From assembly GCA_043803945.1 (NCBI GenBank), contig JAZDJN010000070.1, forward strand, positions 1 through 59,048: a DNA stretch of 59,048 nt. The letters are read 5' to 3'. The notes under the pieces are model-generated. The model made no database searches. It was given only the letters and a program-made list of their open reading frames with translations, and was not told the DNA's origin. The translations under genes and the position numbers were made by a program. This stretch comes from a bacterium. Lineage in GTDB: Bacteria > Bacteroidota > Ignavibacteria > UBA10030. Positions 1 to 59,048 of the stretch are shown here, in pieces. Every line of letters starts with the position of its first letter. Positions within the stretch are counted from its first letter, which is position 1.

Positions 1-140
1 ATCTGACAATTTCTTGCTGAATAGCAATACGAATAATGTCTGCATCTTTGATTTCGAGCCGTTTCATTTCATCTTTCCGCTTTTTTCTTTAATATAACGG
101 AAAGATATTTTATGCGCAATTATTTATGTCGCTATGTATA
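1..140 (-). mobile_element. Probable left end of an IS630-family insertion sequence (transposase N-terminus runs off the window)
   Basis: A minus-strand ATG at 67 reads MKRLEIKDADIIRIAIQQEIVR..., resembling the N-terminal HTH ORF of IS630-like transposases as I recall it. The segment 110-140 (TTATGCGCAATTATTTATGTCGCTATGTATA) looks like a terminal repeat ending in TA, the IS630 target. Only 22 codons are visible. Confidence 0.55.
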
Positions 141-299
141 AATACTCTACATTTACTCTGGCAAGGTGATTTATCAAACCAGTCAACTTATGAAAAACCT
201 ACACTGAAGTAATCCATATTCCGCTGGAGGTCCATCGTAGCAAGAATACTTTCTTTTGATAGATCGTATGGTTGGATTATCATTGTATTCCTCCTGGTT

Positions 300-2039
300 G
301 TGATCGTTGTCGGTGTTTCAGGGTATCAATACTATCGTTTTCAACAGAAGCGGTTTAAAGACGAAAAGCACAGCGAACTTTTCGCAATTGCCGACTTAAA
401 AGTTAACCAAATTCAATCCTGGCGAGAAGAACGAATGTCAGATATTCGCTTCGTTTATAATCACCCCGACATTCCTGCGCAAATAAAGGGATTTCAAGAA
501 CCGGCGAATAGAGAAGCAGCCCGGCAAAAGATATTGAAGTGGGTGGTACCCATGTTTAAGAATCAACGTTATCAGAGCATGGAAATCTATAACGCGAAGG
601 GGCACCAGATTTTTGCTTATCCCGACAATGGACAACCGCAGACCACGATGCTTCTTGATGAATTTCAGCAAGCGGTATCTTCTCGTTCTGTGGTATTTTC
701 TGATCTGCAACGGGATAGCAGCGGTGTGATTCGGATGTATCTGGTTGCGCCATTCGTTGATGTCAGAAGGAATGAAAGCATCAGCCTCGGTTTTGTTGTA
801 TTCTGCATTGATCCCTTCAAAGTGCTCTATCCACTGATTCAGTCATGGCCAATACCGAGCAGCAGCTCTGAAGCGTTGGTCGTTGAACACGAAGGGACCA
901 ATGTGTTGTACATGAATGAATTACGTCATAGATCGGGCACCGCCTTGTCAATGCGCATTCCTATAGAAAATGAACAACTTCCAGCAGCAATGGCAGTCCA
1001 GGGTAGAGAAGGAGTTGTTGAAGGGAACGATTATAGAAACGTCGAGGTCCTTGCTGCGATCCGAAAGATTCATAATTCACCCTGGTTCCTCATTGTGAAG
1101 ATTGATTCGGAAGAGGTATTCGCTCCTGTTCGCTCCCAAGCGCTGACGATCGTGATCATTGGGTTTCTCTTCATAATATCGGTTGGATTGTCCTTTGGCA
1201 TCTGGTGGAGGAACCAGCGAGCGAAGTTTTTTAAACAGCAGTATGAGAATGAACGTGAGCGTCAGGCACTGATGAAGCACTTTGATTACCTTATCAAATA
1301 TGCCAATGACATCATTCTACTATTGGATTCAAACGGAGTTATTCTGGAAGCGAACGAGCAGGCATGCAGAAGCTATGGCTATACACGGGAAGAACTACTT
1401 CAGCGAACGGTGTATGAACTCCGATCACCGGAATCCCGATCTCAGGTTTCAGCACAATTGCAGAAAGTCGCATCTCAGGATGGAATGGTGTTTGAATCAA
1501 CGCACATGCGTCGGGATAGGATGGAGTTCTCCGTTGAGGTAAGTTCGAGGGTCATGGTGATCGACGGGCATAACTATTATCAGAGTATTATTCGAGACAT
1601 TACCGAACGTAAGTTCGTTGAGGAGGAGAGAAAACGGGCGGACGATGCAATTCGGAAGAGTGAGGCAAACCTGGCACGGGCTCAGGAACTTGCCAAAATT
1701 GGGAGTTGGGAAGCGGATTTACAAACCGGGAAGTTAGACTGGTCTGATGAAATGTACCGTATCTATGATGTAACACCCGGGATATTTGAACCGACCGTTG
1801 AGTCGCTGCTTGAACGCATTCATCCTGATGATCGAGGAACTCTACAAGATTGGATTACTGCAACCGTCAGAGGTGAATTTCGTGATCCAATAGATCTTCG
1901 CGTCATCACCAGGGATGGTTCGATGGCACGATTAAAGGATCTGGCGTACCAGTCTTGGATGGTCAGGGAAATGTTACCGGTGTTATGGGAACCACGCAGG
2001 ATATTACAGTTCAGATGGGCGCCCAACAGAAGATACTGA
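300..2039 (+). pseudogene. Hybrid sensor histidine kinase, N-terminal part (TM, Cache-like periplasmic domain, TM, PAS, PAS); frameshifted at ~1925
   Basis: Periplasmic sensor with DYRNVEVLA, a TM helix and PAS motifs (ANEQAC..YGY, IIRDITERK; IGSWEADL, IHPDDR). The second PAS is cut after RDGSM and continues in another frame as TIKGSGVPVLDGQGNVTGVMGTTQDIT. The first TM helix extends upstream of 300 to an in-frame TAA at 210-212. Confidence 0.8.
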
Positions 2040-4123
2040 GGCTCAACCGTACCTTTGCCGTGTTAAGCAACATTAATCAATTAATCGTCCGTGAGCGCAA
2101 CAGGCAGGAATTATTTCAAGGAGCATGTAGAATCGCAATCGAGGATGGCCAGTTTCGCATGGCGTGGATTGGGATGTTGAATGAACTCAGTGGACAGATT
2201 ACGCCCGTTGCCTACGCGGGGGTGACAGATGGCTATTTGGAACATCTCAAGATTTCGATCGCTGATACTTCTGAAGGACGGGGACCAACCGGAATCGCTC
2301 TCCGTGAAGATTGCAGCATCATCTGTAATGATATCGAACATGATGATCGTTTCTTGCCATGGCGGGAGCGGGCACTTGCTCTGGGATTTCGATCATCAGC
2401 GGCTTTCCCTCTCCATGCGGGGGATAAACTTATCGGTGTCATAAACTTTTATTCTGGAGAGAAACATTTTTTCGATTCTGATGAGGTGCGATTAATAGAA
2501 GAGCTTGCAATGGATATTTCCTTTTCACTTGAATCACTTCGGATCGAAGAAGAGCGGAAGAAGGTTCATACTGCGTTACGGGAAAGCGAAGAACGATTGA
2601 GAAAAGCCCAGTCCATGGCACACGTTGGGAATTGGGAGATTGATTTGCACACTCAACGAATCTGGGGATCTGAAGAAGCCTTTAACATTTATGGTATTGA
2701 AAGAGTCGGGGTTGAACTGCCACTCATGGTGGTCCAAAGTTGTGTCCGGCCCGAATACCGTCCAGCGTTAGATAAGGCACTGCAACAATTATTGACAGGA
2801 ACAAGGGTCTATGATGAAAAATTTCAGATAATCCGTGTACACGATGGAGAAGTCCGGCATATCCATTCGAAAGCGGAGCTGATACGAGATGCGAACAGAA
2901 ATCCGGTAAAAGTAGTAGGGGTGCTTCAGGATATTACAGAGTTGGAGCGGGCGGAAGAAGAACGGAGGAAGTATGAGGAACAGTTATTGCAGGCCCAAAA
3001 GCTTGAGTCGATTGGTACCCTGGCAGCAGGCATTGCCCATGATTTCAATAACATTCTCAATATCATTTTAGGCTACACCTCGTTGTTGGCGGAACGGATC
3101 GATGATACGGAGAAAACTGCCCGTCGGATCAAAACAATATTGAGTGCAACAGAACGGGGATCGCAGCTTGTTCAACAGCTCCTGACCTTTGCACGGAAAG
3201 CAACCATCGATCGGCATCCGATCTCTCTGAACAACATTATCCTTGAAACAGCAAAGCTGATTGATGAGACTTTTCCAAAAACGATTGAGGTAGGGCTACA
3301 GTTAAAGCCCGGCCTTCCCGAAATATTTGGTGATCATAATCAATTGCACCAGGTGCTCGTTAATCTTTGTGTCAACTCTCGGGATGCGATGCCGAATGGG
3401 GGCTTACTCACGGTATCGACAGAAGACTTCTCAACGGATGCTCTCAAGATGAGAATCCCCAAACCGACGTCACAACGATACGCTGTCATCACGGTGAAAG
3501 ATTCCGGTGCGGGAATCGATGAAAGTACCTTACGAAAAATCTATGATCCGTTCTTTACAACAAAGCAGCAAGGGAAAGGGACGGGACTGGGATTGGCAGT
3601 TGTGTTAGGCATTGTCCAAAGTCACCTGGGATTCATTGAGGTCGAAAGTAAGCTTGGATCTGGTACGGAGTTTCGGATTTATTTACCATGCTCGGAACAA
3701 AAGGAGTCATCATCTCCCAATGTAGAATCTCAAATTTCCACCTCCCCTGGAGGAACAGAGACAATTCTCTTTGTCGAGGATGAGTCGTCCTCGCGAGAAA
3801 TGGTTCGTGAACTGCTGCAGGGAAAAGGATATATCGTTCTTACAGCAGCAAACGGTGAAGAAGCAATCTCGCTGTTTGAGAGCAGGGAACAAGAGATCTC
3901 CCTTGTCATCTCAGATCTTGGCTTGCCAAAATGTGAAGGCACTGAGGTCTGTCGGCGAGTAAAGATGAAACGACCAAATCTTCCCTTTATTCTAATGACT
4001 GGATTTTTAGATCCTGAACGGAAAGATGAGATCTCGAAAGTCGGTGTCAATGAATTGCTTCTCAAACCCTATCAACTTGGAGAACTCCTGATGAAAATGA
4101 GGGAGTTGCTCGATCGGAGATGA
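1955..4123 (+). CDS. Hybrid sensor histidine kinase, C-terminal part (GAF, PAS, HisKA, HATPase, receiver)
   Basis: H-box GIAHDFNNIL, N-box NLCVNSRDAM, G-boxes DSGAGI / DPFFTTK / GTGLGL, and a receiver domain (VEDE, SDLGLP, KPY). Continuation of the upstream frameshifted ORF. Confidence 0.9.
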   Translation: MDGQGNVTGVMGTTQDITVQMGAQQKILRLNRTFAVLSNINQLIVRERNRQELFQGACRIAIEDGQFRMAWIGMLNELSGQITPVAYAGVTDGYLEHLKISIADTSEGRGPTGIALREDCSIICNDIEHDDRFLPWRERALALGFRSSAAFPLHAGDKLIGVINFYSGEKHFFDSDEVRLIEELAMDISFSLESLRIEEERKKVHTALRESEERLRKAQSMAHVGNWEIDLHTQRIWGSEEAFNIYGIERVGVELPLMVVQSCVRPEYRPALDKALQQLLTGTRVYDEKFQIIRVHDGEVRHIHSKAELIRDANRNPVKVVGVLQDITELERAEEERRKYEEQLLQAQKLESIGTLAAGIAHDFNNILNIILGYTSLLAERIDDTEKTARRIKTILSATERGSQLVQQLLTFARKATIDRHPISLNNIILETAKLIDETFPKTIEVGLQLKPGLPEIFGDHNQLHQVLVNLCVNSRDAMPNGGLLTVSTEDFSTDALKMRIPKPTSQRYAVITVKDSGAGIDESTLRKIYDPFFTTKQQGKGTGLGLAVVLGIVQSHLGFIEVESKLGSGTEFRIYLPCSEQKESSSPNVESQISTSPGGTETILFVEDESSSREMVRELLQGKGYIVLTAANGEEAISLFESREQEISLVISDLGLPKCEGTEVCRRVKMKRPNLPFILMTGFLDPERKDEISKVGVNELLLKPYQLGELLMKMRELLDRR

Positions 4124-4180
4124 GGAGCTGCTAGTTCCAATCCCGCAGCAATGGAATGAGAAAAAGGTGGCGCACAGAGT

Positions 4181-4206
4181 TGTTTCGACGCCAGAGCGTC
4201 GGAACA
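4181..4206. terminator. Hairpin between convergent genes
   Basis: TGTTTCGACGC-CAGA-GCGTCGGAACA is an 11-bp stem with one G-U pair. There is no strong U tract. Confidence 0.35.
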
Positions 4207-4224
4207 GAGTGAGTGTGATTGATT

Positions 4225-4875
4225 CTACAGCCGCAGCAATTCCTCAACATTAATTTCACTTAAGTCCTTCACAAGGGTCGTTGCATTTGGAAGTATCTCG
4301 TGTGTACCGATGCCCAATGACCGAATACCAGCCCGCTCCGCGGCGAGAATTCCGGCAACAGCATCTTCTACGACAATGCACTCCTTCGGACTTAATCCTA
4401 ATCGCTCCGCTGCTTGGAGAAATACTTCCGGATCCGGTTTGGAATTTTCAATATCAAATCCATCCACAACGGCATCGAGAAGATGTCCAATCTCTGTCCT
4501 TTCAATGATCGGTTTTGCATTGCGGCTGTTGGAGGCGATAGCGATTTTGATGCCGTGTTGCCTGAGCGCTTCCAGCATCTTCCGGGAGCCGGGAAGAAGC
4601 GAACCAGGAGTCACCGATTCCAAAGATTCTACAAAATAACGGTTTTTCCGGTCGGCAATCTCCTGCCGTTGTTCTTTGGTATAATGATTCTTACCCGCTG
4701 CATCAAGGAGAATATCGACGCATTGCATCCGCCCCACGCCGCGAAACTTATGGTTAAATTCATGATCGAAAAACGTGAATCCTTCATCGACACAAAGCTG
4801 TACCCACGACCGGTAGTGGTAATGATCTGTTGAAACCAGGACGCCGTCTAGATCGAAAATGACTCCTTTAATCAT
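4225..4875 (-). CDS. pgmB: Beta-phosphoglucomutase (HAD superfamily)
   Basis: Motifs FDLDGVLV, IASNS, SKPDPEVF and VVEDAVAG; 216 aa; RBS GAGGAG upstream. Confidence 0.85.
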   Translation of the reverse strand: MIKGVIFDLDGVLVSTDHYHYRSWVQLCVDEGFTFFDHEFNHKFRGVGRMQCVDILLDAAGKNHYTKEQRQEIADRKNRYFVESLESVTPGSLLPGSRKMLEALRQHGIKIAIASNSRNAKPIIERTEIGHLLDAVVDGFDIENSKPDPEVFLQAAERLGLSPKECIVVEDAVAGILAAERAGIRSLGIGTHEILPNATTLVKDLSEINVEELLRL

Positions 4876-5023
4876 TGCTCCTCGTATTCTCGTGCAATTG
4901 AAAGCGGATGAAAATAGGAATTCTTTCAGAGAGATTCCATTTGATTTGCAGGATCATTATTGACCAGCTTCCGCAATAAGAGTCGGGAAGTGGTTCCCGA
5001 TACCCCTAGTGAAAAGATCTCGT

Positions 5024-5788
5024 TCAGTATCGAAGCGAAAGGCAGCTTAATCCACCGTCCAATTTCTGAAACTCCGATACATCAAGCTCGAGAACAGAAA
5101 GACCATGAGCAACGATTTGTGATTTCAATTCTGGGCAATGAGTCGGAAGAAGCACCGTACCATTGATCCAAACGCAATTTGCCCCAAAGGACTCTTGTTC
5201 GGGGGCTTCAATGCAATGGAAGGTTGTGAATGCGGAATTGTTTCGAAATTCGTCTGCAACGACAAGAAGATTGTTTTCGAGATAGGCAACACCGGACTTC
5301 AAATGAAGTGCATGTTGGAGAGGGATTGTGGATCCTGTATATCCATAGCGGCCAAGTATTTCAATAATCTGTGCAGATCCTGAATTATTCGTTCGGGTAG
5401 ATAGGCCGATGTAATAATGAGTTCCGACGGCCATAATGTCTCCTGCATCGGCAGTGCCTGGTGCACTAACCCGTTCGATTCGACTGTACATCTGTCGCAG
5501 TGTTTGCTCAATGGCAACCACCTCTCCGTTCCGGGAGGGAGCTCTGGGATTCATAAGAATTGCACATTCTGGAGTGAGGAGTGCGGTATCTTCAACAAAG
5601 GTAGAGTCTGGAAATTCTTCATCGGCAGGGAGGACTGTAACGGTGAGGCCGCATCGCTTCAACGCATCGATATATGAGTCGTGCTGACCCAATGCCTTCT
5701 GGAAATCAGGCTGTTCGGCATGCAGAGTTGCAAGGCCATGGACGACGTTCGCGCATGGCCGACGGACAAGTGCTTTAGTGAATTTCAT
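5024..5788 (-). CDS. N(G),N(G)-dimethylarginine dimethylaminohydrolase (amidinotransferase superfamily)
   Basis: FPDSTFVEDTA, HLKSG and GGLSCLSLR supply the Cys-His-Glu/Asp catalytic set. Start moved to the ATG at 5788 (MKFTKALVR), 254 aa. Confidence 0.88.
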   Translation of the reverse strand: MKFTKALVRRPCANVVHGLATLHAEQPDFQKALGQHDSYIDALKRCGLTVTVLPADEEFPDSTFVEDTALLTPECAILMNPRAPSRNGEVVAIEQTLRQMYSRIERVSAPGTADAGDIMAVGTHYYIGLSTRTNNSGSAQIIEILGRYGYTGSTIPLQHALHLKSGVAYLENNLLVVADEFRNNSAFTTFHCIEAPEQESFGANCVWINGTVLLPTHCPELKSQIVAHGLSVLELDVSEFQKLDGGLSCLSLRY

Positions 5789-5849
5789 TATCGTAAGAGT
5801 TCTGATTCTCCATGCTATATCTTGATAGCATGATGATAATGAATTTCTA

Positions 5850-6866
5850 TCATTTCTTCGAGCGCAATTGTTCAATCACATCGGCACTCATCCAATAAAT
5901 GGCCGGATTTCCATTCTGCGGTTGATTATGAAGATTCAGCAGAAACTGGCGTGTAATCACCGGAGGCCATTGGTCATTGGGCAGCAACCGGCTCGACATA
6001 AAGAAGAAATATTTTCCATCAGGCGAAACGTAAGGGGAGTATTCAAGGCCGCTGGGTGTATTAATTGCATCACCCATATTGATAGGCTCCTGCCAGGTGT
6101 CATCGGGATTTCTGAACACCAGATAGTAATCGGTCGATCCCCGCGAGTCCGGCCGGCCTGTCGCAGGGACGATGATGAATCGTTCATCGGGATCGATGAA
6201 GGCGTTGAATTGCGACTGCCCGCAATTCACCTGCGGAGGAAGCTTCTCCGGAGTTGCGTACTGGCCGTTGATATATTTTGAGCGATAGAGAAAACTGGCG
6301 CGGCTTCCCTTCTCAGAGCGTGTAAAGTACATGGTTCCCGACCGGGTTACACTCGGAAAATATTCGCTCTGTTCGGTATTCAGCGGACTGCCAAGGTTAT
6401 ATGGCTTGCCCCAGCCATCTCCTGTTCGGTCCATAACCCAGATATCCTGATCACCTTCAACACCATCCTGATCGGGGCGCGTCGAAAGAAAGAAAAAGCG
6501 CTTTCCGTCGGGAGAGATGAAGGGCTCGAGCTGCAAGTACTTTGGGTCGTCCATGTATTTCATCACCTCCGGCTCTGTCCAACATCCATCGATGTATTTT
6601 GTGACAAGAATTGTCGAGACAGCATAGTTGCCGATCGCAGCGCCAAAATAGATTTCCTTTCCATCGGGTGTCATCGCAACATCACGGGTAAGCATACCGG
6701 TCGAGACAATGCCAGGAGCAAAAATTTCAGGAGTCATGCCAGGCAGCTTTTGACCGAGGTACAGCCCCTTGAAGAGAGGAAATGCGGTATTCTGTTGGGC
6801 AAGCGAGCAGATTGATAGAAGAAGGGAAAAAGCAAATAGAGTGAACAGCCGTGCTGATGATGTCAT
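5850..6866 (-). CDS. Secreted PD40/TolB-like beta-propeller protein
   Basis: Signal peptide and repeated P.[IV]SPDG[KE].[FY]F motifs (TPDGKEIYF, ISPDGKRFFF, VSPDGKYFFF). Confidence 0.8.
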   Translation of the reverse strand: MTSSARLFTLFAFSLLLSICSLAQQNTAFPLFKGLYLGQKLPGMTPEIFAPGIVSTGMLTRDVAMTPDGKEIYFGAAIGNYAVSTILVTKYIDGCWTEPEVMKYMDDPKYLQLEPFISPDGKRFFFLSTRPDQDGVEGDQDIWVMDRTGDGWGKPYNLGSPLNTEQSEYFPSVTRSGTMYFTRSEKGSRASFLYRSKYINGQYATPEKLPPQVNCGQSQFNAFIDPDERFIIVPATGRPDSRGSTDYYLVFRNPDDTWQEPINMGDAINTPSGLEYSPYVSPDGKYFFFMSSRLLPNDQWPPVITRQFLLNLHNQPQNGNPAIYWMSADVIEQLRSKK

Positions 6867-7029
6867 GAATATGCCTCAATGTTGGTCATTATATTCTGAA
6901 CAATAACTATGGATAGTATAATCAGACTCCCTTGGTGACTGGAACCGGCAGTTGGTTCATCAGGCCGGGATGAGAAGCTTGGATTTTGCTCTCATCGAGA
7001 GTAAATGAAGTCTTTCCAAACATTCATAT

Positions 7030-9204
7030 TTAGAGCCTCCAGAGATAAGACATCTTAAAGAAGAAACCCCGCTGCATCTCTAACAATGTATCGCCTGGAT
7101 TATACCGGTTGGACGATTCCTCCCATTGAAGCCTTTGATACAGGGAACCATACCCTGCATGAACAACGGTCCCTGGAATGTAGGTGAAGGATGCAAGGAA
7201 ATCGGTGATGAGCTGTTTTCTGAAATTATTGTATTCAGCAATGCCGCGAAGGAAAAGATATCGGTTGAATTGATAAGTGATTTTTCCACGTGTGATCGTG
7301 TAATCATAGAGACGCTGGTTGTCAGAGGATCGTATAAAATCGGAAAACACAAGGCTAAGGTCAGCTTGCAGCTCGTCGGTCGGTTGATAGTTTAAGGCGG
7401 CGGTTACGCGATTGCTTTTTCCCTGTGAGGGACTGGCCGAATAATAGATGGCATTGATATATCGGTATAAAACACTGAACCGGAATTGTTTGTGAAATTG
7501 CCCTCCCCAGAGGAGATGGTACCCGCCGGTTTCAAACCGTTGTCCGGAAAATATTTCTGTGGCATAGGAATACTTTGCCTTGAGGGAGAGGCTGCCCCAG
7601 ACGAGGAACTGTGCTGAAAGATGATTGAATGTTTCCCACTGATTGTAGATCAGATCTTTCGTCTGTGCCGAGAATGCTTCGGCATCGATACGCTGAATAA
7701 TGGAAGATTGAGGATAAAGCTTTGGCCTGATGAGCGCAGTACCCATAAGTATTCCGGTCCGTGTGATATAGCCCATATCTGCCTGAAAGTGTTCGTCAAT
7801 CTTTTTCATGCTGAACAAGAGATCCAGGTCTCTTGTATTATCAAGAAACGCAGCGCCAAGAGCATAACCGGAGAACCTGTCCGGTGAAGATGACGAAAGG
7901 GTTGAGGAACCAAGCAGGTGCCAGCCCAGTGTCCTGGACGAGCCGATGCGAAGAATTCCATCAGTTCCCCCCACACGATTGTAGGTGCCATCGAGTTCAC
8001 GGCTTGTCAGGATACCGCCGATGTAACTCTCGTCGGCGAGCGCTCGCTTATAGCGGATGGCCGGTACGTGGGAATATGCTGTTCCGGAAGAAAGCGGAGC
8101 ATTCAATTCATCCCGGGCGTAAAGGATTGAGAGGTGATCATTAGAGGTAACTTTGCCGGTAAGTTTGATTCCAGCCACCGGGTTGATGATTGTTCTCGTA
8201 TGGACCAGTGAGATGATCGGATCGAGTTCCGAGGATTGTGTTGAACCGATTTGAAAACTTTCCCTTCCTTCAAGAAAGAAGGGGCGTTTCTCAGGAAAAT
8301 ATAATTGGTATCGAAGATTGAGGTCGACCTGACCGGCATCCGCTTCAATCTGGCTGAAGTCGGGGTTATAGGTGCCATCCAAAATCAAATCCGAGGTAAG
8401 GCCATACTTTGCTGTCAGGCTAACGTCAGCCCGATTCTCATCACTGGCGAGCTTGTTCTTCTCGCGGGTATAGTGTTGTGAATAAGTCAATGCCGGTAGA
8501 ACCTCGAACAACATATACGGCTTCAGATTATAATAGAGCAATGGTTTCATCTGAGTGAGGAACGCCATACCCAGCTCAGCTTTCAGCTCGGGATAGCTGC
8601 TGTGTTCACTGAGCCGACTGATGTAGCGCTCGAAGAAGATCGACATCTGCGTTGGGTTGTTGTCGGAGTATCGAAGACTCTTCAACGGTATTTGAATCTC
8701 AATGCTATATCCGTCGTCGGTGAGTTTCCCAGCGCTATACCAGATGATATCGGCAGAAAAATCTTCAACGTTTGCAGCGTAGCGGCTGTCGCCCTGAACC
8801 CCAAATGGATTCACATAGAGTGCATACAGTGACTGCCGGTCGTTAAATGAATCAAGATTGATACAAACCCAATCGTCATTCATCATCTTATCTCTGCTTG
8901 TCACCGAAGTTTTAATTTTGTTGGCTTCGGTGTCACTACAGTGAAAGGCGAAATATAGATTCTCAGCATCATAAGCCATATACCCGATCGTTCGCTGGGA
9001 TGCATCCTTGCCAAAATCAGGTGCAAAGGTTTTAAAGTTTGTGACAGTCGGGGCATTCTTCCACATAGCATCATTGAGCACGCCGTCGATAACAGGAGGA
9101 GTTGTGACACGAATCGGTTTGAGTGGATCTGAAGCAAAGAGGGAATAGCATGGAAGGAAAACAACGATGAGTATAAAGATACCAGCTCGAGTGAATGGAT
9201 TCAT
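7030..9204 (-). CDS. CBM9-like sugar-binding domain + DUF5916 outer-membrane protein
   Basis: Signal peptide; PVIDGVLND and YDAENLYFAF (CBM9-like); TYNPDFSQIEAD...FPEKRPFFLEG (DUF5916); aromatic-rich beta-strand C-terminus FFKMSYLWRL. Confidence 0.82.
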   Translation of the reverse strand: MNPFTRAGIFILIVVFLPCYSLFASDPLKPIRVTTPPVIDGVLNDAMWKNAPTVTNFKTFAPDFGKDASQRTIGYMAYDAENLYFAFHCSDTEANKIKTSVTSRDKMMNDDWVCINLDSFNDRQSLYALYVNPFGVQGDSRYAANVEDFSADIIWYSAGKLTDDGYSIEIQIPLKSLRYSDNNPTQMSIFFERYISRLSEHSSYPELKAELGMAFLTQMKPLLYYNLKPYMLFEVLPALTYSQHYTREKNKLASDENRADVSLTAKYGLTSDLILDGTYNPDFSQIEADAGQVDLNLRYQLYFPEKRPFFLEGRESFQIGSTQSSELDPIISLVHTRTIINPVAGIKLTGKVTSNDHLSILYARDELNAPLSSGTAYSHVPAIRYKRALADESYIGGILTSRELDGTYNRVGGTDGILRIGSSRTLGWHLLGSSTLSSSSPDRFSGYALGAAFLDNTRDLDLLFSMKKIDEHFQADMGYITRTGILMGTALIRPKLYPQSSIIQRIDAEAFSAQTKDLIYNQWETFNHLSAQFLVWGSLSLKAKYSYATEIFSGQRFETGGYHLLWGGQFHKQFRFSVLYRYINAIYYSASPSQGKSNRVTAALNYQPTDELQADLSLVFSDFIRSSDNQRLYDYTITRGKITYQFNRYLFLRGIAEYNNFRKQLITDFLASFTYIPGTVVHAGYGSLYQRLQWEESSNRYNPGDTLLEMQRGFFFKMSYLWRL

Positions 9205-9426
9205 AATCTCTCCAGAATGGAAGATGATATCAGAGCTTCACTGTATTGAACATCGCTGCTCACAGTGTCACGAAGAGACGAATACACAGCGTCATTGTTA
9301 TAACTTAGCACTTACGATGATGGAGATCAATGCTGGAATCAGAATAGGATCATGATCACCGCAATGGGAGGCGAGAGCCGGTGCAGCAGCATCAGAAAGA
9401 ATCTTCGTCATTCGAGCAATCCAGTA

Positions 9427-9909
9427 TCATTTGAGAAAGCGCTTCACCGTTGCCAGGTACCGATCGCTGATGATCAGAGGTTCCGAAAAGTGTTCAAGGT
9501 ACAACCGGTGGATATTTCTGGAAGTATTTTCAACTCGTGCAATACGATTCAGATTTACTATCGTCGTACGGTGGATGCGTATAAAGAGATAGCTTGGCAA
9601 TTCAGACTCCCAGGCACCCATCGATTTCGAAACCAGGCCCTTCTGTCCATCGGTAGTGACAAGCATTGTATAGTGGCCTGCAGAAGTGATGATAATGATT
9701 GCCTGGATACGAATCAGTTGGTACCGGTTGTTTAGCTTTAAGAAAACGGAATCTTCAGGCCGATACTGTTGTCCTTTCTTCAGTTGTTCTTTCGCTTGCA
9801 CATATTGAGCGGGAGGCTTTACTTGATGTACATAGAACTGGGGCACTGTTGCGAGTGTCTGCCGCAACGTATGTTTAGCCATTGTTTGCCGTGGTTGTTT
9901 TGCGTCCAT
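9427..9909 (-). CDS. Stand-alone LytTR DNA-binding domain protein
   Basis: LytTR core ITSAGHYT...FIRIHRTTIVNLNRI...LIISDRY, with no receiver domain. The start is uncertain (ATG 9909 chosen; the ORF extends to 10119). Confidence 0.75.
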   Translation of the reverse strand: MDAKQPRQTMAKHTLRQTLATVPQFYVHQVKPPAQYVQAKEQLKKGQQYRPEDSVFLKLNNRYQLIRIQAIIIITSAGHYTMLVTTDGQKGLVSKSMGAWESELPSYLFIRIHRTTIVNLNRIARVENTSRNIHRLYLEHFSEPLIISDRYLATVKRFLK

Positions 9910-10313
9910 GATGCATGAATCTGGGCTTTGATCCTCCCACCGATATTTACACCAAGGATACAAAACAACCCTAGTTTTTGCATGACAATTCCTACCAAGT
10001 GACTGAAAAGCATGGTAAAAGCTACTATTTTCGAGATGAAAACATTGGGTAATCGAGGGCGGAGAAAGGGAGAGCCTCACATCAAAACGTGGTTCAATCG
10101 TCATGAATTCAGAGCACATTGCGAAAAATATTTAGCTCCTAAACGAAACGCTGTTACCGTTTTGCTTTTCCACTTTTTTAAAGTAAGTTGCTCTTCCATG
10201 AAGCAAGGTTGAAGCATGTCCATGAGCTGCTATCAACCTTCCTTTGTGGTATTTTGATTTCCAAAATCTGATGAACGGTTGACCGATCACAAGTTTAGTG
10301 TGTTGAGCTTAAG

Positions 10314-11891
10314 ATGATCTATCTAAAACCATCGCTCCGCAGGATGTTGCTGCTTGCTCTTATCTGTTTCAGCATCTACTTCATGACGAATTATGGTGGA
10401 ATTCGCTCGCCGGATAATGAGCTGGTCTTCACGAGTGCCGAACACCTGCTTCATCAAGGGACCTTTGCTGTCGATGGCGGCCTGGATGCCTGGCCCGGAT
10501 TTGGTATTGCCTATGCAGCAAATGGTCATTCATACCCCATCTTCGGTCCGGTACAATCGGTTGTGTTAGTTCCGTTTGTGGCGTTTGGCGAGGTGCTCGC
10601 ATCGACCGGATGGTATCAAACGATGGGTGAAAAACAACCGCGGAGCCATCTGATCGAAAATGGATTGCTGGAAGGATTGTACAGACTCGAAGCCTCAAAA
10701 CCCCTGCCACATGCGGTACGAACCGGAGCATCGCTCTATAACCTGATTGTCACCGTACTCTTGGTGCTCGTCTTCTATCTCATTGTGCTCCGGTTTACTT
10801 TGTCAGAACCGGCATCATTCTTTGGTTCGCTAGTGCTTGGGCTTGGTACGTTGTACTGGAATTATGCACTGACCTTTTTCAGCGAGCCCCTGGCCTCACT
10901 CTTTATGCTGCTTTCGTTTCTTGCACTTGTGTGCGATATCCAGCAAGCGAGTGATGACTACACACCGAAACGATTTTTCCTTTCGGGACTGTTTGCAGGT
11001 CTTGCCGGTGCAACACACATCACCGGAGTGCTCTTCATACCCTTCTTTTTTCTAATTGCGGCAGTGCGGGGTAAGAAGCAGAAATCAGGATTCCTGCTTC
11101 GGTATGGAAATGCGATTTTCTTCATAGCCGGGACGTTCCTCATTCTCTTTGCCATCGGATTATGGAATTATCTTCGCTTTCACAGTTTCTTTGAAACAGG
11201 AAGAGGGATGAGCAACTTCGCTCCTTCGATCCTCGGATATGGTGTTTTTACTTCACCGTTACCAGCTCTTTCTCAATTGCTCATAGGGCCCGGGAAGGGT
11301 TTGTTCCTCTATTCGCCGGCAATCATTTTAGGGGTTTTCGGATGGGTCTATTTTCACCCGAAGCATAGACAGCTTTCTTGGCTTCTTCTTGCGATGATGG
11401 GCGTTCGCTGGATGTTTATCGCGAGTCGGAGTGACTGGCATGGCGGATTCTGTGTGGGACCCCGCTTTCTCCTGATGGTTATCCCATTTTTCATTCTGGT
11501 CTTTGCCTCCTGGTACGCAGCAATGTTACAACAGAAACAAACGACACTCATTGCGGGCGTTTTTATTATTCTCATTCTGGCGACGACACAACAATGGATC
11601 TTTGCCGTGGGCGATGTGTTTAAATATTTGTATATGATCGAATGGTTCTACAGTGGCCAAGGAACGAATCTCTTTAATCATGACCAACTCTATACCGATT
11701 GGTCTTTCACACCGCTCTGGTTTGGAGGAGAGGTGCCCAGAGGTGCATTTTTACTGCGATGGATTCCGTTTTCCAACAGCACAGTACGAATGCTTGGATT
11801 TGTGAGCATTACCTGCTGCTTCACTGCCTATTATCTCATCATCCATACTCGATTGACGAAGCGCAGTTCTGACCTTTCGGCCAGCCGGTGA
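10314..11891 (+). CDS. Polytopic membrane glycosyltransferase of GT-C type (ArnT/PMT-like)
   Basis: Many TM helices, an acidic SPDNE loop after TM1, and motifs FFSEPLA, GKGLFLYSP, WHGG..GPRFL. Confidence 0.65.
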   Translation: MIYLKPSLRRMLLLALICFSIYFMTNYGGIRSPDNELVFTSAEHLLHQGTFAVDGGLDAWPGFGIAYAANGHSYPIFGPVQSVVLVPFVAFGEVLASTGWYQTMGEKQPRSHLIENGLLEGLYRLEASKPLPHAVRTGASLYNLIVTVLLVLVFYLIVLRFTLSEPASFFGSLVLGLGTLYWNYALTFFSEPLASLFMLLSFLALVCDIQQASDDYTPKRFFLSGLFAGLAGATHITGVLFIPFFFLIAAVRGKKQKSGFLLRYGNAIFFIAGTFLILFAIGLWNYLRFHSFFETGRGMSNFAPSILGYGVFTSPLPALSQLLIGPGKGLFLYSPAIILGVFGWVYFHPKHRQLSWLLLAMMGVRWMFIASRSDWHGGFCVGPRFLLMVIPFFILVFASWYAAMLQQKQTTLIAGVFIILILATTQQWIFAVGDVFKYLYMIEWFYSGQGTNLFNHDQLYTDWSFTPLWFGGEVPRGAFLLRWIPFSNSTVRMLGFVSITCCFTAYYLIIHTRLTKRSSDLSASR

Positions 11892-11996
11892 ATACACTGC
11901 TGTTGCAGGCTCTTTCATTCTCTTCTCTTTGTGCCTTCACTATGGAATGGCCGAAGACGAACTTCATGAAAATTTTTTATTGCTTTTCTGAAACAT

Positions 11997-12016
11997 TTAT
12001 CGTAATATTACGATAA
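11997..12016. promoter_or_regulatory. ArsR operator palindrome
   Basis: Perfect 20-bp palindrome TTATCGTAATATTACGATAA ending 7 bp before the arsR ATG. Confidence 0.75.
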
Positions 12017-12023
12017 GAAGACT

Positions 12024-12344
12024 ATGGGACTTTCAAAGAAAGAAGCGTTCAGTGAACATCACAACCGGATTGCGGAGCTCGCAAAGGCATTGGCGCATCC
12101 TGCTCGAGTAGCGATCCTTGAGGTTCTTGCCCGACGAAATGACTGTGTCTGCGGCGATATTGTGAATGAACTTCCATTATCACAAGCAACTGTTTCGCAG
12201 CACCTGGCAGAATTAAAGCGAATCGGCCTTATTACAGGTGAAGTAGAAGGGCCCCGTGTCTGCTATTGCATCGATCGTCGGGCTTGGAACGAAGCAAAAC
12301 AATTACTTTCACAATTTCTTACCAACATTAAGCAATGCTGTTGA
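12024..12344 (+). CDS. arsR: ArsR/SmtB family metalloregulator
   Basis: [32 protein letters not shown], and a C-terminal CC. Confidence 0.9.
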
Positions 12345-12394
12345 TAATTTCGTTTGTCATCATGCATGGCGATAATTAATCTGAAAGGATAATC

Positions 12395-13210
12395 ATGATG
12401 AGTACTGATCAAGAGATTAAAGAAATGGTTAAAGAGAAGTATGGTGCAATTGCCGATCAATCAAAAACGCAAAATCAAACATCCTGCTGCGGAAGCAACT
12501 GCGGCTGTTCCGATGTTGAATTTTCGGTTATGGCCGAGGATTATTCAAAGCTTCCGGGGTATGTTGCCGATGCGGACCTTTCGCTCGGATGCGGATTGCC
12601 AACAGAGTTTGCTCAAATCAAACCGGGTGATACCGTGGTTGATCTCGGTTCGGGGGCAGGCAACGATTGTTTTGTTGCTCGCTCAATCGCCGGGGACACC
12701 GGGCTGGTCATCGGGGTTGATATGACGGAGCAGATGATAGAAAAGGCACGGGTCAATGCGATCAAACTCGGCTTTTCGAATGTCGAGTTCCGTCTTGGTG
12801 ACATCGAGAGCCTTCCGATTGAAGACAACATTACAGACGTTGTTGTGAGTAATTGCGTCATGAATCTTGTTCCCAACAAACAAAAAGCATTTGCAGAAAC
12901 TTTTCGAATCCTAAAGCCCGGGGGCCATTTCAGCATTTCAGATATTGTGCTTCAAGGTGAACTTCCCGATCACCTTCGTACTGCAGCAGTACTCTATGCC
13001 GGTTGTGTTGCCGGCGCACAGCAGAGGGAAGAATATCTGGCCACAATCCGCAACGCAGGATTTACCGAGGTCGTTGTACAAAAAGAACGGAAGATCGATA
13101 TCCCGAATGAGGTGCTCATCCAGGCTCTCACACTGGAACAATTGCGGGAGTTTAAGAAAAGCAGGGTAGGGGTTTTTAGCGTAACAGTGTATGCTGCAAA
13201 ACCGATGTAA
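12395..13210 (+). CDS. arsM: Arsenite S-adenosylmethionine methyltransferase
   Basis: Cys-rich N-terminus SCCGSNCGC, SLGCGLP, SAM motif VDLGSGAGND, SNCVMNL and AGCVAGA; lies downstream of arsR. Confidence 0.92.
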   Translation: MMSTDQEIKEMVKEKYGAIADQSKTQNQTSCCGSNCGCSDVEFSVMAEDYSKLPGYVADADLSLGCGLPTEFAQIKPGDTVVDLGSGAGNDCFVARSIAGDTGLVIGVDMTEQMIEKARVNAIKLGFSNVEFRLGDIESLPIEDNITDVVVSNCVMNLVPNKQKAFAETFRILKPGGHFSISDIVLQGELPDHLRTAAVLYAGCVAGAQQREEYLATIRNAGFTEVVVQKERKIDIPNEVLIQALTLEQLREFKKSRVGVFSVTVYAAKPM

Positions 13211-13229
13211 TTCCCGTCGATGGCAAAGG

Positions 13230-13461
13230 TTGCTGGAAACTTCTCAACAACCGGAATGAATGCAACTTTATAATGGCCAACGGGGATACTAAGTTTGTAT
13301 GAAAAGATACGCATGCCAATAGTGGTCTCTTTGGGGGATCTACCTTCTATAGTCACTTCTACGAGGTATTGTAGAAGATTTCGATATCGTTGAGAATCCT
13401 CAAATTCAGTACTTTCAAGAATATCAGAGAGGATTTCTCGTATTTGGGATTGATCTATCAA
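13230..13461 (-). pseudogene. Truncated, internally deleted paralog of the membrane-anchored wHTH regulator at 17552-18808
   Basis: IDQSQIREILSDILESTEFEDSQRYRNLLQYLVE...PKETTIGMRIF|SYKLSIPVGHYKVAF aligns to the intact gene with a 36-codon in-frame deletion. The TM and periplasmic domains are missing. Confidence 0.85.
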
Positions 13462-13482
13462 AGGTGAATTCTCGTGCAAAAC

Positions 13483-13541
13483 CTACCGTCATTTACCCGT
13501 TAATTCAAGTCCTCAAAACGGTTTTTATCTTGCGTAACGGA
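13483..13541. promoter_or_regulatory. Conserved 59-bp promoter/operator element, copy 1
   Basis: Matches 18830-18888 at 51 of 59 positions and lies at the same distance from the TTG start of the regulator paralog. Confidence 0.7.
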
Positions 13542-13803
13542 CTGACAATCCTATTTTCTCATGCTTACTCTTATATTGGGGAAAAGTGCAATAGTTACCC
13601 GGAAGGAAGAAAGAACAATCTCCCCCAAAAAAATATGGGAACATCCCCCCTGCAGTTCCAGACACTTAGAGGAACATTTATAGAGCTATCATCATTTCAT
13701 TAGCTCAGGGTGGTGTGATATGCATGGTGTAATTTCTTGCGGGTCTTTCAAGCGGCATAGAATCCCAATTAATTTTTTGAACAACGATAACACTGAGACC
13801 TCC

Positions 13804-14568
13804 ATGAAAAGATTATTATTGATCTTCGTTCTGACTCTATACTATGCCTGTCAGATTTATGCGCAGGAAAAAGCATCACATGACCAGCGGATGCAATAGT
13901 GGCGTGATGCTCGCTTCGGTATGTTTATCCATTGGGGTGTGTATTCTGTGCCGGCCGGCGTGTATAAAGGGCAAAAGATTAACCGCATCGGTGAATGGAT
14001 AATAAACAGGGGTAAAATACCCGTTGCCGAGTACCAGGCATTCGCTAGGTAATTCAATCCGGGGAACTATGATCCGGAGGCCTGGGTGAAAATGGCAAAA
14101 GATGCCGGCATGAACTATCTGGTCATCACGGCAAAACATCACGACGGATTTGCCATGTTCAACAGCAAGGCGAGCAAATGGAATATTGTCGATGCTACAC
14201 CCTATGGGAAAGATGTTCTGAAACCGCTTGCCGCCGCCTGCAAAAAATATGGACTTAAGTTTGGCAGCTATTATTCTCAAGCACAGGATTGGAATAATTC
14301 GGGCGGATCAGCAGCGCGAAAAGTTACATCAGAGAGTTGACTTAATCCCGATTCTGTAAAAATTGATAAATACACACAAGATAACAATGGTCATTGGGAT
14401 CCTGTCCAGACCTCCGCCAGCATGGCTGAATATATCGATAAGGTTTCTGTGCCGCAGATATAAGAACTCTTGACCAATTATGGGGAAGTGTCCGTGCTCT
14501 GGTGGGACACACCGAGCGGGATGACCGACGACTATGCCGAAAAATTGCAGGCGCTGTTAAAACTTTAG
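13804..14568 (+). pseudogene. GH29 alpha-L-fucosidase pseudogene (5' part)
   Basis: Signal peptide, [18 protein letters not shown] and LWWDTP in one frame, interrupted by stops at 13897, 14050, 14338 and 14461 and ending at TAG 14566. The C-terminal part is absent. Confidence 0.9.
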
Positions 14569-14692
14569 TATTATTTCAAGAGATTAAAAATTATACAAGG
14601 ATAAAATATTATATTCATCAGTATATGCTCTACTGTTGCCTTACAATGTAATGCCCATGTCAACAATTAATGAAAGTGAGGATGATCATCAA

Positions 14693-16114
14693 GTGAACAA
14701 TCGAGCTAAAGCACTCTTGATTATACTTCAGCGTCTATTCCTTTTATCGCTTATTCTTATTTCGTTCCTCTTCTCGTCCCCTCAAAACCGGGATTGGGTT
14801 TCACTTTTCAATGGGAAAAATCTTGACGGATGGCAGTTGTTAAATGGTACAGCAAAGTACACTGTTGAAAACGGTGAGATCGTCGGTACATCGAAAATGA
14901 AAACTCCCAACTCATTTCTCGTGACCAAGGAGGTTTATACTAATTTCATCCTCGAATATGATATTAAAATGGACGAGGGTCTGAACTCAGGGGTTCAGAT
15001 CAGGAGTAAAAGCATTGAATCGTACCAAAACGGACGTGTGCACGGACTGCAAATTGAATGCGAAGATTCCAAACGGAGCTGGGCCGGCGGAATTTATGAT
15101 GAAGCTCGAAAAGGCTGGCGATATCCTTTGGAGTACAATCCCAAAGCGAAATCGGCCTACAACATGGAGAAGTGGAACAAGTTTAAGGTGGCTGCAATCG
15201 GGAATCGTATTATCGTGTGGGTGAATGGTATCCCCACGGCAAACTTGCTGGAAGAGGAAGTGGAAACAGGATTTTTCGGACTGCAGGTTCATGACATAGG
15301 GAACGACACAGCATTGGAAGGGAAACAGATCAGGTGGAGAAACATTCGTATGAAGCCGGCGACAGCAACCGATCTTAAAACCATCGGGAAGATCGATGCC
15401 CCTGAAGTGAGCTACCTCTCCAATGAACTCACCGACCGTGAAAAGTCGGATGGATGGAAACTTTTGTGGGATGGGAAAACCACCAATGGTTGGCGCGGCG
15501 CAAAGCTTACCAAGTTCCCCGATCAAGGATGGCTCATCAACGAGGGAGTCCTTCAGGTGCAGCCGTCGGATGGCAGCGAATCGATCAATGGAGGCGACCT
15601 CGTGACCGAAAAGAAATACAGGAACTTCATTCTGGAGGTCGATTTTAGTATAACAAAAGGTGCCAACAGCGGCATCAAGTATTTTGTCGATACAGAATTG
15701 AACAAAGGCCAGGGCTCGTCGATCGGATGCGAATTCCAGATCCTTGATGATGAAATTCACCCCGACGCGAAATTGGGTGTCAACGGCAATCGCACAATGG
15801 GATCGCTATATGACCTCATCCGAGCCAACGGCAAAGAGTATAATCCTTATCTCCCGCGCGAAAAATATGTGAATGGCTACAATCAGTGGAACCGCGCCAG
15901 CATCGTGGTGCGCGGCAGCCTCGTACAGCATCACCTCAACGGCCTCAAGGTGGTTGAGTATGATCGAAGCACCCAGCTTTGGCGGGTGTTGGTCGCCTGC
16001 AGCAAATACAAGGATTGGCCTCACTTTGGCGAACAAGAGGTTGGAAATATCTTGCTGCAGGATCATGGCAATGAAGTAAAATTCCAAAATATCAAGATTA
16101 AAGAGCTCCAATAG
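14693..16114 (+). CDS. Tandem DUF1080 (3-keto-disaccharide hydrolase family) protein
   Basis: Two repeats of LF[ND]GK...GW / NSG[VI] / G.IYD / WN...I / LQ.H, with a hydrophobic signal. The start is uncertain (GTG 14693 after GAGGA; ORF from 14636). Confidence 0.88.
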   Translation: MNNRAKALLIILQRLFLLSLILISFLFSSPQNRDWVSLFNGKNLDGWQLLNGTAKYTVENGEIVGTSKMKTPNSFLVTKEVYTNFILEYDIKMDEGLNSGVQIRSKSIESYQNGRVHGLQIECEDSKRSWAGGIYDEARKGWRYPLEYNPKAKSAYNMEKWNKFKVAAIGNRIIVWVNGIPTANLLEEEVETGFFGLQVHDIGNDTALEGKQIRWRNIRMKPATATDLKTIGKIDAPEVSYLSNELTDREKSDGWKLLWDGKTTNGWRGAKLTKFPDQGWLINEGVLQVQPSDGSESINGGDLVTEKKYRNFILEVDFSITKGANSGIKYFVDTELNKGQGSSIGCEFQILDDEIHPDAKLGVNGNRTMGSLYDLIRANGKEYNPYLPREKYVNGYNQWNRASIVVRGSLVQHHLNGLKVVEYDRSTQLWRVLVACSKYKDWPHFGEQEVGNILLQDHGNEVKFQNIKIKELQ

Positions 16115-16193
16115 CATGAGTATCATTAGTCATTGGAAATAAGAAATCGAGTATCATAACATTTGTGTTTCCACCCATTAACAGTGAGGAACA

Positions 16194-17543
16194 ATGAAAG
16201 CCAAAAAGAATTCACGAAGAGACTTCCTTAAAACCACCGCTCTTGGTGCAGCCGGACTTACACTGGGGGCATTGGGAATGAGTGCCAGGAGTTATGCCAG
16301 GATTCTTGGTTCAAACGATCGGCTTAATGTGGCCATCGTTGGTCTTGGCCGCCGCCTAAGTGCTTATTACAAACCGATCGCCGATAACAACAGCAACGTA
16401 CAATTGCTGTACCTTTGCGATGTAATGCAGAGCCAGATGAGCAAAGCGGCGGAGAACTTTTCCAAGCATATTGATTATAAGCCGAAGCTGGAGGGGGATT
16501 TCTTTAAAGTCATTGCCGACCCTGCAATCGATGCAATTATTAATGCAACACCAGACCATTGGCATGCTCCCGGGACCTGGCTGGCAACAGCGGCAGGCAA
16601 ACATGTATACGTTGAGAAACCATGCAGCCATAATCCCTATGAGGGCGAACTTTTAATAAAGGCCCAAAAAAAATTCGGCAAGGTCATCCAAATGGGAAAT
16701 CAACAACGTTCAGCGGCCGAGTCGATAGAGATCATCGGAAAGATCCACGAGGGAATCATCGGCACTCCTTATCTGGCGAAAGCTTTCTATTCCAACAATA
16801 GAGGACGGGTGGTTAATCCAAGAAAAGCCCCCGCACCCCAAGGATTAAATTGGAACCTTTGGCAGGGTCCGGCTCCCAGAAAAGAATACGAGCATGACAC
16901 CTGGGATTACAATTGGCACTGGTATGGATGGGATTATGGGACGGCGGAGACCGGCAATAATGCGACACATGAATACGACATTGCTCGATGGGCCCTGCAG
17001 GTTGAGTTCCCCGAGAAGGTGATTGTCGATGCAGAAAAATACCACTGGATCGATGATGGCTGGACGATGTACGACACAATGGATGCAACGTTTAAGTTCC
17101 CCGGCAACAAAACCATCAAGTGGGATGGAAAGAGCCGCAATAACATGGAGACCTATAATGCGGGGCGCGGTACCATTATCTATGGAACCGAAGGTTCCGT
17201 ATGGTTGGACAGGGGAGGCTACAAACTGTATGACCGTAACGGCAAAGAGACCCGCAGGAGCCAGTCCTCAGGAAATGAAGAGGGGACACAATTAGGCGGC
17301 GGCGGCGACATGTCGACCTTGCATGTACAAAACTTCTTTCAAGCTATCCGTGGAAAAGAAAAACAACGTGCACCCATCGATGAAGGGGCTACCAGTACCC
17401 TTCTCTGTCATTTGTCGAATATCGCCTACCGCACTGGTGAAGTCCTGACGTGTAATCCCAAAAATGGGCACATTACAAACAGCGCAAAGGCAATGGGACT
17501 GTGGAAGCGCAACTATGAAAAAGGATGGGATCCCAATTTTTAA
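16194..17543 (+). CDS. Gfo/Idh/MocA family oxidoreductase, Tat-exported
   Basis: SRRDFLK Tat motif, GLGRR, ATPDHWH, YVEKP, WQGPAP and GNNATH. Confidence 0.9.
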   Translation: MKAKKNSRRDFLKTTALGAAGLTLGALGMSARSYARILGSNDRLNVAIVGLGRRLSAYYKPIADNNSNVQLLYLCDVMQSQMSKAAENFSKHIDYKPKLEGDFFKVIADPAIDAIINATPDHWHAPGTWLATAAGKHVYVEKPCSHNPYEGELLIKAQKKFGKVIQMGNQQRSAAESIEIIGKIHEGIIGTPYLAKAFYSNNRGRVVNPRKAPAPQGLNWNLWQGPAPRKEYEHDTWDYNWHWYGWDYGTAETGNNATHEYDIARWALQVEFPEKVIVDAEKYHWIDDGWTMYDTMDATFKFPGNKTIKWDGKSRNNMETYNAGRGTIIYGTEGSVWLDRGGYKLYDRNGKETRRSQSSGNEEGTQLGGGGDMSTLHVQNFFQAIRGKEKQRAPIDEGATSTLLCHLSNIAYRTGEVLTCNPKNGHITNSAKAMGLWKRNYEKGWDPNF

Positions 17544-17551
17544 TTTTCGAA

Positions 17552-18808
17552 TTACTTTGCATGCAGTGAATCGTTCTCGCCGATGTTGGAGAGACTATGG
17601 AGAGGTTTGTTCGGCAAGAAATGCCGGATATCGTAGTTGAAGATAGCATCGGTCAGGCCCTCTGTACTCAACACAAGTGTAAAATAGAAAGGTTCTGTAA
17701 CAGCGGAGAGCGGAAACTTTGTCTGAATGGCATTGATAAGCGAGTTATCACATGCTGCATGCGTTGCTGCTATGACACCCGTCTCGTGAAAACCGATTAG
17801 CAATAAAATCGTGCTTCCCTCAGGGCCTGCACCCCTGGCGATTACTGAAAAATCCTTCACAAAATCCTCTCCTCGCTGATCCCTGATAGAATACTGGCAG
17901 AGTGAATCCCCCCCTTCACCAAGGATATTGATTGCCTCTGGCATCGACGAATATTCTACCCTGAAAGTATGCAGAAATTTCTTAAAGCTGTACAGCGTCT
18001 TAAACGAACCGATGAAAATGATATTGTTTGTTTTGAAATCGTTATCGGTAAATTGTGATGCAAGCTTTATTGAATATCCATTCGATGCTCTATGGACGAT
18101 CGGTAAAATTTGTGCAATTCCCAATGGCGCACTTGGGCGAATAAATGTAAAGTTGTTCTGCTTGTATCGAGCAGCAAAAGAGGGATTCTTAGCAATTGCC
18201 TGCTGGTAATCCTCTGGAGTATTGATTGTGATTGTTCTATAATACGTACTGACAGGAGCAGTTTGGTCGCGAAGGAAATAATAATCTCCAAGCACAAACA
18301 GTGTCGGTCTTCCACCGGTCCTAACGAAGTCATTCCAAATCGAATTGGGAACCTCGATAGCCTGCCGATCTGATTGAAGATAAGTACTATACTTTACGCC
18401 AAGGAGAAACGAGATCAGCGTTAGAGAGGTTATGAAGACAGACAGAACCAGTCGTCTGCCTTTTCTTCCCAGAATTCTCTTTTTCACTATTGGAACAAAT
18501 TCAACTTTATAGTGGCCGACAGGTATACATAGCTTATGAGTATGAGGTTTTTCTGAGGTATAGTAATAATGTTCTAGTTTTTTGCGAAGGTTATTGATAT
18601 AGACGCGGACGGTGGCGTCTTCCTTCGAATTGAATGTGGCATCCTTCCCAAAGAAACGCATGCCAATCGTGGTCTCTTTCGGTACCCTATCTTCTAAGGA
18701 TTCTTCGACAAGATATTGGAGAAGTTCACGATACCGTTGAGCCTCTTTGAATTCAGGACTCTCCAAGATGTCGGTAAGAACACTCTGTATTTCTACTCGG
18801 TCCACCAA
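17552..18808 (-). CDS. Membrane-anchored one-component regulator: N-terminal winged-HTH-like domain, single TM, periplasmic domain
   Basis: ILESPEF..RYRELLQYLVE..KETTIG..D ATVRVYINNLRKKLEHYY..IPVGHY (OmpR-like wHTH variant), a basic patch, TM LVLSVFITSLTLISFLLGV and a ~270-aa C-terminal domain. TTG start with a GAGGA RBS. Confidence 0.75.
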   Translation of the reverse strand: MVDRVEIQSVLTDILESPEFKEAQRYRELLQYLVEESLEDRVPKETTIGMRFFGKDATFNSKEDATVRVYINNLRKKLEHYYYTSEKPHTHKLCIPVGHYKVEFVPIVKKRILGRKGRRLVLSVFITSLTLISFLLGVKYSTYLQSDRQAIEVPNSIWNDFVRTGGRPTLFVLGDYYFLRDQTAPVSTYYRTITINTPEDYQQAIAKNPSFAARYKQNNFTFIRPSAPLGIAQILPIVHRASNGYSIKLASQFTDNDFKTNNIIFIGSFKTLYSFKKFLHTFRVEYSSMPEAINILGEGGDSLCQYSIRDQRGEDFVKDFSVIARGAGPEGSTILLLIGFHETGVIAATHAACDNSLINAIQTKFPLSAVTEPFYFTLVLSTEGLTDAIFNYDIRHFLPNKPLHSLSNIGENDSLHAK

Positions 18809-18829
18809 TGCAGTTTCCTCAAGCAGATA

Positions 18830-18888
18830 CTACCGTAATTTACCCGTTAATTCAATAGTCCGCAACGGTTTTTATCTTGCGTAACGGA
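18830..18888. promoter_or_regulatory. Conserved 59-bp promoter/operator element, copy 2
   Basis: Minus strand reads TTGAAT-17 bp-TAGTAT (sigma70-like) ahead of the regulator. Contains four CCGT/ACGG boxes and is duplicated at 13483-13541. Confidence 0.7.
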
Positions 18889-19364
18889 TCGAGCGATCAG
18901 TACCTTTACGGCACATTCGGTATTTATTGCAATCAATGTTTCGATCCAAAGTCAAGAATCCTTCAACGTGCTGCCCCCATTCTGGATAAAATTCGGGTAT
19001 TCTCGTAAGGATCGCTTTCTCTCAAGGCCTGTTCGCAACCATATACATGGAGAAGAAAAACACTGATTGCAAGGTTTTAATACAGGAGAAGCCAGGCATG
19101 GCAGGCTCAAGTTCAGACGGTTTTTCCCAATATTCGATTACAGCACTCCACGCGCTGTTGATGTAGACTCACGTAACTATTTCAGCTCTCGCTATGGTTT
19201 GATGACGCTATTTCTGGAAGATCGCCCTTCACGAGCGACTCTATGCCTCTCTTATAGCAAACTTAATTGATGGGAGCACAACGGCGATTTGTTTCGGTAA
19301 TATCTGCAAAATAAATAATCACACCAGTATCCCTTGATGGGACTGGAGAAGGAGGAACTTACAC

Positions 19365-22300
19365 ATGAAAATGGTACAGACATCCTTGATTCTAATACTC
19401 ATCATTCTTTTAGCGCCTGCTATTGTCTTTGGGCAAAGTACATTACGAGGTGTTGTTACCGATACTATCAGTCAGGAAAAACTGATCGGTGTGAATGTTC
19501 ATCTTCTTGGGACATCCCTGGGATGCCCCACGAATATCGAAGGTGAATACAGAATAACAGGGATCCCGGAACGGGTAGTATCAATCCGGGTATCTTGTGT
19601 TGGATACGAGGCAAAGATTATTGAATTGGATTTCAGAAATCGAAAGGAGATAGAGTTAAATGTCCAATTGACGGCAGTAGCAATTATTGCCGGTGAAGTA
19701 ATCGTAACCGCTCAATTGAGAGGTCAGCTCGCAGCGATCAATCAACAGCTGACAGCCAACACCATCAAGAATATTGTATCAGAAGAGAAGATCCAGGAGC
19801 TTCCCGATGCAAACGCTGCAGAAGCCATCGGTCGGCTGCCGGGGGTTTCACTTCTTCGCAGTGGAGGTGAGGCAAGTAAAGTTGTTCTGCGTGGATTAAG
19901 CGATAAGTATTCTGTCGTGATGATTGATGGGATACGAATGGCTCCCACGGATGAGAATGAGCGGGGAGTCGATTTGAGCACAATCTCCCAGGGATCTCTT
20001 GCAGGGATTGAGATCTCCAAAGCGCTCACGGCAGATATGGATGCTGATGCAATTGCTGGAAGTGTAAACCTGGTAACCAAGAAAGCGCCAAGTTTACGCT
20101 ATCTCAGATTCGAACCAAGAGGTTCCTACAATGCGATGGAGAAATCTGCCGGCCAATATAATCTGGCAGCCCGATATGGAGAGAGGTTTTTTGATGACCG
20201 TTTGGGTGTCCAGCTCTCGGCAAATCTTGAACGGACAATTCGGAGCCACGAGACAACAAATCTCGACTACGAGCTTGTCGACATCAAGAGTGGTAATGAT
20301 TATGAAATAACGCAGCTTCAGGTTACCTATGTGAACGAAATCCGGAAGCGTGGCGGAGGGAACCTCCTGCTTGATTATGATTCACCCGATGGTGGCTCCA
20401 TCCGCCTGAATGCGGTGATCAACCGAACTTCCAGAGATTATCTCACCTCCTACCGAACGTATGCACAGAGCAGCGGTGTATCATATGATTACCGTGATCG
20501 GGAGACAGATATCACCACGATCAACACCTTCCTCCATGGCGACAACTATCTCATGGGGTTCAAGATCGATTGGAGTCTGTCGTTTTCTCAGGCAAGGAGG
20601 AAAGATCCATTCGATTTTGAATTGAATATGACTGAATCATCGTCCCTCGATGGTTCGGGCAATGTCTTTTCGGGGATGCGCAATGTACCGGATGCCTTGG
20701 TGAAGGGACCCGTGAAAGAATGGATCCCCTATGCGATGAACAATTTCCAGGCTGCTTACATTAATCAGGCGAATGATCGCTCACAGGGAAATCTGGATGA
20801 AGAGCAAGGGGCGTCGATTGATCTCACCAGGGAGTATACACTCGGAGAGAGTATCTCAGGTGAGTTCAAGATCGGTGGGAAATATAGAATGAAGTCACGA
20901 TTTGCGGTACACCATGAAGGACGATCGAACTACTACCTGTATGCATGGCCTGAGTGGACCAGACCCGAAGATGGTACTATCGTCAAGAAAAGTCTTGCAG
21001 GGACACGTTTTGAAAATCTTAAATTAACACAGGGTGGATTAGTCATCTTTTCCAATTTTCTTGATCCTTCTCCGGTACGACGGGACGTTTTTGGGGAATA
21101 TGCAATGTATCCATTGATCAACCGTGATGCGTTACGGGACTGGCAGCAACTGAATGTTGACGGTGTACTCGATCAACGAGGTGCAGAAGCAGAGTACAAA
21201 AACAATTTTGAGATTGAAGGTGATGATTATGATATAACGGAACGCATTACCGCGGGGTATCTCATGAACACCATAAATTTTGGCAGGACGGTTTCATTGA
21301 TCCTCGGTGCACGTTGGGAAAGTGATGATAATGACTACATGTCCAAGTATACTGCTAAGCCATTGAGTGGTTTCCCTTTCCCGTTTGGTGAATTACGGGA
21401 TACGACGGTTTCACATACAGAAACCACGCTGCTCCCAAATGTTCAGGGAATTGTCAGGCTATTTGATTTCATGAATGTCCGTCTGGCGATGTATAAAGCA
21501 CTTTCCCGCCCTGATTTCAATCACCGCCTGTTGAAGTTCGTTGCCCGATCGGCAAGTGGCAATGTCCTCGATATTGGAAATACTGACCTGACGAATGCTG
21601 TCGCCTGGAATTATGAAGTGCAAACGCAATTCTTCGGGAATGCGATTGGCTTATTTTCCATTTCCGCATTCTACAAAGATATTACACATATGCATCAATT
21701 TATTAATGGGATCCCTTTGAGCGGTCAACGAGTTCTTGATAGTCTTGGCATTCACTGGAAACAACCGTTTCCTACGGACAATACAATCTACAACCTTTCG
21801 TATCCCTATAACTCGAATCAACCGACACATGTTTGGGGATTTGAGGTGGAACACCAGACCGATCTCAACTTCCTCCCCGGACGGTTAAAAAATATCGTCT
21901 TGAACTACAATTTCACTATCGTTCGATCCGAAACGTGGATCTCCACATCGAAAGTCGAAACCACGTACGTGGTGCAGTTCCCGTTTCCCTTCCCCGTGCC
22001 AGTGTCCAAGAATGTTCTCATCGAGAAGAAGCAGAAGCTCCAGGATCAACCGGAGTTCTTCGGGAACGCTTCACTGGGATATGACATTGAAGGTTTTTCC
22101 TTCCGTCTCTCGGTTTTCCATCAGGGAAGTTACAACACAACCTTCTCCTCGAATCAACGAAGTGATGGAACACAAGATAGTTATACCCGGTGGGACCTTG
22201 CCCTGAAACAGCGTGTTATGGAAAACATCTCCATCATCGTCAATCTGAATAATATTTCAAACGTGCAGGAGGGCACAGCCATCGCAAACAGGCTTCACTC

Positions 22301-22373
22301 CGAGTGGGTCTTGCCCGATGTCCATACCCGTTATGGATTCACTGCAGATGTTGGAGTACGAATCGAGTTCTAG
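19365..22373 (+). CDS. TonB-dependent receptor (non-SusC type)
   Basis: Signal peptide, carboxypeptidase-regulatory-like N domain, plug (ELPDANAAEAIGRLPGVS, ADAIAGSVNL), barrel ending in F; RBS AAGGAGG. Confidence 0.92.
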   Translation: MKMVQTSLILILIILLAPAIVFGQSTLRGVVTDTISQEKLIGVNVHLLGTSLGCPTNIEGEYRITGIPERVVSIRVSCVGYEAKIIELDFRNRKEIELNVQLTAVAIIAGEVIVTAQLRGQLAAINQQLTANTIKNIVSEEKIQELPDANAAEAIGRLPGVSLLRSGGEASKVVLRGLSDKYSVVMIDGIRMAPTDENERGVDLSTISQGSLAGIEISKALTADMDADAIAGSVNLVTKKAPSLRYLRFEPRGSYNAMEKSAGQYNLAARYGERFFDDRLGVQLSANLERTIRSHETTNLDYELVDIKSGNDYEITQLQVTYVNEIRKRGGGNLLLDYDSPDGGSIRLNAVINRTSRDYLTSYRTYAQSSGVSYDYRDRETDITTINTFLHGDNYLMGFKIDWSLSFSQARRKDPFDFELNMTESSSLDGSGNVFSGMRNVPDALVKGPVKEWIPYAMNNFQAAYINQANDRSQGNLDEEQGASIDLTREYTLGESISGEFKIGGKYRMKSRFAVHHEGRSNYYLYAWPEWTRPEDGTIVKKSLAGTRFENLKLTQGGLVIFSNFLDPSPVRRDVFGEYAMYPLINRDALRDWQQLNVDGVLDQRGAEAEYKNNFEIEGDDYDITERITAGYLMNTINFGRTVSLILGARWESDDNDYMSKYTAKPLSGFPFPFGELRDTTVSHTETTLLPNVQGIVRLFDFMNVRLAMYKALSRPDFNHRLLKFVARSASGNVLDIGNTDLTNAVAWNYEVQTQFFGNAIGLFSISAFYKDITHMHQFINGIPLSGQRVLDSLGIHWKQPFPTDNTIYNLSYPYNSNQPTHVWGFEVEHQTDLNFLPGRLKNIVLNYNFTIVRSETWISTSKVETTYVVQFPFPFPVPVSKNVLIEKKQKLQDQPEFFGNASLGYDIEGFSFRLSVFHQGSYNTTFSSNQRSDGTQDSYTRWDLALKQRVMENISIIVNLNNISNVQEGTAIANRLHSEWVLPDVHTRYGFTADVGVRIEF

Positions 22374-22417
22374 TCACAATTCACTAATATCCTCAACTTT
22401 TTAAGTAGGAGGTAATC

Positions 22418-24067
22418 ATGAGATTCACAGTTCTTCTTTGTGCATGGATGCTCCTTCTTCCGGTGTTTGCTCTCTGTCAGACTCCGGATGAAGTGGTTCT
22501 TCCGGGGTATGCAACATCAATGAAGTATCTCAATGACCAGATTATGGGTGATACAACCGCTACCGGTGCAAGGGTGAATGCGAACCGTACATACGTTTTA
22601 AAGCGGAATGAGATCTACATTGTCGTTTCCTCCATCAGAAATGCTGCATGGAAATTACGCATAAGAGCTGAAGCGGGAACAGGAAAAAAACCGGTCGTCT
22701 ATACATTCAAGAATCCAAGCACAAATGCATACATCGGTATGCAATTCGACGTCCGAGGTGATTTATGGCTTAAAAATATAGCATTTGTCGGATGGTCTAC
22801 CCTGGCAACCGATCTCTCTGTCATGCCTCCCCGCATTATTCAGGTGAATAGCACGGGGAATACGGTGGAGGTCGATAGCTGTGTGCTCGTGGGAACGAGG
22901 GCAGCCACGATTGAAACACCTTCAGCCACAAAGAGACTCCAGGTCACCAATACAACATTTGCCCAATCCGGAAATCTCTTTGCGACCAATATCGGCAATG
23001 GCAGACCGATTGATTGCAGGAATGTGTCAATTGATAGCGTGATCGTGAGGAATTGCACGTTCCTCGATGGAACCGACAGGATCCTTCGCCATTATTCAAG
23101 TATTGGAGCTCTGAAATATGTTTTCTTCGATCATAATACAATTGCGAACTCGCTCTCAATGCATGGATGTCTCGGCCTCGGGATTGTTGGTGAAAAGGTG
23201 ATTATTACGAACAACCTCTTTGTGGACAATTTCGTTCTCGGGAATGATAGTTCCGATGCGGTACGGTTGTCAGAATTTGGAGATACGAAAGAAAAAGGAC
23301 CCAGCGGAGCATATCGTATGACATTTGTCGGCAGTGTGCCGGATACAGCCGGTCAGGCAGTGCTTACGCAGTGGATTGTACGGAATAATTATTATGCGGT
23401 GAGTTCGGCAGTGCAAACCTGGTACAATTCCAAGAGCAGCCTTAGCATTGGAAATCTTGTACCGTTGACGTGGCACATTAATAAAAAACTTGGTGCCGAC
23501 TCCGTGAATGCATTTAAGAAAGAATCAATCACCTTCAATAAGCTCACAAGATATCTGGTGCCTTTTGCGACATGGTACTACGATCCCAATGGGGCGAATA
23601 AGCAGAAGGTCAACACGGGTTTCACCTCTGCCATTGATTTTGATCGGAATGAATGGAATTTCTACACCGACACGCTCGACCTGAGGTACCAAACCACCGC
23701 TCAAGCATATACCGGAGCGGATAATGGCCAGCCGGCCGGCTCGTTAATGTGGTGGAAAATGTTATTAACCGGAGTCGAGAAAGATGCAGATCAGAACATT
23801 CCGCAGTCATTTTCACTTGCTCAGAACTATCCCAATCCCTTTAATCCGAATACGAAAATCTCATTCTCACTACCGGCAAGTGGAAGAATCCTTCTTAAGG
23901 TTTTCAATGTTCTCGGACAAGAAGTGAGGACACTCGTCGATGCGCATTACCTCGCCGGCAAATATGAGGTTGAGTTCGATGCTGGCGCGTTGAGTAGTGG
24001 TGTGTATATTTATTCGCTCACAAGTGGAAACTCCATTGCCTCAAAAAAGATGACACTGGTAAAATAA
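22418..24067 (+). CDS. Secreted beta-helix-like protein with T9SS type-A sorting domain
   Basis: Signal peptide; beta-helix-like repeats (VTNTTF, VRNCTF, FDHNTI, ITNNLF, VRNNYY); C-terminal LAQNYPNPFNP...SGVYIY...KKMTLVK. Confidence 0.8.
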   Translation: MRFTVLLCAWMLLLPVFALCQTPDEVVLPGYATSMKYLNDQIMGDTTATGARVNANRTYVLKRNEIYIVVSSIRNAAWKLRIRAEAGTGKKPVVYTFKNPSTNAYIGMQFDVRGDLWLKNIAFVGWSTLATDLSVMPPRIIQVNSTGNTVEVDSCVLVGTRAATIETPSATKRLQVTNTTFAQSGNLFATNIGNGRPIDCRNVSIDSVIVRNCTFLDGTDRILRHYSSIGALKYVFFDHNTIANSLSMHGCLGLGIVGEKVIITNNLFVDNFVLGNDSSDAVRLSEFGDTKEKGPSGAYRMTFVGSVPDTAGQAVLTQWIVRNNYYAVSSAVQTWYNSKSSLSIGNLVPLTWHINKKLGADSVNAFKKESITFNKLTRYLVPFATWYYDPNGANKQKVNTGFTSAIDFDRNEWNFYTDTLDLRYQTTAQAYTGADNGQPAGSLMWWKMLLTGVEKDADQNIPQSFSLAQNYPNPFNPNTKISFSLPASGRILLKVFNVLGQEVRTLVDAHYLAGKYEVEFDAGALSSGVYIYSLTSGNSIASKKMTLVK

Positions 24068-24076
24068 GAGTGACCC

Positions 24077-24118
24077 GACGGGGGATTGGGAGAGTATCTC
24101 AATCCCCCTGTCCTTTCT
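24077..24118 (+). terminator. Strong hairpin after the TBDR1-cargo pair (terminator or mRNA-stabilising stem)
   Basis: GACGGGGGATTGGGA / TCTCAATCCCCCTGTC stem followed by a weak CTTTCT tail. Confidence 0.65.
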
Positions 24119-24178
24119 GTACGTTGATTGGTACCCATCACGCATACCTGTATACGATTGAGAGGTTCTTGGATTTCA

Positions 24179-26158
24179 ATGAACGATCATCATCGAATCA
24201 TCATGCCGGCCCAGGCCAATAAGCAATCCGTTGAAGCACGAGCGCAAGTCAGAAGCCGTTTAGTATTTATTATCATTGGCATAGTATCAATGCTCTGGTT
24301 TTTCCTCCGGGTGATTCCGAAACCGAATCGGGTCACCTACCCGTGTGTACGGGCGGCTGCGCCGGTGATGTCGGGCTTTATTCTTTATCTCCTCGGTGTT
24401 ACCGGTACATTGCTGGCGTTTAAAAATGCTCTGCGGAATTTCCGAAACGCGCGATATTGTACAGCTGCACTTCTCCTCTTTATCACTCTGGGGACAATAT
24501 TTCTATCGTTCACCGGTGATCAGCGTCCCGTCTTCGCTAATTCGATACTCCTGCTTGGTCCCAACCAGCCAGTCGGAATACCACGAGGGATCTTTCCGGG
24601 AAGAGTCGTCTGGGTGTGGGATCCGCAGTCGACAAATGAGAGCTGCACGAATGTTTTTGGCGACGGGTGGTTTATGGATAAGAACACGAATGGCAGTGTC
24701 GTGAATACGATGGTTGCTGATGCTGTAGCGCAACTGGCCGGTAAAGGAACGATTAAAGAATCATGGGATGCTTTGTTCAAATACTTTAACCAGGCACATG
24801 GAAAGGGGAACGTCGGGTATACCGATGGAGAAAAGATCTTCATCCGGACGAACCAGGTCAGCGCCAGCAGTGGAACATATGATGACAATACTTACGAAAT
24901 AAAAAACCAGAGTCGTTACGGAATGGCTGAAACATCTCCACACGTTGTGCTGGCAGTGCTCCGACAACTTGTGAATGCATGCGGTGTGAAACAGGAAAAC
25001 ATTTCAGTGGGTGATCCGATGAAGCACATGTATAAACATGTGTACGACCTTTGGCACAATGAATTCCCGAATATTGTCTACATCGATGCAGATGCGAGGT
25101 TGGGAAGAACAGCACCACGAGCGAGCAATCAACCGGTCATCTACTACTCCGATCGGGGGCAGATTCTCAAGTCAGGCGGTTCAACCGGTACACCGATCCT
25201 CTCGGATTACTACCCGACGGTGATCACAGAAGCAAGTTACCTGATTACGATTCCGGCATTGAAGGCGCATGCGAGGGGAGGCGTGACACTCTGCGGGAAG
25301 ATCCATTTTGGCTCTAATTTGAGGGGGAGTGCGACACATCTCCATGGCGGTTTAATCGCACCAGAGAAAGTCACTAATACGAGCACGATGAGACCGGGGT
25401 ACGGACTATATCGGGTGCAGGTGGACCTGATGGGGCACAAGGATCTTGGAGAAAAAACCGTTCTGTTCCTAATCGATGCACTCTGGGGCGGCTCGGAAGC
25501 AAACGATCCACCAAGGAAATTCGAGATACCTCCCTTCAACAAGGATTGGACCTCCTCGGTCTTCGCTTCTCAAGATCAGGTCGCTATCGAATCGGTCTGT
25601 TTCGATTTTCTGAAAGCAGAGTACACCTCTTCGAATCCATACGGTTCATATCCACAGGTGCCGGGTGCGGACGATCATATTCTGCAGGCAGCAGATGCTA
25701 CCTACTGGCCGGCGGGGTTTCGCTATGATCCTGAAAATGATGGAAGTCCAATCCCTAGTCTCGGTGTTTGTGAACACTGGAATAATGCGATGAACAAGCA
25801 GTATTCGAAAAATCTTGGTCCCGGTGCCGGTATCGAATTGCATTGGATCAATAAAACCCTGACTTCAATCCAGTCGACTTATACAATTCCTGGACAATCC
25901 TTCAGACTTTTTCAGAACTACCCCAATCCATTCAATCCGACGACGACGATCAATTATCAGTTATCTATTTCTTCTATCGTGACGTTAGATATTTTTGATA
26001 TTCAGGGAAGAAAAATCACGACGCTTGTGGATGAAATGCAAGAGAAAGGTGAATACGCCATTGAATGGAATGCTCGTACCGTCCCCAGTGGCATGTACTT
26101 CTATAGACTTACAGCGGGGAAAGAAACAGAATCAAAAAAACTGATCCTACAGAGATAA
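24179..26158 (+). CDS. DUF362 domain protein with N-terminal membrane segments and T9SS type-A sorting domain
   Basis: WFFLRVIPKPNRVTYPC, GIFPGRVVWV, IPALKAH..GVTLCGKIHFG and SQDQVAIESV; C-terminal QNYPNPFNP...KKLILQR. The start is uncertain. Confidence 0.75.
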   Translation: MNDHHRIIMPAQANKQSVEARAQVRSRLVFIIIGIVSMLWFFLRVIPKPNRVTYPCVRAAAPVMSGFILYLLGVTGTLLAFKNALRNFRNARYCTAALLLFITLGTIFLSFTGDQRPVFANSILLLGPNQPVGIPRGIFPGRVVWVWDPQSTNESCTNVFGDGWFMDKNTNGSVVNTMVADAVAQLAGKGTIKESWDALFKYFNQAHGKGNVGYTDGEKIFIRTNQVSASSGTYDDNTYEIKNQSRYGMAETSPHVVLAVLRQLVNACGVKQENISVGDPMKHMYKHVYDLWHNEFPNIVYIDADARLGRTAPRASNQPVIYYSDRGQILKSGGSTGTPILSDYYPTVITEASYLITIPALKAHARGGVTLCGKIHFGSNLRGSATHLHGGLIAPEKVTNTSTMRPGYGLYRVQVDLMGHKDLGEKTVLFLIDALWGGSEANDPPRKFEIPPFNKDWTSSVFASQDQVAIESVCFDFLKAEYTSSNPYGSYPQVPGADDHILQAADATYWPAGFRYDPENDGSPIPSLGVCEHWNNAMNKQYSKNLGPGAGIELHWINKTLTSIQSTYTIPGQSFRLFQNYPNPFNPTTTINYQLSISSIVTLDIFDIQGRKITTLVDEMQEKGEYAIEWNARTVPSGMYFYRLTAGKETESKKLILQR

Positions 26159-26220
26159 CCATATACCCCACCATGCAGCGGATAGAAGGAAATCGAATGA
26201 TAAGGGAAAGGGAAAAATCG

Positions 26221-27237
26221 ATGATGACAATTTCGCTTTGTCTCGGCAAACATCGATTGCTCCAGGGTGCAATATTGCTCGCGCTTATATGTACTGCCGG
26301 CACCGGACAGGAGAAAACCGAATGGCTGAAACATGCTCAATGGGGTATCATGACTCATTATCTCGCCGATTGGAGAGCGAGGGTCGATAATGAAGCCATG
26401 AGTGTCGACACTTGGAATGAGATGATCGATCATTTCGATGTCAAAGGACTTGCCGAACAAATTGCATCAGTCGGAGCAGGGTACTATCTCATCACCATTG
26501 GACAGAACTCAGGCTATTATCTCGCACCCAATGCGACGTACGACAGATTCGTTGGTAGTACACCAAGTAAATGTTCACGCCGGGATCTGGTAGCGGACTT
26601 GTTCGAGGAGTTGAATGACAAGGGAATCAAGCTGATGGTGTATCTTCCTTCAGGAGCTCCTGCAGGCGATTCGATTTCCAGAGCGAGATTACAATGGCAG
26701 AATGGTCCGAACAGGAATAGAGATTTCCAAATCAAATGGGAACGGGTGATTCGCGAGTGGTCCGAACGATGGGGACAAAAGATTTCAGGATGGTGGTTCG
26801 ACGGCTGTTACTGGCCCAATACGATGTATCGTTCTACCGAACCACCCAACTTTGCAAGCTTTGCCGCGGCTGCGAGAGCAGGCAATCCTCAAAGTCTCAT
26901 CGCATTTAATCCGGGTGTAGTCTATCGAAGTCTCTCAATCACCCCGTTTGAAGACTATATTGCAGGGGAAATAGATCAACCCGACAGGATTTCCATCAAG
27001 CGCGCAAACAATGGTAAAATAGATGAAGCGCAAATTCATGTTCTAAGTTTTCTTGGAGAGCGTTGGGGGATGGGATCGCCTCGGTTTACCACCGAACAAG
27101 TTCTTGATTGGAGCAAGAAGGTTTTGACTGAAGGAGGTGTGATCACCTGGGATGTTCCACTCCAGCGAAACGGATTGATCTCCCAACCATTTATTGAACA
27201 GCTTACTGCTCTTGGAAAAGCACTAAAGCGAGATTGA
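26221..27237 (+). CDS. GH29/GH107-like (clan GH-R) fucosidase/fucanase-like TIM-barrel hydrolase
   Basis: WLKHAQWGIMTHY, FDVKGLAEQI..GAGY, RDLVADL..KGIKLMVY and the GWWFDG nucleophile motif; signal peptide. Confidence 0.6.
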   Translation: MMTISLCLGKHRLLQGAILLALICTAGTGQEKTEWLKHAQWGIMTHYLADWRARVDNEAMSVDTWNEMIDHFDVKGLAEQIASVGAGYYLITIGQNSGYYLAPNATYDRFVGSTPSKCSRRDLVADLFEELNDKGIKLMVYLPSGAPAGDSISRARLQWQNGPNRNRDFQIKWERVIREWSERWGQKISGWWFDGCYWPNTMYRSTEPPNFASFAAAARAGNPQSLIAFNPGVVYRSLSITPFEDYIAGEIDQPDRISIKRANNGKIDEAQIHVLSFLGERWGMGSPRFTTEQVLDWSKKVLTEGGVITWDVPLQRNGLISQPFIEQLTALGKALKRD

Positions 27238-27334
27238 ATGCTGGATCGACTCTTATGGCCAATCCGAGGAGGCCATTCGGCTGAATCCATTTCAACTGAC
27301 CCTCACCTTGCACTTTGATCAGGAGATACGTCTT

Positions 27335-28648
27335 ATGCAAACAAGCAATTTGTTCGGGAAGGTAAGAGATTTAAACTTTCTCATCATGGTATTCCTCTTA
27401 TCGGCATCTCAAACATTTGCGCAAGTGGGACAGGGAACCGCCTCTAAAACGTTGTCGGATACGACGAAACAAAACCAATCGATACCACCTCGCAGGGGGA
27501 CATCTCAAGGTATTTCCACTGCCCGCCTGCAATATACTCCAGGACACACACCCAAGTTTTGGTCGATTGCCACAGCCGAATCCATCATGGAACGTTACCC
27601 GGATTACAGGCATGCGTATTGGAAAGACTGGACGTATATGCAGGGGTATATGTTCTATGGATTTGAAATGCTGTATCGCTCGACGGGTAATCAGAAATAC
27701 CTGCAATATATCAAACGCTACATCGATCACTTTATTGACGATCGTGGGAATTTTTTCGGAGATAAGTTGACAAACCTTGATAACCTCATGACTGGAAACA
27801 GTATCGTGGCGCTGTATGAATACACTCATGATGAGCGGTATAAAACTGCCGCGATACAATTTCGTCGTGTGTTGAATGATTATCCGAGAAGCGATGGGCA
27901 GTTCTGGCATGGCAACAAATCCCCAAATATGTGGATCGATGGTATTTTTATGGGCCAAATGTTTTTAATTCGCTACGGTAAATCGATCGGTGAGAGCGAG
28001 TACTGTTTCGATGAGGCGATCCGACAAATCACTGTTTTTGCAAGACATTGCCTCAAAGGGAACAGCGGGCTCCACTACCATGCATGGACCGAGCAGCCTG
28101 ATAAAACAAAATGGGCTGATCCTAAAACAGGTCTTTCACCGGAAGTCTGGAGCGAAGGCCTGGGCTGGTATGCTCTCATTTTGGTGGAGACACTTGCTGT
28201 GCTGCCGAACGATCACCCGAAACGTTCTGAAGTTGAGAATATTTACCTCCGGCTTGTTGAAGGCCTCAAGCGAACTCAGGATTCGAAAACCGGTGGATGG
28301 TTTATGATCGTCGACAAAGGTGATAAGCCTTATAACTGGATCGATCCATCCGGGACAGCGATGTTTGTCTATTCAATCCAACGGGGAATCGAGCTCGGAC
28401 TGCTCGACAGGAACACTTATGCACAGATTGCTTTGAACGGGTATCACAGCCTGTTCGAGTTTGCACGGATTAATGAGCGGGGCCTTGTCGATATCCATGG
28501 AGGTGGTGATGGGGTCACCATTAAGAAAGATTACGAAACCTACATCAAGGTGCCGAGAATTATCAATGCAAAGGAGGCCGTGGGTGGATTTCTTTGGGTG
28601 ACGGCTTTGATGGAAAAATCTGAGCTTGCGATGTTACGTAAGAATTAA
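27335..28648 (+). CDS. GH105 unsaturated uronyl hydrolase
   Basis: W.Y.QG, NLDNL..G, GQFWH, MWIDGIFM, WSEGLGW and DPSGTAMF; AGGAG RBS. Confidence 0.88.
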   Translation: MQTSNLFGKVRDLNFLIMVFLLSASQTFAQVGQGTASKTLSDTTKQNQSIPPRRGTSQGISTARLQYTPGHTPKFWSIATAESIMERYPDYRHAYWKDWTYMQGYMFYGFEMLYRSTGNQKYLQYIKRYIDHFIDDRGNFFGDKLTNLDNLMTGNSIVALYEYTHDERYKTAAIQFRRVLNDYPRSDGQFWHGNKSPNMWIDGIFMGQMFLIRYGKSIGESEYCFDEAIRQITVFARHCLKGNSGLHYHAWTEQPDKTKWADPKTGLSPEVWSEGLGWYALILVETLAVLPNDHPKRSEVENIYLRLVEGLKRTQDSKTGGWFMIVDKGDKPYNWIDPSGTAMFVYSIQRGIELGLLDRNTYAQIALNGYHSLFEFARINERGLVDIHGGGDGVTIKKDYETYIKVPRIINAKEAVGGFLWVTALMEKSELAMLRKN

Positions 28649-28706
28649 TCCAGAGGCAGAGATACACTTGTCTTGAATACTTTTTTTGATCAATGGGGAT
28701 AGAAAG

Positions 28707-29555
28707 ATGAACAAACCGACCCGACGCGAGTTTTTGAGATTAACCAGCATAATTGGTACAGCGAGTACGTTTCCACTCTCAGCATCTCTGGCACACTCGC
28801 AGATCGAAAAGGAGTCGAGGGTCTCCTTCGAGCTCGGGATAGCCTCATACTCTTTCCGGGCATTCTCGCTCGATCAAACGATCGCCATGACCAGAAAGCT
28901 CGGAGTGAAAAACCTGACATTAAAAGATATGCACCTTCCCTTGAAGAGCTCGGAAGCCGAGATCAAGGTTGCTCTTACAAAAATTCAAGAGGGAGGTCTT
29001 CAGCTGAAATCGTGCGGTGTTGTGTATATGAAGTCGGAAGAAGAAATTAAAGCAGCTTTCGCGTATGCGAAAATTGCCGGGTTGAAAATGCTGGTGGGCG
29101 TTCCCGATAAAGAACTGCTCGATGTCGCTGAACGTTTTGTGAAGGAGACAGGCATTGCCCTGGCGATTCATAACCATGGTCCCACGGATCAACGCTTCCC
29201 GAGTCCGGAAAGCGCCTATTCCCTGATATCGAAAATGGATAAACGGATAGGGCTCTGTATCGATATCGGTCATACACAACGGCTGGGTCTCGATCCGTCA
29301 GTCGAGGCTGAGCGATTCAGTGATCGTGTGTTTGACATTCATATCAAGGATGTCAGTGCTTCTGAAGCGAATGGGACCACGGTAGAGATTGGGCGTGGAG
29401 TAATCGATATCCCGAAGTTTCTTAAAACGTTGAAACGAGTACGCTACTCCGGCACACTCCATCTGGAGTATGAAAAGGACCAGCAGGATCCGTTACCGGG
29501 AATGGCAGAATCGATCGGATACCTTCGCGGCGTATTGGCATCATTGGAACGATGA
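28707..29555 (+). CDS. Tat-exported sugar phosphate isomerase/epimerase-family TIM barrel (AP endonuclease 2 fold)
   Basis: TRREFL Tat motif; metal-binding motifs AIHNHGP, CIDIGH, IHIKD and LEYE. Confidence 0.88.
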   Translation: MNKPTRREFLRLTSIIGTASTFPLSASLAHSQIEKESRVSFELGIASYSFRAFSLDQTIAMTRKLGVKNLTLKDMHLPLKSSEAEIKVALTKIQEGGLQLKSCGVVYMKSEEEIKAAFAYAKIAGLKMLVGVPDKELLDVAERFVKETGIALAIHNHGPTDQRFPSPESAYSLISKMDKRIGLCIDIGHTQRLGLDPSVEAERFSDRVFDIHIKDVSASEANGTTVEIGRGVIDIPKFLKTLKRVRYSGTLHLEYEKDQQDPLPGMAESIGYLRGVLASLER

Positions 29556-29682
29556 AGAGGAAAATGGAGAAGCAGAGCCCTACGAAGGACATCTTCAGAG
29601 TGATGAGATCCGTACTACATCTATGGAGCCAGAATCGAAATCGCGAAAGCAATCTTATGTCCCAATATTTCCGAAAGTTCAT

Positions 29683-31185
29683 ATGATCAAGAATTTCTTC
29701 GTGATTATCATATCCCTCATCTTGATCTGGGTACCGTCGTTCTCTCAAATTACTGCATCAATCCATGGAAGACAGAGTGTCTATAATGTCAAAGAGTATG
29801 GTGCGGTTGGCAACGGAAAAATCCTTGATAGTCCAGCGATCAATCGTACCATAGAGGCTAGTGTGCAGGGAGGAGGGGGAACGGTCTTCTTTCCGGCAGG
29901 TACATATCTGAGCGGCAGTATTCACCTCAAGAGTAATGCCCACCTTTATTTGGATGCAGGAGCGATCATTCTCGGTGCACCTCAGGAAATGAATGCCTAC
30001 GATCCACCAGAGCCGTTTGAAGGAAAAGCATATCAAGACGGTGGACATACCTATTTTCATAACAGCCTACTCTGGGGTGAAGATCTGTCACATGTGACAA
30101 TCTCCGGTTATGGGATGATCAACGGTGGCGGCCTGACACGGAGAGATAAAGGTGTGGGTGAAGGCCCGATCGGCCTTGGAGACAAAGCGATCGCACTCAA
30201 GAGATGCAGCCAGGTAACCATTCAGGGTCTCACCATATTTCATGGCGGCCATTTTGCAATCATCCTCACCGGTTGTCATAATGTGAATATAGACAATGTA
30301 ACGATTGATACAGATCGGGATGGTATCAATCTCGACTGTTGCCGTGCAGTAGTTGTTTCCAATTGCCGTATCAATGCTCCAAATGACGATGCGCTATGTC
30401 CGAAGAGTTCATTTGCCCTCGGGAAGAGGGTGATCACGGAAGATATTACGATCACGAATTGCCAGGTGTCAGGATATGAAGAAGGCACGTTGCTCGATGG
30501 CACGATGAAGCCCAGCAAAAACCGGAATGGGAGAATTAAGTTTGGAACGGAATCCAATGGAGGATTTCGAAACATCACAATCTCGAACTGTACATTTCGC
30601 GAATGTCGCGGGCTTGCCCTCGAAGAGGTCGATGGAGGGATTCTGGAAAATATCATCGTCTCCAATCTCACCATGATGAATATTGACGATTATCCGATCT
30701 ATATCACACTCGGTCGTCGAAATAGAGGTCCGGACAGCCTCACAATTGGTCTCGTCAGGAACATCATCATCTCCAATGTGATTGCGACCGGTATTGATTC
30801 GATGAGCGGTATCCACATCACCGGACTGCCTGGCTATCCTGTTGAAAATGTACGGCTTCAGGGACTTTGGCTCTCGTTCAAAGGTGGAGGCACAACCGAA
30901 CAAGCACTCCGAATTCCACCGGAGCTCGATAAAGGGTATCCGGAACCTCGACGCATCGGTGTGACACCTGGCTATGGTCTGTTCGCCCGCCATGTGCGTG
31001 GATTGGAGCTTTCGGATATCAGCTTCAATCTTGAGAGGGAGGACTTTCGTCCGGTAATGGTTTGTGTTGATGTGAATGGACTGGAGATCGATAACATCAA
31101 AGCACAACTGGCTCCTGGAATCGCACCGGTAAAATTTGAAGAGGTCAAAGATCTTGTCATCCGCAATTCACCTTTGTTGAAGTAA
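29683..31185 (+). CDS. GH28 family polygalacturonase-like beta-helix hydrolase
   Basis: YNVKEYGAVGNG, GGTVFFPAGTY, DRDGINLD, DDALCPKS and RIKFGTES. Start moved to MIKNFF, which gives a signal peptide. Confidence 0.88.
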   Translation: MIKNFFVIIISLILIWVPSFSQITASIHGRQSVYNVKEYGAVGNGKILDSPAINRTIEASVQGGGGTVFFPAGTYLSGSIHLKSNAHLYLDAGAIILGAPQEMNAYDPPEPFEGKAYQDGGHTYFHNSLLWGEDLSHVTISGYGMINGGGLTRRDKGVGEGPIGLGDKAIALKRCSQVTIQGLTIFHGGHFAIILTGCHNVNIDNVTIDTDRDGINLDCCRAVVVSNCRINAPNDDALCPKSSFALGKRVITEDITITNCQVSGYEEGTLLDGTMKPSKNRNGRIKFGTESNGGFRNITISNCTFRECRGLALEEVDGGILENIIVSNLTMMNIDDYPIYITLGRRNRGPDSLTIGLVRNIIISNVIATGIDSMSGIHITGLPGYPVENVRLQGLWLSFKGGGTTEQALRIPPELDKGYPEPRRIGVTPGYGLFARHVRGLELSDISFNLEREDFRPVMVCVDVNGLEIDNIKAQLAPGIAPVKFEEVKDLVIRNSPLLK

Positions 31186-31197
31186 AGGAGCCATGCA

Positions 31198-33669
31198 ATG
31201 CATATACGATATTGGAGAATACCCTCGCTTCTGATCTCGTTCTTGTTCGGAGCAAGCGCTCAAGACAAGGTTCCGATCGATGTGAATTACCGCACTCTTG
31301 TCTCTCGAGCGGGTTTAGCCTACACATCCCCGGCTTCACGAAGTGAAGAAGGGATGCCTATCGGGAATGGCCGAATGGGCAGCCTCGTCTGGACGACGCC
31401 CTCCGCTATCAAATTCCAGATCAACCGTGTCGATGTCTTTGCCTCTGATGCATCATCGGTTAGTTTTCCGAGAGCCGACAGCGATTATGGCAGCAGCTGT
31501 GGCTATGTAGATATCAACCTGGTAGATGCCGGAGACGATGTTTTTATTGGGAAGAGCTTCAGCCAACATCTCTCGGTGTATGATGGCTTGATGACAGTGA
31601 AGGGAAAGCAGGCGACCGCGAGACTCTTTGCATGGCACAAAAAAGATGTGATGGTACTCGAGATCGATGACCAGCGAAAAAACCCTTCGGCAGTCAATAT
31701 CGACTTACGCATGTTGCGGTATGCGATAGAATGTATTTCCAATAAGAGCTATGAGCTTGCGAGAACGCACGCAGTGATGATACGGACTGCTGAGCACACC
31801 GCAACATCGCAACTGCACATTCGGAATGGACGAATTATCCTGACGCAACAGTACCGTGAACATCAGTACTATAATGCTACTGCTGTCGCCATACAGATTG
31901 TTGGAAGACAATCGAAGGCAAGATATTTGAACGAATCGACCGTCCAACTTTCTGCTGCACCCGTACAAGGGAGGTTCATGGTTCTTATCGCTAGCGCATC
32001 GACGTTTGACGAGAGTCAGGACGTTGCTGCACTGGCCCTCGAGAACCTGTCTGCAGCGAGCGGTAATAGTTACGCGTGGCTTGCCGCTCATAATGGAGCG
32101 TGGTGGCATGATTTCTGGTCGAAGGGATTTGTCCATATGCACAGCAGCGATGGGCAGGCAAATTTTATCGAGCAGCAGTACACCTATTTTCTTTACCTGA
32201 TGGCGTCTACGTCGCGCGGTGCATTTCCGCCCCGGTTCGGTGGACTCCTCTTCAATACGACGGGTGACATGAGGAGGTGGGGTTCTCAGTACTGGTGGGC
32301 GAATACAAACGCCTACTATAGTAATCTGATGCCAGCCAACCGGCTCGAATTAATGGATCCGATGTTCTCCATGTATAGTGGTATGTACGAGTCGTGCGCG
32401 ATTGCTGCCCGACAGCAGTGGGGATCGCAGGGTGTCTGGATACCCGAGATCGTCGCTTTCAACGGACTGGAAAAACTTCCTGACGACATTGCGGTGGAAC
32501 TGCAAGAACTTATGCTTGTCCGGAAATCCTATGAACAACGATCACAACGATTTCAGTGGTTCATAGAAACGAAGAATCGCCATCATGCGCGTTGGAACTT
32601 CGAAACGGATGGCACATGGGAGCAGGGGCATTACGTTGTGCCGACCAAGGCATCGATTCAGCCGGAACGCTTTGCTTCCACAGAGACCGTGAATGGTATC
32701 TTTGGACATTGCACACATATTCTCGGCTCCGGCGCCCGGATAGCAAATCTCTACTGGCAGCGCTATCAATTGACCTTAGACAAGGACTGGTTGAGAAATC
32801 GTGCGTACCCCATGATCAAAGGATCGGCAGAGTTCTATCGAACCTTTCCAAACGTAAAGAAGGAAGCAGATGGCAAATACCACATCCACCATGTCAATAA
32901 CGGCGAAGAAAACTGGAATTCCTCCGATAGTCCATACGAGGTTTCCACCATGGCCATGATCTTTCCTCTGGCGATTCGTGCATCCGAAATCCTGGATATT
33001 GACGCTGACCTTCGACCGCTCTGGAACGATATCAGAGAAAACCTAGTGCCATTGCCTGAACGTCCTCGCCGTGGAGGACCGACTCGCGGAGGGTATGGTG
33101 CATTCGTTTATGGCGGGCCCGGAGCCATCGAACCTCTCGGTATGGAGCCGGAACTGAAAAGCATGTTTCTCAACTTCAACCGTTTGGGGGGATTCATCGA
33201 TAGCATTGGCATTGGCGGGCCACAGATCTTTCGCAACCGGATGCGCTTGCGTGAAGGACCAGGTGCCATCGATGCGGAGCACATCGGTGGATTGACATCC
33301 GGCATCCACACATCATTGCTCGGAAACGCTTCTTCGACACCTGCTGGCGATCCGGACATTCAGGTTTTTCCTTCCTGGCCAAAAGAGTGGGATGCTGTCT
33401 TCGAGCTGTTAGCACATGGAGCTTTTTTAGTTTCGTCTTCGCAGCGAGCTGGAGAGATAGAATTTGTCGCAATCAAATCTCAGCTTGGTAACGAGTGCCG
33501 GCTTAAAAATCCATGGCCTGAAAAAAGCGTTACGCTCTATCGTGATGGAATAAAAGCTGAGAGTATGAAAGATCCGGTCTTGAAAATTCAGACCACAAAG
33601 GGGGAAACCGTTGTCGTTGTTCGAGCAGGGACTGCACCCAACGACTACAGGCGAACACTGTTGCACTGA
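31198..33669 (+). CDS. GH95-like (alpha/alpha)6 glycoside hydrolase
   Basis: EGMPIGNGRMG, WWHDFW, YLMASTSRG, RAYPMIKG.AEFY and IQVFPSWPKEW..F.LLAHGAFLVS. Confidence 0.75.
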   Translation: MHIRYWRIPSLLISFLFGASAQDKVPIDVNYRTLVSRAGLAYTSPASRSEEGMPIGNGRMGSLVWTTPSAIKFQINRVDVFASDASSVSFPRADSDYGSSCGYVDINLVDAGDDVFIGKSFSQHLSVYDGLMTVKGKQATARLFAWHKKDVMVLEIDDQRKNPSAVNIDLRMLRYAIECISNKSYELARTHAVMIRTAEHTATSQLHIRNGRIILTQQYREHQYYNATAVAIQIVGRQSKARYLNESTVQLSAAPVQGRFMVLIASASTFDESQDVAALALENLSAASGNSYAWLAAHNGAWWHDFWSKGFVHMHSSDGQANFIEQQYTYFLYLMASTSRGAFPPRFGGLLFNTTGDMRRWGSQYWWANTNAYYSNLMPANRLELMDPMFSMYSGMYESCAIAARQQWGSQGVWIPEIVAFNGLEKLPDDIAVELQELMLVRKSYEQRSQRFQWFIETKNRHHARWNFETDGTWEQGHYVVPTKASIQPERFASTETVNGIFGHCTHILGSGARIANLYWQRYQLTLDKDWLRNRAYPMIKGSAEFYRTFPNVKKEADGKYHIHHVNNGEENWNSSDSPYEVSTMAMIFPLAIRASEILDIDADLRPLWNDIRENLVPLPERPRRGGPTRGGYGAFVYGGPGAIEPLGMEPELKSMFLNFNRLGGFIDSIGIGGPQIFRNRMRLREGPGAIDAEHIGGLTSGIHTSLLGNASSTPAGDPDIQVFPSWPKEWDAVFELLAHGAFLVSSSQRAGEIEFVAIKSQLGNECRLKNPWPEKSVTLYRDGIKAESMKDPVLKIQTTKGETVVVVRAGTAPNDYRRTLLH

Positions 33670-33739
33670 TGAAGTTTATTGGTTGTTTATTCGATGTGGA
33701 GCTATGAAATGAAAATACACTCAATACTGGTGTAGAGCT

Positions 33740-34927
33740 ATGAAAATATCGGCTATTACTTTCTGCTTCCTTCTGGTAGGTATAATGATGGTTTCTTTTT
33801 TCGGGTGTGCCCCACGAACATTGAAGGTATCCTCTTCAGGAGATTTGGAACAATGGCCGGGGGGTTGTTCACCGCAAGAAATTGGAAAACGCGTCGCGGA
33901 GCGTTATTGCGCGAGCCCATTTGGAAATTTTGGCAGAGCGGCTCCCCCCAAATCGATTACCTATCCTGAAACCTGCACCTGGTATGGCGCTCTAACTTTT
34001 GCAGAACTCACCGCCAATGAAGAATTGAAAACAAAGCTCATACAGCGATTCGCACCCCTGCTCCAAGAGAAGAAGAGCCTCATCCCTGTACCGGATCATG
34101 TCGACTACACCGTGTTTGCCACTGTACCGCTTGAGATTTATATACGAACCAACGATCGTCGGTATCTCGAAATAGGAAAGGATATGGCAGACAGGCAGTG
34201 GGGCGAACCGTTCGGTCAGCGGGCAACAGAGCAATCCTGGGAATACTATAAGAGGGGACTCACCTGGCAGACGCGGATGTGGATTGATGATATGTTCATG
34301 ATCACTGCCGTCCAGGCACAGGCCTTTCGTGCAACAGGCGATCGAATGTACATCGATCGGGCTGCGAAAGAAATGGTCGTCTACCTCGACTCGCTTCAGC
34401 AATCGAACGGTCTCTTCTATCATGCTTCCGATGTGCCGTTTTTCTGGGGGCGTGGAAATGGATGGATGGCTGCCGGCATGAGCGAATTGCTCCGTTCGTT
34501 GCCAAAGGATCATCCCGGTCGAGGGCGGATTTTGAAAGGTTACAGAACCATGATGGCTTCACTGTTGACGTTTCAGGGTGAAGATGGCATGTGGCGTCAG
34601 CTTATCGACCATCCGGAATCGTGGCAGGAGACCTCCTGTACAGGGATGTTTACCTTCGCGTTCATTACAGGTGTAAAAAATGGCTGGCTCGATGAAAGCA
34701 CCTACGGGTCCGCTGCTCGAAAAGGCTGGCTCGGATTGATCAAGTATATCAACGAGAGCGGAGATATCCGAGAAGTGTGTGAGGGAACGAATAAGAAAAA
34801 CGATCTCCAATACTATCTTGATCGAAAAAGAAATGTAGGTGACTTCCATGGTCAGGCGCCGGTACTCTGGTGCGCATCGGCTCTGTTACGGGATCGCGGA
34901 GATCCTGAATATGGGGAACAGCGTTGA
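33740..34927 (+). CDS. GH105 unsaturated uronyl hydrolase, lipoprotein
   Basis: Lipobox-like FFGC; HVDY, MWIDDMFM, FWGRGNGW, ETSCTGMF and GDFHGQAP. Confidence 0.88.
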   Translation: MKISAITFCFLLVGIMMVSFFGCAPRTLKVSSSGDLEQWPGGCSPQEIGKRVAERYCASPFGNFGRAAPPKSITYPETCTWYGALTFAELTANEELKTKLIQRFAPLLQEKKSLIPVPDHVDYTVFATVPLEIYIRTNDRRYLEIGKDMADRQWGEPFGQRATEQSWEYYKRGLTWQTRMWIDDMFMITAVQAQAFRATGDRMYIDRAAKEMVVYLDSLQQSNGLFYHASDVPFFWGRGNGWMAAGMSELLRSLPKDHPGRGRILKGYRTMMASLLTFQGEDGMWRQLIDHPESWQETSCTGMFTFAFITGVKNGWLDESTYGSAARKGWLGLIKYINESGDIREVCEGTNKKNDLQYYLDRKRNVGDFHGQAPVLWCASALLRDRGDPEYGEQR

Positions 34928-34949
34928 CAGGAAGTCGAGCGAGAAACGA

Positions 34950-36362
34950 ATGACTTCAACGATTCGTTCGAAGAGAATCCGGTTTCGTTCTGCAGCAATT
35001 CTTTGCTCGTTGCTGTTACTGACATCGGTCATGGTCTGCCAGGTTTTCATGGATGCGGATAGCGCCGGTGACGCTTACACTCGTATTACATCGAAAGGGT
35101 ATGGATTGGAAGTACCCGATGTTCTCCATCCTGTTCGACACATTACTGAACCATGGGATCCCTTCTTACACAAGTATGTATTTGAATTCGTGCTTCATAA
35201 AGAGATCGATGGTGATTCGAATGAGAGGATCGACAGACAGCGAAATGAGATCAAAACCTATGATCCTTCACCGGAAACAATGAAAGCATCCTATGGAGAG
35301 ACACACACCTATCGCTGGAAATTCAAGATTGATTCAGCCTTTATTCCAACCTCACAATTTTGTCATATTCACCAGATCAAAGCTGGAGATGGACCTGATG
35401 CAGGATCTCCACTTATGACACTGACGCCCCGGGCCGGAAGTCCTGATAAACTCGAACTCATCTTTACCGCTCCTTCGGGAGCAAGCGGAAGCGGAAAACT
35501 CAACATCGTTGATCTCACACCTTTTAAAGGAACATGGGTAGAAGCTTACGAACGGATCAGGTATACCGAAGCTGGCAGCTACTCCATCACGATCAAGAGA
35601 GTCCGTGATGACTCCGTGCTATTCAATGTTAACCGAGATAACATTGCCATGTGGAGGACCGGCTCCACATTCATAAGACCGAAGTATGGCATCTATCGCA
35701 GTTTGGGTTCCGGACTGTCGCTCGTACCGATACTTCGCGATGAGTATGTTCGTTTTGCAGATTTTTATCTCGCCGAGGGAGCGTTGAACAACGTACCTGA
35801 AGTACCGGGCGATGCTCGAGCGATCGCGACATCTCACAGTAGTATCAACCTGTCATGGGTGGATCGCTCGAATAATGAGAATTTGTACAGGATCGACCGC
35901 TCGACGGATGGATCGCACTGGTCCTATCTGGCAACGGTAAGGGGTAATGTGACGATGTATGCCGATATGGATGTGACTGCGTCACGAGTCTATCATTATC
36001 GCATACGATCAGAGAACAGCTTTGGAAATTCAGATTACTCGAATAGCACCACTGTTGCGACAGATGGGACAACAGGAATACAAGAACAACGGATCTTCAG
36101 TCCTGCATTGCATTTGGCCAATTATCCGAATCCATTCAATCCCACGACAACGATAGAATTTTCCTTGCCGAATAGCGGCTATACGATACTGCAGATAGTT
36201 AATGTGCTTGGCAAGGAGGTCGCTACGTTGGTCGATGAATTCAGGAGAGCAGGTGTGTATCGAGTTCCTTGGGATGCCTCGCATGTACCGAGTGGATTCT
36301 ACTACTCTCGTTTGAAAGCAGGAAACCTTGTCGTTGTCAAGAGGATGGTATTGACCCGATAG
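34950..36362 (+). CDS. Beta-jelly-roll polysaccharide lyase-like protein + FN3 + T9SS type-A sorting domain
   Basis: RQRNEIK, HIHQIK and RPKYGIYR resemble PL7/PL13-type catalytic strips; FN3 (INLSWVD..YRIDRS..YHYRIR); CTD NYPNPFNP. Confidence 0.7.
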   Translation: MTSTIRSKRIRFRSAAILCSLLLLTSVMVCQVFMDADSAGDAYTRITSKGYGLEVPDVLHPVRHITEPWDPFLHKYVFEFVLHKEIDGDSNERIDRQRNEIKTYDPSPETMKASYGETHTYRWKFKIDSAFIPTSQFCHIHQIKAGDGPDAGSPLMTLTPRAGSPDKLELIFTAPSGASGSGKLNIVDLTPFKGTWVEAYERIRYTEAGSYSITIKRVRDDSVLFNVNRDNIAMWRTGSTFIRPKYGIYRSLGSGLSLVPILRDEYVRFADFYLAEGALNNVPEVPGDARAIATSHSSINLSWVDRSNNENLYRIDRSTDGSHWSYLATVRGNVTMYADMDVTASRVYHYRIRSENSFGNSDYSNSTTVATDGTTGIQEQRIFSPALHLANYPNPFNPTTTIEFSLPNSGYTILQIVNVLGKEVATLVDEFRRAGVYRVPWDASHVPSGFYYSRLKAGNLVVVKRMVLTR

Positions 36363-36447
36363 AAGAAAGGAAGTCTCCGTTTTGCATGGTAGAAAATTCC
36401 AAGGGTATCTCACATACAATAATTGAAGAAAGCGAGGCAGCGTACTC

Positions 36448-37830
36448 ATGAATCATCGTTACAGTTATCGATTGGCACACATATTCCATACAGCGATTGC
36501 CATATTCGTTTTGGGAAGTATTCTCACCCAGTGTATGCTTGCACAAACATCGCCTCAGGATGCGAAGATGAAGTGGTTTCGCGAAGCGAAGTTTGGGCTT
36601 TTCATCCATTGGGGCATCTATAGTATTCCTGCCGGCGAATGGAAAGGGAAACCGATTGCCGGGATAGGAGAATGGATTATGAACCGGGCAAAAATACCGG
36701 TGCAAGAATATGAACAGCTGGCAAACCAGTTCAATCCGGTGCAGTTCGATGCAGAAGAATGGGTAAAGCTCGCTGAGGACGCCGGCATGAAATATATCGT
36801 TATTACAAGCAAGCATCATGACGGTTTCGCTCTCTATCACTCAACAGTGAGCAAGTATAATATTGTCGATGCGACTCCGTTCAAACGCGATGTTCTCAAG
36901 GAACTAGCAAAGGCCTGTGCAAAGCGCAGCATCAAGCTCGGATTCTACTATTCGCAGGCACAGGATTGGCACGAGCCGAACGGTGCGGGCAACACCTGGG
37001 ATTTTGGTGTCGACTCATTGAAAAACTTCGACCAGTATTTGCGCGATAAAGCCGAGCCACAAGTGAAGGAACTACTTACAGACTATGGTCCGGTCTGCCT
37101 CATCTGGTTCGATACTCCGCGTATGATGACGAAAGAGCGGAGTCAGCGGTTCATTGATATTGTCCACACGCTGCAGCCCGCATGTTTGATAGATGGACGA
37201 CTGGGAACCCAGGGTGATTATCGTTCAATGGGTGATAACCGGATTCCTGATAGTGTCGTTGTCGGTGATTGGGAAGTACCTGCAACGATCAATCGTACGT
37301 GGGGATTTAAAAAAGACGATCAGGAATGGAAAACTCCGGAAGACCTGACATTCAAGCTTGTCGACATCGTCAGTAAAGGTGGCAACTACCTGCTGAATGT
37401 CGGCCCTACAGCAGAGGGTATCCTTCCTCAGCCAAGTCAGGATAATCTTCGTGCTGTCGGCCGGTGGCTGAAGGTGAACGGTGAATCTATTTATGGAGCT
37501 GGTCCCTCTCCTTTCGGAGCGGAATTCGGCTCACCACACCCGGACACGACAAAAAAAGATGCTCGAGGTAACCGACTGTTCAATACGAGTACAGAATGGC
37601 GATGTACAACCAAGCTGGGAAAACTGTTCATCCATCTCTTTAAATGGCCAAACAGAACTTTCGAACTTTCCCATGTCGATGGAACAGTCAGAAGAGCATT
37701 CTTCCTTGCCGATCCTGCTAAACAACCAGTTGCATTTCAACAACAGAACAACCGGGTAACGCTGTCGCTTCCTGAGAACGCACCCGATAAGATCAACTCT
37801 GTTCTGGTCCTCGAACTGGAAACCAAATGA
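36448..37830 (+). CDS. GH29 alpha-L-fucosidase
   Basis: AKFGLFIHWG, TSKHHDGF, IWFDTP and SKGGNYLLNVGP; signal peptide. Confidence 0.93.
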   Translation: MNHRYSYRLAHIFHTAIAIFVLGSILTQCMLAQTSPQDAKMKWFREAKFGLFIHWGIYSIPAGEWKGKPIAGIGEWIMNRAKIPVQEYEQLANQFNPVQFDAEEWVKLAEDAGMKYIVITSKHHDGFALYHSTVSKYNIVDATPFKRDVLKELAKACAKRSIKLGFYYSQAQDWHEPNGAGNTWDFGVDSLKNFDQYLRDKAEPQVKELLTDYGPVCLIWFDTPRMMTKERSQRFIDIVHTLQPACLIDGRLGTQGDYRSMGDNRIPDSVVVGDWEVPATINRTWGFKKDDQEWKTPEDLTFKLVDIVSKGGNYLLNVGPTAEGILPQPSQDNLRAVGRWLKVNGESIYGAGPSPFGAEFGSPHPDTTKKDARGNRLFNTSTEWRCTTKLGKLFIHLFKWPNRTFELSHVDGTVRRAFFLADPAKQPVAFQQQNNRVTLSLPENAPDKINSVLVLELETK

Positions 37831-37943
37831 ACCTAAGTGAGCAGAATGGAGGTGGTTGTTCTTCATGGACTTCTATGAACAAAAAAAGAAGTGGCCTAAG
37901 AAACAATTCAGAGTGTACCAATTATCAAGTAAGGAGGAACGCA

Positions 37944-40900
37944 ATGAGAAGATTATCTCTAGTTAAGAAGAGATCCAGACTTTTGGTGGTTTGGATAGCA
38001 ATGGGCCTCTTCATTCATGGTGGAGTACTCTTTGCTGATATCAAAGGCAAAATTGCCGGGACGATCAAAGATGCTGACACGAATCAACCCTTACCGGGTG
38101 TCAATGTTGTTCTTGAAGGGACGACACTCGGGGCGATCACCGATGTCTCAGGCTATTACTTTATCATTAATGTTGCTCCAGGGAATTACTCGGTTAAGGC
38201 ATCGATGATTGGATTTGAAAAGGTGATTAAAAAAGATGTTCAGGTCAGCTCGAATCATACCACAGAGCTTGATTTTACACTGAAACCAACTCCTATCGAA
38301 GGTGCTGAAGTTGTGATTACAGCGCAGAGGGAGATCGTCAAGAAGGATGTCTCATCGAGTCAGATTGTTGCAGGCGAGAGCGAGATGCAATCTGTACCGA
38401 TGATCAACAACATCATGTCGTTTGTCAATATGCAGGCCGGCATTTCAGGAGATGAAATTCGTGCCGGTGGATTGGATCAAATTGGGTATGTCGTCGACGG
38501 ATTGGTCTCCATCGATAACCGAACGAACCGCCCGCTGATGCAGGTGAATTTGAGCACAATCTCTGAGATTTCAATCACCAAAGGGGGATTCAATGCAGAG
38601 TATGGAAACCTGCGGTCGGGGTTGATCAATGTCGTGACGAAGGATCCTACACCGAACAAATACCATATCACCGTCGATATGCGATTGACACCTTCCAGGT
38701 TGAAACACGAGGGTGCTCCGATAACGAGTCCTGATAATTTTTACAACAGACCATTTCTCGATCCTGCTGTATGCTGGACCGGAATCAAGAAAGGAAGTTG
38801 GGATTCCTTGGCGAAAAGCCAATATGAATATACTGCATTCCGAGATTGGGAAGGTTGGCTTTCGTATGCAAAAGGAAAAGGTATGACACCCGACCAGGCT
38901 CGACAACTCTATCTCTGGCAACATGGGATGGCGGTGACAGATTCTCTGGGGAATAAAGTCGGGCCATCACGTAAATTGATTAACTATGGTGATAAACCTG
39001 ACCTTTTTGGAGAAATAACCGTCTCCGGAGGTGTCCCGATTATTGGAGAGGCGTTAGGGGATATGGCGTTTCTCGTTTCGTACAGGAGTAATCTGCAGGC
39101 CTATGCGTTGCCCACATTCAGGGACTATTACCAGAACGACAACGCACAAATAAAATTAACATCGCATATCACATCGTTGATGAAACTGGGTATTGAGGCA
39201 AGCTATGGAGAAACGAACACGATCGGAAACAGCAACTCCGGTGGTACAGATAATGACTATGTGACAAGCGGAACCGATATTATGAATTCCGGTATGTACG
39301 ATGCTTCCGGAAACTATCGATGGGCGTGGTGGCCGTATGCCACCGTTCCGTTCAATATTTATAGCAGCATGCTGGGTCTCACGTTCGATCATATGATCGA
39401 CAGGAATACTTTTTACAATGTGAGGATTTCTGGTGTTCACATAAAAAATTATTCCGGTGAATGGGGACCGGACGCTTATCGGGATACCACAACCCTCGCA
39501 TATTTCGGATCTGCAGCTATGGATAACCGACCATGGGGATTCTTCATCGGCAGTGGTACAAGTCAGAATACTGTCGGAGACAATGCCGTCACAGGTTCTG
39601 CCGGAGGTGGCCAGCGGGATTTTGGTGAAGTGAACACCTTGAACATCAAGTTCGACCTCACCAGCCAGATTGATCGATATCATCAGGTGAAGACTGGATT
39701 TGACTTTACGTACGATGATCTCCATACGGATTTTTCCAGGATTCGCTATGAATCTCACTGGGAAGATTATAATACCCAATGGAACCATTTCCCCTATCGA
39801 TTGGGGGCTTATCTGCAGGACAAACTCGAGTTTGAAGGGATGATCGCGAACATCGGTATTCGGTTGGACTATAATGAGCCCAATAGCGATTGGTTTACCC
39901 TCGATCCGTATATGAAATATATTCAAAGAAAATATAAAGACCAGATTTACACCAGCGCTCCATCCGAAAAAGCCAAAGGGCATCTCAAGATCAGTCCGCG
40001 GTTGGGCATCTCTCATCCTATTTCAGAGGATGTCAAATTGTACTTCTCCTACGGTCATTTCTATTCCATGCCCTCCTCAACGAACATGTATGTGATCAAC
40101 CAGGCCAGGGCTTCAGACGCCATCACCCAACTCGGAAATCCGAACATTCTCTTGCCGAGAACAATAGCGTATGAGCTCGGTGTCGATTACGATATCGCTG
40201 GCGCAGCCCTGTTGCATCTGGCTGGATATTACAAAAACGTGGAGGATCAGATCAGCAGTGTGACCTACACGTTCTATGGCGGTACACCAACCTACACCAC
40301 CTATACGAATAACAATTATGCTGATATCCGTGGATTCGAAATCCAGCTTGAGAGAAATTTTGGCTTATGGATTACTGGATTTGCAAATTATACGTACCAG
40401 GTGGAGAACCATGGAAATTTTGGAATCAATGCGTACTTCCAGGATCCACGAACTCAAGAGGGGTATGTACAGCCTGACGTGACAAGAGAACAGATTCGAC
40501 CGTGGGCGAGAGCAAACTTACGGCTCCAGACGCCGGTGGAATGGGGCCCGGAAGTCTTCGGCATCCAGCCATTGAGCGATTGGATCATCAGCCCGTATTT
40601 CACCTGGCAGGCAGGTTCCTATACCACGATTAATCCGAAAAATGTTCTGGGTGATGCTATCTCGAATAATGTTCAATGGAAATCAACCTGGTCGGTAGAC
40701 CTGAAAATCAATAAGCGATTTTCTATTGCCAACATGAATGTGGAATTATTTGCCGACATCAATAATGTGTTCAACACAAAATTCATGGACCATACCACTG
40801 GATTCTCCAGCACGGGTGAGAATAGCGATCAGGAGACGTATTATAAATCCCTGTGCCTGCCCATCTATGACAATCCGGCATTCGATCAACTGCGGCAACA

Positions 40901-41045
40901 AAACCCCGGATTTTATCTGCCGGGAAACGACCAGCTTGGGGATGTCAAAAGCGATGATAAACCATACATCCACATGCCCAGTCGTGACTTCCTCATTTAC
41001 AGGGACCTCCGCTATGTGACATTCGGTATCCGGGTAAACTTATAG
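37944..41045 (+). CDS. TonB-dependent receptor (non-SusC type)
   Basis: GKIAGTIKD..LPGVNV, plug GGFNAEYGNLRSGLINVVTK, ISPRLGISHPI and GNPNI.P.TIAYELG; AAGGAGG RBS before ATG 37944. Confidence 0.9.
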   Translation: MRRLSLVKKRSRLLVVWIAMGLFIHGGVLFADIKGKIAGTIKDADTNQPLPGVNVVLEGTTLGAITDVSGYYFIINVAPGNYSVKASMIGFEKVIKKDVQVSSNHTTELDFTLKPTPIEGAEVVITAQREIVKKDVSSSQIVAGESEMQSVPMINNIMSFVNMQAGISGDEIRAGGLDQIGYVVDGLVSIDNRTNRPLMQVNLSTISEISITKGGFNAEYGNLRSGLINVVTKDPTPNKYHITVDMRLTPSRLKHEGAPITSPDNFYNRPFLDPAVCWTGIKKGSWDSLAKSQYEYTAFRDWEGWLSYAKGKGMTPDQARQLYLWQHGMAVTDSLGNKVGPSRKLINYGDKPDLFGEITVSGGVPIIGEALGDMAFLVSYRSNLQAYALPTFRDYYQNDNAQIKLTSHITSLMKLGIEASYGETNTIGNSNSGGTDNDYVTSGTDIMNSGMYDASGNYRWAWWPYATVPFNIYSSMLGLTFDHMIDRNTFYNVRISGVHIKNYSGEWGPDAYRDTTTLAYFGSAAMDNRPWGFFIGSGTSQNTVGDNAVTGSAGGGQRDFGEVNTLNIKFDLTSQIDRYHQVKTGFDFTYDDLHTDFSRIRYESHWEDYNTQWNHFPYRLGAYLQDKLEFEGMIANIGIRLDYNEPNSDWFTLDPYMKYIQRKYKDQIYTSAPSEKAKGHLKISPRLGISHPISEDVKLYFSYGHFYSMPSSTNMYVINQARASDAITQLGNPNILLPRTIAYELGVDYDIAGAALLHLAGYYKNVEDQISSVTYTFYGGTPTYTTYTNNNYADIRGFEIQLERNFGLWITGFANYTYQVENHGNFGINAYFQDPRTQEGYVQPDVTREQIRPWARANLRLQTPVEWGPEVFGIQPLSDWIISPYFTWQAGSYTTINPKNVLGDAISNNVQWKSTWSVDLKINKRFSIANMNVELFADINNVFNTKFMDHTTGFSSTGENSDQETYYKSLCLPIYDNPAFDQLRQQNPGFYLPGNDQLGDVKSDDKPYIHMPSRDFLIYRDLRYVTFGIRVNL

Positions 41046-41068
41046 CCTATCGAAAGGAAGGAAAAATT

Positions 41069-43258
41069 ATGAGACGTATTTACACTGTGTATATAGTTCT
41101 CATGCTGTTCGTAATCGTCAATGCTCCTTTGAGCGCCCAGGGTGTTGTCAAGGAGGTCAATGTTGGAAAACTCCATACCAGGGTTGTGGATAACGGTCAC
41201 CAGAGTGAGACGGAATCGGGTAAAGAGGATAACAGAGGAGTCGCACATTACTATTTTGACGGTCACAATAATACGAACAGAATGTTTTCACGATGGTCGG
41301 TTCGAACCTGTGGAACCCATATAGGAATTCCACGATGGAGAGACACGACTGGTACCATATGGCCATTTATGACGGCCGGTGCTGAGCAAGGGACATCTGA
41401 TGCAGAGAAGATACAGTTTGTGGTTCCAGATGCCCTTGGCAATACTATCTATAAATATGTACGCTGTAAACCCCCTACGGTCATCGTCGATGGCAACTAT
41501 GTCAACGATCCCTTTCCTTATGATGAAATGGAAATGGTGGCACCTGAAAAGATCCCTGGCAGTGCAGATGTCATGATTGAATCGCATATAAGGACATGGA
41601 TCGGCCTTGACATCCATCAGAAAGTACTAGGATGGAGTCAAGATAACCATGATGATTATGTAATCTATGATATCGTTTTTAAAAATACTGGAAATGTGAA
41701 CAGGGATAGTAAAATAGAGCTTCCCACTCAGATCTTAGACAGCCTGTATCTCATGCGCACATTCCAGAGTTTCCCTGCTGCATCGAGAGATAAAGAATGG
41801 GCGAGTTGGACAGCCCCTACTGATTCGCTCCGGATGCATTATAATTATCCGAGCCGACAAGTGGGTACAACGACAGACGATTTCGGCGGGCCGCGTAATG
41901 ATCAAAATCAACAGCGGTTGTACGGACCACAGTATTGCGGTGAAGCGACGCTGTTCGTAAGTAAAGCTCCGAACGACATGGTGAACGATAACCCGGCACA
42001 GCCGCAGATGCGTACCATCTGGGATGCCCGGCTACTTTATATTAAAGAAAACGCACTGCTGCACCCGAATGAACTTGATAAAGCATACGATGTCATGAAG
42101 CGCGGCGTCACTAGCTGGACGGCAGGTGATCCGACGTATACAAAACCACCGCTCTATCCCGGAACCCTCATCGAGATGCCTCCGGATCGGGGGAATGTTG
42201 ATTTTATGACGAAAATCGTTCCATGGGGACCAACGGGCAGATATCATTCCCTGCCAATGTATTCCATCGGACCGTTCAAACTTGCCCCTGGTGATTCCAT
42301 ACGATTGGTGTATGCAATTGTCGAAGGGAGCATTTCAAAAAGAAGAGCCTTTGAGATTGCGCGGGATTGGTATGCGAAGATGTGTACTCCACCTTCTGGA
42401 TTCGACTGGGCTACCAAAAAGGACAATCTACCACCGCAATACAAAGCATTTCCAGCCCTCTACAACAATAATCAGAATGACTGGGCGAAGGATTGCTGGG
42501 TCGCAACGGGTAAGGACTCACTATTCCAGAATGCAAAAGCGGCACAGTGGAATGTTCGTCAGAATTATAACATACCGACAGCACCCCCTCCTCCATCTGT
42601 CGAAATACAGGGTCGCTCGAATGCAATTCGCATTAAGTGGGGTAAAGAATCTGAATCTGTGCCAGATTTTGCGGGATATCGGGTGTATCGAACAATCGGA
42701 AGCTATCAGGATTCTGCTTGGGTTCCGATCTTTGAATGCACAAAAGCGAACCTGGTTCACGAGTACGATGATGTATCGGCAACTCGAGGAGCTGCATACT
42801 ACTATAGTGTCACGGCGTTCGATGACGGCGTTTCCAACGCTGCCGATTTTCATGGCAAGAAGCAGAGCCTTGAGAGCAATATGCTGGCGACAATGACTAC
42901 GCGCCCTACTAGCCTTGCTCGTCCGGCTGTACTGAGCTCATTGGATAGTATCCGTGTTGTTCCCAATCCGTTTAGCCTTGCGGCGCAGAAGCTTCAGTTT
43001 CCTGGACAAAGAGATAAGATTGTGTTTTATGGTCTTCCTCCTGAATGCACAATCAGGATATTCTCCGAAAGCGGTGACCTTGTCAAAACCATCGAACACA
43101 CCAGAGGATCCGGCGATGAATTCTGGGGGATTGGAACAATCAATAACGATCTCCAGACCACCGATACCGGACAACGACCGGTGAGCGGGATTTACATTGC
43201 GAATATTGTCACACCCGACGGCGCAACCAAGAATGTAAAATTTCTTATAGTGCGGTAA
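41069..43258 (+). CDS. Secreted FN3-containing protein with a distinct (type-B-like) T9SS sorting tail
   Basis: Signal peptide; FN3 (APPPP..IKWG..FAGYRVYR..YYYSVTAFD); tail IRVVPNPF..CTIRIFSESGDLVKTI..SGIYI..KFLIVR. Confidence 0.75.
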   Translation: MRRIYTVYIVLMLFVIVNAPLSAQGVVKEVNVGKLHTRVVDNGHQSETESGKEDNRGVAHYYFDGHNNTNRMFSRWSVRTCGTHIGIPRWRDTTGTIWPFMTAGAEQGTSDAEKIQFVVPDALGNTIYKYVRCKPPTVIVDGNYVNDPFPYDEMEMVAPEKIPGSADVMIESHIRTWIGLDIHQKVLGWSQDNHDDYVIYDIVFKNTGNVNRDSKIELPTQILDSLYLMRTFQSFPAASRDKEWASWTAPTDSLRMHYNYPSRQVGTTTDDFGGPRNDQNQQRLYGPQYCGEATLFVSKAPNDMVNDNPAQPQMRTIWDARLLYIKENALLHPNELDKAYDVMKRGVTSWTAGDPTYTKPPLYPGTLIEMPPDRGNVDFMTKIVPWGPTGRYHSLPMYSIGPFKLAPGDSIRLVYAIVEGSISKRRAFEIARDWYAKMCTPPSGFDWATKKDNLPPQYKAFPALYNNNQNDWAKDCWVATGKDSLFQNAKAAQWNVRQNYNIPTAPPPPSVEIQGRSNAIRIKWGKESESVPDFAGYRVYRTIGSYQDSAWVPIFECTKANLVHEYDDVSATRGAAYYYSVTAFDDGVSNAADFHGKKQSLESNMLATMTTRPTSLARPAVLSSLDSIRVVPNPFSLAAQKLQFPGQRDKIVFYGLPPECTIRIFSESGDLVKTIEHTRGSGDEFWGIGTINNDLQTTDTGQRPVSGIYIANIVTPDGATKNVKFLIVR

Positions 43259-43282
43259 TCGCATGAAAGGAGGAACGATTAT

Positions 43283-44272
43283 ATGAAAAAGTGGAAGAGT
43301 ATAATACGTATAAGCATGATGATAGTACTCGTATCAGGTTCCATGGGCGCAATCGAAAAGAAGGTGGCTCAAACGGGTCTTCAATTTTTGAAGATCGATA
43401 TGAGTTCTCGTGCGGCAGCGATGGGTGGTAGTTACATCACCATCAACAATGACGCAACATCGATGTTCTACAATCCGGCAGGATTGGCCAGGATGGAATC
43501 GACACTGGATATCTTCGCAACAAAAACCCAATGGTTTGCAGGTATCTCCTACCTTGGAGGCGGAGTAGCATACAACCTTGGGGATTGGGGAACCGTCGGT
43601 GCAAGCTGGATGACCTGTGATTATGGCGACGATTTTATAGGGACACAATATGCCAATACTCCTTCAGGGTACATCGAAACAGGCAACCTCAACGTTACTT
43701 CGTATGCTGGAGGTTTTTCCTATGCCAAATCCCTGACTAATAAATTTTCAATCGGCGCACAGGTCAAATACTGTTATCAGCAATTGGGCGAAAATTTTAT
43801 CGATGCAGCGGGTACAGTGAGAAAGAATAAAGTATCGGGGATGGCGTACGACTTCGGCACGATCTTCTATCCCGGTTTCAAGGATTTCAGGATCGGTATG
43901 TCCATCCGTAATTTTTCTCCGGAGTTCAAGTATGAAAATGAGGGTTTCGAATTGCCTCTCACGTTTGTCATCGGCGCTTCCATGGATGTTCTGGATTTGC
44001 TCGGCGAGCATGAGAATCCCCTTCTGGTTTCTGTCGATGCCACGCACCCTCGGGATTATACTGAACGGCTCCACGTGGGTGCTGAATACACGTTCATGAA
44101 GATGATCTCATTCCGCGCCGGATATAAGTACAATTATGATAATGAGAGATTCACCGCTGGAATCGGTTTTCAGCAGGACCTTGCGGGCGTTGGTATTAAC
44201 ATCGGCTACGCTTACGCCACGATGAAGTATTTTGATGCAGTGCATCGGATCTCAATCGGGATGTCGTATTAG
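43283..44272 (+). CDS. PorV/PorQ family outer-membrane beta-barrel
   Basis: QFLKID.SSRAAAMG..D.TSMFYNPAGLA is the PorV/FadL-type N-terminus; alternating beta-strands; terminal Y; 329 aa. Confidence 0.85.
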   Translation: MKKWKSIIRISMMIVLVSGSMGAIEKKVAQTGLQFLKIDMSSRAAAMGGSYITINNDATSMFYNPAGLARMESTLDIFATKTQWFAGISYLGGGVAYNLGDWGTVGASWMTCDYGDDFIGTQYANTPSGYIETGNLNVTSYAGGFSYAKSLTNKFSIGAQVKYCYQQLGENFIDAAGTVRKNKVSGMAYDFGTIFYPGFKDFRIGMSIRNFSPEFKYENEGFELPLTFVIGASMDVLDLLGEHENPLLVSVDATHPRDYTERLHVGAEYTFMKMISFRAGYKYNYDNERFTAGIGFQQDLAGVGINIGYAYATMKYFDAVHRISIGMSY

Positions 44273-44301
44273 CACTACGAAGTGGGTGATTAATAAATGT
44301 G

Positions 44302-44390
44302 GAGATCACTGTCGGAGGAAGTATACGATGGCACCTGTTCCGGACTGTTGGACCAAACAGGTCTTCTGCTTCTTTCTACAGTCCGATCTC
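44302..44390 (+). other. Long intercistronic stem-loop after the PorV-like gene
   Basis: Nested pairings GAGATC/GATCTC, ACTGT/ACAGT, GGAGGAAGTA/TGCTTCTTTC and ACCTGTT/AACAGGT. Confidence 0.55.
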
Positions 44391-44452
44391 ATGGCGCTGA
44401 ACTTTTCAGGATCTGGCAAAAATAACAACGCTTGTGCAAAGAGATAAAGCAG

Positions 44453-46408
44453 ATGAATAAAATATTTCCTTTACGATATGTTGTTGTTGGAATCATCGTC
44501 TCCATAATCGTCTTGGAGATGTGTGTCGCACAATCTCAATCACGCGAACAAAGGTCAAGGCGTCTGATTCGTGTCGTTCCGTTAAAGCAGATCGACGTCG
44601 TAAGTCCGAACGGAAAAGTAACCTTTTCACTGCTTCCAAATGCCGAACGCCTCACGGTTACGGTTCGGATGGAGAACACCGTCGTTCTCGATCCATCCCC
44701 GATTGTCATGAAGATGGACGGGTATGATCTTTCCTCCGGCGTGGTTTTCGACACTCTTGAGACATATAGGATAGACGAACACTATCCATGGACGGGTGCC
44801 CATAATGTTGCCGTGAATAAGTGTCAAGGGGTAAAAATCTCGTTGCGGCATGATTTATCGTTTACGGACTATACTCTTGAAGTGCGCGTTTTCGACGATG
44901 GAGTTGCTTTCAGACATATCATTGTTGCCCCTGACTCTGCATCGCACGTACCGGACGAATATACGACATTTGTAATCCCGGCAGGTTCCACAACATGGTT
45001 TCATGATATGGATGGCCACTATGAGGCAGACTATCTGAAACAAAGTATTGCGGAGGTGAGGGCAGGACAATGGGCCGGTCCGCCCGTGACGTTTGAACTT
45101 CCTGGCAATGCAGGCTATGCATCCATCACTGAGGCGAACCTTGTAAATTATAGCGGCATGGGTTTGGAAGCGGATGGACGAAGAGGATGGATTATAGGGC
45201 TTGGCCATCGACAACCGTTGAACTATCCTTTCGAATTGCGTTATGGCAGAGAGGAAGGCAAAAGGTTGGGGATGGCTGCGGCGATCGAAGGAACAATTAT
45301 TTCTCCATGGCGCGTCCTCATTGTAGGTCGGGACTTGAATATGTTGGTCAATAGCACAATTGTTCCGAATCTCTGTCCACCACCTGATCCACTCCTCTTC
45401 CCTGAAGGAATCAAAACCTCCTGGATCAAACCTGGTCGTGCAGTGTGGCGCTACGTTGATGGCGGGGAGGGCACCTTTGAAGGCTTGAAAGAATTTTCCC
45501 GTCTTGCAGGCCAGCTTGGATATGAGCATCATGTGATCGAAGGAGTCTGGAGTCGTTGGACCATGGAACAGAGGAAAGAGATGGTAGATTTCTCCAGGCA
45601 CCATGGTGTTGGTGTCTGGTTCTGGAAGCATAGCCGGGATCTTCGCACGCCTCAAGCACGCGAGGAGTTCTTTGCTATGCTTAATAAACTTGGTGTCACC
45701 GGCGCAAAGATCGACTTCTTCGACCATGAAGCCAGGGAAGTGATCGATCTCTATGAAGAAACGCTCCGACAGGCAGCCAAGCACCAAATTCTGCTCGTCT
45801 TTCACGGTGCCAATAAACCGACAGGGAGGGAGAGGACGTGGCCCAATGAACTGGTGCGTGAGGCAATTCGTGGATTGGAATCCAGTCGGATGATGGAACG
45901 GGCACGGCATCAGACAATTTTGCCGTTCACTCGTTACCTGGCGGGACCCGCCGATTATACGACTATGCTCTTCAGCGAGCGGAGGCGTAACTCCAGTTGG
46001 GCACACCAGATCGCCACAATGGTAGTGTTCTCAAGTCCGTTGCTTACGATCGCAGCGCATCCTCAATCCATTCTGAATAATCCCGCAGTGGATGTGATGA
46101 AGAATATCCCATCTGTATGGGATGAGACAATCGTCCTCCCCGAATCTAAGATTGGAGAACTTGTCGTGTTTGCGCGCCGGACAGGTTCAACATGGTACAT
46201 CGCCCTCATGAACGGTCTCAGCGCACAAACGGTGAGTATTCCTCTGTCATTTCTTGGTGAAGGTACGTATCGGGCAACGCTGATCCGGGATGATCTCCAG
46301 AACTCAGGGGCGATAAAAATGGAAACCTCAGACGTTCAGAGAAGCGAAAAACTCAAAATAGAAATGATCAATGGAGGTGGATTTGTCTGCCGGTTTGTCT
46401 TACACTGA
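44453..46408 (+). CDS. GH97 glycoside hydrolase
   Basis: SPNGK, RVFDDGVAFR, SPWR, WIKPG, KIDFFD, FHGANKPTG, REAIRGLE and PFTRYLAGPADYT. Confidence 0.92.
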   Translation: MNKIFPLRYVVVGIIVSIIVLEMCVAQSQSREQRSRRLIRVVPLKQIDVVSPNGKVTFSLLPNAERLTVTVRMENTVVLDPSPIVMKMDGYDLSSGVVFDTLETYRIDEHYPWTGAHNVAVNKCQGVKISLRHDLSFTDYTLEVRVFDDGVAFRHIIVAPDSASHVPDEYTTFVIPAGSTTWFHDMDGHYEADYLKQSIAEVRAGQWAGPPVTFELPGNAGYASITEANLVNYSGMGLEADGRRGWIIGLGHRQPLNYPFELRYGREEGKRLGMAAAIEGTIISPWRVLIVGRDLNMLVNSTIVPNLCPPPDPLLFPEGIKTSWIKPGRAVWRYVDGGEGTFEGLKEFSRLAGQLGYEHHVIEGVWSRWTMEQRKEMVDFSRHHGVGVWFWKHSRDLRTPQAREEFFAMLNKLGVTGAKIDFFDHEAREVIDLYEETLRQAAKHQILLVFHGANKPTGRERTWPNELVREAIRGLESSRMMERARHQTILPFTRYLAGPADYTTMLFSERRRNSSWAHQIATMVVFSSPLLTIAAHPQSILNNPAVDVMKNIPSVWDETIVLPESKIGELVVFARRTGSTWYIALMNGLSAQTVSIPLSFLGEGTYRATLIRDDLQNSGAIKMETSDVQRSEKLKIEMINGGGFVCRFVLH

Positions 46409-46558
46409 TCGAGGAGTATTGCTGCGACGGCATTGAGAGAAAAAGAGAGAAATATGAGAGTATCTCTTGATTCAATGTTATCTTGTCGTTAAGATTCACC
46501 ATAGTCGAGAGTGTATCATCATATAAACGAAATTCCATCGAGCAACAAAACAATTCTT

Positions 46559-48691
46559 ATGGTTGCTATTTTATCATACAAATCATACGACAATCTGATC
46601 GGCAGACTTACCATTCTAATGATCCTCGCTGTGGTTCCAATGCTTGGTCAGGTTACACTGAAAGAGCTTGCGAAATCGATGAAGATCGATACGCTGCGTC
46701 ATCCATATCTCTTCTTCAATCAGGAAGAGAAGACGGTGCTTCTTCATAGAATCGAAACTGATCCAGAGGCGAAGACGATCATGGCGGGTCTCCTGGCGGA
46801 AGGGCATCGATTCCTGTACGTTCCAGTGAAGGAATCGCCCCCGCTACGGATGAAACACCCCCGGTATGCTGCAAGCGGCGATGCGTATAATTCCTACGCA
46901 TCCGAGCTCAGCGAAGGAGCGGTAAAACTTGCCTTTCTCTTTCAGCTCACCGGTGAGTCCCGTTACGCAAGGAAAGCCATTGAGTTCGCGGTCGCCCTGT
47001 GCGACCTGGACGATTGGGTCGAACAAGCACACAAATTCGATATTATCTATCCTCGAGTCTGGCCCTGGAACGTGCCCGACGATCAGGTGGTGTTTTCTTA
47101 TGATATCTTCACCGCTGATAAAGCCATTGCGGTTGCTACGGTGTATGATTGGGTATATCCTGCCCTGACGAAATGGGAGAGGGATAAGATACGCAACGGT
47201 TTGCTTGAGAAGGTGATCACGAGAGTGCGTGGGAATTACGATTTCTTTTGGTGGTCGACAGCATATCGATGCAATTGGTCTGCGATTTGTTTTTCGGGCC
47301 TCGGTATTGCAGCGGTCAGTCTCTTGAAGGAAAATCCACAATTACTCGATGTGGTCGTGGAAGCTTACAATCGCATTGGTCTCACATTCGATCAGGTGGG
47401 CAATGACGGTGGCTGGCAGGAAGGCCGCGGGTACTATGGCTATATGATGCGTGCTACTGTCCCGTTTATGGAGATTGTTAAGCGACTCTCCGGTGGAAGG
47501 TGCGATCTCTTCACGCACAAGAGTATTATACATCATCCGTTCGACTTTCTGCTCTATGGGATGACCGCGAATTTTGAGGATAGTGAAGGCGGCGTTGTCG
47601 GCACTTCGGCGATGGTGAACAAATTAACTGAAGAGACCGGTAGTACAACGGGTGCTTGGTACAGGGAAAAATTTTTTGGAGAGGGAACGACTCTCTTTGA
47701 TATACTCTGGCCAAGGCCGAAAGTGAAAGCACTCGAGCCTCGACAGAAATCAATGTGGTTTAAGAGCATCCACTGGGCGATGATGCGAAGTAATTTTTCT
47801 GATCCTTCAACGGTGACCATTGCGTGTAAGGCAGGGTACAATGATGACCCGCATCATGGTCACCTCGACTGTGGTCAATTCGTGCTGACATGGCACAATA
47901 TCCCCTTTATCCGAGATATTGGAAGAATGCGATATGATGAAATCTATTTCAACGAAGAACGCTGGCTTTATCCCTATGCCTCAAGCGAGGGGCATAACCT
48001 TATTTTTGTCAACGGCGAGCAGCAACTCCCTGCGAAACTCAAAAATAAGCCATGGAGGGAAGGACTTGGAGGCGAGATTCTGAAATTTGAATCTGATGCA
48101 AAACGGGACTATGTTTTGATGGACCCGACTCATACCTATCCCGGTGAAGAACTAAAGAAGTGGAGGCGTAGTATCATTCTGGAGAAACCTGTTACAACAG
48201 TGATCGTGGATGAGATAGAAACGGCACCCGGTGCTTCAATCGAGGCGAGATTCTTTCCGGCTGTGGCATCCCAACCGATCCGTCCCGGACGTGAGGCAAG
48301 AGTTCCATCCATTGCAGGTGTAGAGTGTACCATGTTCCGAGATCATGTCGTATTATCGTCTCAGCAACGGAGCATGGTGCTCATTCCCCTCGTACTGAAT
48401 AACGTGAGTAATATTATTGAAGGAAAACTGCCTGCTATGCCGGTCACCGAGGAACCGCAATTGACATGGATTCCCTATCTCTCTACGATGACGAAAGCCG
48501 CATCGAATGCAACGATTCTTGTAACGATTATCCTTCCGGTGCATGATAACCTGGAAGCTGCTGGCGTGGTGAACACGGCGAAGGTTTTGCAAATAACACC
48601 CGATCAGCTCGAAGTAAGTATCGATGCGTCGGCTACCAAGTATAGATGGCGCTTCACGAGGGAGAAGGATGGATTTGTACTTCGTCAGTAA
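46559..48691 (+). CDS. Heparinase II/III-like polysaccharide lyase
   Basis: HPYLFF, CNWSAIC, DGGWQEG.GY, HHGHLDCGQF and SSEGHNLI. The start is uncertain (ORF from 46511). Confidence 0.85.
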   Translation: MVAILSYKSYDNLIGRLTILMILAVVPMLGQVTLKELAKSMKIDTLRHPYLFFNQEEKTVLLHRIETDPEAKTIMAGLLAEGHRFLYVPVKESPPLRMKHPRYAASGDAYNSYASELSEGAVKLAFLFQLTGESRYARKAIEFAVALCDLDDWVEQAHKFDIIYPRVWPWNVPDDQVVFSYDIFTADKAIAVATVYDWVYPALTKWERDKIRNGLLEKVITRVRGNYDFFWWSTAYRCNWSAICFSGLGIAAVSLLKENPQLLDVVVEAYNRIGLTFDQVGNDGGWQEGRGYYGYMMRATVPFMEIVKRLSGGRCDLFTHKSIIHHPFDFLLYGMTANFEDSEGGVVGTSAMVNKLTEETGSTTGAWYREKFFGEGTTLFDILWPRPKVKALEPRQKSMWFKSIHWAMMRSNFSDPSTVTIACKAGYNDDPHHGHLDCGQFVLTWHNIPFIRDIGRMRYDEIYFNEERWLYPYASSEGHNLIFVNGEQQLPAKLKNKPWREGLGGEILKFESDAKRDYVLMDPTHTYPGEELKKWRRSIILEKPVTTVIVDEIETAPGASIEARFFPAVASQPIRPGREARVPSIAGVECTMFRDHVVLSSQQRSMVLIPLVLNNVSNIIEGKLPAMPVTEEPQLTWIPYLSTMTKAASNATILVTIILPVHDNLEAAGVVNTAKVLQITPDQLEVSIDASATKYRWRFTREKDGFVLRQ

Positions 48692-48752
48692 TAATCATTG
48701 AACTTCACGATAACGCTTTTCTCGGACGACCATTGCTCACTAAAGCTAACGA

Positions 48753-49976
48753 ATGGGTAAAACATATAGAACAATTTTGAATATCGTTCTCGTTGTAAGT
48801 ATTCACCTCACCGGAATAGCTCAGGAAAAACCGCTCTCTGTGCTTTTACTGAACCGTGAAACACTTCTGAAGGAACATCAGCAATACCAGAAAAATCTAC
48901 AACATGCTACACCGATGGTTGTGCAGCTTCTGAGCGATGCGAAGAGTGCACTTGATGCAAAACCGGTCTCTGTGATGCAGAAAAGCGATGTACCTCCCAG
49001 CGGTGATAAACATGATTACATGAGCCTTGGCCCTTACTGGTGGCCTGATACGACAAAACCGAATGGCCTTCCCTACATTCGCCGAGATGGCGAAGTCAAT
49101 CCGGAGTATCGGAGCTCCGGGGACAATGAGCGGATGGGGAAGATGATGAATCAAGTGCAGGCGTTGGCACTGGCATATTGTATAACGGAAGATGAGAAAT
49201 ATGCTGAAAAAGCATCGAAGCATCTGCAAGTGTGGTTCCTGGATGAAGCGACAAAAATGAATCCCAATTTGAATTATGGACAGGCAATCAAAGGTGTCAA
49301 TCAGGGACGGGGAATAGGAATCATTGAAACGTATCAACTGAGGGACCTCATCGATGCATTCATCCTGTTGAAACACTCTCCATTCTGGACAAGAGAAATT
49401 GATGAAGGAATCACAGGCTGGTTTTCTGACTATCTCCGCTGGTTGATCGAGAGTGGTCATGGAAAAGATGAATCAGTGGAAAAAAACAACCATGGCAGCG
49501 CATACGATGTGCAGGTCTCATGTATCGCACTTTACCTTGGAAAACCGGCAATCGCGAAACGCATTCTTAGCGAAGCAGGGACAAAACGTATCGCTGTGCA
49601 AATTGAGCCCGATGGGTCCCAACCGCTAGAGTTAGCGCGGACGAAATCCTGGGGATATTCAGTCATGAACCTCGATGCTTTAATCGAACTCGCGTTGCTG
49701 GGGGAACGCGTTGGTATTGATCTCTGGAATTTTCAAACGAAGGACGGCCGAAGTATTCGCCAGGCAGTCAATTTTCTCATACCCTATGCACTCGGCGTAA
49801 AGAAATGGACATGGCGGCAAATCGTTCCGTTGAACCCTGACCGGATGTATTACGCATTAAGAATAGCAGCCGAGAAATTCAACAGCGCATCCTACGCTAA
49901 AACAGCCCAAGCTGTGTGGAATCGGGATGTACAATCGGCCCGGAAAATGTTTTTTATTCAACCGATTCATGATTAG
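48753..49976 (+). CDS. Alginate/glucuronan lyase family (PL38-like)
   Basis: PPSGDKHDYMSLGPYWWPD..PYIRRDGEVNPE, MNPNLNYGQ, GRGIGII, NNHG and DGSQPLELART. Confidence 0.88.
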   Translation: MGKTYRTILNIVLVVSIHLTGIAQEKPLSVLLLNRETLLKEHQQYQKNLQHATPMVVQLLSDAKSALDAKPVSVMQKSDVPPSGDKHDYMSLGPYWWPDTTKPNGLPYIRRDGEVNPEYRSSGDNERMGKMMNQVQALALAYCITEDEKYAEKASKHLQVWFLDEATKMNPNLNYGQAIKGVNQGRGIGIIETYQLRDLIDAFILLKHSPFWTREIDEGITGWFSDYLRWLIESGHGKDESVEKNNHGSAYDVQVSCIALYLGKPAIAKRILSEAGTKRIAVQIEPDGSQPLELARTKSWGYSVMNLDALIELALLGERVGIDLWNFQTKDGRSIRQAVNFLIPYALGVKKWTWRQIVPLNPDRMYYALRIAAEKFNSASYAKTAQAVWNRDVQSARKMFFIQPIHD

Positions 49977-50240
49977 GTGTTCCATATTGACAGTAAGAAA
50001 ATTGTTTTGGGTGGTACTTCGGCGGGCGGCCATCTGGCGTTAATGACTGGTATGCTGCCGGCCAATGTTCCATACTCACATTCAGTGCGTCTTCATGAAG
50101 CTTTAGAGAAAGCGGCAGTACTAAATGAGTTGATGACGATTCCCGGAGGCAAGCACGGCCGCTTTACGAAGGAGGAAAATTTGCAAATTGAGGCAACCAT
50201 GAAGGCATTTCTCAGCAAATCCAATATTTTCGGGAGATAA
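49977..50240 (+). pseudogene. Alpha/beta-hydrolase (esterase) remnant
   Basis: 87 aa that keep GTSAGG and the terminal GGKHG, but lack the N-terminus and the segment carrying the catalytic Asp. Confidence 0.75.
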
Positions 50241-50246
50241 CTTACC

Positions 50247-51425
50247 ATGAAAACTCTCAGAAGTACTCTTCTCATTTTATGGTTTCTCGGTATGCAGATG
50301 TCCTCTCCGCTCTGGAGCCAGAGCCTTGACACACTCGTTGATCATGCAATGCAGTTTGCTCAACAGCAGCTTCTCCGGAGTGTTTCGGAGATCAATGATA
50401 GTACACGATATGCCCGCTGCACGCTTCCGGATGGTTCCTGGAAAACAAGTGCCGCCCGTGAATGGACAAGCGGATTCTTTCCTGGCTGCCTCTGGTATGC
50501 ATATGAATACTCCAAGGATCCCCTGTATGCGAAAGCTGCTCAGCGCTGGACAGCGGCTCTGGATTCCATTCAGTATTATGGACGGACGCACGATCTCGGA
50601 TTTATGGTTTTCAACAGCTATGGTCATGGGTACAGGTTGAAACCAACCGAAGCATATCGAAAAGTAATTCTTCAGACCGCTCAAACGCTGACAACTCGTT
50701 TTAATCCAGCCGTGGGCTGCATCAAATCCTGGGATAATCGCAAATGGCAGTACCCGGTGATTATCGACAATATGATGAATCTCGAGCTGCTCTTCTGGGC
50801 ATCGCAGCATGGCGGTACGAAACGATTGCATGAGATCGCGGTGAGTCACGCGGAGAACACCATGAAAAATCATTTTCGTGCAGATGGGGGCACCTACCAT
50901 GTACTAAGCTACGATACAACAAACGGAACGGTTGTTGCTCGAAATACTCATCAAGGCTACGCCGATGAATCGACCTGGTCAAGAGGGCAGGCATGGGCAA
51001 TTTATGGATTCACAATGACTTATCGCTTTACCAGAGATGAGAGATTCCTCACGACAGCAGAGAAGGCTGCAGACTATTTCCTCTCTCATCTTCCGGAAGA
51101 TCATGTGCCATATTGGGATTTTCAAGCCCCGGCAATTCCGAATGAGCCACGCGATGCATCGGCAGCAGCAATCACTTCCTCGGCATTGTTTGAACTTTCT
51201 TCCTTTGTAAAGAATGCAAAAGTGAAAGAGAGATATTTGACTGCGGCAAAGAATATTCTGAGCTCGCTCTGTTTACCCCCTTATCTTGCTAAAGGGACCA
51301 ACTCACGTGCTGTTCTCAATCATGCTGTGGGCAGTAAACCGGGCAATTCGGAAGTTGATGTTTCGCTTATCTATGCCGATTATTACTTCATCGAAGCAAT
51401 GATGCGATATTTGAAATCGAAATAA
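50247..51425 (+). CDS. GH88 unsaturated glucuronyl hydrolase
   Basis: WTSGFFPG, THDLGF, IIDNMMNL, WSRGQAW, RDASAAAI and YADYYF. Confidence 0.93.
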   Translation: MKTLRSTLLILWFLGMQMSSPLWSQSLDTLVDHAMQFAQQQLLRSVSEINDSTRYARCTLPDGSWKTSAAREWTSGFFPGCLWYAYEYSKDPLYAKAAQRWTAALDSIQYYGRTHDLGFMVFNSYGHGYRLKPTEAYRKVILQTAQTLTTRFNPAVGCIKSWDNRKWQYPVIIDNMMNLELLFWASQHGGTKRLHEIAVSHAENTMKNHFRADGGTYHVLSYDTTNGTVVARNTHQGYADESTWSRGQAWAIYGFTMTYRFTRDERFLTTAEKAADYFLSHLPEDHVPYWDFQAPAIPNEPRDASAAAITSSALFELSSFVKNAKVKERYLTAAKNILSSLCLPPYLAKGTNSRAVLNHAVGSKPGNSEVDVSLIYADYYFIEAMMRYLKSK

Positions 51426-51542
51426 ATGTCATTATTTAGCATGGTTTATTTAAAAGGAAATTTGTTTTCCAGTGATATTTATCTGGGTAAGATAATGAGT
51501 TGATTTTTTCAATGAATGATTGTTCTTTTGAGCGAACCTTTT

Positions 51543-51663
51543 GAGGTTGTCCAAAAAAATATTTATCAGATGAATTTCACACTTCAAGAGTTCGCAATCC
51601 AATGAAATATCGCAATCCCAATGTGGACGAGTTGGCAACTCGTCCTACATTTTGGACAACCCC
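51543..51663. mobile_element. MITE-like element with terminal inverted repeats and an internal REP-like palindrome
   Basis: GGTTGTCCAAAA (51545-51556) and TTTTGGACAACC (51650-51661) form a perfect 12-bp IR. Internal palindrome GGACGAGTTG-G-CAACTCGTCC ends in CTAC (GTAG on the minus strand). Confidence 0.6.
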
Positions 51664-51764
51664 ATGAGGAGAACTGGTAATAGGAGTACTATACAGGCTG
51701 ATAAAATGCAATAAATTATAATTAGTCATCAGTGAATTACAACAGTTATCCTACAAATTGCACA

Positions 51765-54260
51765 ATGAAAATTATGGAATCTACCATGATACCGATATCG
51801 TCTGGTATTGCATCCCTCCGAATGATCTATTCTTTTCTTCCCGCATGTTTGATTGTCCTCCTCCAGATGAACAGCCTTTCAGCACAGACGTTACAGGATG
51901 CTGAGAAAAGGCAACTAGTGAAGATCAGCCATCAATGGAGTTATCTTGAGGAGAATATAGCGTCTGTCGATCAGCTGAGCCTATCGAGGCAACAGTGGAT
52001 ATCGGTCGATCTCCCTCATACCTGGAATCGGTTTGATGTCGTTGATCAGGAACCTGGTTACCGCCGCTCCATCGGATGGTACAAGAAGGAATTGTCTGTT
52101 CCGGAGTTAAAGGCAGACTTGAGATTGATGCTCTATTTCGAGTGTGTGAACATCAAGAGCGAAATCTATGTCAACGGCGAGCTTGCCGGCAGCCATATCG
52201 GCGGATATGTGGGGTTCGATGTTGACATTACACCGTTTGTAAAGCAGGGAAACATCAATACAATCCTTGTAAAAGCTGATAATTCCTATGATCCCAATGT
52301 CATACCATCCCAGAAATCCGACTTTCATATCTATGGAGGTATTACGAGAGATGTCTGGTTGAAGGTGGTGGCGTCACGCTTTATCGACCATGTCAAAATT
52401 GCTACCCCGACGGTAGGCAAACAGAAGGCCGAAACAGCCATTGAGGCGGCTCTGACAAATAAGAGTGGCAGAGAGCAAACTGTCGAGCTTGATGTCGTAC
52501 TTCGTGACAGGAAAGGAAGGGAGGTCACTCAGACTTCGCGCAAGGTGACACTGGGTGTTGGAACATCCAACCATGCTTTTACGCTCCCTTCAATAAAGAA
52601 TCCGAATCTCTGGTCGCCATCGGATCCAGCACTCTATACACTTTCAATAACGGTGAACGAGAATGCAAAGCCTGTCGATCAGGTCGAGGAACGCGTCGGC
52701 TATCGTTGGTTTGAATTTAAGGATAATGGACCATTCTATTTAAATGGTGAACGGTTATTGCTTCGTGGAACTCACCGCCATGAAGATTTCGCCGGCTATG
52801 GTATGGCGATGCCCGATAGCCTCCATTGGACAGACATGAAGATGATTAAAGAGATGGGGGCGAACTTTGTACGACTTGCTCATTATCCCCAGGATCCCGA
52901 AGTCTATAAAGCATGTGATGAGCTCGGCATTCTCGTGTGGGATGAACTTCCCTGGTGCCGCGGCGGAAAGGGAGGAAGCAAATGGGAAGAACATACAAAG
53001 CGATTACTCCGTGAGCAGATTGTTCAGAATTTCAATCATCCCTCTATTATTATCTGGTCGCTGGGGAACGAATTCTACTGGCTGCCCGACACTGCCGGCG
53101 GTGATGGGGTGGGTGCGCTCCGGTCAATGATCAAGCAGTTGAATACAATTGCCCATGATCTTGATCCATACCGGGTGACAGCCACCCGCAAATTTACCGA
53201 AGGTGCCGACCTTGTCGATCTTGTCTCACCATCAATGTGGCCCGGCTGGTACAGCGGTGTCTATACGACGTTCGAAAAAGCGATCGCAGATGCGAAAAAG
53301 AATTTCAAAAAGTTTTTCCATGCAGAATATGGCGGAGATAGCCATGTCGGCCGCCACTCTGAACATCCGATCAACGGCGAAGGAATGGCAATTGCCGATG
53401 GGTGGGAAGAGAATATCAAACCGCAGAAGGTAAAAAATATTGCTCTGACCGGTGATTGGAGCGAGAATTACATCGTCGATCTCTTCGACTGGTATCTTCG
53501 CGTTTCCGAACAAACGCCATGGTTTACCGGTAACGCTCAATGGGCATTCAAGGATTTTCCAACGCCGCTGCGCCCTGAGAATCCAATTCCCTATATCAAT
53601 GAAAAAGGATTAGTGGATCGTGCGGGCGTTCCAAAAGATGCTTACTTTGTTTTTAAGAGTTATTGGACAACCTCACCATTATTCTGCTATATCGAATCGC
53701 ACACCTGGACGGAACGTTCGGGTCCGGCAAATACGCCGCGCATGGTGAATGTCTATAGTAATTGTGATGAGGTAGAACTGTTCCTGAACGGCGTGTCTCA
53801 GGGGAAAAAGAATAAGGAGATTAAGAGCTACCCTGCCTCCGGATTAAGCTGGAACGTCACGTTTGGTGCCGGCAAGAATGATCTGCGGGCTGTTGGCTAT
53901 CATAATGGAAAGCAGGCTGCGGAGGATTCGTTTACCCTTTCGTACACGACGCAACGAAGCACTGAACCTGATTGCATTGAATTAACTTCGAAACAATTAC
54001 CAAATGGGAATATTCTTGTGACTGCGACGACCGTGGATAAGAACGGTCTCCGCTGTCTGGACTACAATAAGCGTATCTATTTTTCGTCGGATGGAACAGG
54101 AGAACTCTACAGGAATTATGGGACACCAACACGCAGCACTGTTATCGAAATGTCGAATGGTTGTGCATCGATCGAGTTTAAACCTGTTCCCGGTGGGAAG
54201 GCAGTCATAGAAGCTCGCAATCAGGATTTTAAAGGAGCGTATCTGGTGATTACTGAGTAA
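51765..54260 (+). CDS. GH2 beta-glycosidase (beta-galactosidase/beta-glucuronidase-like)
   Basis: YGGITRDV, LRGTHRHED, GANFVRLAHYPQ, HPSIIIWSLGNE, AEYGG and NEKGL. The start is uncertain. Confidence 0.92.
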   Translation: MKIMESTMIPISSGIASLRMIYSFLPACLIVLLQMNSLSAQTLQDAEKRQLVKISHQWSYLEENIASVDQLSLSRQQWISVDLPHTWNRFDVVDQEPGYRRSIGWYKKELSVPELKADLRLMLYFECVNIKSEIYVNGELAGSHIGGYVGFDVDITPFVKQGNINTILVKADNSYDPNVIPSQKSDFHIYGGITRDVWLKVVASRFIDHVKIATPTVGKQKAETAIEAALTNKSGREQTVELDVVLRDRKGREVTQTSRKVTLGVGTSNHAFTLPSIKNPNLWSPSDPALYTLSITVNENAKPVDQVEERVGYRWFEFKDNGPFYLNGERLLLRGTHRHEDFAGYGMAMPDSLHWTDMKMIKEMGANFVRLAHYPQDPEVYKACDELGILVWDELPWCRGGKGGSKWEEHTKRLLREQIVQNFNHPSIIIWSLGNEFYWLPDTAGGDGVGALRSMIKQLNTIAHDLDPYRVTATRKFTEGADLVDLVSPSMWPGWYSGVYTTFEKAIADAKKNFKKFFHAEYGGDSHVGRHSEHPINGEGMAIADGWEENIKPQKVKNIALTGDWSENYIVDLFDWYLRVSEQTPWFTGNAQWAFKDFPTPLRPENPIPYINEKGLVDRAGVPKDAYFVFKSYWTTSPLFCYIESHTWTERSGPANTPRMVNVYSNCDEVELFLNGVSQGKKNKEIKSYPASGLSWNVTFGAGKNDLRAVGYHNGKQAAEDSFTLSYTTQRSTEPDCIELTSKQLPNGNILVTATTVDKNGLRCLDYNKRIYFSSDGTGELYRNYGTPTRSTVIEMSNGCASIEFKPVPGGKAVIEARNQDFKGAYLVITE

Positions 54261-54304
54261 CGATTCGGAATCGAATAATATTCTTCACAAGGAGAAATTG
54301 ACTT

Positions 54305-55666
54305 ATGAATACCCAGAAAGATGTGACCAGGCGCGAATTCGTCACGACAACGACGAAAGCGCTCGCAGGTGCAGCAATGTTGGGACAGTTCCAAGGTTCC
54401 ATACTAGCAGGACAAAGTAAACCTCGCAAACGGCTTGCCATGGTGGGAACAGGTCATCGGGGAACCGGTATGTGGGGGAAGAGCGTCGTCGAAGATCACG
54501 GCGAGATTGTGGAATTTGTTGGATTGTGCGATATCAATCCGGGCCGGCTGGAATTTGCCAAGGAGCATATGAAGGTGAATTGTCCGGTGTTCACTGACGT
54601 CGATACCATGCTGAAGCAAACTAAACCTGAGACCGTGATTGTCACCACAGTGGATGGAACGCATCATACCTTTATCGAGAAGGCAATGGCAATGGGGTGC
54701 ACGGTCGTTACAGAAAAGCCTCTGACGACAGATGAGGGTAAGTTGAAAACCATTCTGGATGCACAAAAAAAATATCAGAAGGAGATCATCGTCACCTTTA
54801 ATTATCGGTACTCACCGCACCGGGCGAAGCTGAAGGAATTGCTGATGCTGAAAAGAATCGGCAGGGTGACTTCGGTCGATTTTCACTGGTATCTCGATGT
54901 GTACCATGGAGCAGATTATTTCCGCCGGTGGCATCGTCTCCGCAAACACTCAGGTTCCCTTCTGGTGCATAAAGCATCGCACCACTTTGATCTGTTAAAC
55001 TGGTGGATTGATGCCGATCCTGCCATTGTGCACGCGTTTGGCAAACTTGAATTCTATGGGAAAAACAATTCGTTCCGTCACACTCACTGCCGTCCATGCC
55101 CTCATAAAGATCGATGCAGGTTTTTCTGGGATATGACGAAAGATGCACGGCTGATGAGTTTGTACGCTGCCAACGAGAAGTACGATGGATACATGAGAGA
55201 TGGCTGCGTATGGAAAGAGGATATCGATATCTTCGATAAAATGGCCGTTCAGATCAAGTATACCAATGATGTGCAAGTCAGCTATTCGCTGACAGCCTAT
55301 TCGCCCTATGAGGGATATCGCATCGCCTTTAACGGGACGGAAGGGCGGATGGAGGTATGGATTCATGAACGCCAACCCTGGCCGATGGATCCCTACGATG
55401 AAATTCGGGTGACGGATAACTTTGGCAAGACAGAGTTGATCCAGATATCGAATACAGAAGAAGGGCATGGCGGAGGAGATGTACGTTTGAAAGAGAAGAT
55501 TTTTAAGGATCCCTCGATGCCTGATCCGTTGAATCAAGCTGCCGGACTTCGCGAGGGCGCGATGGCAGTGTTAATTGGCATTGCAGCACGCAACAGCATC
55601 GATTCGGGAAAACCGGTTTCAATAAGCCAGTTAACCGATATTCCGTTGCGAACGGCGGCTCGATAG
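54305..55666 (+). CDS. Gfo/Idh/MocA family oxidoreductase, Tat-exported
   Basis: TRREFV Tat motif, GTGHRG, TEKP, FNYRY, HGADYFRRWH, HKASHHFD and GHGGGD. Confidence 0.9.
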   Translation: MNTQKDVTRREFVTTTTKALAGAAMLGQFQGSILAGQSKPRKRLAMVGTGHRGTGMWGKSVVEDHGEIVEFVGLCDINPGRLEFAKEHMKVNCPVFTDVDTMLKQTKPETVIVTTVDGTHHTFIEKAMAMGCTVVTEKPLTTDEGKLKTILDAQKKYQKEIIVTFNYRYSPHRAKLKELLMLKRIGRVTSVDFHWYLDVYHGADYFRRWHRLRKHSGSLLVHKASHHFDLLNWWIDADPAIVHAFGKLEFYGKNNSFRHTHCRPCPHKDRCRFFWDMTKDARLMSLYAANEKYDGYMRDGCVWKEDIDIFDKMAVQIKYTNDVQVSYSLTAYSPYEGYRIAFNGTEGRMEVWIHERQPWPMDPYDEIRVTDNFGKTELIQISNTEEGHGGGDVRLKEKIFKDPSMPDPLNQAAGLREGAMAVLIGIAARNSIDSGKPVSISQLTDIPLRTAAR

Positions 55667-55759
55667 GGCTCGGTTGAATAGAGTCTTCAATTGCTGAGAG
55701 AAAGAATTTGGAGATACGATTCGTGCCTCTCTCTACTACGCTGCTCTTACAAATCCATA

Positions 55760-55792
55760 AAAAAAGGCTCAGTTGCTCACTGAGCCTTTTTT
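55760..55792. terminator. Bidirectional rho-independent terminator
   Basis: AAAAAA-GGCTCAG-TTGCTCA-CTGAGCC-TTTTTT between convergent genes. Confidence 0.88.
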
Positions 55793-55843
55793 GCATGATG
55801 CATCCACCACAAATGTCCTTATCGTCTATAGTGCCAAATGGCA

Positions 55844-56170
55844 CTATCGCAGTAAGAGCATTTTCTTCGTCTGAACAACCTCGCTCGTTTGAAGTTGATA
55901 GAAATAGACTCCGCTCGGGAACTGGGAATTCCACTGTACCTGATAAGTGCCGGCGTTCTGTTTATGATTCACGAGCGTGGCAACGACCTGCCCGAGAGTA
56001 TTCATAACTTTCAATGATACATGGGATTCTTTCGGAAGCTGATAACGAATTGTTGTACTCGGATTGAATGGGTTGGGATAGTTATCAAAGAGTTCAAATT
56101 GTTCCGGCAGCGTTAGTGAAGGATCCTTCACTCTTACAACCGATGTCGATTTAATGTAAGAGAGATTGTT
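55844..56170 (-). pseudogene. Orphan T9SS type-A sorting domain, out of frame with the upstream GH76-like gene
   Basis: TSVVRVKD..LPEQFELFDNYPNPFNPSTTI..SGVYFY..TKKMLLLR has no plausible start or signal peptide of its own. Confidence 0.75.
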
Positions 56171-57299
56171 GATAGAGCACATAGGCAAATACACCGAATG
56201 CTCTGATTGCCTGCGATTGTGCATGAACCGTTCCCACCTCATCAACGCCGTACCCATCCTCACCTCCATAAGGATTCCAGCCATTCCGAATGCCATCATC
56301 CGAAAGGCGGTGCAGCACAACCGAGTTGTTCCCATGATGATTGGTCCACACATGATCGAGCATTGTTTCAATTTTTCCAGGAATATCGGAAAGTTGATCC
56401 GGTGCAACCAGGTATGCATCAAGAAGATAGTGAACGAATGCACCGTTGCCATCCATGCGAAGTTGATAGAAATCCTGAGGATCGATCCATCCGGATGCAG
56501 GATCCATCATGCGTTTGGCGGTCTTCACGACAATGTCTTTATACTTTGCCTGGTGTGTCACGCGATAGAGCGATGCAGCGATGGAACAATACTCAACGCC
56601 ATTCCATGGAAGCTGCTTGCCGAATGCTGCTCTCCCTGATTTTCCCGTCCACGTTCCATTGCCCCGATAAAATGTTTTTTCAATGCCGGGAAATTTCTTG
56701 TCCCCCTCCCAGGCCAGCAGTGCATCGATGATGAACCGTTGTTCTCCCGTTGCTTCATAGAGCCAGCAGCCCACATTGACCATTTGGTTCATGTTACTGT
56801 TTGTGAAAATGTTATCTTCGACTTTTGCCTTTGGAGGCCAATTGTACCAGCTCCAGTAACCTTCGTGGTTCGAAAACCTTCCCTCGGCTCGTGCCTCCAG
56901 GTACCGTTGCTTTGCATCCTCTACCCAGGCCATCCTCGTACGGCCTGTGAAATGCCACCAATACATTTCAGCCAGACAAATCCACGCACGGTCATCGACC
57001 CATGTTCCGTTAAACATCTTTCGCAAATCGAATGGTCCGGTGTAGAGACGCAGAAGGCCTGGATCCTTGGTGACCGCGTAAAGATGTGCATCTCCAATTG
57101 CGCCGTTTGCACCTTCCCAACCCGGTGTATAGACGCGGTGAAACAATGCATCTATGGCATAACATTGTTTCACGATCTTCTCAAGCGCCTGCGATGTTGC
57201 GGGTGTCCCCGATTTCTGTGCAAGCGCGAACTGCGATAGGAAGAGAAAGACCAATACCAGCGAAACCTGCTGCATTGGGCACGAACGAAGCAATTTCAT
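56151..57299 (-). CDS. GH76-like (alpha/alpha)6 glycoside hydrolase
   Basis: Signal peptide; WVDDRAW catalytic DD motif, NSNMN and DGNGAFVHYL; GGAG RBS. Confidence 0.65.
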   Translation of the reverse strand: MKLLRSCPMQQVSLVLVFLFLSQFALAQKSGTPATSQALEKIVKQCYAIDALFHRVYTPGWEGANGAIGDAHLYAVTKDPGLLRLYTGPFDLRKMFNGTWVDDRAWICLAEMYWWHFTGRTRMAWVEDAKQRYLEARAEGRFSNHEGYWSWYNWPPKAKVEDNIFTNSNMNQMVNVGCWLYEATGEQRFIIDALLAWEGDKKFPGIEKTFYRGNGTWTGKSGRAAFGKQLPWNGVEYCSIAASLYRVTHQAKYKDIVVKTAKRMMDPASGWIDPQDFYQLRMDGNGAFVHYLLDAYLVAPDQLSDIPGKIETMLDHVWTNHHGNNSVVLHRLSDDGIRNGWNPYGGEDGYGVDEVGTVHAQSQAIRAFGVFAYVLYQQSLLH

Positions 57300-57665
57300 T
57301 TTCTATCTCCCACCGGTTTCATCGTTCTACGATCTGGAAATTTGTATGACAGCAACGAATTGAGGTTACCGACTCTTCATTTACGGCCGCAAGTTCTACA
57401 TTCTGTTCTACGCTAACTATTAAAGTTTGAGATTAAAGTCAATAATTATCGAAAGTGTGCCTGTTTTTGCGTTCCTGACGGCTATTCTCTGTGGAATTGA
57501 AGGTAGGATTATAGCATAGATGGCTTCAGTAACTATTCGTTTACACACTTTCTCTTGGGGGAAAATGTCTCTCTATCCAAATACTTGCACACTTCCTCTG
57601 GAACTCGTATGTTGTGTCGAAGACAAGAAGCGTTATCCGGCATTTCGGTCACACACTGAGCATCT

Positions 57666-58556
57666 ATGAAACTCGCTCTCATATTTAATCCAGCATCGGC
57701 GCACTTTCGTGCTGCTAAACTTCTTCCTGAAATTAAATCTACATTTGCCCGAAGCGGTGTCGAACTGGATGTCTTTCAGACCGCATTCCCGGGCCATGGA
57801 ACCGAGCTTACGCTTCAACTTGACCTGACAAAGTACGACGGTGTTGTCGCCGGCGGGGGAGATGGAACGCTTTTCGAAGTGATCAACGGGTATTATCGAA
57901 ATCCGGCGCAGCGGGAAATCCCGCTGGGCATTCTTCCGATCGGAACCGGGAATGCCGTTGCACGCGACCTTGACCTGGATGCCACACGCTGGCACGAAGC
58001 TGTGGAAATCATCTGTGCCAATCGGCGGCGTAGAATGGACGTCGGCAGGTGCCGAACCAAAGAAAACGAATTCTATTATCTCAACATTCTCGGTCTCGGC
58101 TTTGTTGCCGATGTCGTTGCGATCGCCAACAAACTGAAATCGCTTGGCAATGTATCGTATACCATCGGAGTTCTCTGGCGGACGATCTTTCTGAAATCGA
58201 ATCGCCTCTCAATTGAATTAGATGGTGCACTGTTGGAACGCGATACGATATTTGTGGAAATTTCCAATACCCGCTGGACATCGAACTTTCTCATGGCACC
58301 CAATGCGAAGATCGACGATGGATTGCTGGATGTTACCATCCTTCGCACACTCTCGCGTACGCGGCTGCTGCAATGCTTTCCGAAAATATTCACCGGAGCG
58401 CATATTACCATGCCGGAGGTTGAGCAGATCAAAGCCCGCCACATCAAGATCGTTTCCGATTCTCCGAAAATACTGACGCCGGATGGAGAATTATTCGGCA
58501 CAACACCGATTGAGGTAGAATGCCTGCCGGGAGCCATAGAGGTGTTTTGGAAGTAA
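57666..58556 (+). CDS. Diacylglycerol kinase family lipid kinase (YegS/DgkB-like)
   Basis: FNPAS, GGDGTL, LPIGTGN, G.GF.A, IDDGLLDV and DGE. Confidence 0.92.
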   Translation: MKLALIFNPASAHFRAAKLLPEIKSTFARSGVELDVFQTAFPGHGTELTLQLDLTKYDGVVAGGGDGTLFEVINGYYRNPAQREIPLGILPIGTGNAVARDLDLDATRWHEAVEIICANRRRRMDVGRCRTKENEFYYLNILGLGFVADVVAIANKLKSLGNVSYTIGVLWRTIFLKSNRLSIELDGALLERDTIFVEISNTRWTSNFLMAPNAKIDDGLLDVTILRTLSRTRLLQCFPKIFTGAHITMPEVEQIKARHIKIVSDSPKILTPDGELFGTTPIEVECLPGAIEVFWK

Positions 58557-58676
58557 GCTTCAGGATTTACTATAGATGACTGTTTCATTGCGGCTATTCT
58601 CATTCCTTGCTTCACAGGTTTACTCTTGCTTCTCATTTGTACGATGTTATATTGCAATCACCTTTTAAGAGAAGCC

Positions 58677-59048
58677 ATGCACCCGTTGGCAATGAACACT
58701 TCGCAAAATAATCGGAACAATCTACAGCCCACTTCTGGTAACGGAAGCAAACCGAAGTTAATGGATCAACTTCGCGAAGCATTACGTTCCCGTCACTATA
58801 GCCGGCGTACGGAGGAATCGTATGAGCAATGGGTGAAACGATTCATTCATTTCCATAATATACGCCACCCATCGGAGATGGCCGAACCGGAGATTAACGC
58901 TTTTCTCACACATCTGGCTTTAAAAAAACATGTGAGCGCTTCGACGCAAAACCAGGCTCTTTCCGCGATCCTCTTTCTTTACCGCTATGTTCTCAACCGT
59001 GAGATAGGCAGTCTTGGTGAAGTGATACGGGCGCGGAAGTCCAATTAT
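58677..59048 (+). CDS. intI: Integron integrase, 5' part (runs off the window)
   Basis: KLMDQLREALRSRHYSRRTEESYEQWVKRFIHFH..HPSEM....INAFLTHLA..VSASTQNQALSAILFLYR is the typical IntI N-terminal domain. It is missing from the ORF track because no stop codon falls in the window. Confidence 0.88.
   Translation, partial: MHPLAMNTSQNNRNNLQPTSGNGSKPKLMDQLREALRSRHYSRRTEESYEQWVKRFIHFHNIRHPSEMAEPEINAFLTHLALKKHVSASTQNQALSAILFLYRYVLNREIGSLGEVIRARKSNY

Follow-up and report, generated by a model that had tools for sequence, protein, structure and literature searches.

A TonB-dependent receptor, a cargo protein with a T9SS-like tail and a PorV-family barrel form a conserved gene unit that resembles an alternative to the SusC/SusD pair

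How might a glycan be captured at a TonB-dependent receptor whose partner is not a SusD? The question is raised by three genes in a 59,048-nucleotide stretch of an Ignavibacteria genome (UBA10030; contig JAZDJN010000070.1), here called the window. Open reading frames for a TonB-dependent receptor (37944-41045, 1033 aa), an unnamed secreted partner that we call the cargo (41069-43258, 729 aa) and an outer-membrane barrel of the PorV/PorQ family, apparently a triad-specific paralog (43283-44272, 329 aa), follow one another on the + strand. The tight linkage and SD sites reported in the first-pass annotation are borne out by gaps of 23 nt (receptor-cargo) and 24 nt (cargo-barrel) and by SD-like motifs before the receptor (AGGAGG, 37932-37937), cargo (AGGAAGGA, 41055-41062) and barrel (AGGAGG, 43268-43273) genes; the receptor's open frame reaches back to 37827, with its SD preceding the ATG at 37944. 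The triad also lies within a CAZyme locus, as had been stated. A Pfam scan places CAZyme genes on its flanks, and Pfam and NCBIfam scans outline a same-strand (+) cluster at 26173-55666 that contains GH29 (two), GH88/105-type (three), GH28, GH95-like, GH97 and GH2 members together with a secreted lyase-like protein, heparinase II/III-like and alginate-lyase family proteins and a sugar oxidoreductase, a content that suggests uronate- and fucose-containing glycans as the target. Of the 34 window proteins that were scanned, none matches a SusD model, in keeping with the earlier remark that no SusD is recognisable at the locus. The wider proposition that the genome has no SusD was rejected, because elsewhere it encodes a true SusC accompanied by a SusD-like lipoprotein.

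The unit had also been described as closed by a long hairpin. A long imperfect stem does fold 3' of the barrel gene (44302-44390, + strand; -36.6 kcal/mol, z -3.69, with limits picked after inspection), but the data do not support a terminator, because no U-run follows it and z is only -0.97 over the whole intergenic stretch (44270-44432). No second genomic copy was found, and the stem is possibly one of RNA stability or processing.

The product of the first gene is a TonB-dependent receptor, with a signal peptide, a CarboxypepD_reg N-terminal extension (PF13715), a plug (PF07715, a weak match) and a 22-strand barrel (PF00593, TonB barrel), and TonB is encoded in the genome, where TonB_C matches over the cut-off were found. 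Foldseek matches of its AF2 model (pLDDT 83) are TonB-dependent transporters without exception, and very large extracellular loops are modelled at residues ~250-352 and ~941-1023. Judged by profile score it is not a SusC: against TIGR04056 (SusC/RagA) it reaches 47.6 bits, with a cut-off of 368.25, whereas the true SusC of the same genome reaches 496.7 bits.

The triad is a real conserved unit, of which the literature searched yielded no published description. The genome holds 14 copies, 13 of them in the order receptor-cargo-barrel, and one clear and one candidate SusC pair. Across GTDB loci the receptor lies upstream of the cargo in 70/70 and the barrel downstream in 71/72, with both in place in 65 of the 66 assessable; among metagenome loci, receptor and barrel flank the cargo in 53/55, and in two metagenome loci, covered from the receptor downstream, no barrel immediately follows receptor and cargo. 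By record title, triad loci occur in KSB1, Marinimicrobia, Calditrichota, Latescibacterota and members of the Ignavibacteria. The order proposed in the first-pass annotation is thus widely kept but not fixed, since 12 loci read barrel-receptor-cargo. Within its own phylum the barrel is not directly downstream in 22 of 42 loci, and 16 of these were examined; in each of the 15 regions that could be assessed it is found at another place in the unit, so that linkage outlasts gene order and what might have passed for barrel loss is reordering. An apparent receptor-cargo fusion at one locus (L029) proved to be a scaffold gap of Ns. One locus carries three cargo genes in tandem which, with the two loci lacking a barrel directly after the cargo, puts strain on a fixed 1:1:1 complex. 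Glycoside hydrolases, lyases, esterases and sulfatases make up 20 of 65 neighbour proteins and occur at 15 of 33 loci; the sampled neighbours at the other 18 include none.

The third gene had been called a PorV-like barrel standing apart from housekeeping PorV, and both parts of that description hold up. Its product passes the PorV/PorQ family model NF033709 (206.8 bits, cut-off 90) and matches PorV 6h3i_F at E 1.3e-18, and stays below the subfamily cut-offs, including those of the models for PorV and PorQ orthologs (NF033710/NF033711): 73.4 of 250 for PorV, 78.9 of 220 for PorQ and 61.3 of 325 for PorV2. In a quick tree it nests among triad barrels (SH-aLRT 94-98), apart from the PorU-linked PorV, and it is therefore probably not a housekeeping PorV or PorQ ortholog. 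Of the 20 PorV-like matches in the genome, the top 14 are all triad barrels. The position of FadL in the same tree is a long-branch placement.

The cargo ends in a T9SS-CTD-like Ig tail of ~108 aa (residues ~622-729; 42932-43255, +), delimited by HMM and structural match. In the model its strands span 629-727 and build a C-terminal seven-strand Ig-like domain of the CTD fold, on a protein whose N-terminus, judged by eye, carries a Sec-type signal peptide; the domain also aligns, weakly, with one of the ordinary tails of the window (E 0.0012). The triad tails share the motif VVPNPF...HxxGxGDExW...SGxY...KFxIxR, which in this cargo reads VVPNPF...KFLIVR. It had been noted that this tail differs from others in the window, and so it does: four of the five window ORFs with a PNP[FY] tail have NYPNPFNP. 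When the genome is searched with a tail HMM derived from 219 non-self relatives, the 13 highest scores belong to triad cargoes (44-148 bits), ahead of the best ordinary tail at 23.5 bits, with the 14th triad cargo at 20.9 bits, in a genome with at least 150 ordinary type-A tails; by this measure the tail appears to be a triad-specific class of its own. Of the models for classifying it, TIGR04183 scores below its cut-off (14.5 bits against 23) and is passed by a single triad paralog (C81), TIGR04131 gives no match, and PF18962 was not found by the Pfam scan. The tail resembles that of PorZ, as judged by a weak profile match and by a structural match to PorZ 5m11 (Z 11.5, rmsd 2.4, 91 aligned, 26% identity). 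The uncleaved tails of PorZ and PorU are given as 96 and 108 aa (PMC11285876), lengths that the cargo tail matches.

The genome encodes SprA, PorU and a PorU-linked PorV. Motor and ring genes of the PorK/M/N type were not found over cut-off (GldK below cut-off only, GldM and GldN not at all, and no control genome passed either), so the T9SS export machine is only partly identified. Neither cargo nor barrel matches TIGR04131 or a PorP family at E<=0.1, and no such match was found genome-wide, where control genomes are equally silent. The type-B/SprF precedent first invoked for this locus therefore holds in one respect, a barrel gene downstream of the cargo, and yields otherwise to the PorQ-PorZ pair, in which an uncleaved tail sits on a PorV-family barrel.

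What, then, does the rest of the cargo do? It has no Pfam match at E<=0.01 over its 729 aa, no lipobox cysteine (the first Cys is residue 81), and 161 homologs of which those with names are mostly 'hypothetical'; its ESM Atlas clusters are unnamed or named only for FN3. Its AF2 model is of high confidence (pLDDT 91, pTM 0.91). Structural alignment and AF2 secondary structure define a beta-supersandwich with linker helices at residues ~25-497 (41141-42559, +), which resembles the N-terminal non-catalytic domain of GH15/GH65/GH94/GH116 (VIA-align against the top enzymes: Z 18.3-15.0, rmsd 3.0-4.3, 219-279 aligned, 6-13% identity) and also the galactose-mutarotase fold. The (alpha/alpha)6 catalytic barrel of these enzymes is missing, since the model runs from the linker helices directly into FN3 and tail, and on this structure the cargo would belong to none of these glycosidase/phosphorylase classes. 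The earlier expectation that it is not a known enzyme is supported by both the Pfam result and the fold. The FN3 announced for it is present as a spacer after a polyproline linker (residues ~505-620; 42581-42928, +), a call that, in a cargo with no Pfam matches, rests on a profile match to the Fn3-like 3mpc (E 0.0025) and on Foldseek matches to FN3 tandems. Conservation is highest in the tail (0.60), followed by the FN3 region at 0.55, whereas the sandwich is for the most part poorly conserved (0.31 and 0.38), with 0.56 for residues 126-230; a conserved tail and FN3 with a variable sandwich are as expected of a binder with diversifying specificity.

We consider it somewhat more probable than its converse that the cargo is a T9SS-exported, non-catalytic glycan-binding partner which a private barrel holds over the receptor, and which does the job of SusD. 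We infer that it is exported and anchored, that it touches the receptor and that it binds a ligand. Sec would carry the cargo across the inner membrane and SprA, by way of the CTD-like tail, across the outer one, where the cargo would be collected by its own PorV-family barrel rather than by the housekeeping PorV. The tail would escape cutting by PorU, and the cargo would stay on the barrel as PorZ does on PorQ, with the barrel standing in for the lipid anchor of SusD. The FN3 spacer would position the supersandwich over the extracellular loops of the receptor, where it would bind, without catalysis, oligosaccharides from the neighbouring lyases and hydrolases, until TonB pulls the receptor plug and the sugar passes into the periplasm. 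For the copy at 37944-44272 the imported ligand is probably an oligosaccharide rich in uronate or fucose.

Some beta-supersandwiches are catalytic, as in mutarotases and PL4 lyases, and the cargo might be a new surface enzyme (a lyase, epimerase/mutarotase or hydrolase with its active site in the supersandwich), anchored by the barrel beside the receptor and trimming substrate for import. The top fold matches are all carbohydrate-active enzymes, the mutarotase-like match reaches Z 12.5 by VIA-align, and among 144 near relatives the ionisable residues D141, D167, H194, D195, R255, D270, K474 and D483 each reach 90% conservation or more. What the cargo matches in the top enzymes is nevertheless their non-catalytic domain, a single cargo family recurs across loci with very different CAZymes, and the invariant His/His/Glu that forms the catalytic set of mutarotases (aldose 1-epimerases) appears not to be conserved in the cargo: H194 is the sole His of the N-terminal region at or above 75% conservation (0.90), no Glu there reaches 75% among the relatives, and H194 is Y or F in four of the five other in-genome paralogs aligned at the site. 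We regard an enzyme as unlikely.

Two further readings question the tether itself. The barrel might be a private shuttle only, taking the cargo from SprA and passing it to the receptor or releasing it, so that the cargo would be receptor-bound or a soluble, hemophore-like scavenger and no lid would be tethered. PorV is described as a shuttle, with type-B cargo using cognate shuttles (PMC12618676), and a set of three cargo genes occurs at one locus. The co-phylogeny of tail and barrel to which the first-pass annotation looked is weak among the 14 paralogs (rho 0.22, p 0.07, not significant), and tail divergence tracks the receptor more closely (0.42). Against this, the tail is long and PorZ-like, the PorZ tail being described as uncut and held by PorQ (PMC10947112), and approximately one barrel per receptor (14/14 in the genome triads) fits a stoichiometric anchor better than it does a recycled shuttle; a shuttle is, like the enzyme, improbable. 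Less probable still is that the genes are co-regulated while their products act separately, with the barrel serving for example as an assembly factor or a FadL-like channel, and the cargo being a binding protein of the periplasm or one with an anchor of its own. The barrel has FadL/TodX similarity (Pfam E 0.0044; PDB E 0.006), FadL-family barrels such as BamG are described in other roles (PMC12578637, PMC12611786), and linkage alone predicts co-divergence of linked genes. However, the barrel is far nearer to PorV (E 1.3e-18) than to TodX, the special tail is limited to proteins linked to receptor and barrel, and the linkage outlives reordering. Contact between the partners was also sought by prediction and covariation. 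Receptor 489-1033 with cargo 25-479 scored 0.19 and 0.14 against a mark of 0.32, both chains being cut down and no folded controls included, a result that speaks neither for nor against contact. By MI-APC, at an effective depth of about 100-120, the top 50 receptor-cargo pairs fell 84% on extracellular loops against a background of 48%, with 17 pairs at z>4.5, but this signal mostly reflects relatedness, because three near-neighbour swaps retained 60-80% and 3-7 pairs. Between cargo and barrel, covariation showed no enrichment in the tail, which holds 15% of columns and 6% of the top 50 pairs.

Taken as a tethered binder, the cargo makes the triad look like an alternative to the SusC/SusD sugar-capture pair across many little-studied bacteria. 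In a wider form, which we advance tentatively and rate as falling a little short of even, the triad would be a second main architecture of TonB-dependent glycan capture, one common among FCB lineages outside the Bacteroidia, with a lid exported by T9SS on its own uncleaved-tail class and a private PorV-family barrel that extracts the lid and permanently hinges it beside the receptor in a ternary complex. The triad could then serve as a SusD-free marker for glycan-uptake loci in lineages that susCD-based prediction misses. PUL prediction is described as beginning with susCD pairs (PULDB), and tools seeded in this way would miss most uptake loci of these organisms, triads here outnumbering SusC/SusD 14 to 1 or 2. 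In the tail, the T9SS would have one more class of signal, which escapes PorU cleavage. The many PorV paralogs of these genomes would be explained, type-A cargo being described as served by one PorV (PMC12618676), and the cargo would represent a new family of carbohydrate binders and offer a testable rule on cut versus anchored T9SS tails.

Among known systems, the PorQ-PorZ pair (and PorV-PorU) of the Porphyromonas gingivalis T9SS attachment complex resembles the triad in the structural match of the tail to PorZ, whereas PorZ, a T9SS component, occurs as a single copy and delivers A-LPS, its body fold is unrelated to that of the cargo, and the triad comprises 14 paralogous pairs, each with a TonB receptor. 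Type-B cargo and PorP/SprF of Flavobacterium johnsoniae share with the triad a barrel gene directly downstream of the cargo, and a stoichiometric role has been suggested for that cognate barrel (PMC12618676); unlike type B, the triad has a barrel of the PorV/PorQ family, a tail that is type-A-like rather than TIGR04131, and a receptor gene in the unit. BamG of the Bacteroidota BAM complex is described as a 14-strand barrel of FadL/PorV fold that packs on a larger barrel and whose loops bind a surface protein (PMC12578637, PMC12611786), but it acts in outer-membrane protein assembly with lipoprotein partners, and with neither TonB receptor nor T9SS tail. SusC/SusD (RagA/RagB) likewise combines a large TonB receptor bearing CarboxypepD_reg with a partner gene directly after it, in CAZyme clusters and in many paralogous copies (PULDB). 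In contrast to that pair, the triad receptor fails TIGR04056, the protein paired with it is no lipoprotein, gives no match to SusD and is modelled as mostly beta where SusD is helical and TPR-like, and the unit includes a third gene, that of the barrel.

The TonB receptor, its T9SS-type cargo and a PorV/PorQ-family barrel form a real and widespread three-gene outer-membrane module. In the window the receptor (37944-41045, 1033 aa), the cargo (41069-43258, 729 aa) and the barrel (43283-44272, 329 aa) are encoded on the forward strand where the first-pass annotation had placed them, with spacings of 23 and 24 nt and an AGGA-type ribosome site before each gene. In Pfam the receptor matches CarboxypepD_reg, plug and TonB-barrel domains, and it fails the SusC model (TIGR04056, 47.6 vs 368), which by this measure makes it not a SusC. 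The barrel, which had been called PorV-like, scores above cut-off on the PorV/PorQ family model but on none of the ortholog models for PorV, PorQ or PorV2. GH29, GH88/105-type, GH28, GH95-like, GH97, GH2 and lyase genes flank the module, in keeping with the CAZyme locus noted earlier, and no SusD match was found among the 34 window proteins scanned, in agreement with the earlier reading. The long hairpin said to close the module (44302-44390) holds up as a fold (z -3.69 for limits set after inspection; -0.97 for the whole spacer that contains it), but closure by a terminator is unsupported because the hairpin has no U-run. Elsewhere in the window, a type-A-tailed protein with a DUF362 domain (24128-26158) lies inside the glycan cluster, and at 55844-57299 (minus strand) a 382-aa ORF without a Pfam match overlaps a short ORF bearing a type-A tail, possibly as one frameshifted secreted gene.

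The unit is kept across phyla, although the fixed gene order first envisaged is not. Among the best matches in GTDB (78 loci, from the best 80 of 498 confirmed matches listed, some of them near duplicates), a receptor lies upstream of the cargo at 70/70 assessable loci, a barrel downstream at 71/72 and both at 65/66, with loci cut by contig ends set aside and one locus scored by hand. The corresponding counts for 80 metagenome loci are 65/65, 65/67 and 53/55. The record titles name KSB1, Marinimicrobia, Calditrichota, Latescibacterota and Ignavibacteria, among other groups; binning errors probably account for some of them. At E<=1e-20 the cargo profile matches 215/301 genomes of the host class and 147/401 of the host phylum, counts in which weak matches may be to the tail only and related genomes are not independent. 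Among 43 loci drawn from these matches, 42/42 have the receptor upstream, and just 20/42 have the barrel directly downstream; of 16 of the 22 exceptions that were examined, 12 are ordered barrel-receptor-cargo, in three a single gene separates cargo from barrel, and one is not assessable. In one subclade with the barrel-receptor-cargo order (loci L203-L211, L213, L216 and L218) the cargo tail has a longer insertion before its last strand, and at locus L076 (2345-11829) one receptor precedes a tandem run of three closely related cargo genes, the contig stopping before any barrel. Of 97 listed triad neighbours, 65 were scanned from 33 loci; 20 of these (15 loci) are GH, lyase, esterase or sulfatase proteins and five have LamG domains.

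The host genome itself contains 20 PorV-like matches, the top 14 each belonging to a unit that also encodes a related receptor and cargo. The receptor-cargo-barrel order holds in thirteen of these, and in the other the cargo sits two genes further upstream. These are old paralogs: on average, pairs of receptors are 27% identical, barrels 30%, tails 33% and cargo bodies 22%. Downstream of three triads (contigs C81:12490, C56:48420 and C75:18652) lies a fourth gene whose 511-522 aa product has barrel-like C-terminal strands. The genome has both this system and SusC/SusD: there is one true SusC (C9:9391-14130; TIGR04056 496.7), accompanied by a SusD-like lipoprotein that scores a sub-cut-off 19.2 on PF07980, and one further putative pair (C2:25479-29807). 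A second SusD-free pattern comprises five related receptors (window 19365-24067, plus strand; C56:25643, C13:2853, C105:7104 and C27:87235), each with, directly downstream, a protein of 550-850 aa whose tail looks like an ordinary type-A one. In the window copy the receptor scores 297.5 on TIGR01782 (cut-off 310) and no PorV paralog adjoins it; this pattern may rely on the housekeeping PorV.

The barrel and the tail are both distinct from their general-purpose counterparts. A quick maximum-likelihood tree of 37 barrels places the window barrel within the triad barrels of other phyla (support 94-98) and apart from the PorU-linked housekeeping PorV, the deep branches being weak. In the host genome the housekeeping PorV adjoins PorU, away from the triads. 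A tail HMM built on 219 relatives from outside the host genome ranks 13 triad cargoes at the top there (44-148 bits), ahead of the best ordinary tail at 23.5 bits, among at least 150 ordinary type-A tails; the 14th triad cargo scores 20.9. The cargo matches TIGR04183 and PorZ, in both cases below cut-off. The tail, of about 108 aa, resembles PorZ in structure (Z 11.5, rmsd 2.4, 91 aligned residues, 26% identity), and one report gives uncleaved tails of 96 aa for PorZ and 108 aa for PorU, cleaved ones being shorter (PMC11285876). The suggested tail/barrel co-phylogeny proved weak (rho 0.22, p 0.07 among the 14 paralogs; tail-receptor higher, 0.42), which counts against a strict tail-barrel code.

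That the cargo is a new surface enzyme is unlikely. Over residues ~25-500 its AlphaFold2 model (114 sequences; pLDDT 91, pTM 0.91) does resemble GH15, GH65, GH94 and GH116 enzymes in their N-terminal beta-supersandwich and linker helices (Z 15-18, rmsd 3.0-4.3, identity 6-13%), with a weaker likeness to mutarotases (Z 12.5). It lacks, however, the catalytic helical barrel seen in the GH enzymes, and an FN3-like domain and Ig-like tail stand in its place. The sole conserved His is swapped in four of the five other paralogs aligned there, and conservation among 144 relatives lies in the tail (0.60), FN3 domain (0.55) and residues 126-230 (0.56) more than in the other sandwich regions (0.31-0.38). 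Together these features favour a binding protein, although it may yet be catalytic. The cargo has no Pfam match and belongs to no known enzyme family; sequence and atlas searches returned unnamed families only. In the receptor model (49 sequences, pLDDT 83) there are 22 strands, and the extracellular loops around residues 250-352 and 941-1023 are very large; by fold the receptor matches TonB transporters in general, SusC included.

We lean, by a small measure, towards a mechanism in which the cargo would cross via SprA, its uncleaved tail would keep it bound to its private barrel, and its non-catalytic sandwich, positioned above the receptor, would catch oligosaccharides. In the case of the window copy, the flanking enzymes make uronate- or fucose-rich ligands probable. 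The evidence establishes the linkage, folds and protein families; export, anchoring, receptor contact and ligand are inferred. SprA, PorU, PorV and TonB are present in the host genome. The GldK, GldM, GldN and PorP models gave no match over cut-off there (controls were uninformative), and the host may have a reduced or highly divergent T9SS; a second PorU-like protein of 1797 aa (C91:110791-116184) falls below its family cut-off. Alternatively, the barrel could be a private shuttle that hands over or releases the cargo, a reading with the closer tail-receptor co-divergence on its side and the long, PorZ-like tail and the near one-to-one ratio of barrels to receptors against it, which we consider as improbable as the enzyme. 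Least probable is that the three proteins are co-regulated and otherwise independent: the unit outlasts gene reordering, and this speaks for selection to keep the genes linked.

Full-text literature searches, covering titles and the starts of abstracts with most subscription papers outside their scope, found no description of the triad, and susCD pairs are the starting point of PULDB (PMC5753385). On sequence and model grounds the triad may be a previously undescribed form of TonB-dependent glycan uptake that is assembled from T9SS components. It is proposed to work as SusC/SusD does, yet is not a member, because both defining models fail. Anchoring is predicted to resemble that of PorQ-PorZ. 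Type-B cargo with cognate PorP/SprF shuttles (PMC12618676) has a similar gene layout but differs in barrel family and tail, and BamG is described as a FadL/PorV-fold barrel that packs on a larger barrel and holds a surface protein (PMC12578637, PMC12611786).
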